This document shows, one piece after another, positions 1 to 64,000 of a DNA stretch of 64,000 bases. The notes beneath the pieces are model-generated. The model was not told the origin of the DNA and did not search any database. It saw nothing but the letters and a program-made list of their open reading frames with translations. A program made the position numbers and the translations under genes. Source of the DNA: an uncultured candidate division Zixibacteria bacterium. Lineage in GTDB: Bacteria; Zixibacteria; MSB-5A5; UBA10806; 4484-95. Where the stretch lies: the NCBI GenBank assembly GCA_963668625.2, contig CAXXKA010000006.1:855122-919121 (forward strand). The letters are read 5' to 3'. How positions within the stretch are numbered: the first letter of the stretch is position 1; the number at the start of each line of letters is the position of its first letter.

Positions 1-950
1 GAGTGATGTTCTTTATTGCGCGAACCGCCACATTGTATGAAGGCGATAGATTTGACCTCTTTGCCATCGGAGGGACGGCTTATCTTACCATAGTTTTTAA
101 CCATCTCCTCAAAATCAACGTTACGTATTACATTGTTGAATTTAGCGTAGGGTAAATTGCTGTCTATGGCCTTTGGCCTCCAGCCGGTCGCTTGAACGAT
201 AGAACCTACCCTGAAAGTATCAAGCGGCTCGGCATCGATATTGCCGTTTTCGGAAGGTTTAACCGTGACATCGAACAAGCCGGGCGCGCCCTCGATACGT
301 GAGGTAACCGCCGATTTGAATACTTTAACACGCTTGTGATGCTCGACTTGCTCGATCAATTCGTTAACACCGACATCCTCAAGCTCACGGAACGGCGGTT
401 TCGTTGGAATGGATTTATGTTGTTTGCCAAGCCAGCCGCCGAGCTTATCGGATTTCTCCACCAGTTTGACTTTATAGCCGGTATTGGCCGCTTCCAGGGC
501 CGCGGTTAATCCGGTGATGCCGCCGCCTACTACCAGGATATTCTTGTTGATCTCCTCCTCGGATTTAAACGGCTCGAGCGGCTGCATTTTTTTGATTTTA
601 GCGATATACATGCGCAGGTAGTCCTCGGCCATCATCTGCGTATCCTCCTCGTTGGGAGGCTGGCACCAGACCACATGCTCACGTATGGGGATTTTCTCGA
701 CTATCACATCCGCCGGAAACATATCATCACTGTATTGACGGGGTGATACGCCGGCGATAACCACCTTATTGAGCTGCTGGCTTTCTATATCGCGATTAAT
801 CGATTCTATATCGGGTATCTCGCATGAATCGATTTTCTTACAGAAAGGCGCCTTGTGCTCATCGGTGGCTACCTTACACAATGCCTCGATATCGATTGCC
901 TCGGCTATTCCATAACCCGTACATATGAAGACACCTATTTTATCCTCCAT
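1..950 (-). CDS. qmoB: QmoB (HdrA-like flavoprotein), 3' end truncated by window edge
   Basis: Not in ORF track; manual translation MEDKIGVFICTGYGIAEAIDIEAL...IREHVVWCQPPNEEDTQMMAEDYLRMYIAK...ILVVGGGITGLTAALEAANTGYKVKLVEK...IVQATGW...IAFIQCGGSR; directly downstream of qmoA with RBS GAGG. Confidence 0.85.
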   Translation of the reverse strand, partial: MEDKIGVFICTGYGIAEAIDIEALCKVATDEHKAPFCKKIDSCEIPDIESINRDIESQQLNKVVIAGVSPRQYSDDMFPADVIVEKIPIREHVVWCQPPNEEDTQMMAEDYLRMYIAKIKKMQPLEPFKSEEEINKNILVVGGGITGLTAALEAANTGYKVKLVEKSDKLGGWLGKQHKSIPTKPPFRELEDVGVNELIEQVEHHKRVKVFKSAVTSRIEGAPGLFDVTVKPSENGNIDAEPLDTFRVGSIVQATGWRPKAIDSNLPYAKFNNVIRNVDFEEMVKNYGKISRPSDGKEVKSIAFIQCGGSRNKEHH

Positions 951-954
951 AACC

Positions 955-2214
955 TCACTCTCCTTCATTCAGGCATTGAATAGCTTTCAGTGCGGCCGAG
1001 GTAGAATCCTTTGTCGCCCGCGAAACCTCGCACGGATGCTTGGCGCAGCCGACAGCGTAAATACCGTTGCCGTTCGCGCCGTTGTCTATGAATCCGTATT
1101 TATCATAATTGACCTCAACCGGGAATTTCAGTCCCTCGGTATTGGGTACCATACCGGTTGCCAGCACCACCATATCGAATTGGTCATGCAGGTTCTCTCG
1201 AGTGATAGTGTCCTCGACATCAAGGATGAGATTGTGATTATCTCTCTCGGAGATTTCAGCCACCTTACCTTTTATGAAATTGATATGATCATCATCAAGG
1301 ATGTTGTAGTAGAATTTCTCGTGACGGCCAACTGCGCGGATATCTATGTAAAACATGGTTGCTTTAGTGTTTTCGTTACTCTGCCTGAGATATCTCATAT
1401 GTTTAAGCGAGGCCATGCAACAAACAGCCGAGCAGTAGGGGAGATGGTTGTCATCCCGGGAGCCCGCGCATTGCACGAACGCCACGTTCTCCGCCGGTTT
1501 GCCATCGGAGGGGCGAAGTATTTTACCGCCGGTGGGGCCGCCCGCCGAGGCGAAACGTTCCATCATGACATTAGTAATTACATTAGGGAATTTGCCATAA
1601 CCGAGGTTGTCGAGATTGTTAGCGTCGTAAGGATGCCAGCCGGTGGCTACGATTATCGCGCCGACATCGAAAGCAATCACCTTATCTGTCATTTCCAAAT
1701 CGATTGCTCCCTCAGGGCAGATTTTCAGTATGTTGTCGGCGTCCTCCTCGGAAAGCGCCTCGCGATCGAGCATGTAGGTAGAGGGATATGCCATATCATG
1801 AGGTATGTACAGGGCTTTGGTGTTATCCAGGCCATAGTTGAAATCGTTTGGCCGTTCGGATTTCAGCTTATCGGCCATTTCCTCATCGATAGGTTTCCGG
1901 CCGGTTACATATCTTGGCTTAAGCCTTACTTTCACCCGGAAATCTCCAACCTCGCCGGAGATTTTCTCTACCTCGGCTAAAGTGTGTATTGTAATCCGGG
2001 GATTATTTCTGATTCTCCTGGTGTTGATTTCGAAGCCGCAGGTGGGTGGGCACATTTTGGGGAAATAGCGGTACATGCGCATTACCCTGCCGCCCAGATA
2101 TGCCTCTTTTTCGACAAGTATAACCCGATAACCTACCTCGGCTGCCTCGACTGCCGCAGTTATGCCTGCAATTCCACCGCCAATTACCAGAATTGGTTTC
2201 GCATTGTTATTCAT
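955..2214 (-). CDS. qmoA: QmoA, HdrA-family FAD protein of the APS-reductase-associated Qmo complex
   Basis: GGGIAG Rossmann motif, YFPKMCPPTCG, FVQCAGSRD..LPYCSAVCC cluster motif, about 420 aa with no ferredoxin insert. Confidence 0.88.
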   Translation of the reverse strand: MNNNAKPILVIGGGIAGITAAVEAAEVGYRVILVEKEAYLGGRVMRMYRYFPKMCPPTCGFEINTRRIRNNPRITIHTLAEVEKISGEVGDFRVKVRLKPRYVTGRKPIDEEMADKLKSERPNDFNYGLDNTKALYIPHDMAYPSTYMLDREALSEEDADNILKICPEGAIDLEMTDKVIAFDVGAIIVATGWHPYDANNLDNLGYGKFPNVITNVMMERFASAGGPTGGKILRPSDGKPAENVAFVQCAGSRDDNHLPYCSAVCCMASLKHMRYLRQSNENTKATMFYIDIRAVGRHEKFYYNILDDDHINFIKGKVAEISERDNHNLILDVEDTITRENLHDQFDMVVLATGMVPNTEGLKFPVEVNYDKYGFIDNGANGNGIYAVGCAKHPCEVSRATKDSTSAALKAIQCLNEGE

Positions 2215-2741
2215 TTTTATCTCTCGAATTAAATATTGATATCATCGATGTTTCACCTTGCGCTGATACTAGTGGACCGTAGAGTCGCATTATTTCCGGT
2301 ATAGTTGTCCGTTCAGTCATTTTTAAAAAAGAAAATAATAAACGCACGATAACCGGAGACCGGCTGTAATACCACTGTGATAGTTTCCCTGTTGTATTCT
2401 TATTTTCAAAGAAAAACAGAAATTATATTGTAATGTCTCTGGTGCTAATCTTGTAAATTGATATTGCTAACTTAACCTACGTTCATATCAGAAATTTGTC
2501 AAGAGTTTTTTATTCGATTAATATTACACTTTATGTTCGCATAGTAAAAATAACGAACTCCGATTGTACTAAAATTATTAAGAAATATAGCAAGAGTTAA
2601 CACGATTCACTATACGAGTTTTTGATAAGAGATATTAATTTGTGAATCCCGAATCGGCGCTACACCGGTTTTTGGGGGCAGATAGATACTAGATATTGCA
2701 TTATAAGTTATTTAAATTGTATCAGAGAATATTTAACCTGC

Positions 2742-2768
2742 TCAATCAGACCTATAAAATGCCGAAAT
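2742..2768 (+). promoter_or_regulatory. Sigma28 (FliA/WhiG)-like promoter
   Basis: TCAA-N15-GCCGAAAT upstream of the GGDEF/EAL gene. Confidence 0.45.
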
Positions 2769-2837
2769 CTATAACAAGTCGTGATATCTCGGTTAGGTCT
2801 AATATTTTACGCGTGTTTCGTTGGAGTGATCGATTAG

Positions 2838-4580
2838 GTGATAAAAATCAAACTTAATATGCTGATTATTGGTTCGCAGTATAAAACCATTAATAAAATT
2901 CGCGCTATTCTAAAACATACCGAACAAATGGATGTTAAAGTTACTTACTCGTACAGCTTTGCCAATGGCCTGGCAAAATGCCGGGATAATCATCATGATA
3001 TTATTCTGATAAGCAAAAGCACCGAGAGTTATACCGAATTGGAGATATTGGAAACTCTCAGGCATGAGGGAGATGATCGCCCGATCGTGGTTATTTCCAG
3101 TATCTATGATGACAACCTGGCGGCTTCACTCATTAAGGCCGGCGCGGATGATTATATGCGTGCGGATACTATTGATGAGGGCTCGTTTTTAAAATCCGTA
3201 AGATATGCCCTGGATCGTTCTCGAATGCGTTTGATGTTAAAACGTGCCCAGCAATTGGAACATCATATGGCCTACCATGATCAATTGACCAATCTTCCTA
3301 ACCGTCAGCTTCTAATTGACAGGCTTCACCAGGCAATCAATCAGAGCCTGCGTTCGGGCGTGTACATGGGGGTTATTTATCTGGATTTGAATGAGTTCAA
3401 GGATGTTAACGATACACTGGGCCATAAGATAGGTGATTTGCTGTTAAAGTCGGTGGCCGAGCGTCTGAAGCATAGTATTCGCCAGAGTGATACGGTATCA
3501 CGGCTGGGTGGGGATGAGTTTATGGTAATACTAAACGGAATCGCCGGCCCTCGCGATGCCGCGCGAGTTGCTAAAAAGATCAATATCGAACTGGCTAAAC
3601 CTCATAAACTGGAGAACCATTCAGTCAGCATGTCAGCCAGTATCGGAATCAGTATTTTCCCGTGGGATGGCGACAATGTCGATTCGCTTATGAAAAACGC
3701 CGATAAAGCAATGTATTTGGCCAAGCGTTACAACACCGGGTACCAATTTTACCATCGTACCATGAACGAGCAGGTTGAGGCGAAAATCAGACTCGAACGA
3801 AACCTGTTAAACGCCCTGAAAAATGACGAGCTAGTGCTTCATTTTCAGCCCATACTCGAAACATATAGTAATAATGTCAGCGCTTTCGAGGTACTATTAA
3901 GATGGAACCATCCCGAGGTTGGCATGATGTATCCGATCGATTTCTTGCCCGTGGCCGAGGAGAGCGATCTTATCCAGAAGATTCAGAGCTGGGTCATAAA
4001 TGCCAGTATAGGGTATCTTGAAGAAATTAGAAAATTCAATTATACTGCCAAATTTTCCATTAATGTATGTAATCGGGTAAATCAAAGAGACGATTATAAA
4101 CAATGGTTCGATTATAAAATCAGCGAGTTCGGAAACTACGCGGAAAATTTCATACTGGAATTTAACGATCCAACCTCGATGGAAAATATAGATGATTTAT
4201 CGATTTTGCTAAGGCAGGCTAAAAAAAACGGCCTTCAGGTTGTGATAGATAATTTCGGTAGCGGTTTCTCCTCGCTGGCTTTATTAAATAATTTACCACT
4301 TGATATGGTCAAAATCGATAGATCGCTTTTGAAAGTTGATTCTCAATCGTTAAATGATATTCAATTACTTGATGGCCTGGTTGATTTGACTCATCGCATA
4401 GGGCTAAAATCGATAGCCTCCGGAATAGAGACAAAGGAGCAGGATTTGTTCGCCGACAGGATAGAATGCGATTTGAAACAAGGTTATTACTACAGTAAAC
4501 CGTTTCCCGGCAGTCAATTGAAATCATACATAAGTAATTCAATGAAATCTGCGAAACAGACGTTCAGCCAGGTAAAGTGA
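2838..4580 (+). CDS. (Pseudo)receiver-GGDEF-EAL protein
   Basis: HDQLTNLPNR, SRLGGDEF, EVLLRW, IDNFGSGFSSL, QGYYYSKP; N-terminal REC-like fold. Confidence 0.92.
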   Translation: MIKIKLNMLIIGSQYKTINKIRAILKHTEQMDVKVTYSYSFANGLAKCRDNHHDIILISKSTESYTELEILETLRHEGDDRPIVVISSIYDDNLAASLIKAGADDYMRADTIDEGSFLKSVRYALDRSRMRLMLKRAQQLEHHMAYHDQLTNLPNRQLLIDRLHQAINQSLRSGVYMGVIYLDLNEFKDVNDTLGHKIGDLLLKSVAERLKHSIRQSDTVSRLGGDEFMVILNGIAGPRDAARVAKKINIELAKPHKLENHSVSMSASIGISIFPWDGDNVDSLMKNADKAMYLAKRYNTGYQFYHRTMNEQVEAKIRLERNLLNALKNDELVLHFQPILETYSNNVSAFEVLLRWNHPEVGMMYPIDFLPVAEESDLIQKIQSWVINASIGYLEEIRKFNYTAKFSINVCNRVNQRDDYKQWFDYKISEFGNYAENFILEFNDPTSMENIDDLSILLRQAKKNGLQVVIDNFGSGFSSLALLNNLPLDMVKIDRSLLKVDSQSLNDIQLLDGLVDLTHRIGLKSIASGIETKEQDLFADRIECDLKQGYYYSKPFPGSQLKSYISNSMKSAKQTFSQVK

Positions 4581-5484
4581 TTTCTGAAATTTGATCCGGT
4601 GTTTCTATAGCTATTTTTTTGAGCTCGATCCGCTTTTTCGTGTCATACAGTTGTTCGAGATATTTGAATGCCACCACACCGATAATACCTATAACTATGC
4701 CGGCGATAACATCCAGAGGGTAATGGTATCGGCCGTAAATCGTAGCCAGTATCAGCGTAATGAGTACCGGCGCTAAGGCCACGAATAGCCTTTTACCATA
4801 ACGAAAAACCAGGATAAACATGACCGTGGCCGCCGAACAATGTGCCGAGGGGAAAGCCCCGCCTTTAAGCATATGATCCGATTCCAGCATTTTGGTGAAC
4901 GATCGGAATATGTAACCTTTCAGCTCGACCGAATACATATCGGCCATAGCCACCCGGGGGCCAACTACTGGAATCAGCGAGTAAAGCACGTAGCAAATAA
5001 AAAACGAAATTAACAGCGAACCCAACAGATGTCGCCATTCGTTATCGCGATGGGTGGCGTATAACCAGATAGTAGTGAACGGGATCAGTAGCAGGTAGAC
5101 AGAGTATGAAAGCAGCATCCACTCGGTAAGAAGGGGATGATAGTATTTCTGCACCCAGATAGTGGGGTGTACTCCGAAAAACCAATTCTCCAGATCGATA
5201 ATATAATCATCGAAAACACCATCGAAAAACATATGCACCTGATGCCCCGCTACCTGGTAGAAAAACACGGTAAGCACCACAGGATAGAGGCTGCCGATAA
5301 ATTTACACACCCTGTTTTTGAATCTGATTCTGAGGAATATACTGATTAACGTAAGCGCCAGGCATCCCGAGTAAACCGAAATGATATAATACGGGTCATC
5401 GAGATTATAACCCAGTAGCGATACGTAAAGTATCTGAAATATGCAGTAACTGATCACTATCAGATCGATAAGTGTCAGTTTCAT
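4564..5484 (-). CDS. PAP2-superfamily membrane phosphoesterase/phosphotransferase (Aur1/Ipt1-like)
   Basis: PVVGPR, AFPSAH, GRYHYPLD motifs; multiple TM helices; start placed at MKLTL (track start 5517 overlaps the upstream gene). Confidence 0.85.
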   Translation of the reverse strand: MKLTLIDLIVISYCIFQILYVSLLGYNLDDPYYIISVYSGCLALTLISIFLRIRFKNRVCKFIGSLYPVVLTVFFYQVAGHQVHMFFDGVFDDYIIDLENWFFGVHPTIWVQKYYHPLLTEWMLLSYSVYLLLIPFTTIWLYATHRDNEWRHLLGSLLISFFICYVLYSLIPVVGPRVAMADMYSVELKGYIFRSFTKMLESDHMLKGGAFPSAHCSAATVMFILVFRYGKRLFVALAPVLITLILATIYGRYHYPLDVIAGIVIGIIGVVAFKYLEQLYDTKKRIELKKIAIETPDQISEITLPG

Positions 5485-5500
5485 GATTTGCTCTTTTAGT

Positions 5501-6184
5501 TTACCGCCCATATACAATGAATATATCCAATGCCACCCCTAGTGTCCAGTGCCATATGAATATCGGCCAGATAGATCGGGTTTTCAGGACAATTATCCCG
5601 AAAACTATCCCGGCAAAAATCGCGCTGAATATCTCGCCATCCGGTTTGCCGATATGTATCAGACAGGAGGGGATGGTTTGAATAAGCACGCTGTTTAGTT
5701 CTCCGAATTTACTTTTCAATCCGAATAGCATGAAACCCCGGAAAAACACCTCCCAGCCTATATAGTACAGGCCATACATGAGCCAGTATTGCCAGCCGAC
5801 CGAGTGATTATGCAATAGTCCCCGGTATAGCGGATACTCAGCCATGAAATCGGGATTATCGGCGGTCAGGTACGCAATCAGTACCATCACCGGTATACCT
5901 GCTATCGCGATAATCAACGATAATCTGCTGATACCTAATGACAGCCCCATATCTTTTAAATAATCTCCGAATCCGAAACGCCAGATTAATACTGGAATTA
6001 TACCCATCAAAACGAAAGAGGCTAAAAAATAATAGTACTGAGATATCGGGCCGTTTACCGGGCCGAAATGATTTTCATAAAAATCCGCTGAGCCGTAATA
6101 AACAAATATCGTAAGTACGATCGAACAATACAACAGTATAGCCGAGGTTCTCACATTACTGATTTTTGGAATTTCTAAACGCAT
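5501..6184 (-). CDS. CPBP (CAAX/Abi) family intramembrane protease
   Basis: WEVFFRG, LIHIGKP..E, IFIWHW motifs; hydrophobic. Confidence 0.85.
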   Translation of the reverse strand: MRLEIPKISNVRTSAILLYCSIVLTIFVYYGSADFYENHFGPVNGPISQYYYFLASFVLMGIIPVLIWRFGFGDYLKDMGLSLGISRLSLIIAIAGIPVMVLIAYLTADNPDFMAEYPLYRGLLHNHSVGWQYWLMYGLYYIGWEVFFRGFMLFGLKSKFGELNSVLIQTIPSCLIHIGKPDGEIFSAIFAGIVFGIIVLKTRSIWPIFIWHWTLGVALDIFIVYGR

Positions 6185-6313
6185 TTACACTCCTGCAACT
6201 AATACGTGAATGCCTATTATAGGGTTCAATTAAATCCCTGTCAATAATATACAAAATACTTGATATGCATCCGAATCTGATATATGTTTGGTGAATTGAG
6301 AAAGGATGCTTAA

Positions 6314-7732
6314 ATGAAGAGAATGCTTACTTTGTTTGTTGTCTGTGCCGTAACCCTGTTTACTTACCAGGTGTTTGCCCAGATTGGCCACGAACAGGAA
6401 ACTGAGATACGCGATACTTCATCAGTTTTCGAAAAACATGTCGAGCCTGTCGAAAGCTCGGAACATCAAACTGAGCCCGTGGAGTCCGAGGATTCCGGCC
6501 ACGGGAACTCCGACTTTGCCGAAATCTTGATTTCACTGGTGATTATTTTATTGGCGGCTAAAATTGGCGGTGATTTATGCGAGAGGATAAAACAACCGGC
6601 AGTTTTAGGCGAGCTGTTGTTTGGTGTAATTATCGGTAACCTGTATTTGTTGGGATTTCATGGATTCGAGCACATTAAGCATCACATTTCAATCGAAATA
6701 TTGGCGGAAATAGGCGTAATCATCCTGCTTTTCGAGGTTGGTCTGGAGTCGAATCTCAAAGAAATGATCAAAGTCGGCTTGCTATCGTTTTTGGTGGCCG
6801 TGCTTGGCGTAATCGCGCCGTTTTTGCTCGGCTGGGGCGTTTCGGCGTATTTTATGCCTGAAGCCTCGATATATGTCCACGTATTCATAGGCGCGACTTT
6901 AACCGCCACCTCGGTGGGAATAACCGCCAGGGTTCTTCAAGATATGGGGAAAATTCGAACTCGGGAATCGAAGATTATTCTGGGAGCGGCAGTTATCGAT
7001 GATATTCTCGGGCTCGTAATCCTGGCAATCGTTATGGGTATCATAACCTCGGTAAATACCGGCGGTGGTGATGTTTCCAGCCTCCAGATACTGTTGATCG
7101 TCGGCAAAGCGTTCGCGTTTATCGTAGGCTCGATCCTGATAGGCGGCTTTCTTGCACCTTATCTTTTCAGGTTCGTTGCCCGGATGCGTGGGGCCGGGCT
7201 ATTAATATCGTTTGCCCTGATGTTCTGTTTCGTGCTGGCTTATATCGCCCAACTCATTAATTTAGCTCCGATCGTTGGCGCATTCGCCGCAGGTCTAATC
7301 CTCGATGATGTCCATTATAAGAGCCTGACAGATAAAGGCGAGAAACAGCTCGGCGAGTTACTTAAACCAATTGCTGCATTCCTGGTACCGATATTTTTCG
7401 TTCATATGGGCATGCGGGTAGAACTTCTGAGCTTTGGCAATGTTGCCATTCTCGGTTTCGCCATGGTTTTGACACTGGTTGCTATAATAGGCAAGCAGAT
7501 TTGCTCGCTGGGAGTTGTTTTCGAGAAAAATATCAATAAATGGGTTATCGGACTGGGGATGATACCCAGAGGCGAAGTAGGCCTGATATTCGCCGGGATC
7601 GGTTCCAAGCTTATGATCGATAATGTACCGGTTATCGATTCGAACACGTTCTCAGCGGTTGTCATTATGGTTATCCTTACAACTTTGATAACACCTCCTG
7701 TTTTAAAGGCAGTATTTTCAAGAAGTTCTTAG
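6314..7732 (+). CDS. Cation:proton antiporter (CPA2, NapA-like)
   Basis: QPAVLGEL, LLFEVGLE, ATSVGIT, AAVIDD, GMIPRGEV. Confidence 0.92.
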   Translation: MKRMLTLFVVCAVTLFTYQVFAQIGHEQETEIRDTSSVFEKHVEPVESSEHQTEPVESEDSGHGNSDFAEILISLVIILLAAKIGGDLCERIKQPAVLGELLFGVIIGNLYLLGFHGFEHIKHHISIEILAEIGVIILLFEVGLESNLKEMIKVGLLSFLVAVLGVIAPFLLGWGVSAYFMPEASIYVHVFIGATLTATSVGITARVLQDMGKIRTRESKIILGAAVIDDILGLVILAIVMGIITSVNTGGGDVSSLQILLIVGKAFAFIVGSILIGGFLAPYLFRFVARMRGAGLLISFALMFCFVLAYIAQLINLAPIVGAFAAGLILDDVHYKSLTDKGEKQLGELLKPIAAFLVPIFFVHMGMRVELLSFGNVAILGFAMVLTLVAIIGKQICSLGVVFEKNINKWVIGLGMIPRGEVGLIFAGIGSKLMIDNVPVIDSNTFSAVVIMVILTTLITPPVLKAVFSRSS

Positions 7733-7740
7733 TGACTTCC

Positions 7741-7767
7741 TTAACATATCCACCTATATGACGATAA
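7741..7767 (+). promoter_or_regulatory. Sigma28-like promoter
   Basis: TTAA-N15-GACGATAA upstream of the diguanylate cyclase operon. Confidence 0.45.
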
Positions 7768-7792
7768 AGAAATAAGGTGGATAGGTACGTTT

Positions 7793-9346
7793 ATGTCTTT
7801 GACCGGTAGAATCGAAAAACTTTATTTTATCGCCAAGCTGTTCGCTATAGCGCCGCTGGTTAGCTGGGTTTACTTCCATGCTAAAAGCGATATATTATCC
7901 CAATTTACAGTACTACTTCTTGTTTATGGTCTTATAAACATGCTAATCATGTGGTTGTCGGGTAAACGCCTGATCAAAGGATCCGGTATATATTTCCCGT
8001 TAACAGCTATTGATGTGCTTTACGTATTCTCCTCGATGGCTTATTTCGGGGAAGCGACACAGAATATGTATGTGCTGTTTTATTTCTTGATACTACTGCT
8101 TTCGATTATCAGGCCTGCCTCGGCGGTTATACTGGCTGCTGCCGTTTTTACCGTTACATATATAAGCACCTCGTTAATCAGTCCGGAAACGGTTACTGTC
8201 GGCGAGATAGTGATACGTTGTTTATATATTTGGCTTACCGGCGGAATGGGCTTTTTTATTGCTCGCTTTATCGGCTCCTCGGAGAAAAAACTGCTTAAAA
8301 CCCTGGATGTTTTAAACGAACGTACATGGGAACTCGAATCTTCTCAGTCTATGCTCGAGAATATGTACGAGACAACGCGAATGTTTTCTACGATTCTCGA
8401 CATCTACGAGTTAATGGATTCGGTATTGAATGTCGCTAAAGAGCTTCTTCAGGTGAAAAAATGTACTATTATGATGATTGATCAACGTGATAAAAACCTC
8501 TGTATCTATGCTGAACTCGATTATAATAAGAAACATATCTATAAACCGCCGAAAAGCGTCTCGGAAAAGATGCCAAACGATATCGGTTCTTTAATTGCCG
8601 CCAAATACAGCGAAAGGCTGATTATTGGCGAGGATAAAAGCAAACGGGTGATGGAGGTGCCGCTTATATCTCATGGCAAAGTGCTGGGGCTTATCCAGAT
8701 AGAGCCCCCGGCGAATCAGGAATATGCCGAAAAGGAACGCAAGAATTTCACCATCCTGGCCAACGCCACCGCTATCGCTATGGATAACGCGGTTTTGCAT
8801 ATGAAAATGCAGGAGTTAACGGTCATCGATGAGTTAACCGGGTTGTTTAATTATCGCTATTTCAGGTCAAAACTCTCCGATGAGGTAAGACGTGCCGAAA
8901 GATATCATCAAACCATGTCAATCTTAATGATCGATGTGGATCATTTTAAGGAAATAAACGATACCCAGGGACATCAAACAGGTAATATAATACTTCAGGA
9001 GATAGTAAGCCTGATCAAGCGCTCGGTTCGGGATGTCGATGTCGTTGCCAGGTACGGCGGCGAGGAGTTCGTGGTTTTATTGCCGCAAACACAAATCAAG
9101 CATGCGATGACAATTGCCGAGAGAATGCGTCGCAATGTGGAAAAATCGTATTTCACGAATTTCCAGGGACAACGAGAGATCAGGGCGACGATCTCGATTG
9201 GCGTGGCTGTGTATCCCGATGGCGTCGACACTACCGATCAGCTTCTGGATAAAGTCGATCAAGCCATGTATCGGGCTAAGCGGGATGGCCGTAACCGGGT
9301 TGTCGATGCCGGAGCGATTATTGCACGGGTTAAAGCAAGCGAATGA
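7793..9346 (+). CDS. Membrane sensor GAF-GGDEF diguanylate cyclase
   Basis: N-terminal TM helices, GAF, DELTGLFN, DVDHFK, RDVD I-site, RYGGEEF. Confidence 0.93.
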   Translation: MSLTGRIEKLYFIAKLFAIAPLVSWVYFHAKSDILSQFTVLLLVYGLINMLIMWLSGKRLIKGSGIYFPLTAIDVLYVFSSMAYFGEATQNMYVLFYFLILLLSIIRPASAVILAAAVFTVTYISTSLISPETVTVGEIVIRCLYIWLTGGMGFFIARFIGSSEKKLLKTLDVLNERTWELESSQSMLENMYETTRMFSTILDIYELMDSVLNVAKELLQVKKCTIMMIDQRDKNLCIYAELDYNKKHIYKPPKSVSEKMPNDIGSLIAAKYSERLIIGEDKSKRVMEVPLISHGKVLGLIQIEPPANQEYAEKERKNFTILANATAIAMDNAVLHMKMQELTVIDELTGLFNYRYFRSKLSDEVRRAERYHQTMSILMIDVDHFKEINDTQGHQTGNIILQEIVSLIKRSVRDVDVVARYGGEEFVVLLPQTQIKHAMTIAERMRRNVEKSYFTNFQGQREIRATISIGVAVYPDGVDTTDQLLDKVDQAMYRAKRDGRNRVVDAGAIIARVKASE

Positions 9347-10293
9347 GCAGTATCACGGAAAGACTGATTTTAGGAATAAAAAATACTATACTTGATGATG
9401 ACGAGCGACGAATACTTCAACGTATCAGTCCCGGCGGCATTATCTTATTCGATAGAAATATCGAAAGCCTGCCTCAGCTTGAAGCTCTTGTCGATGATAT
9501 TAATTCTATTCTGGCCAATAAGCCGTTTATCGCGATAGATTTCGAGGGCGGCCGGGTAAGACGAGGCTCGGAGTTTTTCGGCAGGCTGGAGATGCCCGCT
9601 TATTACAAGGGAGATAAATTCAGCGAACTATCCGGTCATGCCAAAGCTGTTGCCATAATATTTAACGATATCGGCATAAATCTGAATTTTGCGCCTGTAG
9701 CCGATCTTGATTATCTACCGCTAAATCCGGCGTTGACCGGCCGCGTGTACTCGGAGCGATTCGAGGAAGTCGCGCGATATTGCAGCGAATTTATCGACGC
9801 CTTTCAAGGTAACGGCATTCTCTGTTGCTTGAAACATTTTCCCGGTCTCGGCTCCGCTGTTAACGATCCTCATAAGGCAGTATCTATAAGCTGTAGACCT
9901 GCCGAGAGTATAATCGAAAATGATATCAACTCGTTTCGGGCAGGTATCGAACATAGCCCTGGATTTCTCATGACCAGCCATATTATTTTAGCCGAACTCG
10001 ATAATGTTATTGCGACGTACTCGGAAAAGGTGATACATTTAGCCCGGAATATAGGCTTTGAGGGTGTGATTGTCAGCGATGATCTATCTATGGGAGCTGT
10101 TGATGAGTTATCGCCGGCCGAGCGGGCGCATAATGCTCTCAAAGCGGGCCACGATATGGCGCTTATTTGCCATGATAACGATAAATACGAGGATATTGCC
10201 GAATATCTCGAAAAGAATATTGACACGCTCGTAAAACACGGGCATATCGAGGCGTTAAACAGAATCAGAAATGCGAAAAACGAACTGCCTTAA
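9343..10293 (+). CDS. nagZ: Beta-N-acetylhexosaminidase (GH3)
   Basis: GGIILFDRN, IDFEGGRV, NFAPVAD, KHFPGLG..DPH, SDDLSMGA. Confidence 0.9.
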   Translation: MSSITERLILGIKNTILDDDERRILQRISPGGIILFDRNIESLPQLEALVDDINSILANKPFIAIDFEGGRVRRGSEFFGRLEMPAYYKGDKFSELSGHAKAVAIIFNDIGINLNFAPVADLDYLPLNPALTGRVYSERFEEVARYCSEFIDAFQGNGILCCLKHFPGLGSAVNDPHKAVSISCRPAESIIENDINSFRAGIEHSPGFLMTSHIILAELDNVIATYSEKVIHLARNIGFEGVIVSDDLSMGAVDELSPAERAHNALKAGHDMALICHDNDKYEDIAEYLEKNIDTLVKHGHIEALNRIRNAKNELP

Positions 10294-11443
10294 AGATTTA
10301 ATATCCGGGAAGAGTAAAACCATCATCGGTTTAAACAGCGGTACCTCTGCCGATGGTATAGACGCGGCTGTTATTCGGGTTTCCGGTAATGGCTTCAAGT
10401 CGAAAGTGGAATTTATTCGCGGAGCAACGTATAAACACAGCCTGAAATTAAAATCCCGGATATTGAAATACGCCCAGCCTGAATTCAGAGATGGAGTCAA
10501 TTGGCTTAAGCTCGATATCGAATTGGCAGAAATGTTCGCAAAAGCATGTCTCAAGGTAATAAAAAAAGCCAGGCTACGTGTGGCCGATATTGATATGATC
10601 GGCTCGCACGGCCAGACAATCCGTCACTTACCGGCTGCTGATAGCCAATCGTTATCTTATCAACTGGGCGATCCGGCCCGAATAGCTGCTTTTACCGGCA
10701 TTACTACTATTGGTGATTTCCGTATAGCCGATATCGCCTCGGGCGGGCAGGGAGCGCCGCTAACCCCGATCGTTAACGCCATTCTGTTCGGCGAAAGCCG
10801 GAGATCGGTGGGCGTTTTGAATATCGGTGGTATTGCTAATATCTCGGCCATTAGTTATTCTGATGGGAAATACCGCTTGTTCGGTTGCGATACGGGACCG
10901 GGAAACATGCTCATAGATTGGCTTAGTGACAGGCTCTTTAACCGGGAATACGATAGTAACGGTAAAATCGCCGCCACCGGATATGTAGACAAAACGCTGG
11001 CTAGCTCAATGCTCAAGGCGAAATACTACAATATCAAGGGGCCGAAATCCTCGGGGAGGGAACAGTATGGCGCGCGTTTCGCCGAGACGTTTTTGCATAA
11101 GGCTAAAGCAAGAGGATTAAAAAAAGAGGACATAATTGCAACGGCCTCATATTTAACCTCGAAAGCAGTACGAAAATGTGTTAAACTCAACGGGCTAAAG
11201 CTCGATCTATTAATAACAACAGGAGGCGGAACTAAAAACCGGTTTTTGATGAGAACTCTGGAGGAGCTGTTGCCTGATATCGAGTTCAGGCAAGCGACGG
11301 AGTATGGTTTTCCCAATGATTATCTCGAAGCGGTTAGTTTCGCGATTTTAGCTAACGAGACATTATGTTCAAACAGATACGACCTGAAAAAAGTAACCGG
11401 ATCACGACAGGAAATAGTCTTAGGCAAAATCTGCCAGGCTTGA
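10271..11443 (+). CDS. anmK: Anhydro-N-acetylmuramic acid kinase
   Basis: GLNSGTSADGID, GSHGQT, GGQGAPL, NIGGIAN, DTGPGN, PKSSGRE. Confidence 0.95.
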   Translation: MRKTNCLKDLISGKSKTIIGLNSGTSADGIDAAVIRVSGNGFKSKVEFIRGATYKHSLKLKSRILKYAQPEFRDGVNWLKLDIELAEMFAKACLKVIKKARLRVADIDMIGSHGQTIRHLPAADSQSLSYQLGDPARIAAFTGITTIGDFRIADIASGGQGAPLTPIVNAILFGESRRSVGVLNIGGIANISAISYSDGKYRLFGCDTGPGNMLIDWLSDRLFNREYDSNGKIAATGYVDKTLASSMLKAKYYNIKGPKSSGREQYGARFAETFLHKAKARGLKKEDIIATASYLTSKAVRKCVKLNGLKLDLLITTGGGTKNRFLMRTLEELLPDIEFRQATEYGFPNDYLEAVSFAILANETLCSNRYDLKKVTGSRQEIVLGKICQA

Positions 11444-12663
11444 TTTCGATTATACTCGTATTATTTTTATGCGGGACATCGTTTGGTTTTTCCAAGCGAA
11501 AACCGCCCGAGAAATTCGAGTTCGACCGCCAGATTAGAGTCTGGCTGGGCGAAACCGACAGCGCTTCGGTCAATACCTCCGGCGAGATGATTATCGAATG
11601 TTATCGTAATGGTGATCGGGGAGAGATTTATTACACCTCCTCGGCCATTGAAATTAGCGCCGGCGAACGTGGAATTACGGTGATGGATAACAACGGCATA
11701 CTGGCCCTCGATCTGACCTCGGTGGTATTCAAGCCACGATTCCCGAACGTGTTTTTGGATTATGACGAAAAACGATATCGTGGATTTATCGAATGCGACA
11801 GGTCGGGGGATGATCCGCATGTCAGGGTATTCAATTTAATCGATATAGAGTCGTACTTGAAAGGCGTATTGCCGGGAGAGTTGGGAGAGAGAACCGAGGA
11901 TGAGTACGAGGCGGCTAAAGCTCAGGCTATCGCGGCGCGAACTTACGCAATCTGGAAACTATCCTCACAAGAAAATGACAGGCATATTAAAAACTCCATC
12001 GATGACCAGTTGTACCTGGGGGCTAACGCCGAATTACCGCTATTGAATAAAGCGGTAGAGGAAACAGAGGGGATGATATTGACCTATGATAGGTTGCCTA
12101 TAGCGGCTTATTATCACGCGGTTTGCGGCGGTTCCACCACGCCTATCGAAAAAGTATGGCAAAGTGACGGCCTGCCCTATCTAACAGGCGCCGTGGATGG
12201 TGATTACTGCCAGTGGGCTAAGACATTTTTCTGGAACGAGGAATTCGACATGGAGAGGTTGAAAACGAACCTCAGTAATTATTTCGGAGGTAAAGGCAAA
12301 CTCCCCCGAAAGGGATTCGGTAAAATTACTTCGATCAAATTCAAAAAGGATCACTCTATCGGCCGTATGGTTGAAATGCAAATAAAGACTACTACCGGCG
12401 AATTCGAAGTCGAGTCGGATCAGATAAGATGGGCGTTGAAAAAAGCATCCTCGAATAACGGAATATTACCCTCGACCCGGTTCAATTTCAGGATCAAGAA
12501 AGCCGGCGGCTCGATTACGGGCCTCGAGTTGGTTGGCGCGGGCAATGGTCATGGTATCGGCATGTGTCAGTGTGGGGCTATCGGGCGGGCGCGTGACGGC
12601 GCTTCATACGCTGAGATTTTAAATACTTATTATCACGATATTACGATCGAGAAAATATATTAG
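11440..12663 (+). CDS. SpoIID/LytB-domain lytic transglycosylase, secreted
   Basis: YLKGVLPGE, AKAQAIAARTY, GNGHGIGMCQCGA, ILNTYY; probable TTG start overlapping the anmK stop (track start 11365). Confidence 0.9.
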   Translation: MISIILVLFLCGTSFGFSKRKPPEKFEFDRQIRVWLGETDSASVNTSGEMIIECYRNGDRGEIYYTSSAIEISAGERGITVMDNNGILALDLTSVVFKPRFPNVFLDYDEKRYRGFIECDRSGDDPHVRVFNLIDIESYLKGVLPGELGERTEDEYEAAKAQAIAARTYAIWKLSSQENDRHIKNSIDDQLYLGANAELPLLNKAVEETEGMILTYDRLPIAAYYHAVCGGSTTPIEKVWQSDGLPYLTGAVDGDYCQWAKTFFWNEEFDMERLKTNLSNYFGGKGKLPRKGFGKITSIKFKKDHSIGRMVEMQIKTTTGEFEVESDQIRWALKKASSNNGILPSTRFNFRIKKAGGSITGLELVGAGNGHGIGMCQCGAIGRARDGASYAEILNTYYHDITIEKIY

Positions 12664-13325
12664 TCATCCACCGGCAAACTTCCCGGGTTGGCGTTAAGCG
12701 TATCGACAAAATTAAGCGCCATGTGTTGAATTTTCTGTGCGTTTTCATCTATAAGAGTGAGTTTATCCAGAGTACCGCTATCATAAGCCGTGGCTGATTG
12801 CATTATCAACTGAATGTTCCCTATAATCGCTGTCAGCAGGTTATTAATTTCACTGTTATACGATAATGTCATACTGACAATATCCCGCTTGGATTGATTT
12901 TCCTGCATTTGACTATGAATATTATATAGTTTGAGGTTCAAGCGATAGCATTTAAGGGCGGTTTCCAGGGCAGAGAGGAAATTTTGTTTGATATTCGAAT
13001 CGTCTTTAACGAAAACGCAGGCGTTATCGAACGTGGTATCGGTAGAGTCGTGTTTGCCGGGAATGTCATCGATTATGATAATTCCGGGATTCGGCGTCAG
13101 GCTGCTGATCGTCTTAACGAGTTTCCTCCTGTCTCTCGAGTTGGAGGGGTATTTCATCACGATAGCGTTGCATTCGTCGGTTTTTAAAAATCCGATACTT
13201 TTATCGAGGGAATTTTCGTAAATGACATCCAGGGCCGGGAAAGATTTCTTAATCTCGGCGTTCGTCGGTAAATCGAAATGATATTCGCTGTCTACGATCA
13301 AAACTATTTCTTTGCCCATACGCAT
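12660..13325 (-). CDS. Degenerate receiver + HisKA-like protein, no ATPase domain
   Basis: IVLIVDSE REC-like start; SEINNLLTAIIGNIQL resembles an H-box with His replaced. Confidence 0.6.
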   Translation of the reverse strand: MRMGKEIVLIVDSEYHFDLPTNAEIKKSFPALDVIYENSLDKSIGFLKTDECNAIVMKYPSNSRDRRKLVKTISSLTPNPGIIIIDDIPGKHDSTDTTFDNACVFVKDDSNIKQNFLSALETALKCYRLNLKLYNIHSQMQENQSKRDIVSMTLSYNSEINNLLTAIIGNIQLIMQSATAYDSGTLDKLTLIDENAQKIQHMALNFVDTLNANPGSLPVDD

Positions 13326-13409
13326 AGGATATCGTCTATGTGATAGCTGGAATTCAATCGCCTGAAAATCGAGCGATCGTTTCCTGTTTCATCGTGTATA
13401 GGCGTTTAT

Positions 13410-15047
13410 TTATTTAACGAACGCGAATTTGATTGTCCGGCAAGCGGATGGGCTATGCAGGTAGGCAAGGTAAAAGCCCGAGGCTATTTTTTCGGCGGAT
13501 TTATTTTTTGCGTCCCATATTTTTTCGTTAATACTATCCCCATCGGGGACTAAATCGATTGATTTGACTTTGTCACCGGCGACCGTATAAATAATGATTT
13601 TGGAATTTTCGGTGATCGGAGGATCGAACAAGAATATCACCGAATCGTGCGCCGGATGAGGAGCGACGAAAACGGGTTCGCCGTCGGGAGAGGCTATTTC
13701 GCCACTGTACATATTATAGAACCGCGCGATTCCCCAACCATAATCGTTATCGGGGCTGCCGGAATTGGAGGCGTAACGTTTTAGATTATAAAGGATGGCT
13801 CCAATATCCCAATCGGGGTGGGCCTCCAGTATAAGCGCCAGACCGCCTGCGATTATCGGGGCGGAAAAAGATGTTCCGTTGGAGGTGAGGAATCCACCGC
13901 TATAATAATTAGCAGTGACCACGCCCTGTGCCAGCGCGCAAACATCGGGTTTAATACGGCCGTCAGCGGTGGGGCCGGGAGAGGAGTTGGCGTACAGGGT
14001 GCCATTTGAAATTATGCCACCGGCCGCGATAACCGAGTCGCCGTCGGCCGGGACGATTAACGTGCCCCAGTTATTTCGGCGTTCGTTGCCAGCGGAGTTA
14101 ACCACGATTATTCCCAGCGAAGCGGCCATATCGGCGGCGGCGGTGATAGCAGGCGTGTCGCCATCGAGATCCGATTGGTCATACCAATCGGTGTAGCCTA
14201 CCGAACTGGAGATTATATCAACACCGGCAACCTCCATCGACTCGGCGGCGGCGATCCAGTAGTCCTCCTCGATCTGTACCTCGGGGTAGTAAAGCTCGGT
14301 TTTGGCCAGGAAAAATTCGGCGTTGTAAGCCGCGCCTATAAGATTACCCTCGCTGTACCCGCCGATAACCGACCAGGTTGCCGTACCGTGGCTCTGCTGG
14401 ACATCCTGAGAGTCTTGCACGTCACCGTCGTTGTTGATAAAATCATAAGTAGCCAATAAACGTCCGTCATCTATGATATGGCTCATTGCCGAATGTTCGA
14501 GATTAAAACCGGTATCCATGATACCGATATATACGCCCTCGCCGGTGAAATTCAGACTGTGAAGAGAATCAATCTGGCATAAGTGAAGCTGTGTATATGA
14601 CGGGCCGTAGTCCAGGGCGGTGTACTCCAGAGGGGATAGTGTTTTGGCCATCTGAGGAGTTAGCTCCTCGTTATCGAAAGTTCTATTTTTAAATGTAGCT
14701 ACCTGTTTAATGTCTTTAATAAATCCTAGCTGCCTGACTTGATTGATCGCCTGTTCCGAGCCCGCTACACTCACCGCTCCAAGCCATCTGGAGACCACAT
14801 GCACGGTTAATCCGGCATTCTCTATCTGCTCTATAACCTCCGGATCGGGGCGGTAGTCATGTTTGTCTAATGGTGAGTCAAAACCGCGGATAGCTCTTCG
14901 GTTTTGTGCACGTTCAGATACATTGACTTTGGTGTTAATATTATCATCACTTACGAATAGCCAGTGTTTGGGCTGCATTGCTTGAATACTGTTGCTATTA
15001 ATAATAATTATTATTAATATTGCACTATAACCTGTTAATTTCCGCAT
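13410..15047 (-). CDS. Secreted S8 (subtilisin-like) serine protease with FlgD-Ig-like C-terminal domain
   Basis: DTGF, HGT, SAGNE, GTSFSAP catalytic motifs; C-terminal APHPAH...IYTVAGDKV...WDAKN...ASGFY; signal-peptide-like MRKLTGYSAILIII start. Confidence 0.92.
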   Translation of the reverse strand: MRKLTGYSAILIIIIINSNSIQAMQPKHWLFVSDDNINTKVNVSERAQNRRAIRGFDSPLDKHDYRPDPEVIEQIENAGLTVHVVSRWLGAVSVAGSEQAINQVRQLGFIKDIKQVATFKNRTFDNEELTPQMAKTLSPLEYTALDYGPSYTQLHLCQIDSLHSLNFTGEGVYIGIMDTGFNLEHSAMSHIIDDGRLLATYDFINNDGDVQDSQDVQQSHGTATWSVIGGYSEGNLIGAAYNAEFFLAKTELYYPEVQIEEDYWIAAAESMEVAGVDIISSSVGYTDWYDQSDLDGDTPAITAAADMAASLGIIVVNSAGNERRNNWGTLIVPADGDSVIAAGGIISNGTLYANSSPGPTADGRIKPDVCALAQGVVTANYYSGGFLTSNGTSFSAPIIAGGLALILEAHPDWDIGAILYNLKRYASNSGSPDNDYGWGIARFYNMYSGEIASPDGEPVFVAPHPAHDSVIFLFDPPITENSKIIIYTVAGDKVKSIDLVPDGDSINEKIWDAKNKSAEKIASGFYLAYLHSPSACRTIKFAFVK

Positions 15048-15148
15048 TAATGCACTTAATAGACCCATGATATTTGCTTGACTTTTACCGATAAACATAG
15101 TATCCTTTCCGATGTTAGTACAAAGTGGTACAAACATGATAGGATTTT

Positions 15149-15751
15149 ATGCCGAACGATAACACAAATCAAGACAAAAAACAGCGGTTCGAGAAGCTTT
15201 TCTTGCCGTTGATGGATAATTTGTATAATCTGGCTATGCGAATGACCCGTAATCAGGGGGATGCCGAGGATTTGGTTCAAGAGGCATACTTAAAAGCTTA
15301 CAGGTTTTTTGACCATTTTCAGGAAGGCACCAACGCGAAAGCCTGGATAATTACGATTTTAACCAATACTTTCCGTACTAAATACCGTAAAACCCAGAAA
15401 GAACCCGATCAGGTTGATTTCGATGCGGTAGAAAATTTCTTTCTAGTAGACCAGATGAAACCGGCTATTTATCCGGCGAATAAGTCCGAGGCCAGGGATA
15501 GTAATGAGATCACCGACATACTAAAAGCTTATGTGTCGGATGATGTTATTAAGGCTTTGGAGAATATCCCGGAACAATTCCGTATGGCGGTGTTGTTATC
15601 AGATGTTGAACGATTCAATTACCAAGAGATTGCCGATATCATCGGAGCGAACGTAGGTACCGTAAAATCGAGGATTTTCAGGGGGCGTAGACTATTACAA
15701 AAACAGCTCTACGAATTAGCCAAAGAGCGGGGGATAGTCGGGAAGCAATAA
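15149..15751 (+). CDS. ECF sigma-70 factor (SigR/SigH-like)
   Basis: DAEDLVQEAYLKAYRFF..F..GTNAKAW; YQEIA..GTVKSRIFRGR. Confidence 0.92.
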   Translation: MPNDNTNQDKKQRFEKLFLPLMDNLYNLAMRMTRNQGDAEDLVQEAYLKAYRFFDHFQEGTNAKAWIITILTNTFRTKYRKTQKEPDQVDFDAVENFFLVDQMKPAIYPANKSEARDSNEITDILKAYVSDDVIKALENIPEQFRMAVLLSDVERFNYQEIADIIGANVGTVKSRIFRGRRLLQKQLYELAKERGIVGKQ

Positions 15752-15990
15752 TGATAAAGTGTGAAGAGGTCCTCAAGCACCTTTACGAGTATATCGATAA
15801 GCAGCTTGATGAGGGGACCCATGACAAGATTGAAGAGCATCTGAAATACTGCAAACATTGCTGCAGACATCACGATTTCGAAATCGAACTTCGTAATTTG
15901 GTTGTCCGCAGTTGTTTTCAGAAAAAAGCCCCGGATGTTTTAAAAGCGAAAATCAACGGGCTTTTAGATGATATTGATCGTCAAAAGTAG
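15751..15990 (+). CDS. Zinc-binding anti-sigma factor (RsrA/RshA-like, zf-HC2)
   Basis: C..V...LYEYID...HLKYCKHC ZAS motif; soluble 79 aa; abuts the sigma gene. Confidence 0.88.
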   Translation: MIKCEEVLKHLYEYIDKQLDEGTHDKIEEHLKYCKHCCRHHDFEIELRNLVVRSCFQKKAPDVLKAKINGLLDDIDRQK

Positions 15991-16023
15991 CCCGCTTTAT
16001 TAAAATAACATCCGCCCCAGTTA

Positions 16024-16056
16024 ACGCCGGCTTAATCAAGCGGCGTATTTTTATTT
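16024..16056 (+). terminator. Intrinsic terminator
   Basis: ACGCCG(G)CTT-AATC-AAGCGGCGT followed by T-rich tract. Confidence 0.6.
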
Positions 16057-16137
16057 CTAGATCATAAAGTATTTTATACGAATTGATTTAATTACTATCG
16101 CTAACTGAGTAGCTTGATAGCTGAATTCAATATGCAT

Positions 16138-16161
16138 GTCAATCTCGTGAAAACGGGAATC
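16138..16161. repeat. REP-like palindrome remnant (GTCATTCCCG..GGGAATC type)
   Basis: GTCAATCTCGTGAAAACGGGAATC; its 3' half AAAACGGGAATCT recurs at about 17206. Confidence 0.45.
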
Positions 16162-16224
16162 TGTTTTTTAATTATTTGATCCGCACGATAGCATTGTCAA
16201 CAAGCCCTTGGTTCCAAAGTGCTG

Positions 16225-16331
16225 GGATTGTTGAAAAAGTTCTTATTAAAGCTTGAGGTGTTAGGAATCATTTCCTGACACCTGATTTAAGGATTCCCAG
16301 CGACTCGCGTTGATAGCTTTTTCAATAATCC
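16225..16331. mobile_element. MITE-like element with 15-bp terminal inverted repeats
   Basis: GGATTGTTGAAAAAG ... CTTTTTCAATAATCC (1 mismatch); non-coding; related copies at 17134-17204 and 56986-57138. Confidence 0.6.
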
Positions 16332-16353
16332 TTTGCTTGGGGTTACAAGCTGA

Positions 16354-16833
16354 TCAAAACCGATCATCCGATTTATGCTTTTTAGATTTCACCGCGTTGC
16401 TCTCCAGCCAGCCAGTTTTGATATCCTCAGCATTATCAAACTGCGGTACGTACGGCTTGATATCAAGTATCGGCGTACCATCTATGATATCGACATTCTC
16501 TATGTGAAGAGTATTGCCCTCGATAGCTGTTAGTTTCACCACCGATATGCCGATAGGGTTAGGCCTTCTTGGCGCACGAGTAGCAAACAGCCCGCGTTCG
16601 GTATCATCGAGAAACGGCGTGACCTTGAGCGAGTAGCCCTCCGACAGATGGAAATGGTAGATCAGTATGATATGCGAGAAACCATCGAGATCAGCTAACG
16701 CCTCGGCGTATTCGGGGTTGATATCCACGCTGCCTTTGATGCCATCCGCACCCGAGGGTTGAATGGGCATGCCCTCGCGGTTTTTATGCGGTGAGTGTAT
16801 GGTGCCGATGGGAGTGAAGATGATTTTGTTCAT
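16354..16833 (-). CDS. tsaA: tRNA m6t6A37 methyltransferase TrmO
   Basis: PIGTIHSP, P.QP, FSHIILIYHFH, GLFATRAPRRPNPIG, GTPILDIKPY; start at MNKIIF (the longer track ORF runs through palindromes). Confidence 0.93.
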   Translation of the reverse strand: MNKIIFTPIGTIHSPHKNREGMPIQPSGADGIKGSVDINPEYAEALADLDGFSHIILIYHFHLSEGYSLKVTPFLDDTERGLFATRAPRRPNPIGISVVKLTAIEGNTLHIENVDIIDGTPILDIKPYVPQFDNAEDIKTGWLESNAVKSKKHKSDDRF

Positions 16834-16886
16834 AAGTGTATTATATTTTTGTTCATGATGTAATAACAAGTGATTTATTACAGCTC

Positions 16887-17106
16887 CGTAGGCAAGGTTG
16901 ACCTTACACACCGCCGCAAATATAAACCAGGTTAATTCCACACTATCGCTATGGATGAACCTGGTCTATAATATGCTTACTTAGCCCATAAAATCTAAAT
17001 CGAAACAGAGTTCCTCGAACACGAGCATTACCAAACAGAGTTTGGTAACGAGAAAAGACTACTTCAATTAAACAATCCCACCTCACAGTAGCTGAGGTAG
17101 GCTACC
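16887..17106. repeat. Cluster of REP-like palindromes
   Basis: GTAGGCAAGGTTGACCTTAC; TATAAACCAGGTT...AACCTGGTCTATA inverted repeat (16921-16970); TTACCAAACAGAGTTTGGTAA (17028-17048); CCCACCTCA-N7-TGAGGTAGGCTAC. Confidence 0.6.
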
Positions 17107-17133
17107 CGGCTGACACCTGGATTCGTGCAGAAT

Positions 17134-17204
17134 GTCGCCGGGAAAGGATGAACAAAGGACTTCGTCCGCCCAGCGACTCGTGCAAACAACTTTATCAACA
17201 ACAC
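17134..17204. repeat. Partial copy of the MITE-like repeat
   Basis: About 37/52 identity to the reverse complement of 57005-57056 and 26/36 to 16296-16331 (hand alignment, ungapped). Confidence 0.6.
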
Positions 17205-17241
17205 TAAAACGGGAATCTCATTTCATCGCCAATAAGCTATT

Positions 17242-18609
17242 CTACAGCTCCGCCATCTCAATCGTAAAATGCCTGAGCACCGGCGCTTGCCACTTGATTT
17301 TCAGCGGCTTGACCAGGCTCTTGTTATCGCGAATCTTGGCGAATACATTAACGACATATTTCAAATGCGCCATCGAGTAAACCCGTCTCGGGATAGCCAG
17401 CCTTACCAGCTCCATCTCCGGGAATTTCTCGGTGCCATCGGGCTGCATACCAAGCATTATGCCGCCTATCTCCACGCTGCGCACGCCGCCCTCGGCATAT
17501 AATGCCGCCGAAAGCGCCCAACCGGGGTAGTGTTCGCGTTTCATTTCCGGTAGAAGCGATTTGGCATCCACGAAAATAGCGTGACCACCCGGAGGGGATA
17601 CGATTGGCACACCGGCCTCAACCAGCATATCGCCGAATTGCTTTGTCTGGGTTATGCGGTAGTGAAGGTAATCCTCATCGAGCGCCTCCTCCAAACCACG
17701 GGCTACAGCTTCGAGATCACGTCCGGCCATACCGCCATAGGTGCGGAATCCCTCGATCAGGATAAGCATGTTGGTGATACTGGCGGCTAAATCATCATTA
17801 TTGGTAGCAAAGAAACCGCCGATATTAGCCAGACCGTCTTTCTTGGCCGACATTGTGCAACCATCGGCATAGCTAAACATCTCCTGCGCGATTTCTTTGA
17901 TAGTCTTGTTCTCGTAACCTTTTTCACGTTGCTTGATGAAATAACAATTTTCGGCATACCGGCAGGCATCGAGTATCATCGGGATACCGTGCTTATGCAG
18001 AAGCTCGCTGTAAGCTTTGATATTCGCCATCGCAACAGGCTGACCGCCGCCGGCATTGTTGGTAACCGTGAGCATACCCAGCGGAATATGTTTCGCGCCT
18101 TGTTTTTTTATCAAGTCCTCGACCTTATCTAGATTGATGTTGCCTTTAAACGGGTAGTCCGAGGCGGGATCTTTGCCCTCATCGATGACCAGGTCAAGTG
18201 CGGTCGCTTTCTGATGTTCGACATTGGCTCGGGTGGTATCGAAATGCGTATTCGAGGGGACGAAATCCTCATTGCCGAGCACGCTGGTGAAAAGCAGGTT
18301 TTCGGCAACTCGTCCCTGATGCGCCGGGATTACGTGTTTGAACCCGGTGATATCGCGAATGGTATTCTCGAAATTGAAATAGTTATTACAGCCGGCGTAA
18401 GACTCATCACCGGTCATCAGGCCGGCCCACTGATTATCGCTCATGGCTGAGGTGCCGGAATCGGTAAGCAGGTCGATAAAGATATCGGCGGCTTTTATCT
18501 TGAATACATTGTAATGTGCCTGTTGGAGCTTCTTGAGGCGTTCATCGCGAGGGAGAAGCTTGATTCGTTCAACTGTCTTGGTCTTGTATGGTTCGGGGAT
18601 GAATTCCAT
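17242..18609 (-). CDS. tnaA: Tryptophanase (beta-eliminating lyase)
   Basis: IDLLTDSGT, GDESYAG, HQGR, HFDTT, MSAKKD (PLP Lys; SAKKD favours tryptophanase over tyrosine phenol-lyase), RLAIPRRVY, LRHFT. Confidence 0.88.
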   Translation of the reverse strand: MEFIPEPYKTKTVERIKLLPRDERLKKLQQAHYNVFKIKAADIFIDLLTDSGTSAMSDNQWAGLMTGDESYAGCNNYFNFENTIRDITGFKHVIPAHQGRVAENLLFTSVLGNEDFVPSNTHFDTTRANVEHQKATALDLVIDEGKDPASDYPFKGNINLDKVEDLIKKQGAKHIPLGMLTVTNNAGGGQPVAMANIKAYSELLHKHGIPMILDACRYAENCYFIKQREKGYENKTIKEIAQEMFSYADGCTMSAKKDGLANIGGFFATNNDDLAASITNMLILIEGFRTYGGMAGRDLEAVARGLEEALDEDYLHYRITQTKQFGDMLVEAGVPIVSPPGGHAIFVDAKSLLPEMKREHYPGWALSAALYAEGGVRSVEIGGIMLGMQPDGTEKFPEMELVRLAIPRRVYSMAHLKYVVNVFAKIRDNKSLVKPLKIKWQAPVLRHFTIEMAEL

Positions 18610-19021
18610 TATCTACTCTCCTGAGTATCATGCTAAAAATTAAAAATACGCCCAGGAATACGAATGTGAATACGAAGCTCTGGGCGAGCCAGAAATATAT
18701 GTAATGATCCATCGGTCCGGAGAAAATCGAGCCGATGAAATCCGGTATCTCAATGGTGGCGTTTGCCGAAAGCGGTTGAAGCCGCTCGGCAGGCGAGGCC
18801 AGCGCTATAGGGATATTGCCCAGCACGAAATGAAGCGCCGAATAGCCGAGAGCCAGTTTGATTATTCGCCCGTTTACGAATTGTTTGCCTAATATGATAA
18901 ATGAGAACAAGATAATAGTCATCGCCGAAAGGATGGAGAATACCGACATGCCCATGCCGAGTCCCATGAATACCAGTTCGATTATCCCTGCCAGGCAGAA
19001 TAAGATGATGTAGCGAGTCAA
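18569..19021 (-). CDS. Hypothetical membrane protein (about 4 TM)
   Basis: Hydrophobic ORF in operon; RBS GGAGG before a TTG start. Confidence 0.65.
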   Translation of the reverse strand: MTRYIILFCLAGIIELVFMGLGMGMSVFSILSAMTIILFSFIILGKQFVNGRIIKLALGYSALHFVLGNIPIALASPAERLQPLSANATIEIPDFIGSIFSGPMDHYIYFWLAQSFVFTFVFLGVFLIFSMILRRVDNGIHPRTIQDQDS

Positions 19022-19037
19022 GTTTATCCTCCGAGAA

Positions 19038-20066
19038 TCATTTTCCGTTCAACGAGTTATTTATCTTTTTGAGTTCGAAATTAGGTTTCAAATAACCGAC
19101 TTCCTTATCTCTCCAATTGTATATGATCTCATGATGGTATTGTTTCAGGCTGTCGATCTCCGAACTCGTAACAATACCCAGTTGTCTCAATATATCAAGG
19201 CTGAATGGGGCTATTCCACGTTTGGCGCCATCGGTTATCTTGGCGGCCATACCCCAGCCCCTCTCGAACATGCCCACGCAATGTAATCCCTCAGCGCCGC
19301 CTTTGGCAATCAGTTTTTCCTTGCAGGTCAACATTAAATCCGTATCGTAGCGCCCCTCGCCGGCTACCATCCCGGGATGATCCAGCATCGCTTGAGCTAT
19401 GTTGCCATAGGTCTTTGCCTTATCTCGAGACACGGAGTGTGGAGTTACCAGGTGCGCGAAACCTAAAGCCATATTATAAAGAGGCATGGCCTGAACCGGA
19501 ACCGAGCAACCATCAATACCAATACCTATTTTCTCCTTTGGATAATCGCATATTTTGGCGATCTCATCCAAAATTATTTGCTGCACCGGGTGCGAGGGTT
19601 CGAGGTAATTTTCAATCGGCAAGTTTTTGAATACGCATAACGCCAGCATGCCGGCATGTTTGCCGGAGCAGTTATGATGCAGCTGATTGAATTCGATACC
19701 CGGTTCCGGTTTGATATTATTAGCCGTATAATAATGAGGTATATGAATACCGCATTTAAGATCGGATTCGCTCAAGCCGATTTTATCTAATATATTTTGC
19801 ACCACTTTAGCATGATGATCCCGGCCATTATGTGAACCGGAGATTATAGCTATTTCTTCATTGCTGAATTTAAATCGATGCGCTGCCCCGGATTCGATTA
19901 TCGGGATTACCTGAAACGGTTTGGCTGAGGACCTCAAATATGTTATTGTCTGTGGATCACCGAATTGATATAGAATCTTGCCCTCAGCGCTAACAACTAC
20001 ACAGTGACCGCAATGCGATGATTCGATTATATCTCCTCGGTACACCTCGACTACTTTATTAAACAA
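19038..20066 (-). CDS. L-asparaginase II (Rhizobium etli AnsA-type)
   Basis: RSSAKPFQ, GSHNG, HNCSGKHAGML, DGCSVP, AKGGAEG, KITDG..R. Confidence 0.9.
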   Translation of the reverse strand: MFNKVVEVYRGDIIESSHCGHCVVVSAEGKILYQFGDPQTITYLRSSAKPFQVIPIIESGAAHRFKFSNEEIAIISGSHNGRDHHAKVVQNILDKIGLSESDLKCGIHIPHYYTANNIKPEPGIEFNQLHHNCSGKHAGMLALCVFKNLPIENYLEPSHPVQQIILDEIAKICDYPKEKIGIGIDGCSVPVQAMPLYNMALGFAHLVTPHSVSRDKAKTYGNIAQAMLDHPGMVAGEGRYDTDLMLTCKEKLIAKGGAEGLHCVGMFERGWGMAAKITDGAKRGIAPFSLDILRQLGIVTSSEIDSLKQYHHEIIYNWRDKEVGYLKPNFELKKINNSLNGK

Positions 20067-20933
20067 CTATACTCCTAAATCTTTTAATATTTCGGGAATA
20101 TCCATAAATGTTTTGCAGTGATGTGCGCCGGCCTCGGTTAGAGCCGCGACCTTGCTTTGTGCCGTCCCCACATTACCCTCGACTATTGCGCCGGCATGTC
20201 CCATACGTTTACCGGGGGGCGCCGAAAGCCCACCGATCAAGAATAACACCGGTTTTGACATCCTGGAGATTTGCTCGGTAGCTCGTTCCTCGTACACTCC
20301 ACCTATCTCGCCGCAGAGTACCACAGCTCTGGTCTCCTCATCTTTATCGAAAATCCGTAATATCTCATCGAAAGTCGAGCCCAATACCGGGTCACCTCCC
20401 AGTCCGACACAGGTCGTCTCGCCATAACCGGTGCGGGTGAGTGTATCGGCTACGTAATAAGTAATCGATCCCGAGCGCGATACGGTGCCGACTTTGCCGC
20501 GTTTGAAAGCGATATCCGGGATTATCCCCACATTAGCCTGGCCGGGGGAGATGATACCGGCGGTATTACCGCCTATCACTGTAGTACCGTGCTCCAGGGC
20601 GGCCTTGCGGACATACATCATATCGGCGATGGGGATATGCTCGGGGACTACCACTACGAACGGTATACCGGCGTAAATCGATTCCAGGGCGGCGTTCCTC
20701 GCGAATTTAGCAGGCAGGAATATCACCGAGACATCCGCGCCGGTTGAGGCCACGCACTCATCGACAGTATCGAACACGGGCATGCCTTCCAACTCCTGTC
20801 CGCCTTTGCCGGGGGAGGTGCCGCCGACAATATTGGTGCCATAAGCTTTCATCCTTTTAGCATGGAAAGAACCGCCGCCGCCGGTTATTCCCTGCACCAT
20901 TACTTTTGAGTTTTTATCTATCAGTATTGCCAT
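20067..20933 (-). CDS. sucD: Succinyl-CoA ligase alpha-like subunit (divergent)
   Basis: VQGITG, GTSPGKGG, SRSGSITY, GEIGG, PPGKRMGHAGA (phospho-His). Confidence 0.85.
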   Translation of the reverse strand: MAILIDKNSKVMVQGITGGGGSFHAKRMKAYGTNIVGGTSPGKGGQELEGMPVFDTVDECVASTGADVSVIFLPAKFARNAALESIYAGIPFVVVVPEHIPIADMMYVRKAALEHGTTVIGGNTAGIISPGQANVGIIPDIAFKRGKVGTVSRSGSITYYVADTLTRTGYGETTCVGLGGDPVLGSTFDEILRIFDKDEETRAVVLCGEIGGVYEERATEQISRMSKPVLFLIGGLSAPPGKRMGHAGAIVEGNVGTAQSKVAALTEAGAHHCKTFMDIPEILKDLGV

Positions 20934-20945
20934 TCTTAATTTCCT

Positions 20946-21286
20946 TTATTCTAATTCTTTTAAGACATTATCAATATCTATTTTTAGCTCAGGAACATCC
21001 TTAATAGCAATTTGCCATGCGAGTTCAAGGTCGATGCCGAAATATTTATGTATAAAACATCTCTTAAGCCGGCAATCTTCCTCCATGGTACATTTGGATA
21101 AGTTGTTTTAAAATCATCAGGCATGTTTTTAACTGCTTCGCCAATGATTTCCAGCCTTCTTATCACAGCATCTTGAATCTTATATGAAGAAAGGAATTCA
21201 TCCCACGCAATATCTTTCAGATACATTCCAATTTTATTCGCGCTTTCTGCTATATGATGTAGAAATATCGTAATGTCTTTAGCCAT
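20946..21286 (-). pseudogene. HEPN/DUF86 (HepT-like) toxin, frameshifted
   Basis: DAVIRRLEIIGEAVK..PWRKIAGLRDVL; adding 1 nt at about 21052 restores IHKYFGIDLELAWQ...ELE* (RX4HXY motif) ending at 20946. Confidence 0.8.
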
Positions 21287-21572
21287 AAAACACCTCTTGC
21301 TCTTTCAGTATTTTATTTATTAACAAAGGGTGTAAGTACCTGTAAGTTACGATATCAGCTTTTCGGCCTAGTATATCCTCTAATTTAAGCTTTAAACCAA
21401 CCAAATCCAGAAGGTTTTTACCGGGCACGAATTCCACCAATAAACCAATGTCACCATCAGATGTCAGTTGACCCGATTCGATAGAGCCAAACAATGCAGC
21501 TTTGCTAATGCCAAGCTTAGATAAGGTATTGGATATGACTTGTTTGATTTTATCTTTCTCGGAAATTGCCAT
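21279..21572 (-). CDS. Minimal nucleotidyltransferase (MntA-like antitoxin), degenerate
   Basis: LFGS..SG....DGDIGLLVEF, LEDILGRKADIV; second catalytic Asp replaced by Gly. Confidence 0.8.
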   Translation of the reverse strand: MAISEKDKIKQVISNTLSKLGISKAALFGSIESGQLTSDGDIGLLVEFVPGKNLLDLVGLKLKLEDILGRKADIVTYRYLHPLLINKILKEQEVFYG

Positions 21573-21575
21573 CGT

Positions 21576-22037
21576 TTATTCCTTCTGATCGGTGTACTCG
21601 ATATTCAATTCGTAATCGCCCGCAGTGATCTTAACGATATGATAAGGCGTGGTGATAACGGGAAGCATCATGCCGCCGCCACCTATATGGTTGATCACTT
21701 TCAGATAGAGGTTATCGCCCACGCGGCTAATCTCGGATATCTCCACCGAGTAGCCACTGCTGTTTTTAGTGCCCATAAATACCGCAATGGCGTTGTATTT
21801 CTCGAAATCAATCGGCTGTAACTCCGGCATCGGTTCAACGTTACCCTGCGCCAGATGCCATATTCTGTTCCAATTCTCGGCGTTATCGACAACGAACACC
21901 GCCGAGGTATCTATCAGGCTATGCTGACCGGCCAGTACCGTCTCGAATGGTAGAGGGCCGCTTGCCGGCTTTTTCGAAAACGCCAGGCAGCCTATTACCA
22001 GAAACACCGCAAGTATCGAAACTGATATTGTTTTCAT
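21576..22037 (-). CDS. Exported PrcB C-terminal-domain protein
   Basis: Signal peptide; IDFEK..AIAVFMGTKNSSGYSVEI...ITTPYHIVKI. Confidence 0.75.
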   Translation of the reverse strand: MKTISVSILAVFLVIGCLAFSKKPASGPLPFETVLAGQHSLIDTSAVFVVDNAENWNRIWHLAQGNVEPMPELQPIDFEKYNAIAVFMGTKNSSGYSVEISEISRVGDNLYLKVINHIGGGGMMLPVITTPYHIVKITAGDYELNIEYTDQKE

Positions 22038-22038
22038 C

Positions 22039-23226
22039 TCATGCTCCTTTAGCCAGCTCTACCGCTCTCTTGGCGATCTCCTCGATCGGTTTCTCTATAC
22101 CGAATGATTCGATATTCTCGAATAACTCCGGTGATTCCTTTTTCGCCTCATCGAAAATCCGTACGCCCTCCTGCCACATGTTGCCGGTCATACGCATCAC
22201 CATAGGCTTGGAAAGACCGTGTTCCTTGAGGAATTTGGTGACACCCACAGCGAAATCATCGCAACGGGATATACCTCCGAAACGAGCGCCGAATATGACT
22301 TTCACGTTCGGGTTTTCATCCAGGAGCACCAGCATCTTGGCGATTCTCTCCGGGGATGGCCCGCCGCCGGAGTCCATGAAATTGGCCGGTTTACCGCCGA
22401 AATGGGTGATGAAATCATTGCCCATTATACCGAATCCGGCGCCGCCGGGGAACATACCGATATTGCCCTCGAGATCGAGATAAGGGATGCCCCATTCGCG
22501 AGCCTGTTTCTCACGGGGGGTAAGTTCTCCCTCCTCGTGACGTTTCTCGATGCCGCGTTCGGCCAAATCGGGGTGGCGGAATAACGAGTCATCATCAAGA
22601 CTGACACGGGCATCGGCGCAAATAAGTTTTCCCTCTTTAGTCAGTACCAATGGGTTTATCTCTGCTAGTTTGCAATCATAGGACTTATAGAAGCCGAAAA
22701 GCCTTAAAGCTATGGCGGCAAAATCGCGCAGGCTGGTCGATGGTAGCCCTATCTTTTTAGCTATACTCATAGCCTGGAAATCGTATAACTGCTGATCGAT
22801 ATCGAATTCCAATTTATGAATTTTCTCGGGAGTTTTTGCCGCTACCTCCTCGATATCGACACCGCCCTCACCACAGGCTATCAAAGTGATTTTATAGTCG
22901 GCTCGGTTGAGGGTAATACCCAGATAAATTTCCTTATTTATATTAATCGCTTTTTCCACGAGAAGCTTTTCGACCTGGTAACCTTTGATTGTCATTGCCA
23001 GTATCTGTGATGCGATATCCGCAACTTTATCAGAGCTTTCAATAAGCTTGATACCGCCTGCTTTTCCGCGCCCGCCCGTTAGCACCTGAGCTTTGAGTAC
23101 CACCGGTAAGCCGAGTTTTTCCACTGCTGCTACCGCCGCCTCCGCAGTGCTAACCGGGATGGACTCCGGTAAAGGGAGTTTGTGGTCTTTATATAGCTGT
23201 TTAGCCTCATATTCGTATAACCTCAA
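22039..23226 (-). CDS. sucC: Succinyl-CoA ligase beta-like subunit (ATP-grasp, divergent)
   Basis: MRLYEYEAK, KAQVLTGGRGKAGGI, GGVDIEEVA, EINPL, PANFMDSGGG, FGGISRCD. Confidence 0.85.
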   Translation of the reverse strand: MRLYEYEAKQLYKDHKLPLPESIPVSTAEAAVAAVEKLGLPVVLKAQVLTGGRGKAGGIKLIESSDKVADIASQILAMTIKGYQVEKLLVEKAININKEIYLGITLNRADYKITLIACGEGGVDIEEVAAKTPEKIHKLEFDIDQQLYDFQAMSIAKKIGLPSTSLRDFAAIALRLFGFYKSYDCKLAEINPLVLTKEGKLICADARVSLDDDSLFRHPDLAERGIEKRHEEGELTPREKQAREWGIPYLDLEGNIGMFPGGAGFGIMGNDFITHFGGKPANFMDSGGGPSPERIAKMLVLLDENPNVKVIFGARFGGISRCDDFAVGVTKFLKEHGLSKPMVMRMTGNMWQEGVRIFDEAKKESPELFENIESFGIEKPIEEIAKRAVELAKGA

Positions 23227-23535
23227 AAAGCCTCCTCGCTTAGTATGATTCTCACGATAATTATGCTAATTTTATAAAATACTTGTGATTAAGTCAATGA
23301 AAAAGGCTGTGTTGTCTGATGTTACAAGAAGTGTATCTCTACTTATCCAGTATAGATATGTTAGTCTATAAAATTCTTGACAGTAACTTATTAATTATTA
23401 TTATATACGCATAATATATGTAGCGCGTAGTACCTGCGAATACATGTATTTTGATAGGGCCGGATGTTTTAAATCAACTAAATTAAATGGGGTAGTTGTT
23501 GAAAATGAATTACTCTAATAAGGTTAGATGTTGTT

Positions 23536-26500
23536 ATGAGTAATAAAGATAGTGAAACAAACTTAATAAATCAGTTTAACAGGTTTATTGATAGTGTTAA
23601 GGAAATATTTCCGGCAAAGCTAATAGATCAAACAAATGCGGGAGCTTTTGCGCAGTTGTTTCATACTGTGCACACTCCTGCGTTATTGTTAAGTATCCCG
23701 GATGGCTTAGTGCTTGATGTTAATATCAGTCTATTGAATCAACTTGAATATTCCTCGGTGGAAATCGTAGGCAAAACACTTATTGAATCTGATATATGGG
23801 GTTCGTTCGATTTGAAGAAGGAGGCCTCAGGGCAGCTCAATCAACCTGAAAGCATGAGCCTGAAACTGAAAACGAAATCGGGACGATTGCTTGAATTCAA
23901 GCTGGATGCCAGTAAAGTCGAATTAATTTCCGGAGAGGCATTCCTTTGCGTATTAGAGAGTAAAGCCAGGGATGACTCGATACAGGATTTCGTATTGAAA
24001 TTCGAAAGTATCGTCGATAACTCCGATCATGGTGTTTGCGTGGTCGTTAAGAGTAAGCATTTATACGTAAACAAACGCTTTTCCGAGATAACCGGGTTAC
24101 CGCTCGAATATATATACGATGTAACTCCGGATGTCATAATAAAAGATATTTCTCATCCAGATTTTTACCAGATCGTCATATCGAGCTATCGTGAATTCAT
24201 ATCGGAAGTTACCTCGAACGGCAGCGTCGAGTTGAAAATCGTACATCCTGACGATGGTGAGAAATGGGTTGAGATTCAAGCAAGGTTGATGAATATAAAC
24301 GGCGATCGGGTCATACTGATGGTACTTATAGATATAGACGAAAAGAAGAAAGCTTATGAAAAGATAAGATCCGATCAACATCTGTTTAAAAGTATTCTCG
24401 ATACTACCCTGGATTATGTTTTCATAAAAAATGAAGAACTTCGATACACTCTCGTTAACACTCGGATGGAGAAATTGTTCGGGAAATCCTCGAGTGAACT
24501 ACTGGGCAAAACCGATGTCGAACTTTTCGATAAGGAGACCGCCGCTCAAATTTCTGCAACCGATACGCTCGTGCTTAAAGGCGAGGTGATCGAAGAGGAA
24601 TGCGAGAAAGTAATAAACGGTAAAGTTATAGCATTCCATATAGTCAAAACGCCTCTTTTCAACAAGGCTGGCCGGATTGTCGGACTTTATAGCGTTGCCC
24701 GCGATATTACCGAGCAACGAGATTCGAGACAGCGCCTGGAGGACTCGGAGCTGAAATTCAGGAATATAATCGAAAACACTAAAGATACCATTCTTACCTA
24801 CCAGCCGGATGGAACGATTTCGTATATAAGTCCGGGAAATAATTTCTATGGTTACGACCTGGATAAGGTGGTTGGCAGTAAGGTATTCGAATACGTATAT
24901 CCTGATGATTTGAAGAAAGTGGCGGCCGGTTTCCAGGAGACTTTATTGACCGGTCGCGGTTTTACCTCGGAGTTCAGGTTGGTCGGTGGAGAAAACGACA
25001 GGATTTTCTATGTAGAGGAAAGTATTTGCGCGATACGCGAAAACGACAAAATAATTCAGCTATCCGGAGTTATTCGCGATGTTTCCAAGCGCAAAATAGC
25101 CGAGGCCGCGCTACGCGAAAGCGAAACGAAGTATCGGCGACTGATAGAGAACATGAATGAGGGACTAGGCGCGATCAACGAGGATGGAATAATTACTTTC
25201 GTTAATAACAGCGCCTGCAGAATGTTGGGATACACCCAGGATGAACTGGTAAACAAGTCAGTCATGGAATTGGTCGATGAGGATGACCGGAAAATCCTAA
25301 CCGAGCAGTTCATGCAAAGGAAAAAAGGCGATAGGGCCAACTACGAAATCACCTGGCTCAAGAATGACGGTAGTAAAGTACATACTATTATGTCATCCGT
25401 ACCGGTATATGATCGAACGGGAGATTTCTCCGGTAGTTTCGGTATTCTGACCGATATCACGGATCGTAAGAATGCCGAAGAGGCGTTGAAGAAATCCGAA
25501 GAGAGATATCGTCAGGCGGTCGAAAATTCACCCAGCCCCATATTCACTGTCGATAAAAGAGGTTTCATTAGGACATGGAACACGGCCTGCGCGAATGTGT
25601 TCGGTTACGATGAAACGATAATCGGCGAGTATTACGAGCTTATAATAGCTGAAAAAAGTAATTATCCGCTAATCACCGAAAAGATAAACGAGGTCTTCCA
25701 GAATAAGTATCACGCGGATATAGAGCTGAAGTTAAAAACCAGGGAAGGGCGAGTTCGGTTTATGGTTTCTCGTCTTTATCCGCTTCTGGATGAAAAAGGC
25801 GAGGTGGAACGTTGCGTTTTCACTAATACCGATATTACGGATCGAAAAGATATCGAAAATGCCCTGCGCGAGAGCGAGAAAAGGTTCCGCGATATGGTGG
25901 AGTTGTCGCCAGAGGGTGTGTTCGAGTATGACAGTAATGGGGAAATATCTTTTGCTAATGCAGCCGCATTAAAAATATTTCATTTAACTCCCGAATTATT
26001 GGAATCCGGTTTGCGGGGTGAATCATTGATAGTGCCTGAGGAGCGGGAGCGAGCTCGAAAGAATATGTCGAGATTGCTAAATGGCGAGAAGATTGGCCCG
26101 AACGAATATCGAGTCATCCGGCCTGATGGCAGCATATTCAGGTCTGTTATTCATTCCACGCCTGTCTACAAAAACGACAAAATTGTAGGCGTACATGGAA
26201 TAATCATTGATATCACGGAAAATAAAAAATCAGAGGCGGCTCTTCGTGAAAGTGAATTGTTTAATCGCGCCGTTATCGATAAATCTCCGCTTGGAGTCTC
26301 CGTTCGTAGTAAATCGGGAAAGCTCCTGAGTTGTAACGATTCGTGGAAAAAGATATGGGGGAAAAGCGATCAAGAAGTCGAAAAGTATTTAGCCGAACCG
26401 GATCGGCCGAGCCTGGTATTCGACCGCCGCGATGATTATTTGACCCCCTGGCATAATCAACTGAGACGAGTTTATGAAGAGGGGGGATATCTATTCGCCC

Positions 26501-29049
26501 CCGAGGTGAAGTTGCTTTATCACAAAAAAGGCGGCGATCGCTGGGTCTCACAGCATTTCTATGCCATTACCGATAGCGAGGGACAGGTCGATAAGGTTGT
26601 AATCCTGACCGAAGACATAACAGAACGAAAGCGTGCGACCGAGGCGCTTAAGCTTTCCGAGGCTTATTATCGTGGGCTGTTCGAAAGCGCTCATGATGCC
26701 ATAATCGTGTTCGACCCGGAGAATGAAATCATTCTTGATGCCAATAAAAGCGCCTATCTGAATTATGGTTTCGAGAAAAGCGAATTTATCGGTATGTCAA
26801 TGAAAGATATCTCGAAGGATGTAAAAACCGGCCAAAGACATATCAGTAAGACGCTTAGAAATAAATCGTATTATTCGTTTGAGACTATTCAATATCATAA
26901 AAATGGTATGGAGATGATTCTCGAGGTGAATGCTTCTATTATCAAATATAATGGTCGGGATGTCATACTCAGTGTCAACCGCGATATCACCCAGAGAAAG
27001 AAAGCTCAGGAGGAACTGCGTTTGAGCGAGGAGCGGTTCAGGACAATCGTCAATTCCGCGCCTATTTCGATATTCGCGATGGATACCGATGGTATCATGA
27101 CATTTCTCGAAGGGCATCCTCTCGAGAATGCAGGTATGCATAAAGACACGATAATAGGAACATCAATATTTGATATATATCCGCATCCTGATGGCAGAAA
27201 ACTGTACCGGCAAGCCCTGGAGGGTAAACTTAATAAATATCTTGCGAGTTACAACGGCAGGCTATTCGATATTAACCTGACAACGAGGAAAAACGAAACA
27301 GGAAAGACTGTCGGGATTATCGGAACAGCTACGGATGTTACGGAAAGCCTTCAAGATAAAGAGGCTCTCAGGCAAAGCGAGAAATGGCTAAGGACGATAG
27401 TAACCGCCTCGACCTTAACGTTGTTTGCGATCAGTAAAGATGGTTATTTCACATTTCTCGAGGGACGACTCCTGAAGACACTCGGTTTCGATAAAGATAA
27501 ACTTATCGGCGAATCTGTTTTCGATATATTCGAAACTGATTTCGATGATGACATCTGGGAACAATCCTTGGAGGGAAAGATCCGAAATCACGTCTTTAAT
27601 TATCGAGATAAAATTATAGAGGCAAGGTACTCCCCGCAAACCAATGATAAAAACGAGATGATAGGTGTCTACGGTGTCGCTCTGGACATAACAGAGCAGA
27701 AAAAAATCGAGGATGCTCTGCGCGACGGGGAGGAGAAATATCGACTGCTGGTCGAGGCGGCCGGACAGCCTATCTATTCGTTAAATCGGGATGGTATATT
27801 TCTAACGATGAACAATGTCGCCGCCGAATATCTGGGCGGGAAGCCGAAAGATTTCATCGGTAAAACCATGTGGAATCTTTTCCCTAAAAATATTGCGGAT
27901 GTTCAAATGGCGGATGTTATAAAAGCCATCGATACCGGTAAGAAGCTCACATTCGAGAGCCCGACTCTGTTTAAAAACGAGGAAAAATGGTTCATTACCA
28001 GTATCCAACCTCTACAGGATGCTGAGGGAGCGGCAAGTTCGGCGTTGCTGATAAGCAGTGATATCACGCAAAGGAAACGTATAGAGGTACGAGACAGGGC
28101 TAAATCACAATACCTGGATGACCTGCGAAGAGCGCAATCGATCAATGAATGCCTGGCCCTGTGCTGCCGTACGATTCGAGACGCGAAAATATTCAAACGT
28201 TCGATTTTGACTATTCATGATGAAAAGCGCGCTATTGTTAATTACGGGCAGGTTGGTTTAAGCGAGATGGATATCAAGCATACCCTGGGTACTCAGGCGC
28301 CTGATTCGGAGCTGACCAGGCGGATGACACGCGAAAAATTCAAGATAAGCCATTCATACTATATCCCCGAATCAGAAGGGATGTTTTCCCCCATAGAAAA
28401 CAGGTGTATAAACCAGGCGGAGAACACCTCGGCCGATAGCTCCGGCTGGAAAAACGGGGACGCTTATTTCGTGCCTTTAAAAAACGATAACGATCAGCCC
28501 GAGGGTTGGCTTTCAGCCGATACGCCATTCAGCGGCTTCTGTCCTGATCACGATGATGTGGTATTCATCGAGGAACTGGTTGATACCGCCGGTAATAAAA
28601 TCAGGGAGATTCGCTACCTCGAATTGCTCGAAACCGAGCGAGAAGCCTTAAGAGAGAAAAATATAACCTTGAGGGAAGTGCTGGCCTATATCGAGGAAGA
28701 GAAAATGGAGATAAAGAATCAAATCGCCAATGAGGTTCAAAACTCCTTGATGCCGCTGGTCAAGAAACTGATTAATCCCGACGGTAAAGTAAACAATACC
28801 TGTTATAATATTTTAAGCCAGGGGCTCGATTCATTGGTAGCCCCATCCAGTATTAAGCAAATATACTCTAAACTTTCTCCCCGAGAGATTGAAATCTGCA
28901 ATCTGATAAAATCCGGCGCAACTTCCAAAGATATCGCCAATGAGCTCAGTATAAGCCTGGCAACGGTGCAAAAACATCGCGAGAGCATCCGTAAAAAGCT
29001 AAAAATAACAAATAAGAATATCAATTTAATGACATTCCTTAAGGGCTAA
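23536..29049 (+). CDS. Multi-PAS (12) + GAF-like + LuxR HTH one-component regulator
   Basis: Repeated DIT.RK..E.AL.ESE.(K/R)(F/Y)R PAS linkers; C-terminal LSPREIEICNLIKSGATSKDIANELSISLATVQKHRESIRKKL. Confidence 0.9.
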   Translation: MSNKDSETNLINQFNRFIDSVKEIFPAKLIDQTNAGAFAQLFHTVHTPALLLSIPDGLVLDVNISLLNQLEYSSVEIVGKTLIESDIWGSFDLKKEASGQLNQPESMSLKLKTKSGRLLEFKLDASKVELISGEAFLCVLESKARDDSIQDFVLKFESIVDNSDHGVCVVVKSKHLYVNKRFSEITGLPLEYIYDVTPDVIIKDISHPDFYQIVISSYREFISEVTSNGSVELKIVHPDDGEKWVEIQARLMNINGDRVILMVLIDIDEKKKAYEKIRSDQHLFKSILDTTLDYVFIKNEELRYTLVNTRMEKLFGKSSSELLGKTDVELFDKETAAQISATDTLVLKGEVIEEECEKVINGKVIAFHIVKTPLFNKAGRIVGLYSVARDITEQRDSRQRLEDSELKFRNIIENTKDTILTYQPDGTISYISPGNNFYGYDLDKVVGSKVFEYVYPDDLKKVAAGFQETLLTGRGFTSEFRLVGGENDRIFYVEESICAIRENDKIIQLSGVIRDVSKRKIAEAALRESETKYRRLIENMNEGLGAINEDGIITFVNNSACRMLGYTQDELVNKSVMELVDEDDRKILTEQFMQRKKGDRANYEITWLKNDGSKVHTIMSSVPVYDRTGDFSGSFGILTDITDRKNAEEALKKSEERYRQAVENSPSPIFTVDKRGFIRTWNTACANVFGYDETIIGEYYELIIAEKSNYPLITEKINEVFQNKYHADIELKLKTREGRVRFMVSRLYPLLDEKGEVERCVFTNTDITDRKDIENALRESEKRFRDMVELSPEGVFEYDSNGEISFANAAALKIFHLTPELLESGLRGESLIVPEERERARKNMSRLLNGEKIGPNEYRVIRPDGSIFRSVIHSTPVYKNDKIVGVHGIIIDITENKKSEAALRESELFNRAVIDKSPLGVSVRSKSGKLLSCNDSWKKIWGKSDQEVEKYLAEPDRPSLVFDRRDDYLTPWHNQLRRVYEEGGYLFAPEVKLLYHKKGGDRWVSQHFYAITDSEGQVDKVVILTEDITERKRATEALKLSEAYYRGLFESAHDAIIVFDPENEIILDANKSAYLNYGFEKSEFIGMSMKDISKDVKTGQRHISKTLRNKSYYSFETIQYHKNGMEMILEVNASIIKYNGRDVILSVNRDITQRKKAQEELRLSEERFRTIVNSAPISIFAMDTDGIMTFLEGHPLENAGMHKDTIIGTSIFDIYPHPDGRKLYRQALEGKLNKYLASYNGRLFDINLTTRKNETGKTVGIIGTATDVTESLQDKEALRQSEKWLRTIVTASTLTLFAISKDGYFTFLEGRLLKTLGFDKDKLIGESVFDIFETDFDDDIWEQSLEGKIRNHVFNYRDKIIEARYSPQTNDKNEMIGVYGVALDITEQKKIEDALRDGEEKYRLLVEAAGQPIYSLNRDGIFLTMNNVAAEYLGGKPKDFIGKTMWNLFPKNIADVQMADVIKAIDTGKKLTFESPTLFKNEEKWFITSIQPLQDAEGAASSALLISSDITQRKRIEVRDRAKSQYLDDLRRAQSINECLALCCRTIRDAKIFKRSILTIHDEKRAIVNYGQVGLSEMDIKHTLGTQAPDSELTRRMTREKFKISHSYYIPESEGMFSPIENRCINQAENTSADSSGWKNGDAYFVPLKNDNDQPEGWLSADTPFSGFCPDHDDVVFIEELVDTAGNKIREIRYLELLETEREALREKNITLREVLAYIEEEKMEIKNQIANEVQNSLMPLVKKLINPDGKVNNTCYNILSQGLDSLVAPSSIKQIYSKLSPREIEICNLIKSGATSKDIANELSISLATVQKHRESIRKKLKITNKNINLMTFLKG

Positions 29050-29436
29050 TATTACGTATAAAGCTCTACGTATTGTTTAAGTGATATTGCCGGGTTGACA
29101 AGACACGGAAATTGAATTAATTTTATTTCAGATTAAGCGAATTACCTTATTATTATCAGGCATTCGGCTTAATCTGCTCTTTCAAATCATTTCATTCAAA
29201 GTGGCTTGTAGCGCCCGGGGGGAGCGCTTGGGCCACTATGCAATGAGCTACTATTGATCATATAGTTAAGTATCCCGGCGGAAATTCTTGGTTATCCCGT
29301 CATAGCTCGAGGGCTTTTGGGCCGTATTCAAAATCATAAATAGATAAATATATATACTGGATTATTTGATTGAGATTTTTAAGAGTAAATTAAAAAGTAC
29401 TGAAAAAATCCTTATAGTTCGTTGATGATAATAAAT

Positions 29437-29465
29437 AAAAAAAGGGCGTCCGTATGAACGCCCTC
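29437..29465 (-). terminator. Intrinsic terminator of rocD
   Basis: AGGGCGT...ACGCCCT stem with A-tract on the + strand. Confidence 0.7.
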
Positions 29466-29476
29466 GTATTTTAAAA

Positions 29477-30748
29477 TTAGCCTACTAAAACTTTCTCGAG
29501 TCTCTCCAGCAGGTAGTCGACTTCCTGATTATTGATAACCAGCGGTGGGGATATCCTGATAGTGTGACCGTGACTATCGTTGGCCATCACGCCCAGATCT
29601 AGCAACTGACGGCAATATGTCATGGCATCGCCATCGTTGACCTCGATCCCGATAAACAGGCCGCGTCCGCGCACCTCTTTAACCTTGGATGATCTCGAGG
29701 CGATATCCTCGATTTTCTTTTTCAGCATAGCTCCGATTTTGGCCGAACGTTCATGCAGCTTCTCATTTTCTATAACATCTAAAGCGGCATTTGCCGCTAC
29801 GCCGGCCAGCGGGTAACCACCGTATGTGGAGCCATCACTGCCCGGTTGGAAAGCCATATTCATGAGATCGGAGTTGGTTACGAAAGTGGAGACCGGTACC
29901 AGGCCGCCGGAGATAGCTTTGCCCAAAATGACGCCATCGGGTATGACATTCTCATGCTCGAAACAGAACATCTTGCCGGTACGTCCCAGGCCGACCTGGA
30001 TCTCATCGAATAATAAAAGCAGATCGTTTTTATCGGCTAATTCGCGCAGGCTTTTCAGGAAACCATCCGGGGGCTGATACATACCGCCCTCGCCCTGCAT
30101 CGGCTCGACTAATATACCGCAGGTATTTTTATTGATGGCTTTCTCGACGGCGTTGATATCGCCGAACTCGACGGATACGAAACCAGGCGTGGTCGGTCCG
30201 AAACCGCGTTTGTATTTCTCGGTGGTTGAAAAAGAGATGACTGTAATCATACGGCCGTGGAAATTATTGTTGAAAACGATGATCTCTTGTTTACCATCCT
30301 CAATGCCTTTGGCTTTGTAACCATAGTAACGAGCCATCTTAATAGCCGTCTCGACCGATTCGACGCCGCCGTTTTTCGGCAGGGTTTTATTGCCATTTTC
30401 GCCGAAACGAGGGGCAAGCTGCGGAATCATCGTGGAGACGCGTTTCAAGAACATCGCCAGGGAGTCGGTATAAACCACGTTAGAGATAACCGAGGCGTAG
30501 TTATTTTGCAGCGCTTTAATGAGGGCGTTTACGATATACGGATTATGATGACCCTGGTTGGCGGCCGAATAGGCGGCCAGGCAGTCCAGATGTTTATCGC
30601 CGTTGATGCCAGTTAACCAGCAGCCCTCAGCCTGACGGACGACCATATTCAAACGGCCATAGTGATGCGCGCCGAAAGTTTGTTCGATATCTATAATTTC
30701 TTTATCTGAAATTTGCGAAAATCCATTGATTGTTTTTTTCTCGGACAT
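29477..30748 (-). CDS. rocD: Ornithine aminotransferase (class III PLP)
   Basis: DCLAAYSAANQGH, NFHGR, EPMQGEGG, DEIQVGLGRTG, GKAISGG, GSTYGG. Confidence 0.85.
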   Translation of the reverse strand: MSEKKTINGFSQISDKEIIDIEQTFGAHHYGRLNMVVRQAEGCWLTGINGDKHLDCLAAYSAANQGHHNPYIVNALIKALQNNYASVISNVVYTDSLAMFLKRVSTMIPQLAPRFGENGNKTLPKNGGVESVETAIKMARYYGYKAKGIEDGKQEIIVFNNNFHGRMITVISFSTTEKYKRGFGPTTPGFVSVEFGDINAVEKAINKNTCGILVEPMQGEGGMYQPPDGFLKSLRELADKNDLLLLFDEIQVGLGRTGKMFCFEHENVIPDGVILGKAISGGLVPVSTFVTNSDLMNMAFQPGSDGSTYGGYPLAGVAANAALDVIENEKLHERSAKIGAMLKKKIEDIASRSSKVKEVRGRGLFIGIEVNDGDAMTYCRQLLDLGVMANDSHGHTIRISPPLVINNQEVDYLLERLEKVLVG

Positions 30749-31107
30749 AATTACTCCTTGAAATAAGTTTTTACCAAAGTTGTTAAAGGATTATAATAAA
30801 GTGTGGAGCAATGGTTTATAACTGACCATTGAGGTAAATGCGCCATAGAATAGATCGCATCAAGCGCATGAAAATCTCATTATTTTTTGCTATTCTTACC
30901 ATAAAAACAATCTATGCGTTTTGGCGATTTTGTCAAGATTATTCGCCCGCATCCTCCGGCCTTTATAACGTATATTAATACGAATTTGTTGCCAATTATT
31001 ATTTACATTATTTTTAGAATATTGAAGCGGCTAGTCAAGTATTATATCCATAAATAGTCATTAATAGATTCACTTGCTTTTATTGATAATAGTTATATCT
31101 TCATGCC

Positions 31108-31833
31108 ATGCCTGAGAATGTGAAAATAGGGTTATACCAGGGTTATCATGGTGAAGGCGTGCCTATCGATATTGCCGAGATAATTGCCGATGAAAAACCT
31201 GATATTCTCTGCCTTCCCGAGTATTTCTTTGTCAGGCCGGATGAGAAGTCGATTTTACTTTCGGCGGAGAGGCATGATTTTCATCTTCAGTATTTAGCCG
31301 ATTTATCGAACAGGTTCCAGTGCGCCATAACCGGCGGGACGTTGTTGGTGCGGGAAAACGGATTAATGAAGAATCGCTGCTATTTTATCGAGGATTCGAC
31401 GGTTGTCGATCACTACGATAAAATTCATCTTTATAAAAACGAGGGTAGAGGCCGGCTTACGCCCGGCCATGAGTATAAAGTAATCGATTATCGAAGGTTT
31501 AGAATCGGTCTGTTAATTTGCGCTGATGTTTTATATGAGGAATCATTCTACAATATTCGCGGGCTAAATCCCGATTTGATTATCGTTCCAGTCACCTCTC
31601 CTCATATCGAGGGTGAGAGTATCGAGGATAAGTTAGCCCGAGATGAGCGTATTTGGACCGAGGCGGTGAAGATAACCGGCTGCCCGATACTTAAAGTCGG
31701 CAGTGTTGGTAAAATAGCCGGTCGGCGTTTACAGGGACGGTCGCTTCTGGCAACTAGCGGAGGAATATCTTTCAGGGTAGCGCCGGAAGATGAGGATAAA
31801 CCGATGCTGAAATTTATCAACCTGACTGTATAA
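31108..31833 (+). CDS. Carbon-nitrogen hydrolase (nitrilase superfamily)
   Basis: LPEYF, YDKIHL, GLLICAD catalytic E-K-C triad. Confidence 0.9.
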   Translation: MPENVKIGLYQGYHGEGVPIDIAEIIADEKPDILCLPEYFFVRPDEKSILLSAERHDFHLQYLADLSNRFQCAITGGTLLVRENGLMKNRCYFIEDSTVVDHYDKIHLYKNEGRGRLTPGHEYKVIDYRRFRIGLLICADVLYEESFYNIRGLNPDLIIVPVTSPHIEGESIEDKLARDERIWTEAVKITGCPILKVGSVGKIAGRRLQGRSLLATSGGISFRVAPEDEDKPMLKFINLTV

Positions 31834-31839
31834 GTTTGC

Positions 31840-31868
31840 TTGACTGCCGGGCGGCATGGTGATAAATT
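31840..31868 (+). promoter_or_regulatory. Sigma70 promoter, probably leaderless
   Basis: TTGACT-N17-TAAATT, 6 nt before the ATG, no SD. Confidence 0.5.
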
Positions 31869-31874
31869 CCGAAT

Positions 31875-32315
31875 ATGCAGCCTCTTTTTACATATCAGAG
31901 ACGGATTTTACTGGCGCTGATATTTTTTATCCTCACCGGTTTGATGTTGAAAGTTATCGATCGCCAGCGGCAGTTAATCGGCTTCGATATTAAAGGCTTT
32001 CTTGATGGTTATAAATACTCGACAACAGTCGATACATCAGGAGAGAAAGTAAATCTTTCTACCAACGCTATTCCGAGTGAAAATGGCGTGGCTAAGGAGG
32101 AAAAGGCCGGCTCGGATATTTTGCTGAAAGTAAATATCAACACGGCCGATAAAATGACTCTTCAGCAGTTACCGGGCATAGGCCCCGTGCTGGCAGGTAG
32201 AATAATAGAATACCGGGAGGCCAACGGGCGGTTCGATACCGACAAAGATTTAGCCGAGGTCAAAGGTATTGGCAAGATGAAACTGGCAAAAATCAGGGGA
32301 TACATAGAATTTTGA
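31875..32315 (+). CDS. comEA: ComEA-family helix-hairpin-helix DNA-binding protein
   Basis: N-terminal TM; VNINTAD..LQQLPGIGPVLA.RIIEYR..G.F...DL.EVKGIG. Confidence 0.88.
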   Translation: MQPLFTYQRRILLALIFFILTGLMLKVIDRQRQLIGFDIKGFLDGYKYSTTVDTSGEKVNLSTNAIPSENGVAKEEKAGSDILLKVNINTADKMTLQQLPGIGPVLAGRIIEYREANGRFDTDKDLAEVKGIGKMKLAKIRGYIEF

Positions 32316-33166
32316 GCAATCTCGTAATCGATATAAAAGATGGCTACGCGGCAATCGCAACCGGTAGCGAAAATCAACGGGCGTATTATAAAATCCTGTT
32401 CGATGAATCTGATTTCGTAGGCGAATCAGGCAGCGCCAAATCGTTTACCTCCCTTAGCCTGTTCGAGCTTGCCGATGATAATCTGAAAAATCTGCAAAGT
32501 CAGGCCGAGATGACCACGCTGGTCGTACCCATGCGATTTTCCATGGTAAAACCGGTGGATATCGACAAAGCCGGATTGGACAGCCTGGGGGATGAATTCC
32601 TGACCTGGGAAAGCCATCAGCAACTCCCGGAGGATCTGGGTGATTTCGAGATCGGATTCTATAAGCTTCGCCGGAGTTTCGATGATAAAAGTTATAAGTT
32701 CATGTTCTATGCCTCCACCAGGGATTTCACCGATGTCCTGTCGAATTTCGTAGCCAGCAGCCCTGATCTTAAAGTCGAGATCAAATCAGAGGCGATCGGT
32801 CTTTTCAACGCCGTTTGTTTGGCCTCCGATAAACAAGGGGTAGGCGTGGCTATCGCGCTGGAAAGCGACGGCGCTTCGGTGGTAATCGCTCATGATGGTG
32901 ATTTTCTGGCGGGTAAATTCATTCCCGGTGATAACACCTCATTAGGCGAGGAGATCATGTATTACGTGTTCGCGAACTGCGCCGATGATCTCAAGCCTAA
33001 AGTGCTGATTTGCGGCGATCTCGATTATATGGATCATCTCGGCAGGCTAGATTGGGCGGATCGTTTGCAGATGCCGGCCCAGTTCGGCCTTCAAGCAGCG
33101 GCCGGTATCGATGAGCCAATGATGTATGTCGCGGCCGCAGGGGTTAATTTCCAATTCGATGATTGA
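32312..33166 (+). CDS. Hypothetical protein, PilM-like
   Basis: LVIDI N-terminus; WESHQQLP..L.DFEIGFY resembles the PilM EA.QYIP...DY segment; LICGD. Confidence 0.5.
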   Translation: MSNLVIDIKDGYAAIATGSENQRAYYKILFDESDFVGESGSAKSFTSLSLFELADDNLKNLQSQAEMTTLVVPMRFSMVKPVDIDKAGLDSLGDEFLTWESHQQLPEDLGDFEIGFYKLRRSFDDKSYKFMFYASTRDFTDVLSNFVASSPDLKVEIKSEAIGLFNAVCLASDKQGVGVAIALESDGASVVIAHDGDFLAGKFIPGDNTSLGEEIMYYVFANCADDLKPKVLICGDLDYMDHLGRLDWADRLQMPAQFGLQAAAGIDEPMMYVAAAGVNFQFDD

Positions 33167-33711
33167 TCGTGCGGGTTATTGCCGGTAAGTACAAGGGGAG
33201 ACCTCTCCTCGGGCCGAAGAAAGACAATTTCCGGCCAACTTTAGACCGTGTTAAAGAATCTATATTCAACGTTCTGGGGCAGGATTTAATCGATGCCGTA
33301 GTGCTGGATTTGTTCTGTGGCAGCGGCGCATTGGGGATCGAGGCGTTATCGCGGGGAGCGATGCGGGCGACTTTCGTCGATAGTAATAAGATGATACTGA
33401 ATATCGCCCGGAAGAATATAGAAAAACTGGAGATCGAGAAGAAAGCCAAACTGATCATGAACGATACGTTCACTTATATCGAAAGAAACGCCGGAATTCA
33501 TAATCATATAATCTTTGCCGATCCGCCGTACGATAAACTTTATGGCGGTAATATTTGCAAATCGGTAATCGAATTTGATATATTGCATCAGGGAGGCATA
33601 CTGGTATTGGAGAGATACCAGAAAGAACAACCCGAACACGAGAGCCTGGTTCTGGCAAAAACTCTGAAGTTCGGGCAAACTGAAGTGGATTTTTATTTAC
33701 GCGAGGCTTAG
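33163..33711 (+). CDS. rsmD: 16S rRNA m2G966 methyltransferase
   Basis: RVIAGKYKGR, RPTLDRVKESIFN, LDLFCGSGALGIEALSRGA, DPPY. Confidence 0.95.
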   Translation: MIVRVIAGKYKGRPLLGPKKDNFRPTLDRVKESIFNVLGQDLIDAVVLDLFCGSGALGIEALSRGAMRATFVDSNKMILNIARKNIEKLEIEKKAKLIMNDTFTYIERNAGIHNHIIFADPPYDKLYGGNICKSVIEFDILHQGGILVLERYQKEQPEHESLVLAKTLKFGQTEVDFYLREA

Positions 33712-33712
33712 G

Positions 33713-34192
33713 ATGAGAACAGCTATATACCCCGGCTCATTCGATCCGGTTACCAACGGTCATTCCGATATCATCGAACGTGCGCTGGCGTTATTCGATA
33801 AATTGATTGTCGCAATAGCCGAGAATACCAGCAAACAAAATACGTTTACCGTGGAGGAACGCATAGAGATGCTGCGCGCGGTGGTTGGTGATGATGACCG
33901 GGTGGAATTAGTACAGTTTACCGGCCTGACAGCCCACTATGCCAAAGAACGCAACGTCGATGCTATCATACGAGGTCTGCGGGCGGTTTCCGATTTCGAG
34001 TACGAATTCCAGATGGCCCTGATGAATCGTCGCCTGGTACCCGAGGTGGAAACAGTGTTTTTGATGCCGCGTGGCAAGTATTCGTATCTCTCCTCAACGC
34101 TGATAAAAGACATAGCCAAATTCGGCGGCGAGGTCGATTTGTTCGTAAACAAAACAGTGGCGGAGAAGCTCAGGGCGAAGCTTGGCAAATAG
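33713..34192 (+). CDS. coaD: Pantetheine-phosphate adenylyltransferase
   Basis: YPGSFDPVTNGH, RGLRAVSDFEYE, SSTLIK. Confidence 0.97.
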   Translation: MRTAIYPGSFDPVTNGHSDIIERALALFDKLIVAIAENTSKQNTFTVEERIEMLRAVVGDDDRVELVQFTGLTAHYAKERNVDAIIRGLRAVSDFEYEFQMALMNRRLVPEVETVFLMPRGKYSYLSSTLIKDIAKFGGEVDLFVNKTVAEKLRAKLGK

Positions 34193-34389
34193 AAAGACTC
34201 GTGCGTGTTATACCAGGCCGTTAAATGTATTGCGGGCGGCACACGTACCCGTGTACCCCATTTATGAAGGCTCAGCGACCAGGCAAGCGCAGACGAGTAT
34301 ACACTGCCCGTCATGTAATGGGTGAAACCGATTAAACCCAATTTAATTGGAGAAATTAATTCAATTGATACATTATCACCGAGAGTAGC

Positions 34390-35046
34390 ATGAAACATTT
34401 CATTCACAACGGAATCAAATACGAGGTAGATAGACAGGGGTATCTTCTGGACCCCGCAAAATGGGATGATAATTTCGCCGAAGGGATGGCGTCCAAGGTT
34501 CGGCTGCCCGATGGCCTTACCGATGAGCACTGGAAAGTAATCAGGTTCATCCGTAACTCATTCGATAAGATAAATATCTGCCCGCTTATTTACGTAGCTT
34601 GTAAGGAGAACAATATCGGATTGGGGGATATGAACCGGTTGTTTCCCACGGGCTACCATCGCGGGGCATGTAAACTTGCCGGTATCTCGTACCGTCAGGG
34701 ATATTTCCACAAGTACCGAGTGGAAGGTAACCTACCGAGTATCGAAAGCGAGTACAAGCTCAAGGTCTATCGAATCGATTCGCAGGGATTCCTGGTCGAC
34801 CCGACCGAGTGGGATGAGAATTTTGCGGTGAACAAAGCGTTCGAAATGAAGATGCCGGGATTGCTTACCAAAAAGCACTGGCAGATACTAGTCTACCTTC
34901 GCGAGAAATTCATCAAGACGAAGGAAATACCTACGCTCTTTCAAACCTGCGAGATGAACAACCTGGAAATGCTCGAGTTCGATGAACTTTTTCCCGACGG
35001 CTATCATCGAGGTGCGGTTAAACTTGCGGGTTTGCGGTTGGAGTAG
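34390..35046 (+). CDS. Tandem double-domain TusE/DsrC-family protein
   Basis: Two repeats of D.QG(Y/F)L.DP..WD.NFA...HW....R...LFP.GYHRGA.KLAG. Confidence 0.88.
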   Translation: MKHFIHNGIKYEVDRQGYLLDPAKWDDNFAEGMASKVRLPDGLTDEHWKVIRFIRNSFDKINICPLIYVACKENNIGLGDMNRLFPTGYHRGACKLAGISYRQGYFHKYRVEGNLPSIESEYKLKVYRIDSQGFLVDPTEWDENFAVNKAFEMKMPGLLTKKHWQILVYLREKFIKTKEIPTLFQTCEMNNLEMLEFDELFPDGYHRGAVKLAGLRLE

Positions 35047-35059
35047 GACTCGATATCGG

Positions 35060-35153
35060 TGTAGGGTTAAAGTTTATCTTTACCCCGAACATAGTACGAT
35101 GCGTGCTTTAAGATTCTGCCGAATTCAGGTTAAAGGCAAGCTTTCCCCTTACA
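35060..35153. repeat. REPIN-like inverted doublet (GTAG type)
   Basis: TGTAGGGTTAAAGTTTATCTTTACCCCGAA ... TTCAGGTTAAAGGCAAGCTTTCCCCTTACA (about 22/30 inverted match). Confidence 0.55.
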
Positions 35154-35245
35154 TAGCAAAACGGCAAACGAGAACGCCTGCCGACTGAAAACTAAAATGT
35201 GATTTTAAAAATCGTTATGATCAATCTACGGTGTAAATAGCACTT

Positions 35246-35324
35246 GTGGTTGCGATACGTCCCCGTATCCCGACTTGTATGCTTTCAAACTAAAGCCGGC
35301 GGACGAGGAACGTCCGCCGGCCAC
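35246..35324. repeat. REPIN-like double-hairpin repeat, copy 1
   Basis: GTGG...CCAC ends; about 57/79 identity to the reverse complement of 51146-51223; includes GCCGGCGGACG-AGGAA-CGTCCGCCGGC. Confidence 0.7.
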
Positions 35325-35353
35325 ATGAATGATTTTATCTGATTAAGTAGTAT

Positions 35354-36133
35354 CTACAATTGTTTCGCGCCGGGGAGTTTTTCCATACCCTGTAAGAATG
35401 GTTTAAACAGATCTATAGGAATCGGGAAGACCGTGGTGGAATTCTTCTCTGCGGCGACCTCTACCAGTGTCTGTAGGAATCGAAGCTGAATACCGACCGG
35501 GGTTTGACCGATCGTGCTGGCTGCCTGATGAATACGCTCGGCGGCCTGTACCTCGCCATCGGCGTGAATGACCTTGGCGCGACGTTCACGTTCTGCCTCG
35601 GCCTGGCGGGCGATAGCTCGTTGCATCTCCTGCGGCAGATCGACATTCTTGACCTCGACCACGCTGACTTTAACGCCCCACGGCTCTGTTTGCATATCGA
35701 TGATGTTTTGCAGTTCCTGGTTGATTTTATCACGTTCGCCGAGTAGCTCATCGAGTTCGACCTGTCCCAGCACCGAACGAAGAGTCGTTTGAGCTATCTG
35801 CGATGTAGCGTAGATATAATCCTCAACATCGACGATAGCCTTGTTAGCATCCATAACACGGAAATACGCTACCGCGTTAACTTTCACCGTTACGTTGTCC
35901 TTGGTGATGATATCCTGAGGGGGGACATCCATAGGAACGGTACGCATCGAAACTTTCACCATTTTATCGATAATCGGTATAAGGATAATCAGTCCCGGGC
36001 CTTTCGAGCCGATTAGCCGTCCCAGGCGAAACACCACGCCGCGTTCGTATTCACGAAGCACCTTGATTGCCTGACTTAAGAAAAATAGCACGAGAAAAAC
36101 GATTATTATCATGCTATACAAACTCTGAGCCAT
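35354..36133 (-). CDS. SPFH/stomatin-like (slipin) protein
   Basis: [50 protein letters not shown]. Confidence 0.95.
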
Positions 36134-36144
36134 TGACTCCTCCT

Positions 36145-37497
36145 TTAATCTATTTTGTCAACTTTTAATCTCATACCATCAACGCCGATTACTTTCACCC
36201 GTGTACCTTTAGGGTAATCCTCGGTGCTGAGCGCCTGCCAGTATTCGCCATGAACGAAAACCCGACCTTGGCCATCTTTCAAATCCATAACCGTAGCGAT
36301 TTCGCCGGTTAAACCCTGATCACCGGTAGTTACCTGACGTTTCTGCGCCTTAAGAGCGAAATAGATGGCAAACAGGAAAAATGCCGAGGCGAATATCACA
36401 ACCGGTATAATTACGGACATCGATATTTGCATATAGGGTACCTCAGAATCTATCAGCATCATGGAGCCCAATGTCAGGCTGATAACGCCGCCGATGGCAA
36501 GACCTCCATAACTGGTTACATATAACTCGAGTATAAAAAGCACAAGTGCCAGCGCCATTAGGGCGACACCGGCATAATTTATCGGTAATGTCTGGAATGC
36601 GAAGAACGCCAGAATCAAGCAGATACCGCCAACTACTCCGGGCAATATCGCGCCGGGATTGGAGAATTCGTAGTACAGCCCGAGCATGCCAATAGTCATC
36701 AGGATATAAGCGATATTGGGATTGGTGAGCACCTCGAGTATCTCATTTTGTAATCCTTTGTTTACCACTTCAACCCGGGCGTCTCTGGTGTTTAACACTA
36801 TCTCACCCGATAGCACCTCGACTGTATCACCATCGATTTGCCCCAATAGTTCCTCGAGATCATCGGCAATATAGTTTACCACGTTCATCTCCAGCGCCTC
36901 ATACTCGGTAATCGAGGCCGACTCGCGAACAGCTTTCTCCGCCCACTCAACGTTTCGTTTGCGCTTGGTGGCCAGTGTCTTGATTTTAGCTACGGCGTCA
37001 TTGGTGATTTTTTCGTTCAGGATGGAATCGACCTCGCCGCCACCGCCAACCGGATGAGCCGAGCCGATATTTGTCTGTGGCGCCATTGCCGCTAGATGGC
37101 AAGCATAAGTCATGTATACACCGGCCGAACCGGCACGCGATCCAGCGGGCGCGATATACATCACTATCGGTACCTCCGAGGCGAGAATCATTCGGTTTAT
37201 CTCCCAGGTAGATTCTGTCAGGCCACCGGGGGTGTTCAGCTCGATAATCAGGGCATCGGCGTTATCGTCAGAGGACTGCTTGATCGCTTTTTCAAGTACG
37301 CGTATAGTAATCGGCCCGATAGCGCTGTCTATGGATATCAGCTTTACCATGCCGGGAGAATCCTGCTCGTTTTCGGGAGTCCTGGTAACCTCAGCGGAGT
37401 CGGTTTCAACGGCCAGCGTATCATCTTCAGCAGGGCATGATAGCGCCGCAAAGACAATTATCAATGAAATTGATAATATCGTTTTTAAATAGCTCAT
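36145..37497 (-). CDS. nfeD: NfeD (stomatin operon partner protein, ClpP-class protease)
   Basis: [25 protein letters not shown]-terminal OB fold VHGEYW; start set at the ATG following GGAG. Confidence 0.92.
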
Positions 37498-38034
37498 CTG
37501 TAACACTCCATCTGTTTTATACACAGATATTGTAGTTCACGCCTGATATAGTGTCAATATAATTTACAATATATCAATCGGACAAGTTTCCTGTTTGTGA
37601 AGTTAAATATCATTATATTCAATAAGTTATCGTCAGCGATTGATGGTTTAATCAATCGCCGGCATCAAATTAGTCAGCGAAAATACCAATACACCAGTGT
37701 CTGGCTTTTTGTATTATTGGCTGAAAAAGTCTCCCGGATGTCGAATCTGCCGGCCACGGAATTTCTATTTTTAAAACCTGTATGGAAGGATATCAAAACG
37801 AAGTTCATAGAATACGGTGGGTTACAAAATCGTAGTATTAGATCCTTGCCTGCACTTTAAGATTTCAGACCATCACTAAGTTCACATTAAGTCCGGAGCT
37901 GGAAACCTGAAATTATAACTTTACTTGATTAGCAGCCGGCTCAGATAAAAAAAACGCCAAGCAGGCAGGCCGCTTAGCGGTTTTGGGTAAGACAGCAGAC
38001 TAATGTCTGCGACTACGTTATATGTTAAGCGACT

Positions 38035-38640
38035 CTAAAAGTCCTCTATTTCGACGAATTCATTGTCAGCCTCGAGATCCTCGTTCATGATAGAGCTTTG
38101 TCCGCCTGTACCATCACGTCGACAATCAAAACGTTTGCCTCGTTCCGGGCCGTTGTTATTCCGGCAGCCATCATAACCGCGCAGACCGGGGCCTCTGCCT
38201 TGCCCATATCTCGGACCACCATTGCCATGCCCATATCTCGGACCACCATATCCGCGGAATTTCATTGATTCATTAGCTTTAGCTCGCTGTTCGGCGGTAA
38301 GGATGTTCATACGATCGATTCTCTTTTCGAGCCTGGTTTTAGCCATCTTTGCCTTGATCGCGGAGACCTCATCGCTCTTTTTCATGATTTTAGCTTTATC
38401 GAGGTTATCGGCCATCATCATTTCGTGAAGTTCGAGCTTAGCCAATTCCAGGTCAGCTCTGTTTCGTATCATCTCCTTGCGCTCATCGAGTGAAAGCGCT
38501 TTAATCTGATCCACCTGCTGGTCGGTTAACTCGAGATCTTCCGCGTGGCGTAACAGATCACAATGTTGTGCCAGCGAGACCGCCGGGATCATCAAAACGA
38601 ATACTGCTAAAGTTGCTAAGATTTTTCTCATTCTAATCAC
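38035..38640 (-). CDS. Spy/CpxP-family periplasmic chaperone
   Basis: Signal peptide, LELTDQQ and ILTAEQ LTxxQ motifs; Gly/Arg-rich tail. Confidence 0.8.
   Translation of the reverse strand: MIRMRKILATLAVFVLMIPAVSLAQHCDLLRHAEDLELTDQQVDQIKALSLDERKEMIRNRADLELAKLELHEMMMADNLDKAKIMKKSDEVSAIKAKMAKTRLEKRIDRMNILTAEQRAKANESMKFRGYGGPRYGHGNGGPRYGQGRGPGLRGYDGCRNNNGPERGKRFDCRRDGTGGQSSIMNEDLEADNEFVEIEDF
38201..38249. repeat. Intragenic tandem duplication (22-bp unit, 27-bp period)
   Basis: TGCCCATATCTCGGACCACCAT at 38201 and 38228; encodes GGPRYG(H/Q)G twice. Confidence 0.85.
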
Positions 38641-38658
38641 TCCTTATTAATTGTTGTT

Positions 38659-39183
38659 TCAGTCGTTAGAGTTCCGTCTATGGAAACCGCCATTGTGCTT
38701 TTCACGACGGGCATCTCTGATTATTTCGCGCATCTGATGCATGAATTGCATTTCGAAAACATACAGGATGCCTATCTGTTTGACAGATAGAACGCCTTCC
38801 AGTTCTTTTCTGAACCTGGCTCTTTTATCTTTGATTCTGCTGTCAAACTCATCCAGCTTATCGAGTAGTTTCGTGATCTCTTTGTCATCCGTTTTTTCCT
38901 GCTCGGTAATACTTTTGAGTTCTTTCATCAATTTCATGCGCTCACCTTCCATATTTCTGCGGTTCTCATCGAACTCGTTGTAAATAGGGAAGAACGCCTG
39001 AGACTGCTCTGAGGTCAAATTCAGTTCCTCTGTCAGTTTCCATATTTTTACGGTCTTGATCCGATTCTCGATTTGCTCCCGCTTCGGGCCCATCGGCGGT
39101 GGCTCATCGAAAAATTCCTGAGCTGAGGCCAGGGAAAAAAGACCTAACATGATTGCTATCGTAATTATCTTTATCGATTTCAT
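38659..39183 (-). CDS. Periplasmic Spy/heavy-metal-sensor-like accessory protein
   Basis: Signal peptide; LTEELNLTSEQSQAFFPIY, VLSVKQ. Confidence 0.75.
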   Translation of the reverse strand: MKSIKIITIAIMLGLFSLASAQEFFDEPPPMGPKREQIENRIKTVKIWKLTEELNLTSEQSQAFFPIYNEFDENRRNMEGERMKLMKELKSITEQEKTDDKEITKLLDKLDEFDSRIKDKRARFRKELEGVLSVKQIGILYVFEMQFMHQMREIIRDARREKHNGGFHRRNSND

Positions 39184-39186
39184 CGC

Positions 39187-39807
39187 TTACCCCGCGTTAC
39201 TTAAAAGTTCCTGAAGTTTCTCATCCAATATTTCCAGGCTCTCCTCGGACATCGTACTGATATCGATAGAGTTCTCCGAAAAAAGTCCACCACCACTGTT
39301 TAATTGTTCGTCATATACGTCAAGAGCGTCACTGTCGTCATCACTAAAAAAGTTGCTTAAAATATCCGAATACGTATCCTCGGTATAGACCGTATCACCG
39401 GTCGGGTAAATATAATCAGATGACAGCAGTGAGTATTCGAGATTGCTGCTTTCGTATTCGGCTACGGTATAGGCTGGCCTGTATATCGGAGGCCTGATTA
39501 TGACCAGTCCAAACAGGATAACAGCGACTGCCGCCGACGCGAATCTTTTCAGCCAGCCAGTCAACGGAATCCGCTGTTTGCTTTCGATTTTTTCCCATAC
39601 GCCCGGCAGGAAATCGGCCAGTTCGTAAGGATCGATTGCCGGATCGGGCTCTTTCGCCAGAAGGGATATCAGGGAGTAGTGCTCATTGTATTCGGCGGCG
39701 CACGAATCGCATGAAGCGATATGCGAATCCATCGATATTACCATATCCTGATCCAATTTACCTCGGCAGTAATCATCGAGGTGGTCTCTAAAGTCAGGGC
39801 ATCTCAT
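39187..39807 (-). CDS. Transmembrane zf-HC2 anti-sigma factor
   Basis: HIASCDSC ZAS motif, single TM, acidic periplasmic tail. Confidence 0.85.
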   Translation of the reverse strand: MRCPDFRDHLDDYCRGKLDQDMVISMDSHIASCDSCAAEYNEHYSLISLLAKEPDPAIDPYELADFLPGVWEKIESKQRIPLTGWLKRFASAAVAVILFGLVIIRPPIYRPAYTVAEYESSNLEYSLLSSDYIYPTGDTVYTEDTYSDILSNFFSDDDSDALDVYDEQLNSGGGLFSENSIDISTMSEESLEILDEKLQELLSNAG

Positions 39808-40349
39808 GAGATTTCCCTCCCGTCTGCTAAATGTATCCTCAAGGAGGCCTTAAGTTTCTGTACCGCTTGATGGTAATTCGCTTTAACCGCGCCCTCGGTG
39901 ATTTTTAGTATCTGAGCAATCTCGGCGTGGGCTTTTTCCTCGTAATGACGCAGAACGAATACGGTTCTCTGGCGAGCCGGTAGTTGATCAATAGCCTCGG
40001 CGATTGCATCTCCGAGTTCCTCCTGTTCGATATGATCTGTAGGAGTTTTCGAGAAGTTGGCAGGGGAGACATCCTCGATTGATTCGGCGTGGCGCTCTTT
40101 ATTACGATTCACGTAATTTAACGCGAGATTAACCGCAATCCGATAGACCCAGGTATAGAACGCCGACTCACCTCGAAAAGAGTGACGGTTCTTGTAGGCT
40201 TTCACGAAAGCCTCCTGCGCCAGGTCTCTGGCCTCCTCATTATTTCTGACAATCCGTAACACTACCAGGTAAATCCTTTCCTTGTACTTATTAACGAGCT
40301 CGCCAAAAGCCCGATCATCTGTAATGTCGTATTCATTCTGCCTGTCCAT
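39804..40349 (-). CDS. ECF sigma-70 factor
   Basis: DLAQEAFVKAY..FRGESAFYTWVYRIAVN; LPARQRTVFVLR. Confidence 0.92.
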   Translation of the reverse strand: MDRQNEYDITDDRAFGELVNKYKERIYLVVLRIVRNNEEARDLAQEAFVKAYKNRHSFRGESAFYTWVYRIAVNLALNYVNRNKERHAESIEDVSPANFSKTPTDHIEQEELGDAIAEAIDQLPARQRTVFVLRHYEEKAHAEIAQILKITEGAVKANYHQAVQKLKASLRIHLADGREIS

Positions 40350-40787
40350 CTTACCCTTTTCATAACTTTAGACACAATGGTCTGTCAATGGTTTAATTGT
40401 GGCATCTTCATACCTAACATCTTTGACAATAATAGGTTTAATATTTACAATGGTTGATTGATACAATTTTGGATGTCTTCTGTTATAATTATTCAAGTGG
40501 CTCGTGTCCATAATATTTATGCACTGATAGCGACAGTTTTTATCGACATCTTTTAATATTAGCAATCTGTTTGGCCATCACTACTTGACAATACACTAAT
40601 AATACTAAATTAACTACATAATAAGCGTTCTTGTCTTTTCGTACAATATCTCTAAGGATAATTAAATAGTTTGATGATAAAAACATCTACCAATGTTAAA
40701 ACTATACTTAATGGGAAATTATATCAAGCTAATAGTTATAATTCGTTCCATAATTATATAATATCTTAAAATGGTTTCATTTATGTC

Positions 40788-40825
40788 AAAATCATAGTAC
40801 ATTAGTTGCTGTACTAAAATCATAG
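40788..40825. promoter_or_regulatory. Putative operator
   Basis: TAGTACA-N8-TGTACTA palindrome overlapped by AAAATCATAG direct repeats. Confidence 0.45.
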
Positions 40826-40846
40826 ATACCAGCTCAGGAGGGAAAG

Positions 40847-42403
40847 ATGAGATTGTTGTACGGCTTATTCGTTTGTTTGATGATATTAACCAGTTCCGCC
40901 GTTTACGCCGACTGGCAGCAGGATGTCGATAAGCTTCTGCAAGCAGATAGCAATACAGATACCGATAAGCTAATAGAAAAAATCACGAAAGCTAAACCCG
41001 ATTGGCAAGAGCTCTATAGTTACCTTCAAGATAGAACATATCAGCCTGTAGAGACAACCGGGTTCATTCTGAAGCAAACTATCTGCATTGATGGCGCTCA
41101 GCGGCCGTATGTGCTGTATATTCCCGAATCGTACGATTGCGCTAAGCCCACACCGATGTTTGTCTACCTTCATGGAAGCGCCAGCCGTCCCGAGATAATG
41201 GCCGATCCGGTGGAGTACGCCCGTAAAAATCCGTTTACCGAAACATGCAGTGAGCAAGGCTGGATACTTCTTTTCCCGATGGCGCAGTGGCAGGCGACCT
41301 GGTGGGATAATGTCGGTATGAGCAATGTCAATAATCTGATCCTGATGGTAAAACGTCAGTACAATATCGATGACGACAGGGTGTACATGGGAGGTTTCTC
41401 CGATGGCTCCTCCGGTTCGTTTTTAAAAGCCATGCTCGATCCAACAAATATAGCGGCTTTTGTTGCGCTTAACGGCCATATGGGGGTAGGCAGCGAGGAC
41501 GGCGGTCTCGAGACATACGCGCCCAACATGGCCAACACACCGATTTATGCCGTGACCACATTCAGCGATAGGTTATATCCATCAGCTATGATGAGGCCGA
41601 CTATCGATATGGCAATCGAGGCCGGAGCCGATATATTCTATCGCGAGTTCGAGGGGATTCATAGCTTTGATTACGCGGAAACCGAGATGCCTCTGATTCT
41701 CGATTTCATGAACCGTCATGTGAGAGACCCGTTTCCTCCTTATGTAATGTGGGAGGCCTCAGAGCCCGAATTTGGGCACTGCCGATGGTTCAGTATCGAT
41801 GATATAACTATCGATCCACCCGCGAAATGGTACCGCGATTATAATATCGGGATGATAGATAGCACCATCTCAATTGGCTTTATGGCTGATGACAGCTTTA
41901 AGGGCGAGGGAGTGAAAGTCGGTAAGGTGCTTGATGGCGATTTGATAGCCAATCGTATAGGGTTATTGGATGGCGATATCATCATTGGCTCGATAGATGA
42001 GGATATTAAAAATTTGGATGAGTTATCAGGTTATAAGGCCGGGCTGAAAAGAGGCGGAAAGGTGAGCCTCAAGATTATCCGAGGCGGTGAGGAACGAATT
42101 CTTTCCGGGGATGTGCCACCGCCATCCATTCACAATCTGTTCCATCGCGCCAGCCCCTCGGCCAAAGTTATGGCCCAATATGCCTCCAACAGGTTTAATA
42201 TCCAATCCTCGCGGTTGGGAGCATTCAGTATTTTCATCCATCCCGCGATGGTCAGACTGGAGGATAAGCTCCTGATAAGGGTTGATGGTGATTTAGTTTA
42301 CGAGGCTAAAGTGACTCCCGATATCGGTTTTATGTTGCGGAATTTCCTTGTCAACCGTGACCGGAACTTAATATATGTTGCTAAAGTTAGTCTCAGTTTG
42401 TAG
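40847..42403 (+). CDS. Secreted alpha/beta-hydrolase (esterase/peptidase-like) with PDZ domain
   Basis: Signal peptide, VYLHG, IDDDRVYMGGFSDG nucleophile elbow, GVKVGKV..GD.I PDZ. Confidence 0.8.
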   Translation: MRLLYGLFVCLMILTSSAVYADWQQDVDKLLQADSNTDTDKLIEKITKAKPDWQELYSYLQDRTYQPVETTGFILKQTICIDGAQRPYVLYIPESYDCAKPTPMFVYLHGSASRPEIMADPVEYARKNPFTETCSEQGWILLFPMAQWQATWWDNVGMSNVNNLILMVKRQYNIDDDRVYMGGFSDGSSGSFLKAMLDPTNIAAFVALNGHMGVGSEDGGLETYAPNMANTPIYAVTTFSDRLYPSAMMRPTIDMAIEAGADIFYREFEGIHSFDYAETEMPLILDFMNRHVRDPFPPYVMWEASEPEFGHCRWFSIDDITIDPPAKWYRDYNIGMIDSTISIGFMADDSFKGEGVKVGKVLDGDLIANRIGLLDGDIIIGSIDEDIKNLDELSGYKAGLKRGGKVSLKIIRGGEERILSGDVPPPSIHNLFHRASPSAKVMAQYASNRFNIQSSRLGAFSIFIHPAMVRLEDKLLIRVDGDLVYEAKVTPDIGFMLRNFLVNRDRNLIYVAKVSLSL

Positions 42404-42597
42404 TATAAGGTGTTGTTATCAATAATTAAACCGGGAGGGTAGCCTAAACCAGCAGCAGTTCACGGTGTTACTCATTATATATTGATAACCTTATTGAATT
42501 TTAGCCGGTTAGCTGATAGTGTCGGCGGGGTAGGATTGTTATTATAGTCCAATTTTCGCTTGACATATCTTTTAGGCTATAGTTATTTTCGAGACTT

Positions 42598-43119
42598 ATG
42601 AAAATTGAGATACGTCAAATAACGGATGAGAGCAAAGACTTTCATTTCTCCGAGACCGCCGAGGAGATGGAGATTTCGGCTGAGGGTATAAAATTCCCAA
42701 ATCAGATCGAGGTTGATCTATCGGCCAATCTCTCCGGAGATGAAGTTATCTGCCAGGGAGAGGTATTCACCACGCTCGAAATAGAGTGCAGCCGATGCCT
42801 GGAAGTATTTGACTACGAGATCAAAGCGCCGCTTCGGTTTGTTGTCCAGATTCTGGATACGCCGCTGGATATCGGTGACGGCGGTGATGATGATTTCGAG
42901 GTTATCTCGAAGACCGATACATACCTTGATATCTCGCAGCGGGTGCGTGACGCCCTGGTGCTCGAGATACCTTTAAAGCCTCTATGCGGCGAGGATTGCC
43001 GGGGGCTTTGCTCGCTGTGTGGAGCGAATCTGAATGACGGCGAATGCGATTGCAAACCCGACAAATCGGATGAACGCTGGGATGCGTTAAAGAATTTATT
43101 TGGCGAACAAATGGAGTAG
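42598..43119 (+). CDS. yceD: DUF177/YceD protein
   Basis: CSRCL, P.KPLC..DCRGLC..CG.NLN, D.RWDALK; precedes rpmF. Confidence 0.92.
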   Translation: MKIEIRQITDESKDFHFSETAEEMEISAEGIKFPNQIEVDLSANLSGDEVICQGEVFTTLEIECSRCLEVFDYEIKAPLRFVVQILDTPLDIGDGGDDDFEVISKTDTYLDISQRVRDALVLEIPLKPLCGEDCRGLCSLCGANLNDGECDCKPDKSDERWDALKNLFGEQME

Positions 43120-43142
43120 TAAAAACATACTAAGGAGAAACA

Positions 43143-43325
43143 ATGCCTCTTCCAAAAAGAAGACACTCGAAAGCTCGCGGCAGAAAAAGACGGACACACT
43201 GGACACTGGAAGCACCGAACGTAATAGAATGCCCGCACTGCCATGAACAGAAGCTGCCTCATCAGGTATGCCCGAGCTGCGGATTTTACAAAGGCATGGA
43301 GATTAAGCCTGTAACTGAAGATTAA
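43143..43325 (+). CDS. rpmF: 50S ribosomal protein L32 (zinc-ribbon type)
   Basis: MPLPKRRHSKAR, CPHC..PHQVCPSCGFY. Confidence 0.97.
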   Translation: MPLPKRRHSKARGRKRRTHWTLEAPNVIECPHCHEQKLPHQVCPSCGFYKGMEIKPVTED

Positions 43326-43328
43326 GTT

Positions 43329-44390
43329 ATGAAAGAATCAGGCTCCCCGCCAAGGATAGCTATTGATGCAATGGGCGGAGATAACGCCCCGTTCTCTATA
43401 GTAGCCGGTTCGGTTATGGCTTATCGGGTTCTCCAGGATAACGTGAAAATTATTCTGGTGGGTAACGCTAAACGAATTAACGATGAGTTGAAAAGTTTAC
43501 GAGCCGAACATATGGCTATCGAGGTAATCGATGCACCCGAGGCTATCGATATGAGTGAAAGCCCGATCGAGGCTATCAAGCATAAAAAGAACTCCTCGAT
43601 AGTAGTCGGCTTGAAATTGCAGAAAGAGGGTAAGGCGGATGCTTTCATCTCGGCCGGTAATACCGGTGCGGTGATGGCAGCCTCGCTATTGAATCTCGGA
43701 CGTTTGACCGGCGTAAGCCGTCCCGCTATAGCTACGCTTTTCCCGACGGAGGAGGGTTTGGGGCTGGTTTTGGATGTTGGCGCGAACTCCGATTGCAAAG
43801 CTCATCACCTGTACCAGTTCGGTATCATGGGAGCTATTTATTCCAAATACATTCTTAAAGTGAAAAATCCCAAGGTGGGATTATTGTCAATCGGCGAGGA
43901 GCAATCCAAAGGCAACGAGTTGACGATTGCCTCCCATAAGCTGCTCGATAGCTCAGGATTGAATTTCTGTGGCAATGTCGAGGGCAGGGATATTTTGAAA
44001 GGCACCGCGGATGTGGTTGTCTGTGATGGTTTCGTAGGCAATATCATTTTAAAGTTCGCCGAATCTACAGGTAGTTTCTTTTCCAAACTTCTTAAAAAGA
44101 AAATACGAGGCAACCTGTTGGCAAGTATCGGCGCGGTCCTGATGTCGACCGCTTTCAGGAGTTTCAGGCAATCTTTAGATTCGGCCGAATACGGCGGCGC
44201 ACCGCTTCTTGGTATTAACGGCGTATGTATTATCTGCCATGGAAATTCCTCTCCCAGAGCAATAAAAAACGCAGTACTGGTAAGCGTGGATATTGTTCGT
44301 CAAAAAGTTAATACCGTAATCCAGGAGAAAATTAGCTCAAGTGATTACACTAATAATTCGGCAGTAAACAGAGTTGAAAAATTAATATGA
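43329..44390 (+). CDS. plsX: Phosphate acyltransferase
   Basis: IAIDAMGGDNAP, SAGNTGA, LDVGAN, DGFVGN, GGAPLLG. Confidence 0.97.
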   Translation: MKESGSPPRIAIDAMGGDNAPFSIVAGSVMAYRVLQDNVKIILVGNAKRINDELKSLRAEHMAIEVIDAPEAIDMSESPIEAIKHKKNSSIVVGLKLQKEGKADAFISAGNTGAVMAASLLNLGRLTGVSRPAIATLFPTEEGLGLVLDVGANSDCKAHHLYQFGIMGAIYSKYILKVKNPKVGLLSIGEEQSKGNELTIASHKLLDSSGLNFCGNVEGRDILKGTADVVVCDGFVGNIILKFAESTGSFFSKLLKKKIRGNLLASIGAVLMSTAFRSFRQSLDSAEYGGAPLLGINGVCIICHGNSSPRAIKNAVLVSVDIVRQKVNTVIQEKISSSDYTNNSAVNRVEKLI

Positions 44391-45370
44391 TAAAATATGC
44401 TCATATCACCGGTACCGGTTCGTTCGCCCCTGAAAAAGTTCTGACTAACAGCGATCTGGAGCGAATGGTCGAGACCAGTAATGATTGGATTGTTTCTAGA
44501 ACGGGAATCAAAAACAGGCATTTAGTGCAGAACGGCACCGGGTCATCCGACCTGGCAGCCCGGGCTTCTCAGATAGCGCTGGCTAAAGCCGGCCTGGATG
44601 CCAAAGATATCGATTTGATATTATTAGCGACGGTAACCCCTGATCAACCACTGCCCTCGACCGCCTGTCTTCTGCAAGACAAAATCGGCGCCTCCAATGC
44701 AGCCGTAATGGATGTCGTGGCCGCTTGTTCGGGATTCGTGTATAATCTCTCTATAGCGAAAGCTATGATCCAGTCCGGCCAGGCTGAAAACGTCTTAGTG
44801 CTGGGCGTGGAGACATTATCGAAGCTGGTCAACTGGGAGGACAGAAACACCTGCGTGCTTTTCGGCGATGGCTGTGGCGCGGCGGTGGTTCAGGCTAAAG
44901 ATGAACCCGGCGGGATAATGCATACCTATATGAAGTCCAATGGCTCGCTGGCCGATCTGTTGATGGTTCCGGCCGGGGGTTGCAAGGTTCCTCTGAATGA
45001 GGAGAATATCAAAAACGGCGCCAGGTACATAAACATGGCCGGGCCTGAGGTATACAAAAACGCTGTCAAGGCGATGGGCGAGGCCGGATCGATCGTACTG
45101 AAGAAATCCGGACTGTCGGGCGATGATATCAAGCTGATGATTCCGCATCAGGCGAATATCCGTATTATCGACTCTACCGCCAAACGTCTGGGCATACCGA
45201 TGGAACGGGTGTATGTCAATATACATGATTATGGCAACACCTCGGCCGCCTCGATTGCTATTGCCCTGGATGAGGTGATCGGCAAGAAGTTAATCGATAA
45301 AGGTGATAAGATATTGCTGGTAGCTTTCGGCGCCGGATTTACCTGGGGTTCGATAATAGTGGAGTTCTGA
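44387..45370 (+). CDS. fabH: 3-oxoacyl-ACP synthase III
   Basis: AACSGF, LFGDG, PHQANIRII, GNTSAAS, FGAGFTWG. Confidence 0.97.
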   Translation: MIKYAHITGTGSFAPEKVLTNSDLERMVETSNDWIVSRTGIKNRHLVQNGTGSSDLAARASQIALAKAGLDAKDIDLILLATVTPDQPLPSTACLLQDKIGASNAAVMDVVAACSGFVYNLSIAKAMIQSGQAENVLVLGVETLSKLVNWEDRNTCVLFGDGCGAAVVQAKDEPGGIMHTYMKSNGSLADLLMVPAGGCKVPLNEENIKNGARYINMAGPEVYKNAVKAMGEAGSIVLKKSGLSGDDIKLMIPHQANIRIIDSTAKRLGIPMERVYVNIHDYGNTSAASIAIALDEVIGKKLIDKGDKILLVAFGAGFTWGSIIVEF

Positions 45371-45373
45371 TAA

Positions 45374-46279
45374 ATGAAGGCATTTCTCTTTCCCGGCCAG
45401 GCATCGCAGTATGTGGGCATGGCTAAGGATTTATATAACGAGTTCGATATCGCTCGGGAGTATTTCGATAAAGCCGATGAGATTCTCGAACTAGACTTGA
45501 AAAACACCTGTTTCGAGGGGCCCGAGGATAAGCTGGTTCGTACCGAATACACCCAACCGGCGATTTTCGTGCACTCCGTGGTAGTAAATGCTATCCTGAA
45601 GCAAAATGATGTCAAGCCCGATATCGCGGCCGGGCATAGCCTGGGCGAATATTCAGCCCTGGTTTCAGCCGGCGTGTTCGGTTTCGAGCACGGTTTGCGT
45701 GCGGTTAAACTTCGTTCCCGCCTGATGCAGCTTTGTTGCGATCGGTATCCCGGTACGATGGCCGCCAGTATGGGACTGACATTCGATCAGGTGAAAGACG
45801 CTATCACAGGCATAGACGGCGTTACGCCGGCGAATTATAACTCGCCCGATCAGGTTGCCGTTACCGGCACGCTCGAGGGCGTGGATAATGCTTGTGAGAG
45901 TCTCAAAAAAGCCGGCGCCAAACGGGCTATCAAGCTGGCCGTAGGCGGGGCGTATCATTCGCCTTTGATGGCCGAGGCTCGGCTGGAGTTGGCGGACTAC
46001 ATTAAGACTATTGAATTCGGTAATTTCGATTTTCCCGTGGTGGCGAATGTAACCGGCAAACCGGTTAGCGACACCGACGAAATGCGAAAGCTTTTGATAG
46101 AGCAGATTACCTCGCCGGTGCTATGGTATCCGGGGTTGGAATCTCTTTACGAAGCCGGTGTACGCGAGTACTTGGAGATAGGGCCGGGCAAGGTACTGCA
46201 GGGCTTATTGAAACGCTCGTTCAAAGGCCGCGAGTACCAGGCGAAGGGAATCGATAAAGCCGAGGATTTGAAATTTTAG
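45374..46279 (+). CDS. fabD: Malonyl-CoA:ACP transacylase
   Basis: FPGQ, TQPA, GHSLGEY, GAYHS. Confidence 0.97.
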   Translation: MKAFLFPGQASQYVGMAKDLYNEFDIAREYFDKADEILELDLKNTCFEGPEDKLVRTEYTQPAIFVHSVVVNAILKQNDVKPDIAAGHSLGEYSALVSAGVFGFEHGLRAVKLRSRLMQLCCDRYPGTMAASMGLTFDQVKDAITGIDGVTPANYNSPDQVAVTGTLEGVDNACESLKKAGAKRAIKLAVGGAYHSPLMAEARLELADYIKTIEFGNFDFPVVANVTGKPVSDTDEMRKLLIEQITSPVLWYPGLESLYEAGVREYLEIGPGKVLQGLLKRSFKGREYQAKGIDKAEDLKF

Positions 46280-46300
46280 CGGGGGCTAAGGTGGGAAATT

Positions 46301-47053
46301 ATGTCAGGTTTTGATGGAATTACCGGTAAGACGGCTCTAGTCACCGGCTCCGCGCGGGGGATCGGATTCGCCATCGCAGAAAGATTGGGCAAAGAAGGAG
46401 CGAACATTGTAATCTCCGATATATTGGCCGACCAGGCCGAGGAGGCTGCCCGCAAATTAAATGCTGATGGTATCAAGGCGATCTCGGTTGCCGGCGATAT
46501 CTCGAAGGGCGAGGATGTAGAAAAGCTATTTAAGGCCGCTAAGGATGAGCTTGGCGGAGTGGATATACTGATAAATAACGCCGGGATAACCCGTGATAAC
46601 CTGATGATGCGTATGGATGAGAAATCGTGGGATATGGTCATGGCGGTTAATCTTAAAGGCTCGTTCCTGTGCACCAAAGCAGCCAGCCGTCCGATGATGA
46701 AGAAACGCTGGGGGCGTATAATAAATATGGCCTCGGTTGTGGGCGTGATGGGCAATGCCGGGCAGGCTAATTATTCGGCCTCGAAAGCCGGGCTTATCGG
46801 CCTTACGAAATCCTCGGCGAAGGAGTTCGCCTCGCGCGGTATCACGGTTAATGCTATCGCGCCGGGATATATCGCCACCGATATGACCGAGAATTTACCC
46901 GATGACGCCAAGCAAGGATTTTTATCGGTAACACCATTGAACAGGCCCGGTACACCGAAAGATATCGCCGGGACAGTTGCTTTTTTATGTTCGGATGACG
47001 CCGCGTTTATTACCGGTCAGGTAGTTCACGTCGACGGCGGAATGGTAATGTAA
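46301..47053 (+). CDS. fabG: 3-oxoacyl-ACP reductase
   Basis: TGSARGIG, NNAGITRD, YSASKAG. Confidence 0.97.
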   Translation: MSGFDGITGKTALVTGSARGIGFAIAERLGKEGANIVISDILADQAEEAARKLNADGIKAISVAGDISKGEDVEKLFKAAKDELGGVDILINNAGITRDNLMMRMDEKSWDMVMAVNLKGSFLCTKAASRPMMKKRWGRIINMASVVGVMGNAGQANYSASKAGLIGLTKSSAKEFASRGITVNAIAPGYIATDMTENLPDDAKQGFLSVTPLNRPGTPKDIAGTVAFLCSDDAAFITGQVVHVDGGMVM

Positions 47054-47095
47054 ACAACAATCGTAATTGAATAAATCTATCCAAGGAGGATAAAA

Positions 47096-47335
47096 ATGGC
47101 TTCGATAGAAGAAAGAGTAAAAAATATCATTGTTGAAAGTTTGAACGTGGATGCCGAGAAGGTGTCGCAGGATGCCAGTTTTGTTGATGATCTTGATGCT
47201 GATTCTCTCGATCAGGTTGAGCTGATACTTGCCTTAGAGGAAGAGTTCGATACTCAGATCCCCGAAGAGGAAGCCTCGAAGATTACCACCGTTGGCGAAG
47301 CTGTTGACTACCTGAAAAAGAACGTTGGCGAATAA
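47096..47335 (+). CDS. acpP: Acyl carrier protein
   Basis: [10 protein letters not shown]...EEEF. Confidence 0.97.
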
Positions 47336-47344
47336 CTAAAGGTT

Positions 47345-48592
47345 ATGGCGAATAGAGTAGTAATAACAGGTATGGGAGTGTTGGCTCCCCTAGGTAATAA
47401 TCTGGATGAATTCTGGGCCAACCTGATGGCCGGGAAATCCGGAGTCGTGCCGACAACCAAGTGCGATGTTTCGGATATGACCAGCAAAATATCAGGTGAG
47501 GTGCAGGATTTCGATCCGCTCGATTACATGGATAAGAAAGAATCGAGGCGGGTCGATCTATCCCAGCAATATGCCATCGCCGCCGCCGATTTGGCTTATA
47601 AAGATTCCGGCTTGAAAGAGGGCGAATTCGACTCGAACAGAGCGGGAGCGGTTATCGGCTCGGGGATCGGCGGAATAATCACATTCGAGAATCAGCATGA
47701 GCTTATCGTGAAAGGTAAGGCCAAGCGAGTCTCGCCGTTTTTTATCCCAATGATGATACCTGACATGGCAGCCGGAGTGGTCTCGATTCGTCTGGGACTT
47801 CGCGGCCCCAACTACGCAGTTGTTTCGGCCTGTGCCTCAAGCGCAAACGCTATCGGGGATGCTTTCTATGCTATCCAGCGGGGAGCGGCCGATATTATGG
47901 TGACAGGCGGAACCGAGGCCTCGATCACGCGCACGGCGGTTGCCGGATTCTGCAACTCGAAAGCGCTTTCCACTCGTAATGATGAGCCCGAAAAAGCCTC
48001 TCGTCCTTTCGATAAAGATCGTGACGGTTTCGTGATGGCCGAGGGTTCTGGTATTCTGGTACTGGAAAACCTGGAGCACGCCCAAAAGCGCGGCGCGCAA
48101 ATCTACGGCGAAATCGCGGCTGTTGGTATGTCCGGGGATGCTCATCACATAACTGCGCCTCATCCCGAGGGAGATGGCGCCGCCAGGGCGATGAAATCGG
48201 CTATCGATGAAGCCGGCTTACGCCTCGAGGATATAAACTATATCAATACTCACGGCACCTCGACCGGATTAGGAGATATCGCCGAAACTATAGCGATCAA
48301 ACGCTTGTTCGGCGATCTGGCCTTTAAGCTGCCGTGTAATTCGACTAAATCGATGACAGGACATCTGCTGGGTGCGACCGGCGCGGTTGAACTTATCGCC
48401 AGCGCCCTGGAGATGAAATACGGCAAGCTGCACAAAACCGTTAACCTCGATAACCCTGATGAGCAGTGCGATTTGTACTATGTTCATGATGGCCCGAAAG
48501 ATTACGAGATCACTAATATGCTCTCGAACTCGTTCGGATTTGGCGGACACAATGTGTCGGTTTTGATGAAAAACTTTCAAAATAGCAACTGA
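47345..48592 (+). CDS. fabF: 3-oxoacyl-ACP synthase II
   Basis: SACASS, HGTST, KSMTGHLLGA, NSFGFGGHN. Confidence 0.97.
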   Translation: MANRVVITGMGVLAPLGNNLDEFWANLMAGKSGVVPTTKCDVSDMTSKISGEVQDFDPLDYMDKKESRRVDLSQQYAIAAADLAYKDSGLKEGEFDSNRAGAVIGSGIGGIITFENQHELIVKGKAKRVSPFFIPMMIPDMAAGVVSIRLGLRGPNYAVVSACASSANAIGDAFYAIQRGAADIMVTGGTEASITRTAVAGFCNSKALSTRNDEPEKASRPFDKDRDGFVMAEGSGILVLENLEHAQKRGAQIYGEIAAVGMSGDAHHITAPHPEGDGAARAMKSAIDEAGLRLEDINYINTHGTSTGLGDIAETIAIKRLFGDLAFKLPCNSTKSMTGHLLGATGAVELIASALEMKYGKLHKTVNLDNPDEQCDLYYVHDGPKDYEITNMLSNSFGFGGHNVSVLMKNFQNSN

Positions 48593-48594
48593 TA

Positions 48595-49326
48595 GTGGAA
48601 TTTCTTCGCAGATTATTCGGCAGTAAGGATGATCGGCTGGCCGAGTTCGAAAAGCTCATCGGCTACCGTTTCAACGATCGTGGGATGTTGAAAACGGCGC
48701 TGTCCCACCGTTCATCATTGAAAGATACCGGCCTCGAATCCAACGAGAGGCTGGAGTTTTTAGGCGATGCCGTTTTAGGGTTGATCGTCTCGACGTTTCT
48801 TTATAGAAATCACGATGATTTACCCGAGGGCGATCTGACCCGAATGAAAGCATTACTGGTAAACGAGACCGTGCTATCCCAGGCTGCGGTCTCGTTCGGT
48901 TTGGGTGACTACCTGTTTCTATCCGATGAGGAGAAGAAAGCCGGCGGCGATACCAAACCCTCGATAACCTCCGATGCTTTCGAGGCGATTGTCGGGGCGG
49001 TTTACCTCGATGGCGGCTATCAGGATGCCAAGCGCCTGGTGTATAAATTCATTTTGGCCGATTACCAGCACATTATTGATGATAAGAAGCTTCAGAATTA
49101 CAAGGGCGAGTTGTTGGAGTTCATGCAGGCGCGCGGCGAGGGCATGCCTCATTACTACGTAAAAGACCAGATCGGCCCCGATCATGATAAAGTGTTTATC
49201 GTGGCGGCTTATGTTAATGAAATCTTTTTAGGCGAGGGCAAAGGCAAATCCAAAAAAGAGGCCGAACAACACGCCGCTCGCGAGGCTTTGAAACGTATCA
49301 AAAAAGAAGAGCTGAAATTCAGCTAG
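48595..49326 (+). CDS. rnc: Ribonuclease III
   Basis: NERLEFLGDAVL, DAFEAIVGAVYLD, dsRBD SKKEAEQ. Confidence 0.97.
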   Translation: MEFLRRLFGSKDDRLAEFEKLIGYRFNDRGMLKTALSHRSSLKDTGLESNERLEFLGDAVLGLIVSTFLYRNHDDLPEGDLTRMKALLVNETVLSQAAVSFGLGDYLFLSDEEKKAGGDTKPSITSDAFEAIVGAVYLDGGYQDAKRLVYKFILADYQHIIDDKKLQNYKGELLEFMQARGEGMPHYYVKDQIGPDHDKVFIVAAYVNEIFLGEGKGKSKKEAEQHAAREALKRIKKEELKFS

Positions 49327-49333
49327 TAATTTA

Positions 49334-49957
49334 ATGATCTTACTAATTTCCATATTATGCTTTTTAATAGCGGTTTTGACTTATATTTTGTTTATGCCCA
49401 TTTTCTTTGAAATAAATTACGATATCGACAACAGGACAGTTCAAAAAGGCGTTATAAGAATATACCCGTTCAAATTCAGTTTTAAAATAGGTGGGGAAAA
49501 GAAGGCTGCCGATGCTGATAAAACTGTTGCTGCCGGTAAAAAGAAGGTTAAAAGAAAAAAGAAAATGCAAGGCCTCAAAATAGATTTTATGCGTCTGTTG
49601 CGCGAGGAATATATGATGCTCAAGCAAATTGGCGTTGAGGCTATGAGACTGGCGGCGGGCATTATCAAAACGCCTGATTATCATCTTAACGTTAGTTTGA
49701 ACGGCGGATTTGCTTCGCCTGATTTGACCGGCTGCCTCTACGGTGGTGTTTGCGCGGTCAGGTCGATGCCCGTAAAAGCGATTAATATTGAATATAATCC
49801 CGATTTCAACGTAGAAAGACTGGGTGGCGAGGTAACCGGGCGCGTGGTTGTGCGTATAAGCACTATTATAAAAGAATTATTGCTTTTTGCATGGAGATTA
49901 CCCAAATTGAAAATACTGAAAACCTATTTCAGGATAAAAAGGAGGCGAAATGGCTGA
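49334..49957 (+). CDS. DUF2953 (YtfI-like) protein
   Basis: N-terminal TM, SPDLTG.LYG, I.YNPDF; paired with ytfJ/gerW. Confidence 0.7.
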   Translation: MILLISILCFLIAVLTYILFMPIFFEINYDIDNRTVQKGVIRIYPFKFSFKIGGEKKAADADKTVAAGKKKVKRKKKMQGLKIDFMRLLREEYMMLKQIGVEAMRLAAGIIKTPDYHLNVSLNGGFASPDLTGCLYGGVCAVRSMPVKAINIEYNPDFNVERLGGEVTGRVVVRISTIIKELLLFAWRLPKLKILKTYFRIKRRRNG

Positions 49958-50354
49958 CAAATTAACCGATCTGGTTTCCTCGATAATGAAAGAGCTCAAG
50001 CAGATCGCTAAAACCGAGACCGTAGTTGGCGAGCCGGTGAAGCTGGGCGATAAGATGGTCGTGCCCGTTACCAAGCTGATGCTGGGATTCGGTGTCGGCG
50101 GCGGTGAGGGCGAGTCACCCGATAAGGGTGGAGGATTCGGCGGCGGTGGCGGCGGCGGCGCTCGTATCGAGCCGATAGGTTTTATCGTTATACAGGATGA
50201 GAAGGTGTCATTTTTGCCCACCAAGCAGGGGCATTTCGAGGGGCTGGTTGATGCTATCCCCGGCGTATTTGAGAAAGTTAAGGACATGATTCCGAGTAAG
50301 GATGATAAGAAAGCTAAAGATAAGTCCGAAAAGGGTAAGGGCAAGGAGGAGTAA
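49950..50354 (+). CDS. GerW/YtfJ-family protein
   Basis: TETVVGEP, VVPV.K..GFGVGGG, GGGGGARIEPIGFIV. Confidence 0.9.
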   Translation: MADKLTDLVSSIMKELKQIAKTETVVGEPVKLGDKMVVPVTKLMLGFGVGGGEGESPDKGGGFGGGGGGGARIEPIGFIVIQDEKVSFLPTKQGHFEGLVDAIPGVFEKVKDMIPSKDDKKAKDKSEKGKGKEE

Positions 50355-50361
50355 GTAAAAC

Positions 50362-51120
50362 ATGAACATCGCAATCCTAGTAAAGCAAACACCGCAGGTC
50401 TCAGAGGTTACAGTCTCCGATAAACCCGAATGGCCCGATGACGAGATCATTGTCAACCCGTTTGATGAGTACGCTATCGAGGAGGCCCTGCTGATTAAGG
50501 AAAAGCAAGGCGGTAAAGCCATCGCCATATCCTACGGCACCGAGGAGGCCGTCTCGGCGTTACGAGCGGCATTGGCCCTGGGTGTGGATGAGGCATACCT
50601 CATAGCCGATCCCGATTACACCTTCCTCGATCCGCAGAAAGCGGCGCAGGCGCTGGCTAAAGCAGTCGAGAAAATCGGCGATATCAACATGGTGCTTACC
50701 GGCAAGCAGGCCACTGATGACGACTCAGCCGTGACCGCGCCCTCGGTAGCGGCATATCTCGACTGGCCGCAAACAGGTTTCGTAAAGAAATTCGATTCGG
50801 TCGCCGATGACAAAGTCGTTGCCTTCCGCTCCACCGATGGCGGCTATGACAAGGTAGAGGTACCGCTTCCGGCAGTGTTCTCGGTGGTCAAGGAGATCAA
50901 CGAGCCGAGACTGCCCTCGCTTAAAGGCAAGATGAAAGCCAAGAAAGCGAAAATCGAGCAGTGGAGTCCGGCTGATCTGGGTATCGAGCTAAAACCGATG
51001 CTCAATCAGAAATCGGTATCAGCTCCGGCGCCTCGTGCGGCAGGGGAGATTCTCACCGGCGAGAAAGATGAGATAATCGATAAGCTGGTAAAGAAATTGA
51101 AAGAGGATCAGGTTATTTAA
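50362..51120 (+). CDS. etfB: Electron transfer flavoprotein beta subunit
   Basis: VKQTP, NPFDEYAIEEA, GKQATDDD, INEPRLPSLKGKMKAKK. Confidence 0.93.
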   Translation: MNIAILVKQTPQVSEVTVSDKPEWPDDEIIVNPFDEYAIEEALLIKEKQGGKAIAISYGTEEAVSALRAALALGVDEAYLIADPDYTFLDPQKAAQALAKAVEKIGDINMVLTGKQATDDDSAVTAPSVAAYLDWPQTGFVKKFDSVADDKVVAFRSTDGGYDKVEVPLPAVFSVVKEINEPRLPSLKGKMKAKKAKIEQWSPADLGIELKPMLNQKSVSAPAPRAAGEILTGEKDEIIDKLVKKLKEDQVI

Positions 51121-51145
51121 TTCTGTTGAAAATATTAAAGTTCTC

Positions 51146-51223
51146 ATGGCTGGCGGATGATCTCATCCGCCAGTTTTTGCTTGCAGGCATTCAGGTTGAG
51201 GCACGGGGACATACGCCAACCAC
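51146..51223. repeat. REPIN-like double-hairpin repeat, copy 2 (inverted); first hairpin plus T-tract may terminate the operon
   Basis: CTGGCGGATGA-TC-TCATCCGCCAG-TTTTT; homologous to 35246-35324. Confidence 0.7.
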
Positions 51224-51452
51224 GAATAAACCATAGTTTCTCAGTAAGGCTGCTCTATGAAACGATCCTACATGTTTGTATCACAATATATACATTATAC
51301 TGATAAAGTCGTTGTATTGAAGCTAATAAGTATCATTATAGAGGAATATTTTATTAGTTGTGTGATTTAAATCATCAATATAATGTTACAGAATATAATT
51401 ATTAGGACATAAGTTTCAATTAACCATTACTCCTGCGATCATCCCCAGCCCC

Positions 51453-51556
51453 ATTATTACGGAGCACCGCTTCGTAATGCCTTATGAAATTAGCAGTTAA
51501 GCGTTAATAGAAGTAGCTACGCCGGGCAGTTTCCCAAGCGGCGCTTGGGGAATAAG
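51453..51556. repeat. REP-like palindrome pair
   Basis: ATTACGGAG-CACCG-CTTCGTAAT and CCCAAGCG-G-CGCTTGGG; the latter resembles TTACCAAACAGAGTTTGGTAA at 17028. Confidence 0.5.
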
Positions 51557-51773
51557 GGGTTGATACTTGTTTAAAATTACAATGTTGTGGTTTTCTTCGC
51601 ACATGTATGTCGTTGTTTTTCTTGCACAACACTGAGTGTTATTTTTATATTCAATTATATCAATAAGTTAGATGTGTTCATATAAATAACTTGTTAATTT
51701 TTATGCTTGACAAAAAGGATGAGTGCATTTAATTGATTGTGAGTAAAAATAACATTACAAAACGGTAGTTAAA

Positions 51774-54700
51774 ATGGCCGAGATTATAAACAACCGCTAT
51801 AGCATCGTGGATGACCTGGGTCGGGGCGGCATGGGGCAAGTATACAAAGTTACGGATAATACCGACGGTTCGGTAAAAGCTTTAAAGATTCTTAAGTCCG
51901 GATTAGTCTCACAAATTGATGCATTCAAGGAAGAGTTTAAGTTACTTACGCAATTGCGTTATCCATATCTGGTTAGAGTGTATGATTTCGGCATTAATGA
52001 GGCTGGCTTGCCATATTTCACCATGGACTACCTTCTGGGTGGAGATATTCAAAGTAAAGCATCAAGTGTTAGCCTTAAGGAATATTATATCATGGCCATA
52101 AAAGCGCTTTCAGCGCTTGATTATATTCACTCGCGAAATATCATTCATGGTGATCTTAAGCCCTCTAATATTATGTTCGATGAGCTGGGAAATCTCAAAC
52201 TGGTGGATTTTGGCCTGGCCATTCATCTCCAAAGCGATAAATCCCCTAAATCATCCGGTACGCTGGAATTTGCCTCTCCTGAGGCTCTTCAGGCGCACGG
52301 GATATCCGCCCGAAGCGATTTATACAGTTTGGGGCTGGTTCTTTATGAGCTTTTATTCAATCAGCCATTTTACCGGGGCACTACCAGCGAAATGCTATCC
52401 TCGAAACTTAGCGAGCAGTTCGAGCTGCCGAGTTTTCCTGAGGAAAAAGGCGGCAGCGAATTACGTCAGGCGTTGGCTAACCTGATGCAGAACGACCCGG
52501 ACAAGCGATATCAATCGGCGGGCGAGGCAGCCAAGGTTTTCAGCGGTTTCTATTATAGTGAGGGCTCTAGTTCGGCGGCGGTTCTATCCGGAGATCATCA
52601 GAAGAGCCGGGACTATTTCGAACGGGCGGCATTCGCCGGGAGAAGCGAGGAGTATAAAAAACTCCAACTTCAATATGAGAGATTGAAAAAAGGCCGTAGC
52701 TCGGTCGTATTCATAGCCGGTGAATCGGGAGTCGGCAAAAGCCGTCTGGCCGAACAATTCAAATACGATATTCAGATGGCAGGGGATGATTTCATATTCT
52801 CGTTATGCTTGTTGGATGACAACCGGCCGCTATCCCCGATTATCGATCTTCTGAAACAAATATTCGTTAATTACGATTCGGATATGGCCAAATTCTGTAG
52901 CCTGGGTGATGAGATCAAGAAATTGTTTCCACGCAAATTCCCGGAGGTGCCCGGTGAACAGGATATCAACCGTGGCCGGCAGAGGTTATTCGATAACCTG
53001 TACAAGTATTTCAGGATGATAAACGCTAAAAAACAGTTGGTGATGCTGATCGAGGATATACAATACGCTGACAGTCTAACTCTCGATTTCCTGGATTATA
53101 TCACCAAACTTCTTAAGATAGATAATTTAGACAGCGATAAAGGCATACTGATACTGATTACCTCTCAAATCGTACCCGAATCGAAAGACTGGCAATTCAT
53201 AGAATCGTCCGAACAAATCGTGCTGGAACCGGCCAATCAGGAGTTGTGGGATAATTATATCCAAAGTTTGTTCGGCGATTTCATCCCTCCGACTGATTTT
53301 TCCGGAAAATTATTCGAAGAGACCGGCGGCAATTTCTTTTTTGCCGAGGAGCTTCTTAAAAACCTGGCCGATGGTGGCGCATTGATTCGCACCGAGGGCT
53401 ACTGGCGTTTGAAGCCTGATATGCTGGCGGAGCTGCCGATTCCGCAATCGGTGCAGGAGGCTATCGAAAGGCGGCTTTCCCGTCTGCGCATACAACATCA
53501 GTTGATAGTGGAGCAGGCGGCCGTAATCGGTACGGTTTTGTATCCTGATGATTTACTGGCGCTCGCCGGTTATTCCGATGAGGCCTTGAAACTTCTGGAT
53601 GAGTTGGTGGCATTGCGCGTATTCCGTCGCTTTAAAGGCTTTTTTAGTTTTCTACACAATCAGGTTAAAGAGGTCGTTTATAATAATCTCGATAAAAACA
53701 AAGCCATACTTTTACATAAAAAGACCGCCCGTTATTTCGAGGCCAAAGGAGCCGAACCTGACTATCTGGCGATGCAATATTTAGCCGCCGGCGAAAAAAC
53801 GAGCGCGGTTACGTATTTCATGCAAGCCGGTAAAAACGCCGGGGATGTTTTCGGCTGGGAGCAAAGCTCGAATTTCTACGCCAGAGCTCTGGATATCATT
53901 CAATCTTGGGAGCAGGCCCCCGAATCGGCCGGATTTAAGGCGCTATTGGGGCAAAGCCGGGCCTTGATGTATATCGATCCCAAAAAAGCAGAAACCTCGC
54001 TTGAGATGGCTCTAAACGAGGTGGATAAAACCGATAATCCCAATCGCAGCCTGGTTACGGTGCTTATCAAACAGGGCGAGAACAGCCAGCATCTGGGGGA
54101 TAACGAAAAAGCGCTACATCACTACGATAAGGCCATGGCTATCGAAAATGAAGAGCGGGCCAATGACCAGTGGCCCGATCTTCTGGGACAGGCGCTACTG
54201 GGCAAGGGCTGGACTTTGAGCAAATTAGGTAATTTCGATGACGCGAGTAAGCAATATTACCGGGCGCTCGATTATTTCGTTGAGGACCCGGAGAAAATGT
54301 GTCGGGTGCTGGGCAATCTCGGTATCGTCTACCTGAGGAAAAACGATCTTGATGGTGGGCTTGACTATTTCAACAGATCTTTGAAAGTCTGCCAGGAATA
54401 CGACTATAAATGGCCGGCTATGCAGCTTTACGGCAATATAGGCAATGTCTATAATGCCAGGAGCGAATACAATCAGGCGCTCGAATATTACGCCAAATCG
54501 CTGGAAATAGCGCTGGCAATATCCGACCGCCGCATCGAGGCGATTAATTTACTTAATATAGGCAACGCTTATAACCACCTGGGAAAACCTACCGAGGCGT
54601 TAACGAATTTCGAGAAAGCCCTGAAAATCCAGAAAGCTATCGGTGATCGCGGTAGCGAGGCTATTACATATAATAATTTATCCGAAACCTATCTTATTTT

Positions 54701-56972
54701 GGGGATGTTCCGCAAAGCTTATAATTTCGCCAAGAACGGCCTGGATATGGCTACGACCATCAAGGAGCCGAGAATTCAATTGGCCAACCGTCGGGCATTA
54801 GCTGATATCTACCTGGCTATAGGCGATCTGGCTAAAGCCTCTACCGAAATCGAGAGAGCTATCAACCAGGCAGGCGAGCTAAAGGATGAATCGCAGCGAT
54901 TATGGGCGGTGGCTATCCTGGCTGAGATTCTGGTTAATCAAAGGCGATTCGAGGATGCTGAAAAGCTTATCGATACTGCCCTGGCTGATGAGATAGATGA
55001 TTCGGGTTTGAGAGGTCGGTTGTTGATGGTCAGGGCCGAGATGATGATCTATACAGGAGATAGCGAGACCGGCCGGGGGACACTCGAGGAACTGGCTTCG
55101 TTCGATCAACCGTTATCGCAGAAATCGGTTTATCATTATTTGAATTCGCTGTGGCTATATACGTTTTCCGAGGCCAGGGCCGATTTGCTGGAGGCTGAAT
55201 CGGAGGTTGAGCTGGCTATGAAATTATCCGATAAATACGGGCCATCCGGGGACAAACCCAGAGCTCTATTGCTACTGGAGAAGATCAAAACCAGGCTGGG
55301 CGAACGTCACGAAAATTACACCGAGAAAGCTATCAATCTGGCTATAGGTTTTTGCGCCGGACTACCCGAAAGCAGCCAGAAAATGTATCTGGCCAAATTT
55401 AAATCGTATAATAAAAATGATATAGAGGAGAATAACATGGAGAAATCAACCAAAGAGAAGGGTTTTGAGATACTCTTCGAGGTTGCAAAATCGATAAATT
55501 CAATCCTGGAACTCGATCCGCTTTTGAACCGCGTTATGGATTTGATGCTGGAGAACATGAAAGCCGAGCGCGGATTCATTATGTTAAAAGACGCCGAGGG
55601 GAATTTAGAACCCACAGTTGCCAGGAATATCGATAAGGAGACGATCCTAGAAGAGAGTTCGATTTCTCATTCGACCATAAATGATGTTTTCTCCTCGAGC
55701 AAGCCATTGCTTTTTAATCATACTCCGGGCGAGAACCAGGACAGAGAATCTGTTATTGATTTTCAGATAACCAGTATAATCTGCGCTCCCCTGACTGTTA
55801 ATGAACAGGCTATAGGTATAGTATATATCGATAGCCGGGCGACAAACCACGTGTTTAACGGGGAGGATCTCGAGTTCCTGGAGAGTTTCTGTAACCTGGC
55901 GGCAATAGCAATCGAGAACGCTTATGTAGCTGATTCCCTTACCGATCGAAATGTATACCTTCAAAAACAGGTGGAGAAAAGCTCCAGCTTCCAGAATATT
56001 ATCGGGCGGTCCTCGCCGATGCAGAAAGTGTTTCGCATGGCCGAATCGGTGGCCAACACCGATGCCACTGTCGTGATCACCGGCGAGTCGGGAACCGGCA
56101 AGGAGATTTTAGCCAAAGCGATACATTTCGCCAGCCAGCGCAAGAAAGCCAAGTTTATCCCGGTTGATTGCGGCGCGCTGCCCGAATCGCTCCTCGAATC
56201 GGAGTTGTTCGGACATAAGAAAGGTTCATTCACCGGCGCTATTTCCGATAGAATAGGGCTTTTCGATGAGGCAAACGGAGGCACTATATTTTTAGATGAG
56301 ATAACCAATACCAGTCAGAATTTCCAGGTAAAACTACTGCGAGTGATACAGGAGGGTGAGTTCAGGCGGGTAGGGGATGTTAAATCGCGGCGAGTAAACG
56401 TCAGGATTATTGCAGCCACGAATAAAAAACTGGAGAATGAGGTAAAAGAGGGTAATTTCCGGGAGGACTTGTATTACAGGATTAATGTGGTCAATCTCTT
56501 GCTGCCGGCTCTGAGGGATCGTAAGGAGGATATTCCTATTCTGGCCAACTATTTCCTGGAAGTTATTTGTGAGAAAATGAATATCGCAAGAAAGAGTATC
56601 AGCAATAAGGCTATCGATTACCTGGTTAATTTCAGATGGCCGGGGAATGTCAGGCAGCTTGAAAACGCAATTGAGCGCATGGTAATATTTTCGGAGGGAG
56701 CCCAGGTTGAGGTGGCCGATCTGCCGCAGGAGATAAAGTCGATGTTCGATGGAATGTCGACCGACAATAAAACCCAGGTCAGTGTGCCTAAAACTAAAGT
56801 AGAGCTGAAAGCCGCCAAAGCTCAGCTTGACAGGATGTTTCTGGTTGGAGTAATGGAGATGGCAGAGGGGAATGTGATGAAAGCGGCGCGTATATCAGGT
56901 ATGGATCGCACCCAACTTCACCACATGTTCAATAAATATAGTATCAATACGACTAATTTCAGGAAGAAATAG
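51774..56972 (+). CDS. Ser/Thr kinase-STAND-like NTPase-TPR-GAF-sigma54 activator (AAA+, Fis HTH) fusion
   Basis: GRGGMG, HGDLKPSN, DFG; GESGVGKS and IEDIQYAD; TPR array; GAF; GESGTGKE, ESELFGHKKGSFTGA, FLDEI, FREDLYYR, WPGNVRQLEN; GNVMKAAR HTH. Confidence 0.92.
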   Translation: MAEIINNRYSIVDDLGRGGMGQVYKVTDNTDGSVKALKILKSGLVSQIDAFKEEFKLLTQLRYPYLVRVYDFGINEAGLPYFTMDYLLGGDIQSKASSVSLKEYYIMAIKALSALDYIHSRNIIHGDLKPSNIMFDELGNLKLVDFGLAIHLQSDKSPKSSGTLEFASPEALQAHGISARSDLYSLGLVLYELLFNQPFYRGTTSEMLSSKLSEQFELPSFPEEKGGSELRQALANLMQNDPDKRYQSAGEAAKVFSGFYYSEGSSSAAVLSGDHQKSRDYFERAAFAGRSEEYKKLQLQYERLKKGRSSVVFIAGESGVGKSRLAEQFKYDIQMAGDDFIFSLCLLDDNRPLSPIIDLLKQIFVNYDSDMAKFCSLGDEIKKLFPRKFPEVPGEQDINRGRQRLFDNLYKYFRMINAKKQLVMLIEDIQYADSLTLDFLDYITKLLKIDNLDSDKGILILITSQIVPESKDWQFIESSEQIVLEPANQELWDNYIQSLFGDFIPPTDFSGKLFEETGGNFFFAEELLKNLADGGALIRTEGYWRLKPDMLAELPIPQSVQEAIERRLSRLRIQHQLIVEQAAVIGTVLYPDDLLALAGYSDEALKLLDELVALRVFRRFKGFFSFLHNQVKEVVYNNLDKNKAILLHKKTARYFEAKGAEPDYLAMQYLAAGEKTSAVTYFMQAGKNAGDVFGWEQSSNFYARALDIIQSWEQAPESAGFKALLGQSRALMYIDPKKAETSLEMALNEVDKTDNPNRSLVTVLIKQGENSQHLGDNEKALHHYDKAMAIENEERANDQWPDLLGQALLGKGWTLSKLGNFDDASKQYYRALDYFVEDPEKMCRVLGNLGIVYLRKNDLDGGLDYFNRSLKVCQEYDYKWPAMQLYGNIGNVYNARSEYNQALEYYAKSLEIALAISDRRIEAINLLNIGNAYNHLGKPTEALTNFEKALKIQKAIGDRGSEAITYNNLSETYLILGMFRKAYNFAKNGLDMATTIKEPRIQLANRRALADIYLAIGDLAKASTEIERAINQAGELKDESQRLWAVAILAEILVNQRRFEDAEKLIDTALADEIDDSGLRGRLLMVRAEMMIYTGDSETGRGTLEELASFDQPLSQKSVYHYLNSLWLYTFSEARADLLEAESEVELAMKLSDKYGPSGDKPRALLLLEKIKTRLGERHENYTEKAINLAIGFCAGLPESSQKMYLAKFKSYNKNDIEENNMEKSTKEKGFEILFEVAKSINSILELDPLLNRVMDLMLENMKAERGFIMLKDAEGNLEPTVARNIDKETILEESSISHSTINDVFSSSKPLLFNHTPGENQDRESVIDFQITSIICAPLTVNEQAIGIVYIDSRATNHVFNGEDLEFLESFCNLAAIAIENAYVADSLTDRNVYLQKQVEKSSSFQNIIGRSSPMQKVFRMAESVANTDATVVITGESGTGKEILAKAIHFASQRKKAKFIPVDCGALPESLLESELFGHKKGSFTGAISDRIGLFDEANGGTIFLDEITNTSQNFQVKLLRVIQEGEFRRVGDVKSRRVNVRIIAATNKKLENEVKEGNFREDLYYRINVVNLLLPALRDRKEDIPILANYFLEVICEKMNIARKSISNKAIDYLVNFRWPGNVRQLENAIERMVIFSEGAQVEVADLPQEIKSMFDGMSTDNKTQVSVPKTKVELKAAKAQLDRMFLVGVMEMAEGNVMKAARISGMDRTQLHHMFNKYSINTTNFRKK

Positions 56973-56985
56973 AGACCTGTTTTTG

Positions 56986-57138
56986 AGGATTGTAAAAATG
57001 TCTGTTGCACGAACAGCCGGGTGGGTTGAGTTTTCTGCTCATCTTTTTCCGGCGACTAATTGCAAAAACACAGATAGCGGCAAAGGATGGATAAAGAATT
57101 TCGTTTCCCGACACCTGAGACTGCTTTTTCAGCAGCCT
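56986..57138. mobile_element. MITE-like element (degenerate)
   Basis: AGGATTGTAAAAATG...CTTTTTCAGCAGCCT ends; internal homology to 17134-17204 and 16271-16285. Confidence 0.5.
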
Positions 57139-57262
57139 TTTGTGGTGGGAGGTAGTCAAATGATTTCTAACATGTTATTATCGAGGCGATAATGGAATTG
57201 AAACAAATGAAAGATTTTTCTTGTTTTTTATAGTGATTACTATATATTTATAGCGGTGTTTT

Positions 57263-59113
57263 ATGGGTAATAGTATAAAAATAATAACTCTGATTCTTTT
57301 ATTAAGCATGTCAGCTTTAGCCAGCAATCAGGGCATGATAAAAGGAACCGTGTTCAATGCTGACGGCGTTCCGTTGTCTAATTCCAAGATAGTATTCTAC
57401 TCGGCGGAAATGGAAGCGGTCGATTCGGTCATCACCGATGTTACCGGTGTGTTTTCTATCTCTCTTGAATCGGATAAGTATTATATCTCCGCCTCAGCTT
57501 TTAACTATACCCGTATGCTTTACCCGAATGTTTATCAATTCCACAATGCTTCCCTTGTCGAGTTGTTCGCCGGTCAGATTAAAGAGATCAGTTTTAATCT
57601 GATTCGCGGTGGAATTATCTGCGGTCAGATTTATACATATAACGAAGAGCAGGAAGCGTTCCTCGTAACAGCGATCAAGGTAAGTTCACCGTATGCCGGC
57701 TGGCAGAACTCTCAGGAATATATCATAAGCTCTCACGGTGATTATTGCCTCGATGGTTTATTGCCTGGTTATTATAAAGTTCTAGTGAACGGCCAGGATT
57801 ATAGTTCGGAATATTTTCCTGGTGTTGGCAATATTGATGAGGCCGATCTGGTGGATGTTGAGCAGGGCTCGATTGCCAATAACGTTAGTTTCAATATGGA
57901 GCAACCGAATGTTGGGATTGTCAGGGGAATAGTGACAAGCAACGATCGTTCTTATCTGGTGGAGCATGCCAAGGTAATCGCTTATCAACAGCGGCTGCCC
58001 GAGTTGGACCCTTACAAGGTCACTACTTTCACTAACAGCAGTGGCGAATACAGATTCGAATTGTTGGGTGGCTATTATTATATATGCGCAATGATTGGAC
58101 CGGGTTGTGTTGGTGATGAGAGAATTGAGCTTTATTATAACGACAAATTCAGCAGTGAGTTTGCTACGCCGGTTCGAGTAAATCCCAACGGTGATGTAAC
58201 AGGGATTGACTTTGAATTCGATTTATCCAAAGATTACGGTTTGAAAATTTATGGCGCATTAAACAACAATCTCTCCGGTTTACCTATAAGCGGCGCTAAA
58301 CTAGCGGCTGTCGACTATTATACCGGCGAGGCTATCAGTATCGCATATAGCCGTTACAATGGCGAATTCGAAATCGAAAATCTTGTCTCCGGGACATATA
58401 TAATAGAGATTACCGGGCCGGGTATAGTACCATCATTTTGGCCGGATGTTTACAGTTGGCGACAGGCCGAAACTATCGAACTCAGTAACTCTAATTATAT
58501 AGTGTATAATGGTGGCGCGATCACTCAGGACTACGGCACTCCTGAATATGAAATCTCGGGTGTGGTTCGCGGTGATGGTCAGTTTCTGGAGAATACCAGA
58601 GTATATGCGACCAATACCGAAGATAACACGATTGTTTATAGCGCCACGAATTCGTTTGGTTATTATAACTTATCATCGGGGCTTCATTCGGGCGAGTATA
58701 AGTTATATGCCGATAAATACGGTTGGAACGGCTCGTATTATTCATCTAATATTGTCCTTGATTCGATAGCCTCTTATGAGGATATCAATTTTGAACTAAA
58801 TATGATTACGCTGAGCATCGATGAAACGGAAATAACTTTACCTGAACAGGTAGGTTTAATTGGGAATTATCCCAATCCATTCAATGCCAGCACTACGATA
58901 ATTATGTCATTTGATGAATCTCTCAATTCGCAGTTGGAGATTTACAATCTGACAGGACAACTGGTGAACTCTATACCATTCAAAGCGCAACCGGGGATCA
59001 ACACAATAATGTGGAATGGAGTCGCGGCAAACGGCAAAAACGTCTCCAGTGGTATATATTTATATAAAGTGCAAAGTCTTCCTGTTGTTAAAAAGATGGT
59101 ATTAGTAAAATAG
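57263..59113 (+). CDS. Secreted protein with carboxypeptidase-regulatory-like/Ig repeats and T9SS/FlgD-Ig-type C-terminal domain
   Basis: Signal peptide; repeated G.I.G.V...(Y/F)YP....A..V units; NYPNPFNASTTI...IYNLTGQLV...WNG...VSSGIY...KMVLVK. Confidence 0.85.
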   Translation: MGNSIKIITLILLLSMSALASNQGMIKGTVFNADGVPLSNSKIVFYSAEMEAVDSVITDVTGVFSISLESDKYYISASAFNYTRMLYPNVYQFHNASLVELFAGQIKEISFNLIRGGIICGQIYTYNEEQEAFLVTAIKVSSPYAGWQNSQEYIISSHGDYCLDGLLPGYYKVLVNGQDYSSEYFPGVGNIDEADLVDVEQGSIANNVSFNMEQPNVGIVRGIVTSNDRSYLVEHAKVIAYQQRLPELDPYKVTTFTNSSGEYRFELLGGYYYICAMIGPGCVGDERIELYYNDKFSSEFATPVRVNPNGDVTGIDFEFDLSKDYGLKIYGALNNNLSGLPISGAKLAAVDYYTGEAISIAYSRYNGEFEIENLVSGTYIIEITGPGIVPSFWPDVYSWRQAETIELSNSNYIVYNGGAITQDYGTPEYEISGVVRGDGQFLENTRVYATNTEDNTIVYSATNSFGYYNLSSGLHSGEYKLYADKYGWNGSYYSSNIVLDSIASYEDINFELNMITLSIDETEITLPEQVGLIGNYPNPFNASTTIIMSFDESLNSQLEIYNLTGQLVNSIPFKAQPGINTIMWNGVAANGKNVSSGIYLYKVQSLPVVKKMVLVK

Positions 59114-59368
59114 TTGATAATTTGCTGTAAGATTTCTTACATTAAGCAAATATTTAATTATGGGAAGATAAACAAGGGTAATATTATTACTAATTTGACA
59201 ACAGGGATTTGCATAGGCTATGAAGGTTTTTGCGCAAGCGGAACATTGAAGTACCAGTCCAATATAGATAATCTCTACGTTAAATAGTTGTGATTTACAA
59301 GTTGTTAACATGCAATACTTTAAGGGAAACATCGAGGATGGCATCAAGGTTTTGCTTAGTATGACTTA

Positions 59369-59384
59369 GGGCATGTATTTTGCT
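59369..59384 (+). promoter_or_regulatory. Sigma54 -24/-12 promoter
   Basis: GGGCATGTATTTTGCT matches GGCAYG-N4-TTGCW with GG-N10-GC spacing. Confidence 0.6.
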
Positions 59385-59411
59385 GAATTTGATTAGATAG
59401 TTGTTTGACAA

Positions 59412-60203
59412 ATGAATAAGATATTGTATGTCGATGATTATGGTCATCCTGGCGTAATAAACATGGCCATCGATGACCTTCTGGGAAAAAGAGAGATTCT
59501 ATCGGATTACGATTTCATCCTGAGAACTTATTTCTGGCACAAATCCACCTTGAGTTGCGGCTACCATCAGAAACCGGAAAAGCGCATTAATTTTGATGGC
59601 TGTAAATTGCATAATGTTGAGGTTGTCCGGCGTCCAACCGGTGGCCGGGAGCTTCTGCATGACGGTGATATGAGTTTCAGTATTACCGGCAAGCTGAGAG
59701 ATTCATCTGGCAAGGCAGAAGTGGGCGCAAAAGATTATTTCGTTAAAGCGGCCGGAGTAATTGTTGGTGGTTTGAGGGAGATCGGCATAAATGCCGAGGT
59801 AACCTCTGGAAATAAGAAATCAGCCGAACATGGCTCGGCGCCCTGTTTGGCGGCCATCTCGCAATACGAGATAGTATGCGAGGGCAGGAAGATTGTACCG
59901 ATGGCGCAACGTGTTTATCCTGAGGCAGTGATGGTACATGGCTCGATTCCGATTATTAGATCGAAAATCCCGACGGCTGAATTGATTGTAAACGGAAAAA
60001 ATAGCAGGCTGCAAAAGATAATCGAGGAATCATCGACGGATTTAGAGCGAGAATTAGAATCAGAATTTGATCTTGAGCGATTAAAATTCGGAATAAAAAG
60101 AGTCTTTGAGGGTAATTTCAGTGGCAAGGCTGAAATTGCCGGGATTTCGGATAGAGTACTTGAATTAGCGAATAATGAGAAAGCCAAGTGGAAAATACAA
60201 TAA
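59412..60203 (+). CDS. Lipoate-protein ligase/octanoyltransferase (LplA/LipM family) catalytic domain
   Basis: NMAIDD.L, LRTY.W..TLSCGY.Q, VVRRPTGG..LLHD, GRKIV..AQ, HGSI. Confidence 0.82.
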   Translation: MNKILYVDDYGHPGVINMAIDDLLGKREILSDYDFILRTYFWHKSTLSCGYHQKPEKRINFDGCKLHNVEVVRRPTGGRELLHDGDMSFSITGKLRDSSGKAEVGAKDYFVKAAGVIVGGLREIGINAEVTSGNKKSAEHGSAPCLAAISQYEIVCEGRKIVPMAQRVYPEAVMVHGSIPIIRSKIPTAELIVNGKNSRLQKIIEESSTDLERELESEFDLERLKFGIKRVFEGNFSGKAEIAGISDRVLELANNEKAKWKIQ

Positions 60204-60306
60204 AATTAAGTAACAACAAGTCATTTTTATTATGGGCTTCTAGGGAGGTGATACTTGAGTCTTTGTTTTACGGTTTGTAGGTTTTTTAACTTTTAAGGAG
60301 TAAGAT

Positions 60307-62076
60307 ATGGTGAAAAGGTTTTTATTTTTAACATTGATCGTGTCATTGTTAGTGGCCGGCAGTGCTTTTGCGGAACTGTCAAAGACAGCACCTATGGTTA
60401 ATCACAAGCAGATAAAAGGTGATGAGATCATAAATGTGGAAAACGCAATTCCATACACCCCTGGTTTGGCCACTGAGTCACCGGGCGAAATCGTTGGTTA
60501 TACTTATTACGATTATCAGAGCAATGGTTCCAGCGGTAATCGTGTTGAAGTTTTTGAGAACGGCAACAAATACTTTGCTTTCATGAAACTATTCGGCTGG
60601 CCTTATCCGCCGGCTCCCCGTCACGTTTACCATAACTGGGTTGATTCTGATGGCGTCTTTTACTACAATGACGAGGGTAGTCAGGTAAGTGAGAATAGTG
60701 GCGCAGGCTACACCAATATGGATATCTATGATGGTAACCGTGCCGCTATCTTCTATCATAATGGTGACAACAACTATGTCTCTATAGAGGATGAACCCCT
60801 GGGTTTAGGTTTCTTCACTCAATACCAGATTCCTAATGAATTATATCCCCAAACAACTCCCAGCCCGGGCCTCTGTGCCTGGCCTTATGGTGCGATAGAT
60901 GGCCAAAACTTCATTCATGTGGTTGCTTCAGAAAACACAGATAGCCGTCTTCAAAGGATGGGTTACACCCGCTCAGAAGATGGTGGCTCAACCTGGTCGG
61001 ATTTCGTGCTGGTTGATACTGTAATGGTAATAGGTACGACTATAGCCTCCTCGCCGGTCTCCAATCGTGTTGTAATAGCCTATCCAAAAACTACTGATAC
61101 TACAACCCAGTGGTATAACGATATTTGTTACTACGCTTCTGACGACGGTACTACTTGGAACTGGCGCTATGGCCGTAACAATGTGACCAACTACGGCACC
61201 GACAACGATTCGCTCTGGGCCTATACCGATCTAGATGTGTTGATCGACTATAACGACGATATCCAGCTCTTATGGAATGCTCAATGGGTGACCGATGAAG
61301 GTATCTACTACAAAACGTTCATGGAGCACTGGAGTGAGGCTACCGATCAGATCACCACTATCCAGGATTTCCCGGATTCGTTGTGGGGTGATATCTCCGG
61401 CGCATGGAATCGTTCGATGTGTAAGATGAGCCTGGGCACGAGAGAGTCCGATAAAGCCCTGTTCGCGACCTGGACTCAGTTTGACACCTCTGATGTCTCC
61501 GTCGGTGGTTTCGCTAATGGCGAGATTTACGCAACCGGTAGCCTTGACGGCGGTTTAAACTGGAAAGATCCGATCAATATAACCAATTCGCATACTCCTG
61601 ATTGTTACCCGGGTGAGTGCGACAGTGATCACTGGTCGAGCCTGGCTGAGGTCGTGGATGATGATATTCACGTACTCTACACCAACGATAAGGATGCCGG
61701 CGGTATTCCTCAGGAAGAGGGTGCAGCTACTGAGAATCCGATGAAATATCTAACTTACATGGCTGATTCCTTGCTGCCTCCCACATCTGTTGGTGAAATC
61801 GATAACCTGCCGACTAATTTCGCCTTAAACCAGAACTACCCCAACCCGTTCAACGCCACCACCACTATCTCGTTCAGTTTGAAAACCGATGGTGACGTGA
61901 CTGTCGATATCTATGATATCACGGGCGCCAAGGTTACTACTCTGGTTAACGGTAGCTTAGCTGCCGGCGAACATCATGTTAACTGGAATGCCTCAGATGT
62001 CGCCTCCGGCGTTTACTATTACAAACTTACCGCCGATGGCGTTTCCGAGACCAAGCAGGCTATGTTGATCAAATAA
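60307..62076 (+). CDS. Secreted BNR/Asp-box (beta-propeller-like) protein with T9SS/FlgD-type C-terminal domain
   Basis: Signal peptide, SEDGGSTW, SDDGTTW, SLDGGLNW Asp boxes; LNQNYPNPFNATT...ASGVYYYKL; strong SD TAAGGAG. Confidence 0.85.
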   Translation: MVKRFLFLTLIVSLLVAGSAFAELSKTAPMVNHKQIKGDEIINVENAIPYTPGLATESPGEIVGYTYYDYQSNGSSGNRVEVFENGNKYFAFMKLFGWPYPPAPRHVYHNWVDSDGVFYYNDEGSQVSENSGAGYTNMDIYDGNRAAIFYHNGDNNYVSIEDEPLGLGFFTQYQIPNELYPQTTPSPGLCAWPYGAIDGQNFIHVVASENTDSRLQRMGYTRSEDGGSTWSDFVLVDTVMVIGTTIASSPVSNRVVIAYPKTTDTTTQWYNDICYYASDDGTTWNWRYGRNNVTNYGTDNDSLWAYTDLDVLIDYNDDIQLLWNAQWVTDEGIYYKTFMEHWSEATDQITTIQDFPDSLWGDISGAWNRSMCKMSLGTRESDKALFATWTQFDTSDVSVGGFANGEIYATGSLDGGLNWKDPINITNSHTPDCYPGECDSDHWSSLAEVVDDDIHVLYTNDKDAGGIPQEEGAATENPMKYLTYMADSLLPPTSVGEIDNLPTNFALNQNYPNPFNATTTISFSLKTDGDVTVDIYDITGAKVTTLVNGSLAAGEHHVNWNASDVASGVYYYKLTADGVSETKQAMLIK

Positions 62077-62098
62077 AAAATACATTGCCTCAGATATT

Positions 62099-62130
62099 AA
62101 AGCGGTCGATTATTCGACCGCTTTTTTATT
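62099..62130 (+). terminator. Intrinsic terminator
   Basis: AAAGCGGTCGA-TTAT-TCGACCGCTTT-TTT. Confidence 0.85.
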
Positions 62131-62441
62131 TATCTCCGTTTATCCGACACTTGTACAGTTAAGTATAGTATGCATCGTGCTCGGCTAGAGAAACTATCAC
62201 TATTTTATTGTTACAAAATGTTTTAAGTAAGAGCAGTTTTATTTTACATAGTCATAAATAGCAACAAAAATAGCTTGACTTTCTAGAGCTCAATAAACAA
62301 ATTGTAGGGAATATTTTTGGGGCTTGTTTGTATTTAATTTAGCTAGATACTGTTAGAAGATGCGGGAGTGGATGAATTACAACGCAAATCCTGGGTTGAA
62401 AATGAGATTATAATTAATATACCAAGTTAGGAGGTTGAGGT

Positions 62442-64000
62442 ATGAAGTTGCTAAGGTTTTCCGGTGTTGTCATTCTTTTGGCAATAACATTATGCTATCA
62501 GATGGCTTTAGCCGGAACAACCGGTAAAATAACCGGCGAGGTGTTGGATAGAGAAAACAATCAGCCGGTTATTGGTGCTCGAGTTCAGATCGATGGTACC
62601 ACCATGGGCGCTATGGCGAATCCCATGGACGGATCTTATATCATTCAGAACATTCCGCCAGGTACCTACACGATAGTAGCATCATGTATCGGTTACAATT
62701 CTATGACTGTTACGAATTTAGTTGTTCATGTCGATGTGACGACCGAGCAGAATTTTACTATGGTATCTCAAGCTATTGAGATCGATTCTGTTGTGGTTAT
62801 CGCAGAGGTAAAAGAAATCGATAAATATGAAACGAGTGGCGTCGATCGTATCGGCGCACGCGAGATTAAAGCTCTTCCCGTGACGAATATCCAGGGAATC
62901 GTAAAGATGCAAACCGGGTTTCGTTTCTCATGGTGGCGCTTTACACGTTCGTGGTTCTCGTGCCGGCGAGCTTGGATTCGTCGATGACGGCGTTTTGATT
63001 CGCGATAACCTGGGTGGTTATGGCGAAACGAATGTCAGTGGCAACGAATCAACGCCGATCTCGAGGCTTTCCATGAATGTTTCCTCGTCTGATATCGAGG
63101 ATGTCTCGATCATGAAAGGCAACTACTCGGCCGAATACGGCAACGTTTCGGGCGGTCTGGTGACCCACACAGCGTAAAGAAGGCAGCAACAAGACTACGC
63201 GAGTAAATCTCGAATTTTTAACTGATGATTTCGGTTTCCCTGAGCTCAATGATTATTCCAATAATATGGATCATTATTTCATGAGCTTGAGCGGGCCGGT
63301 TCCGTTACTCTCCGAAAGATTATTCCCCGCTTTGAGTTTGAAATGGCCGGGCGAGAAAATGTCGTACTACACGAGTTTCTCGGTTGACCAGGAGGATACA
63401 TACGTTGACCTACAACGATTATCCCTCGGCCAAATCTCAAATCGATTATGGAACAGAAGAGTTCCTGGGTATGACAATCCCCAAGAAGAGGGTTAATAAG
63501 TATGCGGGATTCGCCAAGCTGACATGGAAGCTCGATTCGAATTCGCGTTACAAACTAAATTTCCGTTATTCGAAAGAATGGAGCGATGCGCGTAATTTCA
63601 CTTTCGCATATCTTTATTCTCCTCAAACAGCTACTATAATCGAATCGTCTACTGAAATTAATTCGGTCAGATTCTCGTTCAATCCGCCATTCTTGAAAGA
63701 CACATTCGGTGAGCTGATGTTCAGTGAAGTTACCCAGACTTACGAACGCAAGCCCGGCGGTTTAACGCCTTCCGATTTTTACGTCCCGGTTGAAGGTTTT
63801 CGAAAGCTACACTGATGCTAATAACAACGGACAATGGGATGCCGCTGAAAGTTTCGAGGATCTCAACGGCGATGGTGTTTGGGGCGAACCTTACACCGAT
63901 GACAATAGGAATGGCATGTGGGATAGCGGTGAGCCTTTCGCCGATCTCAATAATAACGGCGAATGGGACCCCGAACCTTTCGTGGATAGTAACAGTAATG
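62442..64000 (+). pseudogene. TonB-dependent receptor with N-terminal carboxypeptidase-like domain; four +1 frameshifts (sequencing error or pseudogene); truncated at window edge
   Basis: AGTTGKITG.V.D..., plug HVRGSRAGE, GNYSAEYGNVSGGLV; joining frames at about 62917, 63165, 63405 and 63799 gives a continuous protein. Confidence 0.8.

Follow-up and report, generated by a model that had tools for sequence, protein, structure and literature searches.

What does a bacterial protein control that carries a eukaryote-like kinase and an NLR/MalT-like STAND switch in front of a sigma-54 activator, and through which DNA sites would it act? Control of sigma-54 activators usually falls to receiver, GAF, PAS or V4R domains. 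The unusual combination lies in a 64,000-nucleotide stretch of a contig from an uncultured member of the Zixibacteria (hereafter, the window), a phylum for which we know of no cultured model. The first-pass annotation had described the protein, P0001, as a fusion of kinase, STAND-like NTPase, TPR, GAF and sigma-54 AAA+ domain with a GSFTGA loop and a Fis-type HTH, and both Pfam domains and invariant motifs bear this out.

51774–56972, + strand: P0001, a 1732-residue sigma-54 enhancer-binding protein (bEBP; open reading frame, Pfam), containing
51798–52514: non-RD Hanks kinase (Pkinase, residues 9–247, E 7.9e-45; Pfam)
52590–54053 (modelled part): STAND NOD (AAA_16 at 52632–53114, residues 287–447, E 8.3e-24)
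about 54201–55094: TPR region (TPR_12/TPR_MalT, residues about 810–1107; Pfam)
55512–55913: GAF domain (residues 1247–1380, E 5.8e-17; Pfam)
55998–56744: sigma-54 AAA+ domain with lid (Sigma54_activat, PF00158, residues 1409–1575, E 4.6e-75, 251 bits; AAA_lid_14, residues 1581–1657)
56823–56921: Fis-type HTH (HTH_8, 24.3 bits over a cut-off of 22, E 2.7e-5, in a scan confined to the last 80 residues)

Across 48 homologues, kinase, STAND NTPase and AAA+ domain keep all their catalytic motifs unchanged. In the kinase these are the Gly-rich loop, the VAIK Lys, the alpha-C Glu, the catalytic Asp and Asn, DFG and APE; its catalytic loop reads HGD, i.e., non-RD, with an invariant Gly, and PknB (3f61) matches residues 5–255 (E 1.2e-30), so that we read it as a Ser/Thr kinase that looks active. 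The NOD retains GxxGxGKS and ED in every homologue; a sequence search of the PDB with it returned no match, and its structural model (pLDDT 89.4) finds its best Foldseek matches among the STAND proteins PH0952, Apaf-1 (TMq 0.52), MalT, CED-4 and Avs3. No variation was seen in the AAA+ motifs GESGTGKE, FLDE and REDLYYR or in the arginine fingers, and the loop is G[A/S]FTGA (Ala in 29 homologues, Ser in 19, including the GSFTGA of P0001). The HTH recognition helix, SGMDR[ST]Q[LI]HH, is likewise invariant, which fits a conserved DNA site. A profile search found rpoN, on which the first-pass reading hinged, in the genome (Sigma54_DBD, 199 bits). With these AAA+ motifs, a C-terminal HTH, rpoN and a −24/−12 promoter with an upstream enhancer, P0001 is predicted to be a NifA-like bEBP (GAF, AAA+ and HTH) with a kinase and a STAND NTPase with TPR sensor added at its N-terminus.

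Database comparison shows that the architecture is not rare: at least 1030 proteins match P0001 at E ≤ 0.001 and, among the 120 listed, most cover approximately 100% of it. The kinase-STAND-TPR-GAF-sigma-54 fusion is thus common, and no member of the family is known to have been studied. P0001 is single copy in its own genome, and full-length orthologs are found in 9/9 genomes of one family (f1) and 14/14 of a second (f2); it is its order's single-copy representative of this large group. In the parts of the literature on bEBPs with kinase, STAND or TPR modules that were accessible, nothing was found on the fusion; term finds in the accessible text of two surveys of prokaryotic kinase architectures returned no mention of sigma-54, and no paper covering Zixibacteria together with sigma-54 was found.

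The genes around P0001 lie on the same strand, and Pfam and site searches agree with the first-pass list of two secreted proteins with C-terminal sorting domains, a gene of the lipoate ligase superfamily (Lpl) behind a −24/−12 element and a TonB-dependent receptor.

51148–51175, + strand: intrinsic terminator after the ETF-beta gene (12-pair stem and T-run)
57221–57248, + strand: candidate sigma-70-type promoter of CTD1, TTGTTT-N16-TATATT (pattern conservation)
57263–59113, + strand: CTD1, 616 residues, predicted to be secreted or surface-bound, with three beta-sandwich domains of the CarboxypepD_reg kind and Por_Secre_tail, the T9SS C-terminal sorting domain
59412–60203, + strand: Lpl, a divergent LplA/LipB-superfamily protein of 263 residues (LplA-B_cat, E 8.1e-23), first gene of the predicted sigma-54 unit
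60307–62076, + strand: CTD2, a 589-residue beta-propeller with Por_Secre_tail, second gene of that unit
62099–62124, + strand: intrinsic terminator ending the Lpl-CTD2 unit (11-pair stem and T-run)
62442–64000, + strand: 5' part of a TonB-dependent receptor gene (CarboxypepD_reg N-terminus), running off the contig end, which is the window end

The first terminator divides the regulator gene from the upstream housekeeping genes fabF, rnc and ETF-beta. CTD1 and CTD2 score 38.9 and 43.4 bits against TIGR04183 (cut-off 23), and the genome's SprA and PorU homologues exceed their cut-offs; given sorting domain and secretion machinery, both proteins are predicted T9SS cargo. A PDB sequence search with CTD2 gave no match, and Atlas look-ups led to unnamed clusters only. 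The receptor gene falls into at least 5 frame pieces as printed. Independent contigs of runs X1 and X2 have one base fewer at 62916, 63164, 63409 and 63797, positions that coincide exactly with the frame breaks, indicating that the frameshifts are single-base insertion errors of the assembly near the contig end; the ortholog in G001 has 1144 residues with CarboxypepD_reg, Plug (29.5 bits) and the TonB_dep_Rec barrel (78.2 bits).

Not all of these genes belong to one transcription unit. A pattern TTGnnn-N16-18-TAnnnT precedes the CTD1 start by 42–97 nt in the window and 9 of 10 orthologous loci, and no −24/−12 element with up to 3 mismatches was found before CTD1, CTD2 or the receptor gene. The first-pass proposal of a secreted and outer-membrane module wired to sigma-54 therefore has to shed CTD1, which has a conserved candidate sigma-70-type promoter, and the receptor, which lies behind the strong terminator; it holds for Lpl, CTD2 and a second sorting-domain target described below. 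By this account, the sigma-54 unit comprises Lpl and CTD2 and is closed by the terminator at 62099–62124. No strong terminator was found after CTD1.

The window has regulator, CTD1, Lpl and CTD2 side by side, as have 10 of the 17 loci retrieved at the outset and three further genomes (G015, G018 and G023). At least five genomes (G005, G010, G011, G013 and G017) hold the CTD1-Lpl-CTD2 block away from the regulator, approximately 0.8 Mb away in G013, with promoter and enhancer kept. Regulator and CTD1 lie within an otherwise housekeeping order, fabF-rnc-ETFbeta-Lpl, so that the synteny may partly reflect history. We note that the genome carries 18 strong bEBP genes, 17 besides P0001, and that adjacency of regulator and Lpl unit is no proof of a cognate pair.

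The elements ahead of Lpl are the following.

59209–59234, + strand: candidate enhancer (UAS), TTGCA-N16-TTGCG with central TATGAA (pattern conservation)
59369–59384, + strand: sigma-54-type −24/−12 element GGGCAT-GTATT-TTGCT, i.e., GG-N10-GC, GGGCATGTATTTTGCT (GG at 59370–71, GC at 59382–83)
59400–59411, + strand: conserved leader GTTGTTTGACAA, abutting the Lpl start codon

The −24/−12 element is properly spaced and ends 27 nt before Lpl, and the −24 element is preceded, at a distance of 160 nt, by the 26-bp TGCA-repeat candidate enhancer. The leader contains no Shine-Dalgarno sequence and is retained even at loci where the sigma-54 promoter has been replaced. A neighbouring TGGCAT...TTGC at 59339–59355 was rejected as promoter, since its gap measures 12 nt rather than 10 and the site is not conserved, and Rfam returned no family at gathering scores across 50900–64000. 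Measured against the −24/−12 consensus, the window site has two mismatches; genome-wide, 49 of 397 matches of this class are intergenic, compared with approximately 14% of the genome, so that the site is not significant alone and draws its significance from conservation. The genome itself appears to use canonical sigma-54 promoters, with all six perfect matches being intergenic and 22–52 nt before a gene.

The Lpl −24/−12 element stands 39–54 nt before the start codon in 8/10 f1 and 9/12 f2 loci, and 138 nt before it in both loci of a third family, f3; 27 loci of other families yielded a single −24/−12-like match, non-positional and with 3 mismatches, and distant families had no consistent −24/−12 within the loci fetched. 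The enhancer pattern accompanies the promoter in 8/8 promoter-bearing f1 loci and, as the variant TGCA-N6-TGCA, in 9/9 of f2. It is therefore found at all 17 f1/f2 loci with the promoter, at none of the 5 without it (genera g2 and g9) and at none of the 27 loci of other families, so that promoter and enhancer occur together in 17/22 orthologous f1/f2 loci versus 0/27 in families lacking P0001. The intergenic sequence around the promoter is unalignable among f1/f2 loci, although GG-N10-GC with TTGC is kept. The first-pass expectation of a nearby sigma-54 promoter is thus borne out, together with its enhancer, across orthologous loci. In genera g2 (L037 and L051) and g9 (L044, L047 and L057), which retain the regulator, sigma-70-like hexamers, read by eye in g9, replace the sigma-54 promoter and enhancer of Lpl.

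A composite of the enhancer, TGCA-N5-T[AG]TG[AT]A-N5-nTGC, has just two copies in the 4.3-Mb genome, both intergenic, 159 and 180 nt upstream of −24/−12-like sites. The second enhancer and promoter (C1:476168-476363) precede a gene for a T9SS cargo protein, followed by an S8 peptidase gene; a PDB search with this protein matched the sorting domain and nothing else. AGGCAT-N5-TTGC[TA] is present in 8 of 17 loci of this target (L097–L113, several truncated by the end of a contig); reading by eye shows TGTGAA-N5-TTGCG-like elements upstream of it. Genus g2 is without the promoter here too. As the regulator persists in g2 and g9 in the absence of the Lpl promoter, and in g2 also of the second one, it must have other targets or outputs. 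The locus suggests that sigma-54 controls T9SS cargo in this phylum. As a general rule for sorting-domain proteins of this genome, such control is weakly indicated: they make up 8 of the 41 site-gene pairs, compared with 220 among all 3245 ORFs, and 0/6 at perfect sites. The accessible portions of the literature on sigma-54 and type IX secretion contained nothing relevant.

Collectively, we consider it fairly probable that P0001 switches on Lpl and the T9SS propeller through the enhancer and the sigma-54 promoter. In the mechanism that we envisage, the TPR and/or GAF modules would sense a cytoplasmic signal, and nucleotide exchange in the STAND domain, perhaps also autophosphorylation by the kinase, would gate the protein and permit assembly of the AAA+ ring. 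The HTH would bind the TGCA-repeat enhancers approximately 160 nt upstream of the −24/−12 promoters, and ATP hydrolysis would open the sigma-54 holoenzyme complex. The promoter at 59369–59384, driving Lpl and CTD2, would be the best-supported target, and that within C1:476168-476363, driving the cargo gene, the second. With STAND and AAA+ in a single chain, two oligomerising NTPases must be coordinated.

That P0001, rather than another bEBP, binds the enhancer is open to an alternative. The promoter and enhancer may be real and served by one of the 17 other bEBPs, with P0001 a historical neighbour controlling other genes. The number of bEBP genes and the g2 and g9 loci are compatible with this alternative, as are the blocks that keep promoter and enhancer far from the regulator and family f3, which has the promoter without a full-length ortholog: its only counterpart is a short GAF-AAA+-HTH protein with a different HTH, outside the P0001 clade. 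Nevertheless, promoter and enhancer are confined to P0001-bearing families, plus f3, and the HTH is invariant over lineages that share TGCA half-sites. Moreover, in a tree of the AAA+-HTH region, the TPR-GAF activators encoded directly before Lpl in nine distant loci form one clade with the P0001 family (SH-aLRT 95), indicating that an activator of the P0001 subfamily beside Lpl recurs across the class; the 17 other bEBPs of the genome all lie outside that clade. We therefore regard service by another bEBP as unlikely, and P0001 as the probable occupant of the enhancer.

It is more doubtful still that the −24/−12 match is no working promoter and that transcripts of Lpl and CTD2 start at a sigma-70-type promoter or come from CTD1 read-through, the apparent situation in g2 and g9. 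The two mismatches of a class not enriched in intergenic DNA, the lack of a strong terminator after CTD1 and the replacement hexamers would accord with such a reading, but not the retention of GG-N10-GC with TTGC at fixed start distance in 17/22 loci amid unalignable surroundings, nor the constant company of the upstream repeat element, nor the recurrence of the pair at a second locus. Equally improbable is that phosphorylation by the kinase is the main output of P0001 and that the sigma-54 module is secondary or serves distant genes only: the catalytic residues are indeed invariant and the regulator persists in genera without both candidate promoters, but the Walker motifs, GAFTGA-type loop, arginine fingers and HTH are equally invariant, and short relatives without kinase or STAND sit at the same genomic position.

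With P0001 taken as the activator, the locus provides a compact test bed, with a 26-bp enhancer, a −24/−12 element, a two-gene target and a second genomic target that shares the enhancer, and the sister genera with a sigma-70-type promoter swap provide natural "controls". It also brings out that, class-wide, a lipoate-ligase-like enzyme is linked to a TonB-dependent receptor. In the 16 families sampled across the class, Lpl is followed by a TonB-dependent receptor gene or, in f1–f4, by propeller sorting-domain proteins; a receptor gene after these propellers was seen in G001, G002, G022 and the window itself. Ahead of Lpl, many lineages have a sigma-54 activator of TPR-GAF type that belongs to the P0001 subfamily. 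An unrecognised salvage route for lipoate or a related acyl cofactor, in which the propellers free the compound, the receptor imports it and Lpl attaches it, here under kinase-STAND/sigma-54 command, is a speculation to which we give little weight; a search for literature on lipoate with TonB-dependent uptake found nothing relevant.

Comparison with known systems places the Lpl protein within PF21948 (81.9 bits, cut-off 27), the family of LplA, LipM and LipL, with which it shares the LplA-B_cat fold match and an invariant RRxTGGR, His and Lys; R74, T76, G77, G78, H83, Cys145 and K160 are the same in all 34 sequences. Against the LplA equivalog TIGR00545 it reaches 41.7 bits (cut-off 280), with residues 6–133 alone aligning, and it falls far below every NCBIfam equivalog cut-off. 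According to the accessible part of the report on Bacillus subtilis LipL, Cys150 is essential and forms the acyl-enzyme (10.1101/419234); the invariant Cys of Lpl, 15 residues before the Lys, recalls it. The Lpl family as found numbers 73 proteins, in Zixibacteria-labelled or unnamed records only. Since the genome has a true LipB (170 bits, cut-off 83.55) and LipA, we discarded the idea that Lpl does the housekeeping lipoyl transfer in the cell. Most likely, Lpl is a divergent LplA/LipL-like acyl (lipoyl or octanoyl) transferase.

For the regulator, the closest parallel is NifA (9qq6), to whose whole length residues 1232–1724 of P0001 align (E 8.6e-85). NifA-type bEBPs and P0001 have in common the GAF domain, the AAA+ domain with GAFTGA-type loop, the Fis-type HTH and an enhancer approximately 160 nt from −24/−12, and P0001 adds 1230 N-terminal residues (kinase, STAND NOD and TPR). 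The NifA site is TGT-N10-ACA, whereas the candidate enhancer here consists of TGCA repeats; an LplA-like gene and T9SS cargo take the place of nif genes as predicted targets. P0001 resembles MalT (8bob) and PH0952 (6mfv) in its P-loop NOD, whose Walker A and B motifs are invariant, and in the MalT-like TPR sensor that comes after it. Among STAND kinases and regulators, represented by PknK and AfsR, PknK has a Hanks kinase fused in front of STAND; the output of P0001, in contrast to that of STAND regulators, is a sigma-54 AAA+ activator, not a LuxR or SARP DNA-binding domain. The same architecture defines the database family Pkinase-AAA_16-TPR-GAF-Sigma54_activat-HTH_8 of Zixibacteria, Acidobacteriota, Planctomycetota and others, for which the present comparison adds what is new here: a target unit, an enhancer motif and a second regulon member, all defined in silico.

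The open reading frame at 51774-56972 on the plus strand encodes a 1732-residue sigma-54 enhancer-binding protein (bEBP), hereafter the regulator. The first-pass annotation had read this single chain as a fusion of kinase, STAND, TPR, GAF, sigma54 AAA+, and Fis HTH domains, and Pfam matches, a fold model, and invariant motifs all confirm that architecture.

Pfam domains of the 1732-aa regulator (residues)
9-247, Pkinase
287-447, AAA_16
~810-1107, TPR_12 and TPR_MalT
1247-1380, GAF
1409-1575, Sigma54_activat
1581-1657, AAA_lid_14

A separate scan of the last 80 residues gives HTH_8 at 24.3 bits, above its cut-off of 22. In a search against solved structures, residues 1232-1724 align with the whole length of NifA (9qq6; E 8.6e-85) and residues 5-255 with PknB, while a model of residues 273-760, built with 18 orthologs as input (mean pLDDT 89.4), has its best predicted fold matches among the STAND proteins PH0952, Apaf-1 (TMq 0.52), MalT, CED-4, and Avs3. 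Across 48 full-length homologues (those of P0001-P0052 with >1690 residues, picked from 120 listed proteins), invariance covers Lys, alpha-C Glu, H-G-D, Asn, DFG, and PE in the kinase, Walker A and Walker B in the STAND part, the Walker and arginine-finger motifs in the AAA+ domain, and the recognition helix in the HTH; the GAFTGA-type loop reads G[A/S]FTGA, and the regulator kinase is of the non-RD type. The regulator displays the defining sequence and fold features of bEBPs, Hanks kinases, and STAND NTPases.

A word-indexed search with the regulator returned 1030 proteins at E<=0.001. Most of the 120 matches listed share its length and domain list, and the named ones among them come from candidate division Zixibacteria (38-70% identity) and from Acidobacteriota, Planctomycetes, and "Edwardsbacteria" (about 28-30%). 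Within 60 relatives of the same class, full-length orthologs occur in 9/9 genomes of family f1 and 14/14 of family f2, with none at E<=1e-100 outside these two. The architecture is already abundant in databases, so the regulator is a variant, not a new kind; the titles, abstracts, and term finds consulted yielded no publication on a kinase-STAND-sigma-54 activator fusion. In its own genome the regulator is single copy, among 18 strong bEBP genes in total. Another bEBP gene there (contig C8, 656713-665403, minus strand; in part locus L094) has an open frame of about 2900 aa, in which Sigma54_activat is preceded by two or three GAF domains and no fewer than 11 stretches of PAS type.

The genes 5' of the regulator are fabF, rnc, an unknown gene, a YtfJ-like gene, and ETF-beta. 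The ETF-beta gene (50362-51120) is followed not by ETF-alpha but by a terminator and a 650-nt non-coding stretch, compared with a gap of about 180 nt in most orthologous loci.

Features of the locus
51148-51175, terminator closing the upstream fabF-to-ETF-beta genes
57263-59113 (+), CTD1, three CarboxypepD_reg domains and a T9SS C-terminal sorting domain (CTD)
59209-59234, candidate enhancer in its f1 form
59369-59384 (+), -24/-12 element
59412-60203 (+), Lpl, a 263-aa LplA-B_cat protein
60307-62076 (+), CTD2, with a T9SS sorting domain
62099-62124, terminator between CTD2 and the receptor
62442 onward, TonB-dependent receptor, running off the contig

The window (C6:855122-919121) ends with the contig, and the receptor reading frame there falls into five pieces. 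Compared with contigs from two sequencing runs of the same sample (depth 2.9 and 4.2), the assembly carries five single-base insertions, at 62404, 62916, 63164, 63409, and 63797, all in the contig's last 1.6 kb, and the latter four, where contigs of both runs are one base shorter, are the exact frame breaks. The breaks are insertion errors of this assembly near a contig end of low quality, where genes should not be called pseudogenes. The receptor ortholog of a relative, G001, is intact (1144 aa; CarboxypepD_reg, Plug, and barrel). Another ortholog (L032:1005-4439, minus strand) has a long Asp/Asn/Gly-rich insert between plug and barrel, with DxNGNG / NGDGxWD-like repeats. Export of the CTD proteins by T9SS is plausible, since the genome has SprA and PorU homologues above cut-offs and its 3245 crude ORFs include about 220 CTD proteins.

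Sigma-54 promoters follow the -24/-12 consensus TGGCAC-N5-TTGCW. When GG and GC are required and at most 3 mismatches tolerated, the sole intergenic match on the plus strand of 51000-64000 is GGGCATGTATTTTGCT at 59369-59384, 27 nt 5' of the Lpl start. Genome-wide, all six perfect matches are intergenic, 22-52 nt before genes; the intergenic share is only 11/42 for one-mismatch and 49/397 for two-mismatch matches, counts that rest on crude gene calls making up 85.8% of the genome. With shares this low, the match alone would mean little, and it is conservation that serves as evidence. In relatives, 51 loci with an Lpl homologue were scanned over the 250 nt upstream of that gene.

-24/-12 sites before Lpl, by family (f1 counts include the window)
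f1, 8/10 loci, 39-54 nt from start
f2, 9/12 loci, 39-54 nt from start
f3, 2/2 loci, 138 nt from start
Other families, 1/27 loci, 227 nt from start (3 mismatches, non-positional)

The recurrence in f1 and f2 supports the earlier proposal of a -24/-12 promoter before a lipoate-ligase-like gene. All five f1/f2 loci lacking the site belong to genera g2 (L037, L051) and g9 (L044, L047, L057), in which sigma-70-like hexamers stand in its place (in g9 by eye, with a 15-nt spacer). The leader before the Lpl start codon (59400-59411), (T)TGTTGTTTGACAA in f1 and ACTTTGACAA in f2, is conserved where a Shine-Dalgarno sequence would stand, even where the promoter type has changed; f3 and f4 have related TTCTTTG(A/G)nAA motifs.

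The first-pass annotation had proposed a secreted/outer-membrane module under sigma-54 control. That idea finds support for the unit of Lpl and CTD2. It finds none for CTD1, which has a conserved A-tract and TTGnnn-N16-18-TAnnnT promoter in the window and in 9/10 loci by pattern, or for the receptor, which is set apart from the unit by the 62099-62124 terminator and is preceded by no -24/-12 match on the plus strand of 51000-64000 at up to 3 mismatches.

Upstream of the Lpl promoter lies a candidate enhancer. Its f1 form, TTGCA-N16-nTGC with central TGTGAA/TATGAA, is situated 150-165 nt 5' of the -24 element; the f2 form is TGCA-N6-TGCA, sometimes tripled. By pattern search, the respective forms accompany every promoter-bearing locus (8/8 in f1, 9/9 in f2), and neither was found in the g2/g9 loci (0/5), f3 (0/2), or other families (0/27). 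In f3 a related element, TTGCA...TGTGTAA, can be read by eye about 205 nt upstream. The composite TGCA-N5-T[AG]TG[AT]A-N5-nTGC has only two copies on both strands of the 4.3-Mb genome, at window position 59210 and at C1:476168, followed after 159 and 180 nt, respectively, by -24/-12-like sites. At C1 that site, AGGCACATTGTTTGCT (one mismatch), stands before the gene for a 581-aa CTD protein, downstream of which lies an S8 peptidase that also carries a CTD. Among 17 orthologous loci (L097-L113, several cut by contig ends), AGGCAT-N5-TTGC[TA] is kept in 8 (the own genome, G001, G006, G009, G004, G012, G015, and G016), with TGTGAA-N5-TTGCG-like elements upstream by eye, and genus g2 again has sigma-70-like hexamers. 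A looser enhancer pattern and a one-mismatch site precede a 279-aa CTD protein (C10:246272). A weaker pair (L095:3274-3529, minus strand; C6:422274-422529) lies between a CTD2-paralogue array and uvrC. Its TATGAA-N5-TTGC element is followed after 154 nt by the -24/-12-like site TGGCATATATATTGCC and then, some 110 nt on, by a 34-aa hydrophobic ORF with a strong Shine-Dalgarno sequence, which makes it a possible third, tiny target.

Several further observations were made. Promoters have turned over in g2 at both targets' loci (L037, L051, L103, L104) and in g9 (L044, L047, L057), with sigma-70-like hexamers as opposed to the sigma-54 promoter and enhancer of sister genera, and the regulator gene is intact despite this in at least one genome, G007. 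At C1:473860-481273 (L089), a -24/-12-like site with 1-2 mismatches stands before each of three CTD-protein genes in a row, of which the last encodes an S8 subtilase. Finally, C8:185727-186869, 1.1 kb of apparently non-coding sequence, contains four copies of a palindromic 26-nt element (TTGCATCATTGGCCATCAGCCATGCA or close variants), spaced 290, 536, and 290 nt.

Lpl scores 81.9 bits with PF21948 and stays under the cut-off of every NCBIfam equivalog (best 41.7 bits vs 280). Its RRxTGGR, His83, Pro144-Cys145, Glu153, and Lys160 are invariant in 34 homologues. Since LipB (170 bits vs 83.55), LipA, GcvH, and an E2 are encoded as well, Lpl is a divergent additional paralogue. Single copies of it occur in 58/61 genomes of the class, and no more than 73 relatives turned up in a word-indexed search, either unnamed or labelled Zixibacteria. 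In Bacillus subtilis LipL the essential acyl-enzyme residue is C150 (bioRxiv 10.1101/419234), and Cys145 of Lpl may be a residue of similar type. The CTD2 family is multi-copy (6 matches in the genome, including a tandem array at C6:422986-430947). Its model (25 homologues; pLDDT 79.2, pTM 0.74) is a predicted beta-propeller, with rhamnose-glucuronate lyase 7esn (TMq 0.44 / TMt 0.56) among the best fold matches, alongside pseudaminidase and sialidases, propeller lectins, and CylK, which suggests a carbohydrate-binding or carbohydrate-processing role, short of a catalytic assignment.

The association of Lpl with activators recurs across the class. In 40/40 further Lpl loci, the next same-strand gene is of the CTD2 family (f1-f4) or directly a CarboxypepD_reg TonB receptor (other families); on the 5' side, 9 of these loci have a sigma-54 activator of 975-996 aa with TPR_MalT-GAF-Sigma54_activat-HTH_8 and neither kinase nor STAND, and the others have fabF-rnc-(ETF-beta). 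A quick maximum-likelihood tree of the AAA+-HTH part (56 rows: 18 own bEBPs, 14 Zixibacteria-type homologues, 9 hand-picked distant full-length homologues, 6 short/large EBPs of other families, and the 9 Lpl-adjacent EBPs) unites the regulator with the 14 Zixibacteria-type, 9 distant, and 9 Lpl-adjacent proteins in one clade (SH-aLRT 95), to the exclusion of the 17 other own bEBPs and the f3, f11, and f12 short EBPs. The HTH of the Lpl-adjacent activators differs from that of the regulator, and no canonical -24/-12 was found near their nine loci. Linkage between EBP and Lpl is recurrent.

Collectively, the sequence evidence makes the regulator the most likely cognate activator, with a probability somewhat better than even, of both the promoter/enhancer pair at 59209-59384 and the C1:476 kb promoter: it would act on the 59369-59384 promoter via the 59209-59234 enhancer and would also activate the C1 promoter. 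The weak points of this pairing are the 17 other bEBPs in the genome, at least five genomes in which the Lpl operon and the regulator lie apart, the retention of the regulator in two genera with replaced promoters, and the presence in f3 of the promoter without the regulator. To what was known of the architecture, this locus contributes an enhancer, a promoter, and a regulon defined by comparison, together with natural promoter swaps and the linkage between Lpl and the receptor. By its likeness to known systems, the regulator would work as a NifA-type bEBP with an added STAND-kinase front end comparable to MalT and PknK.
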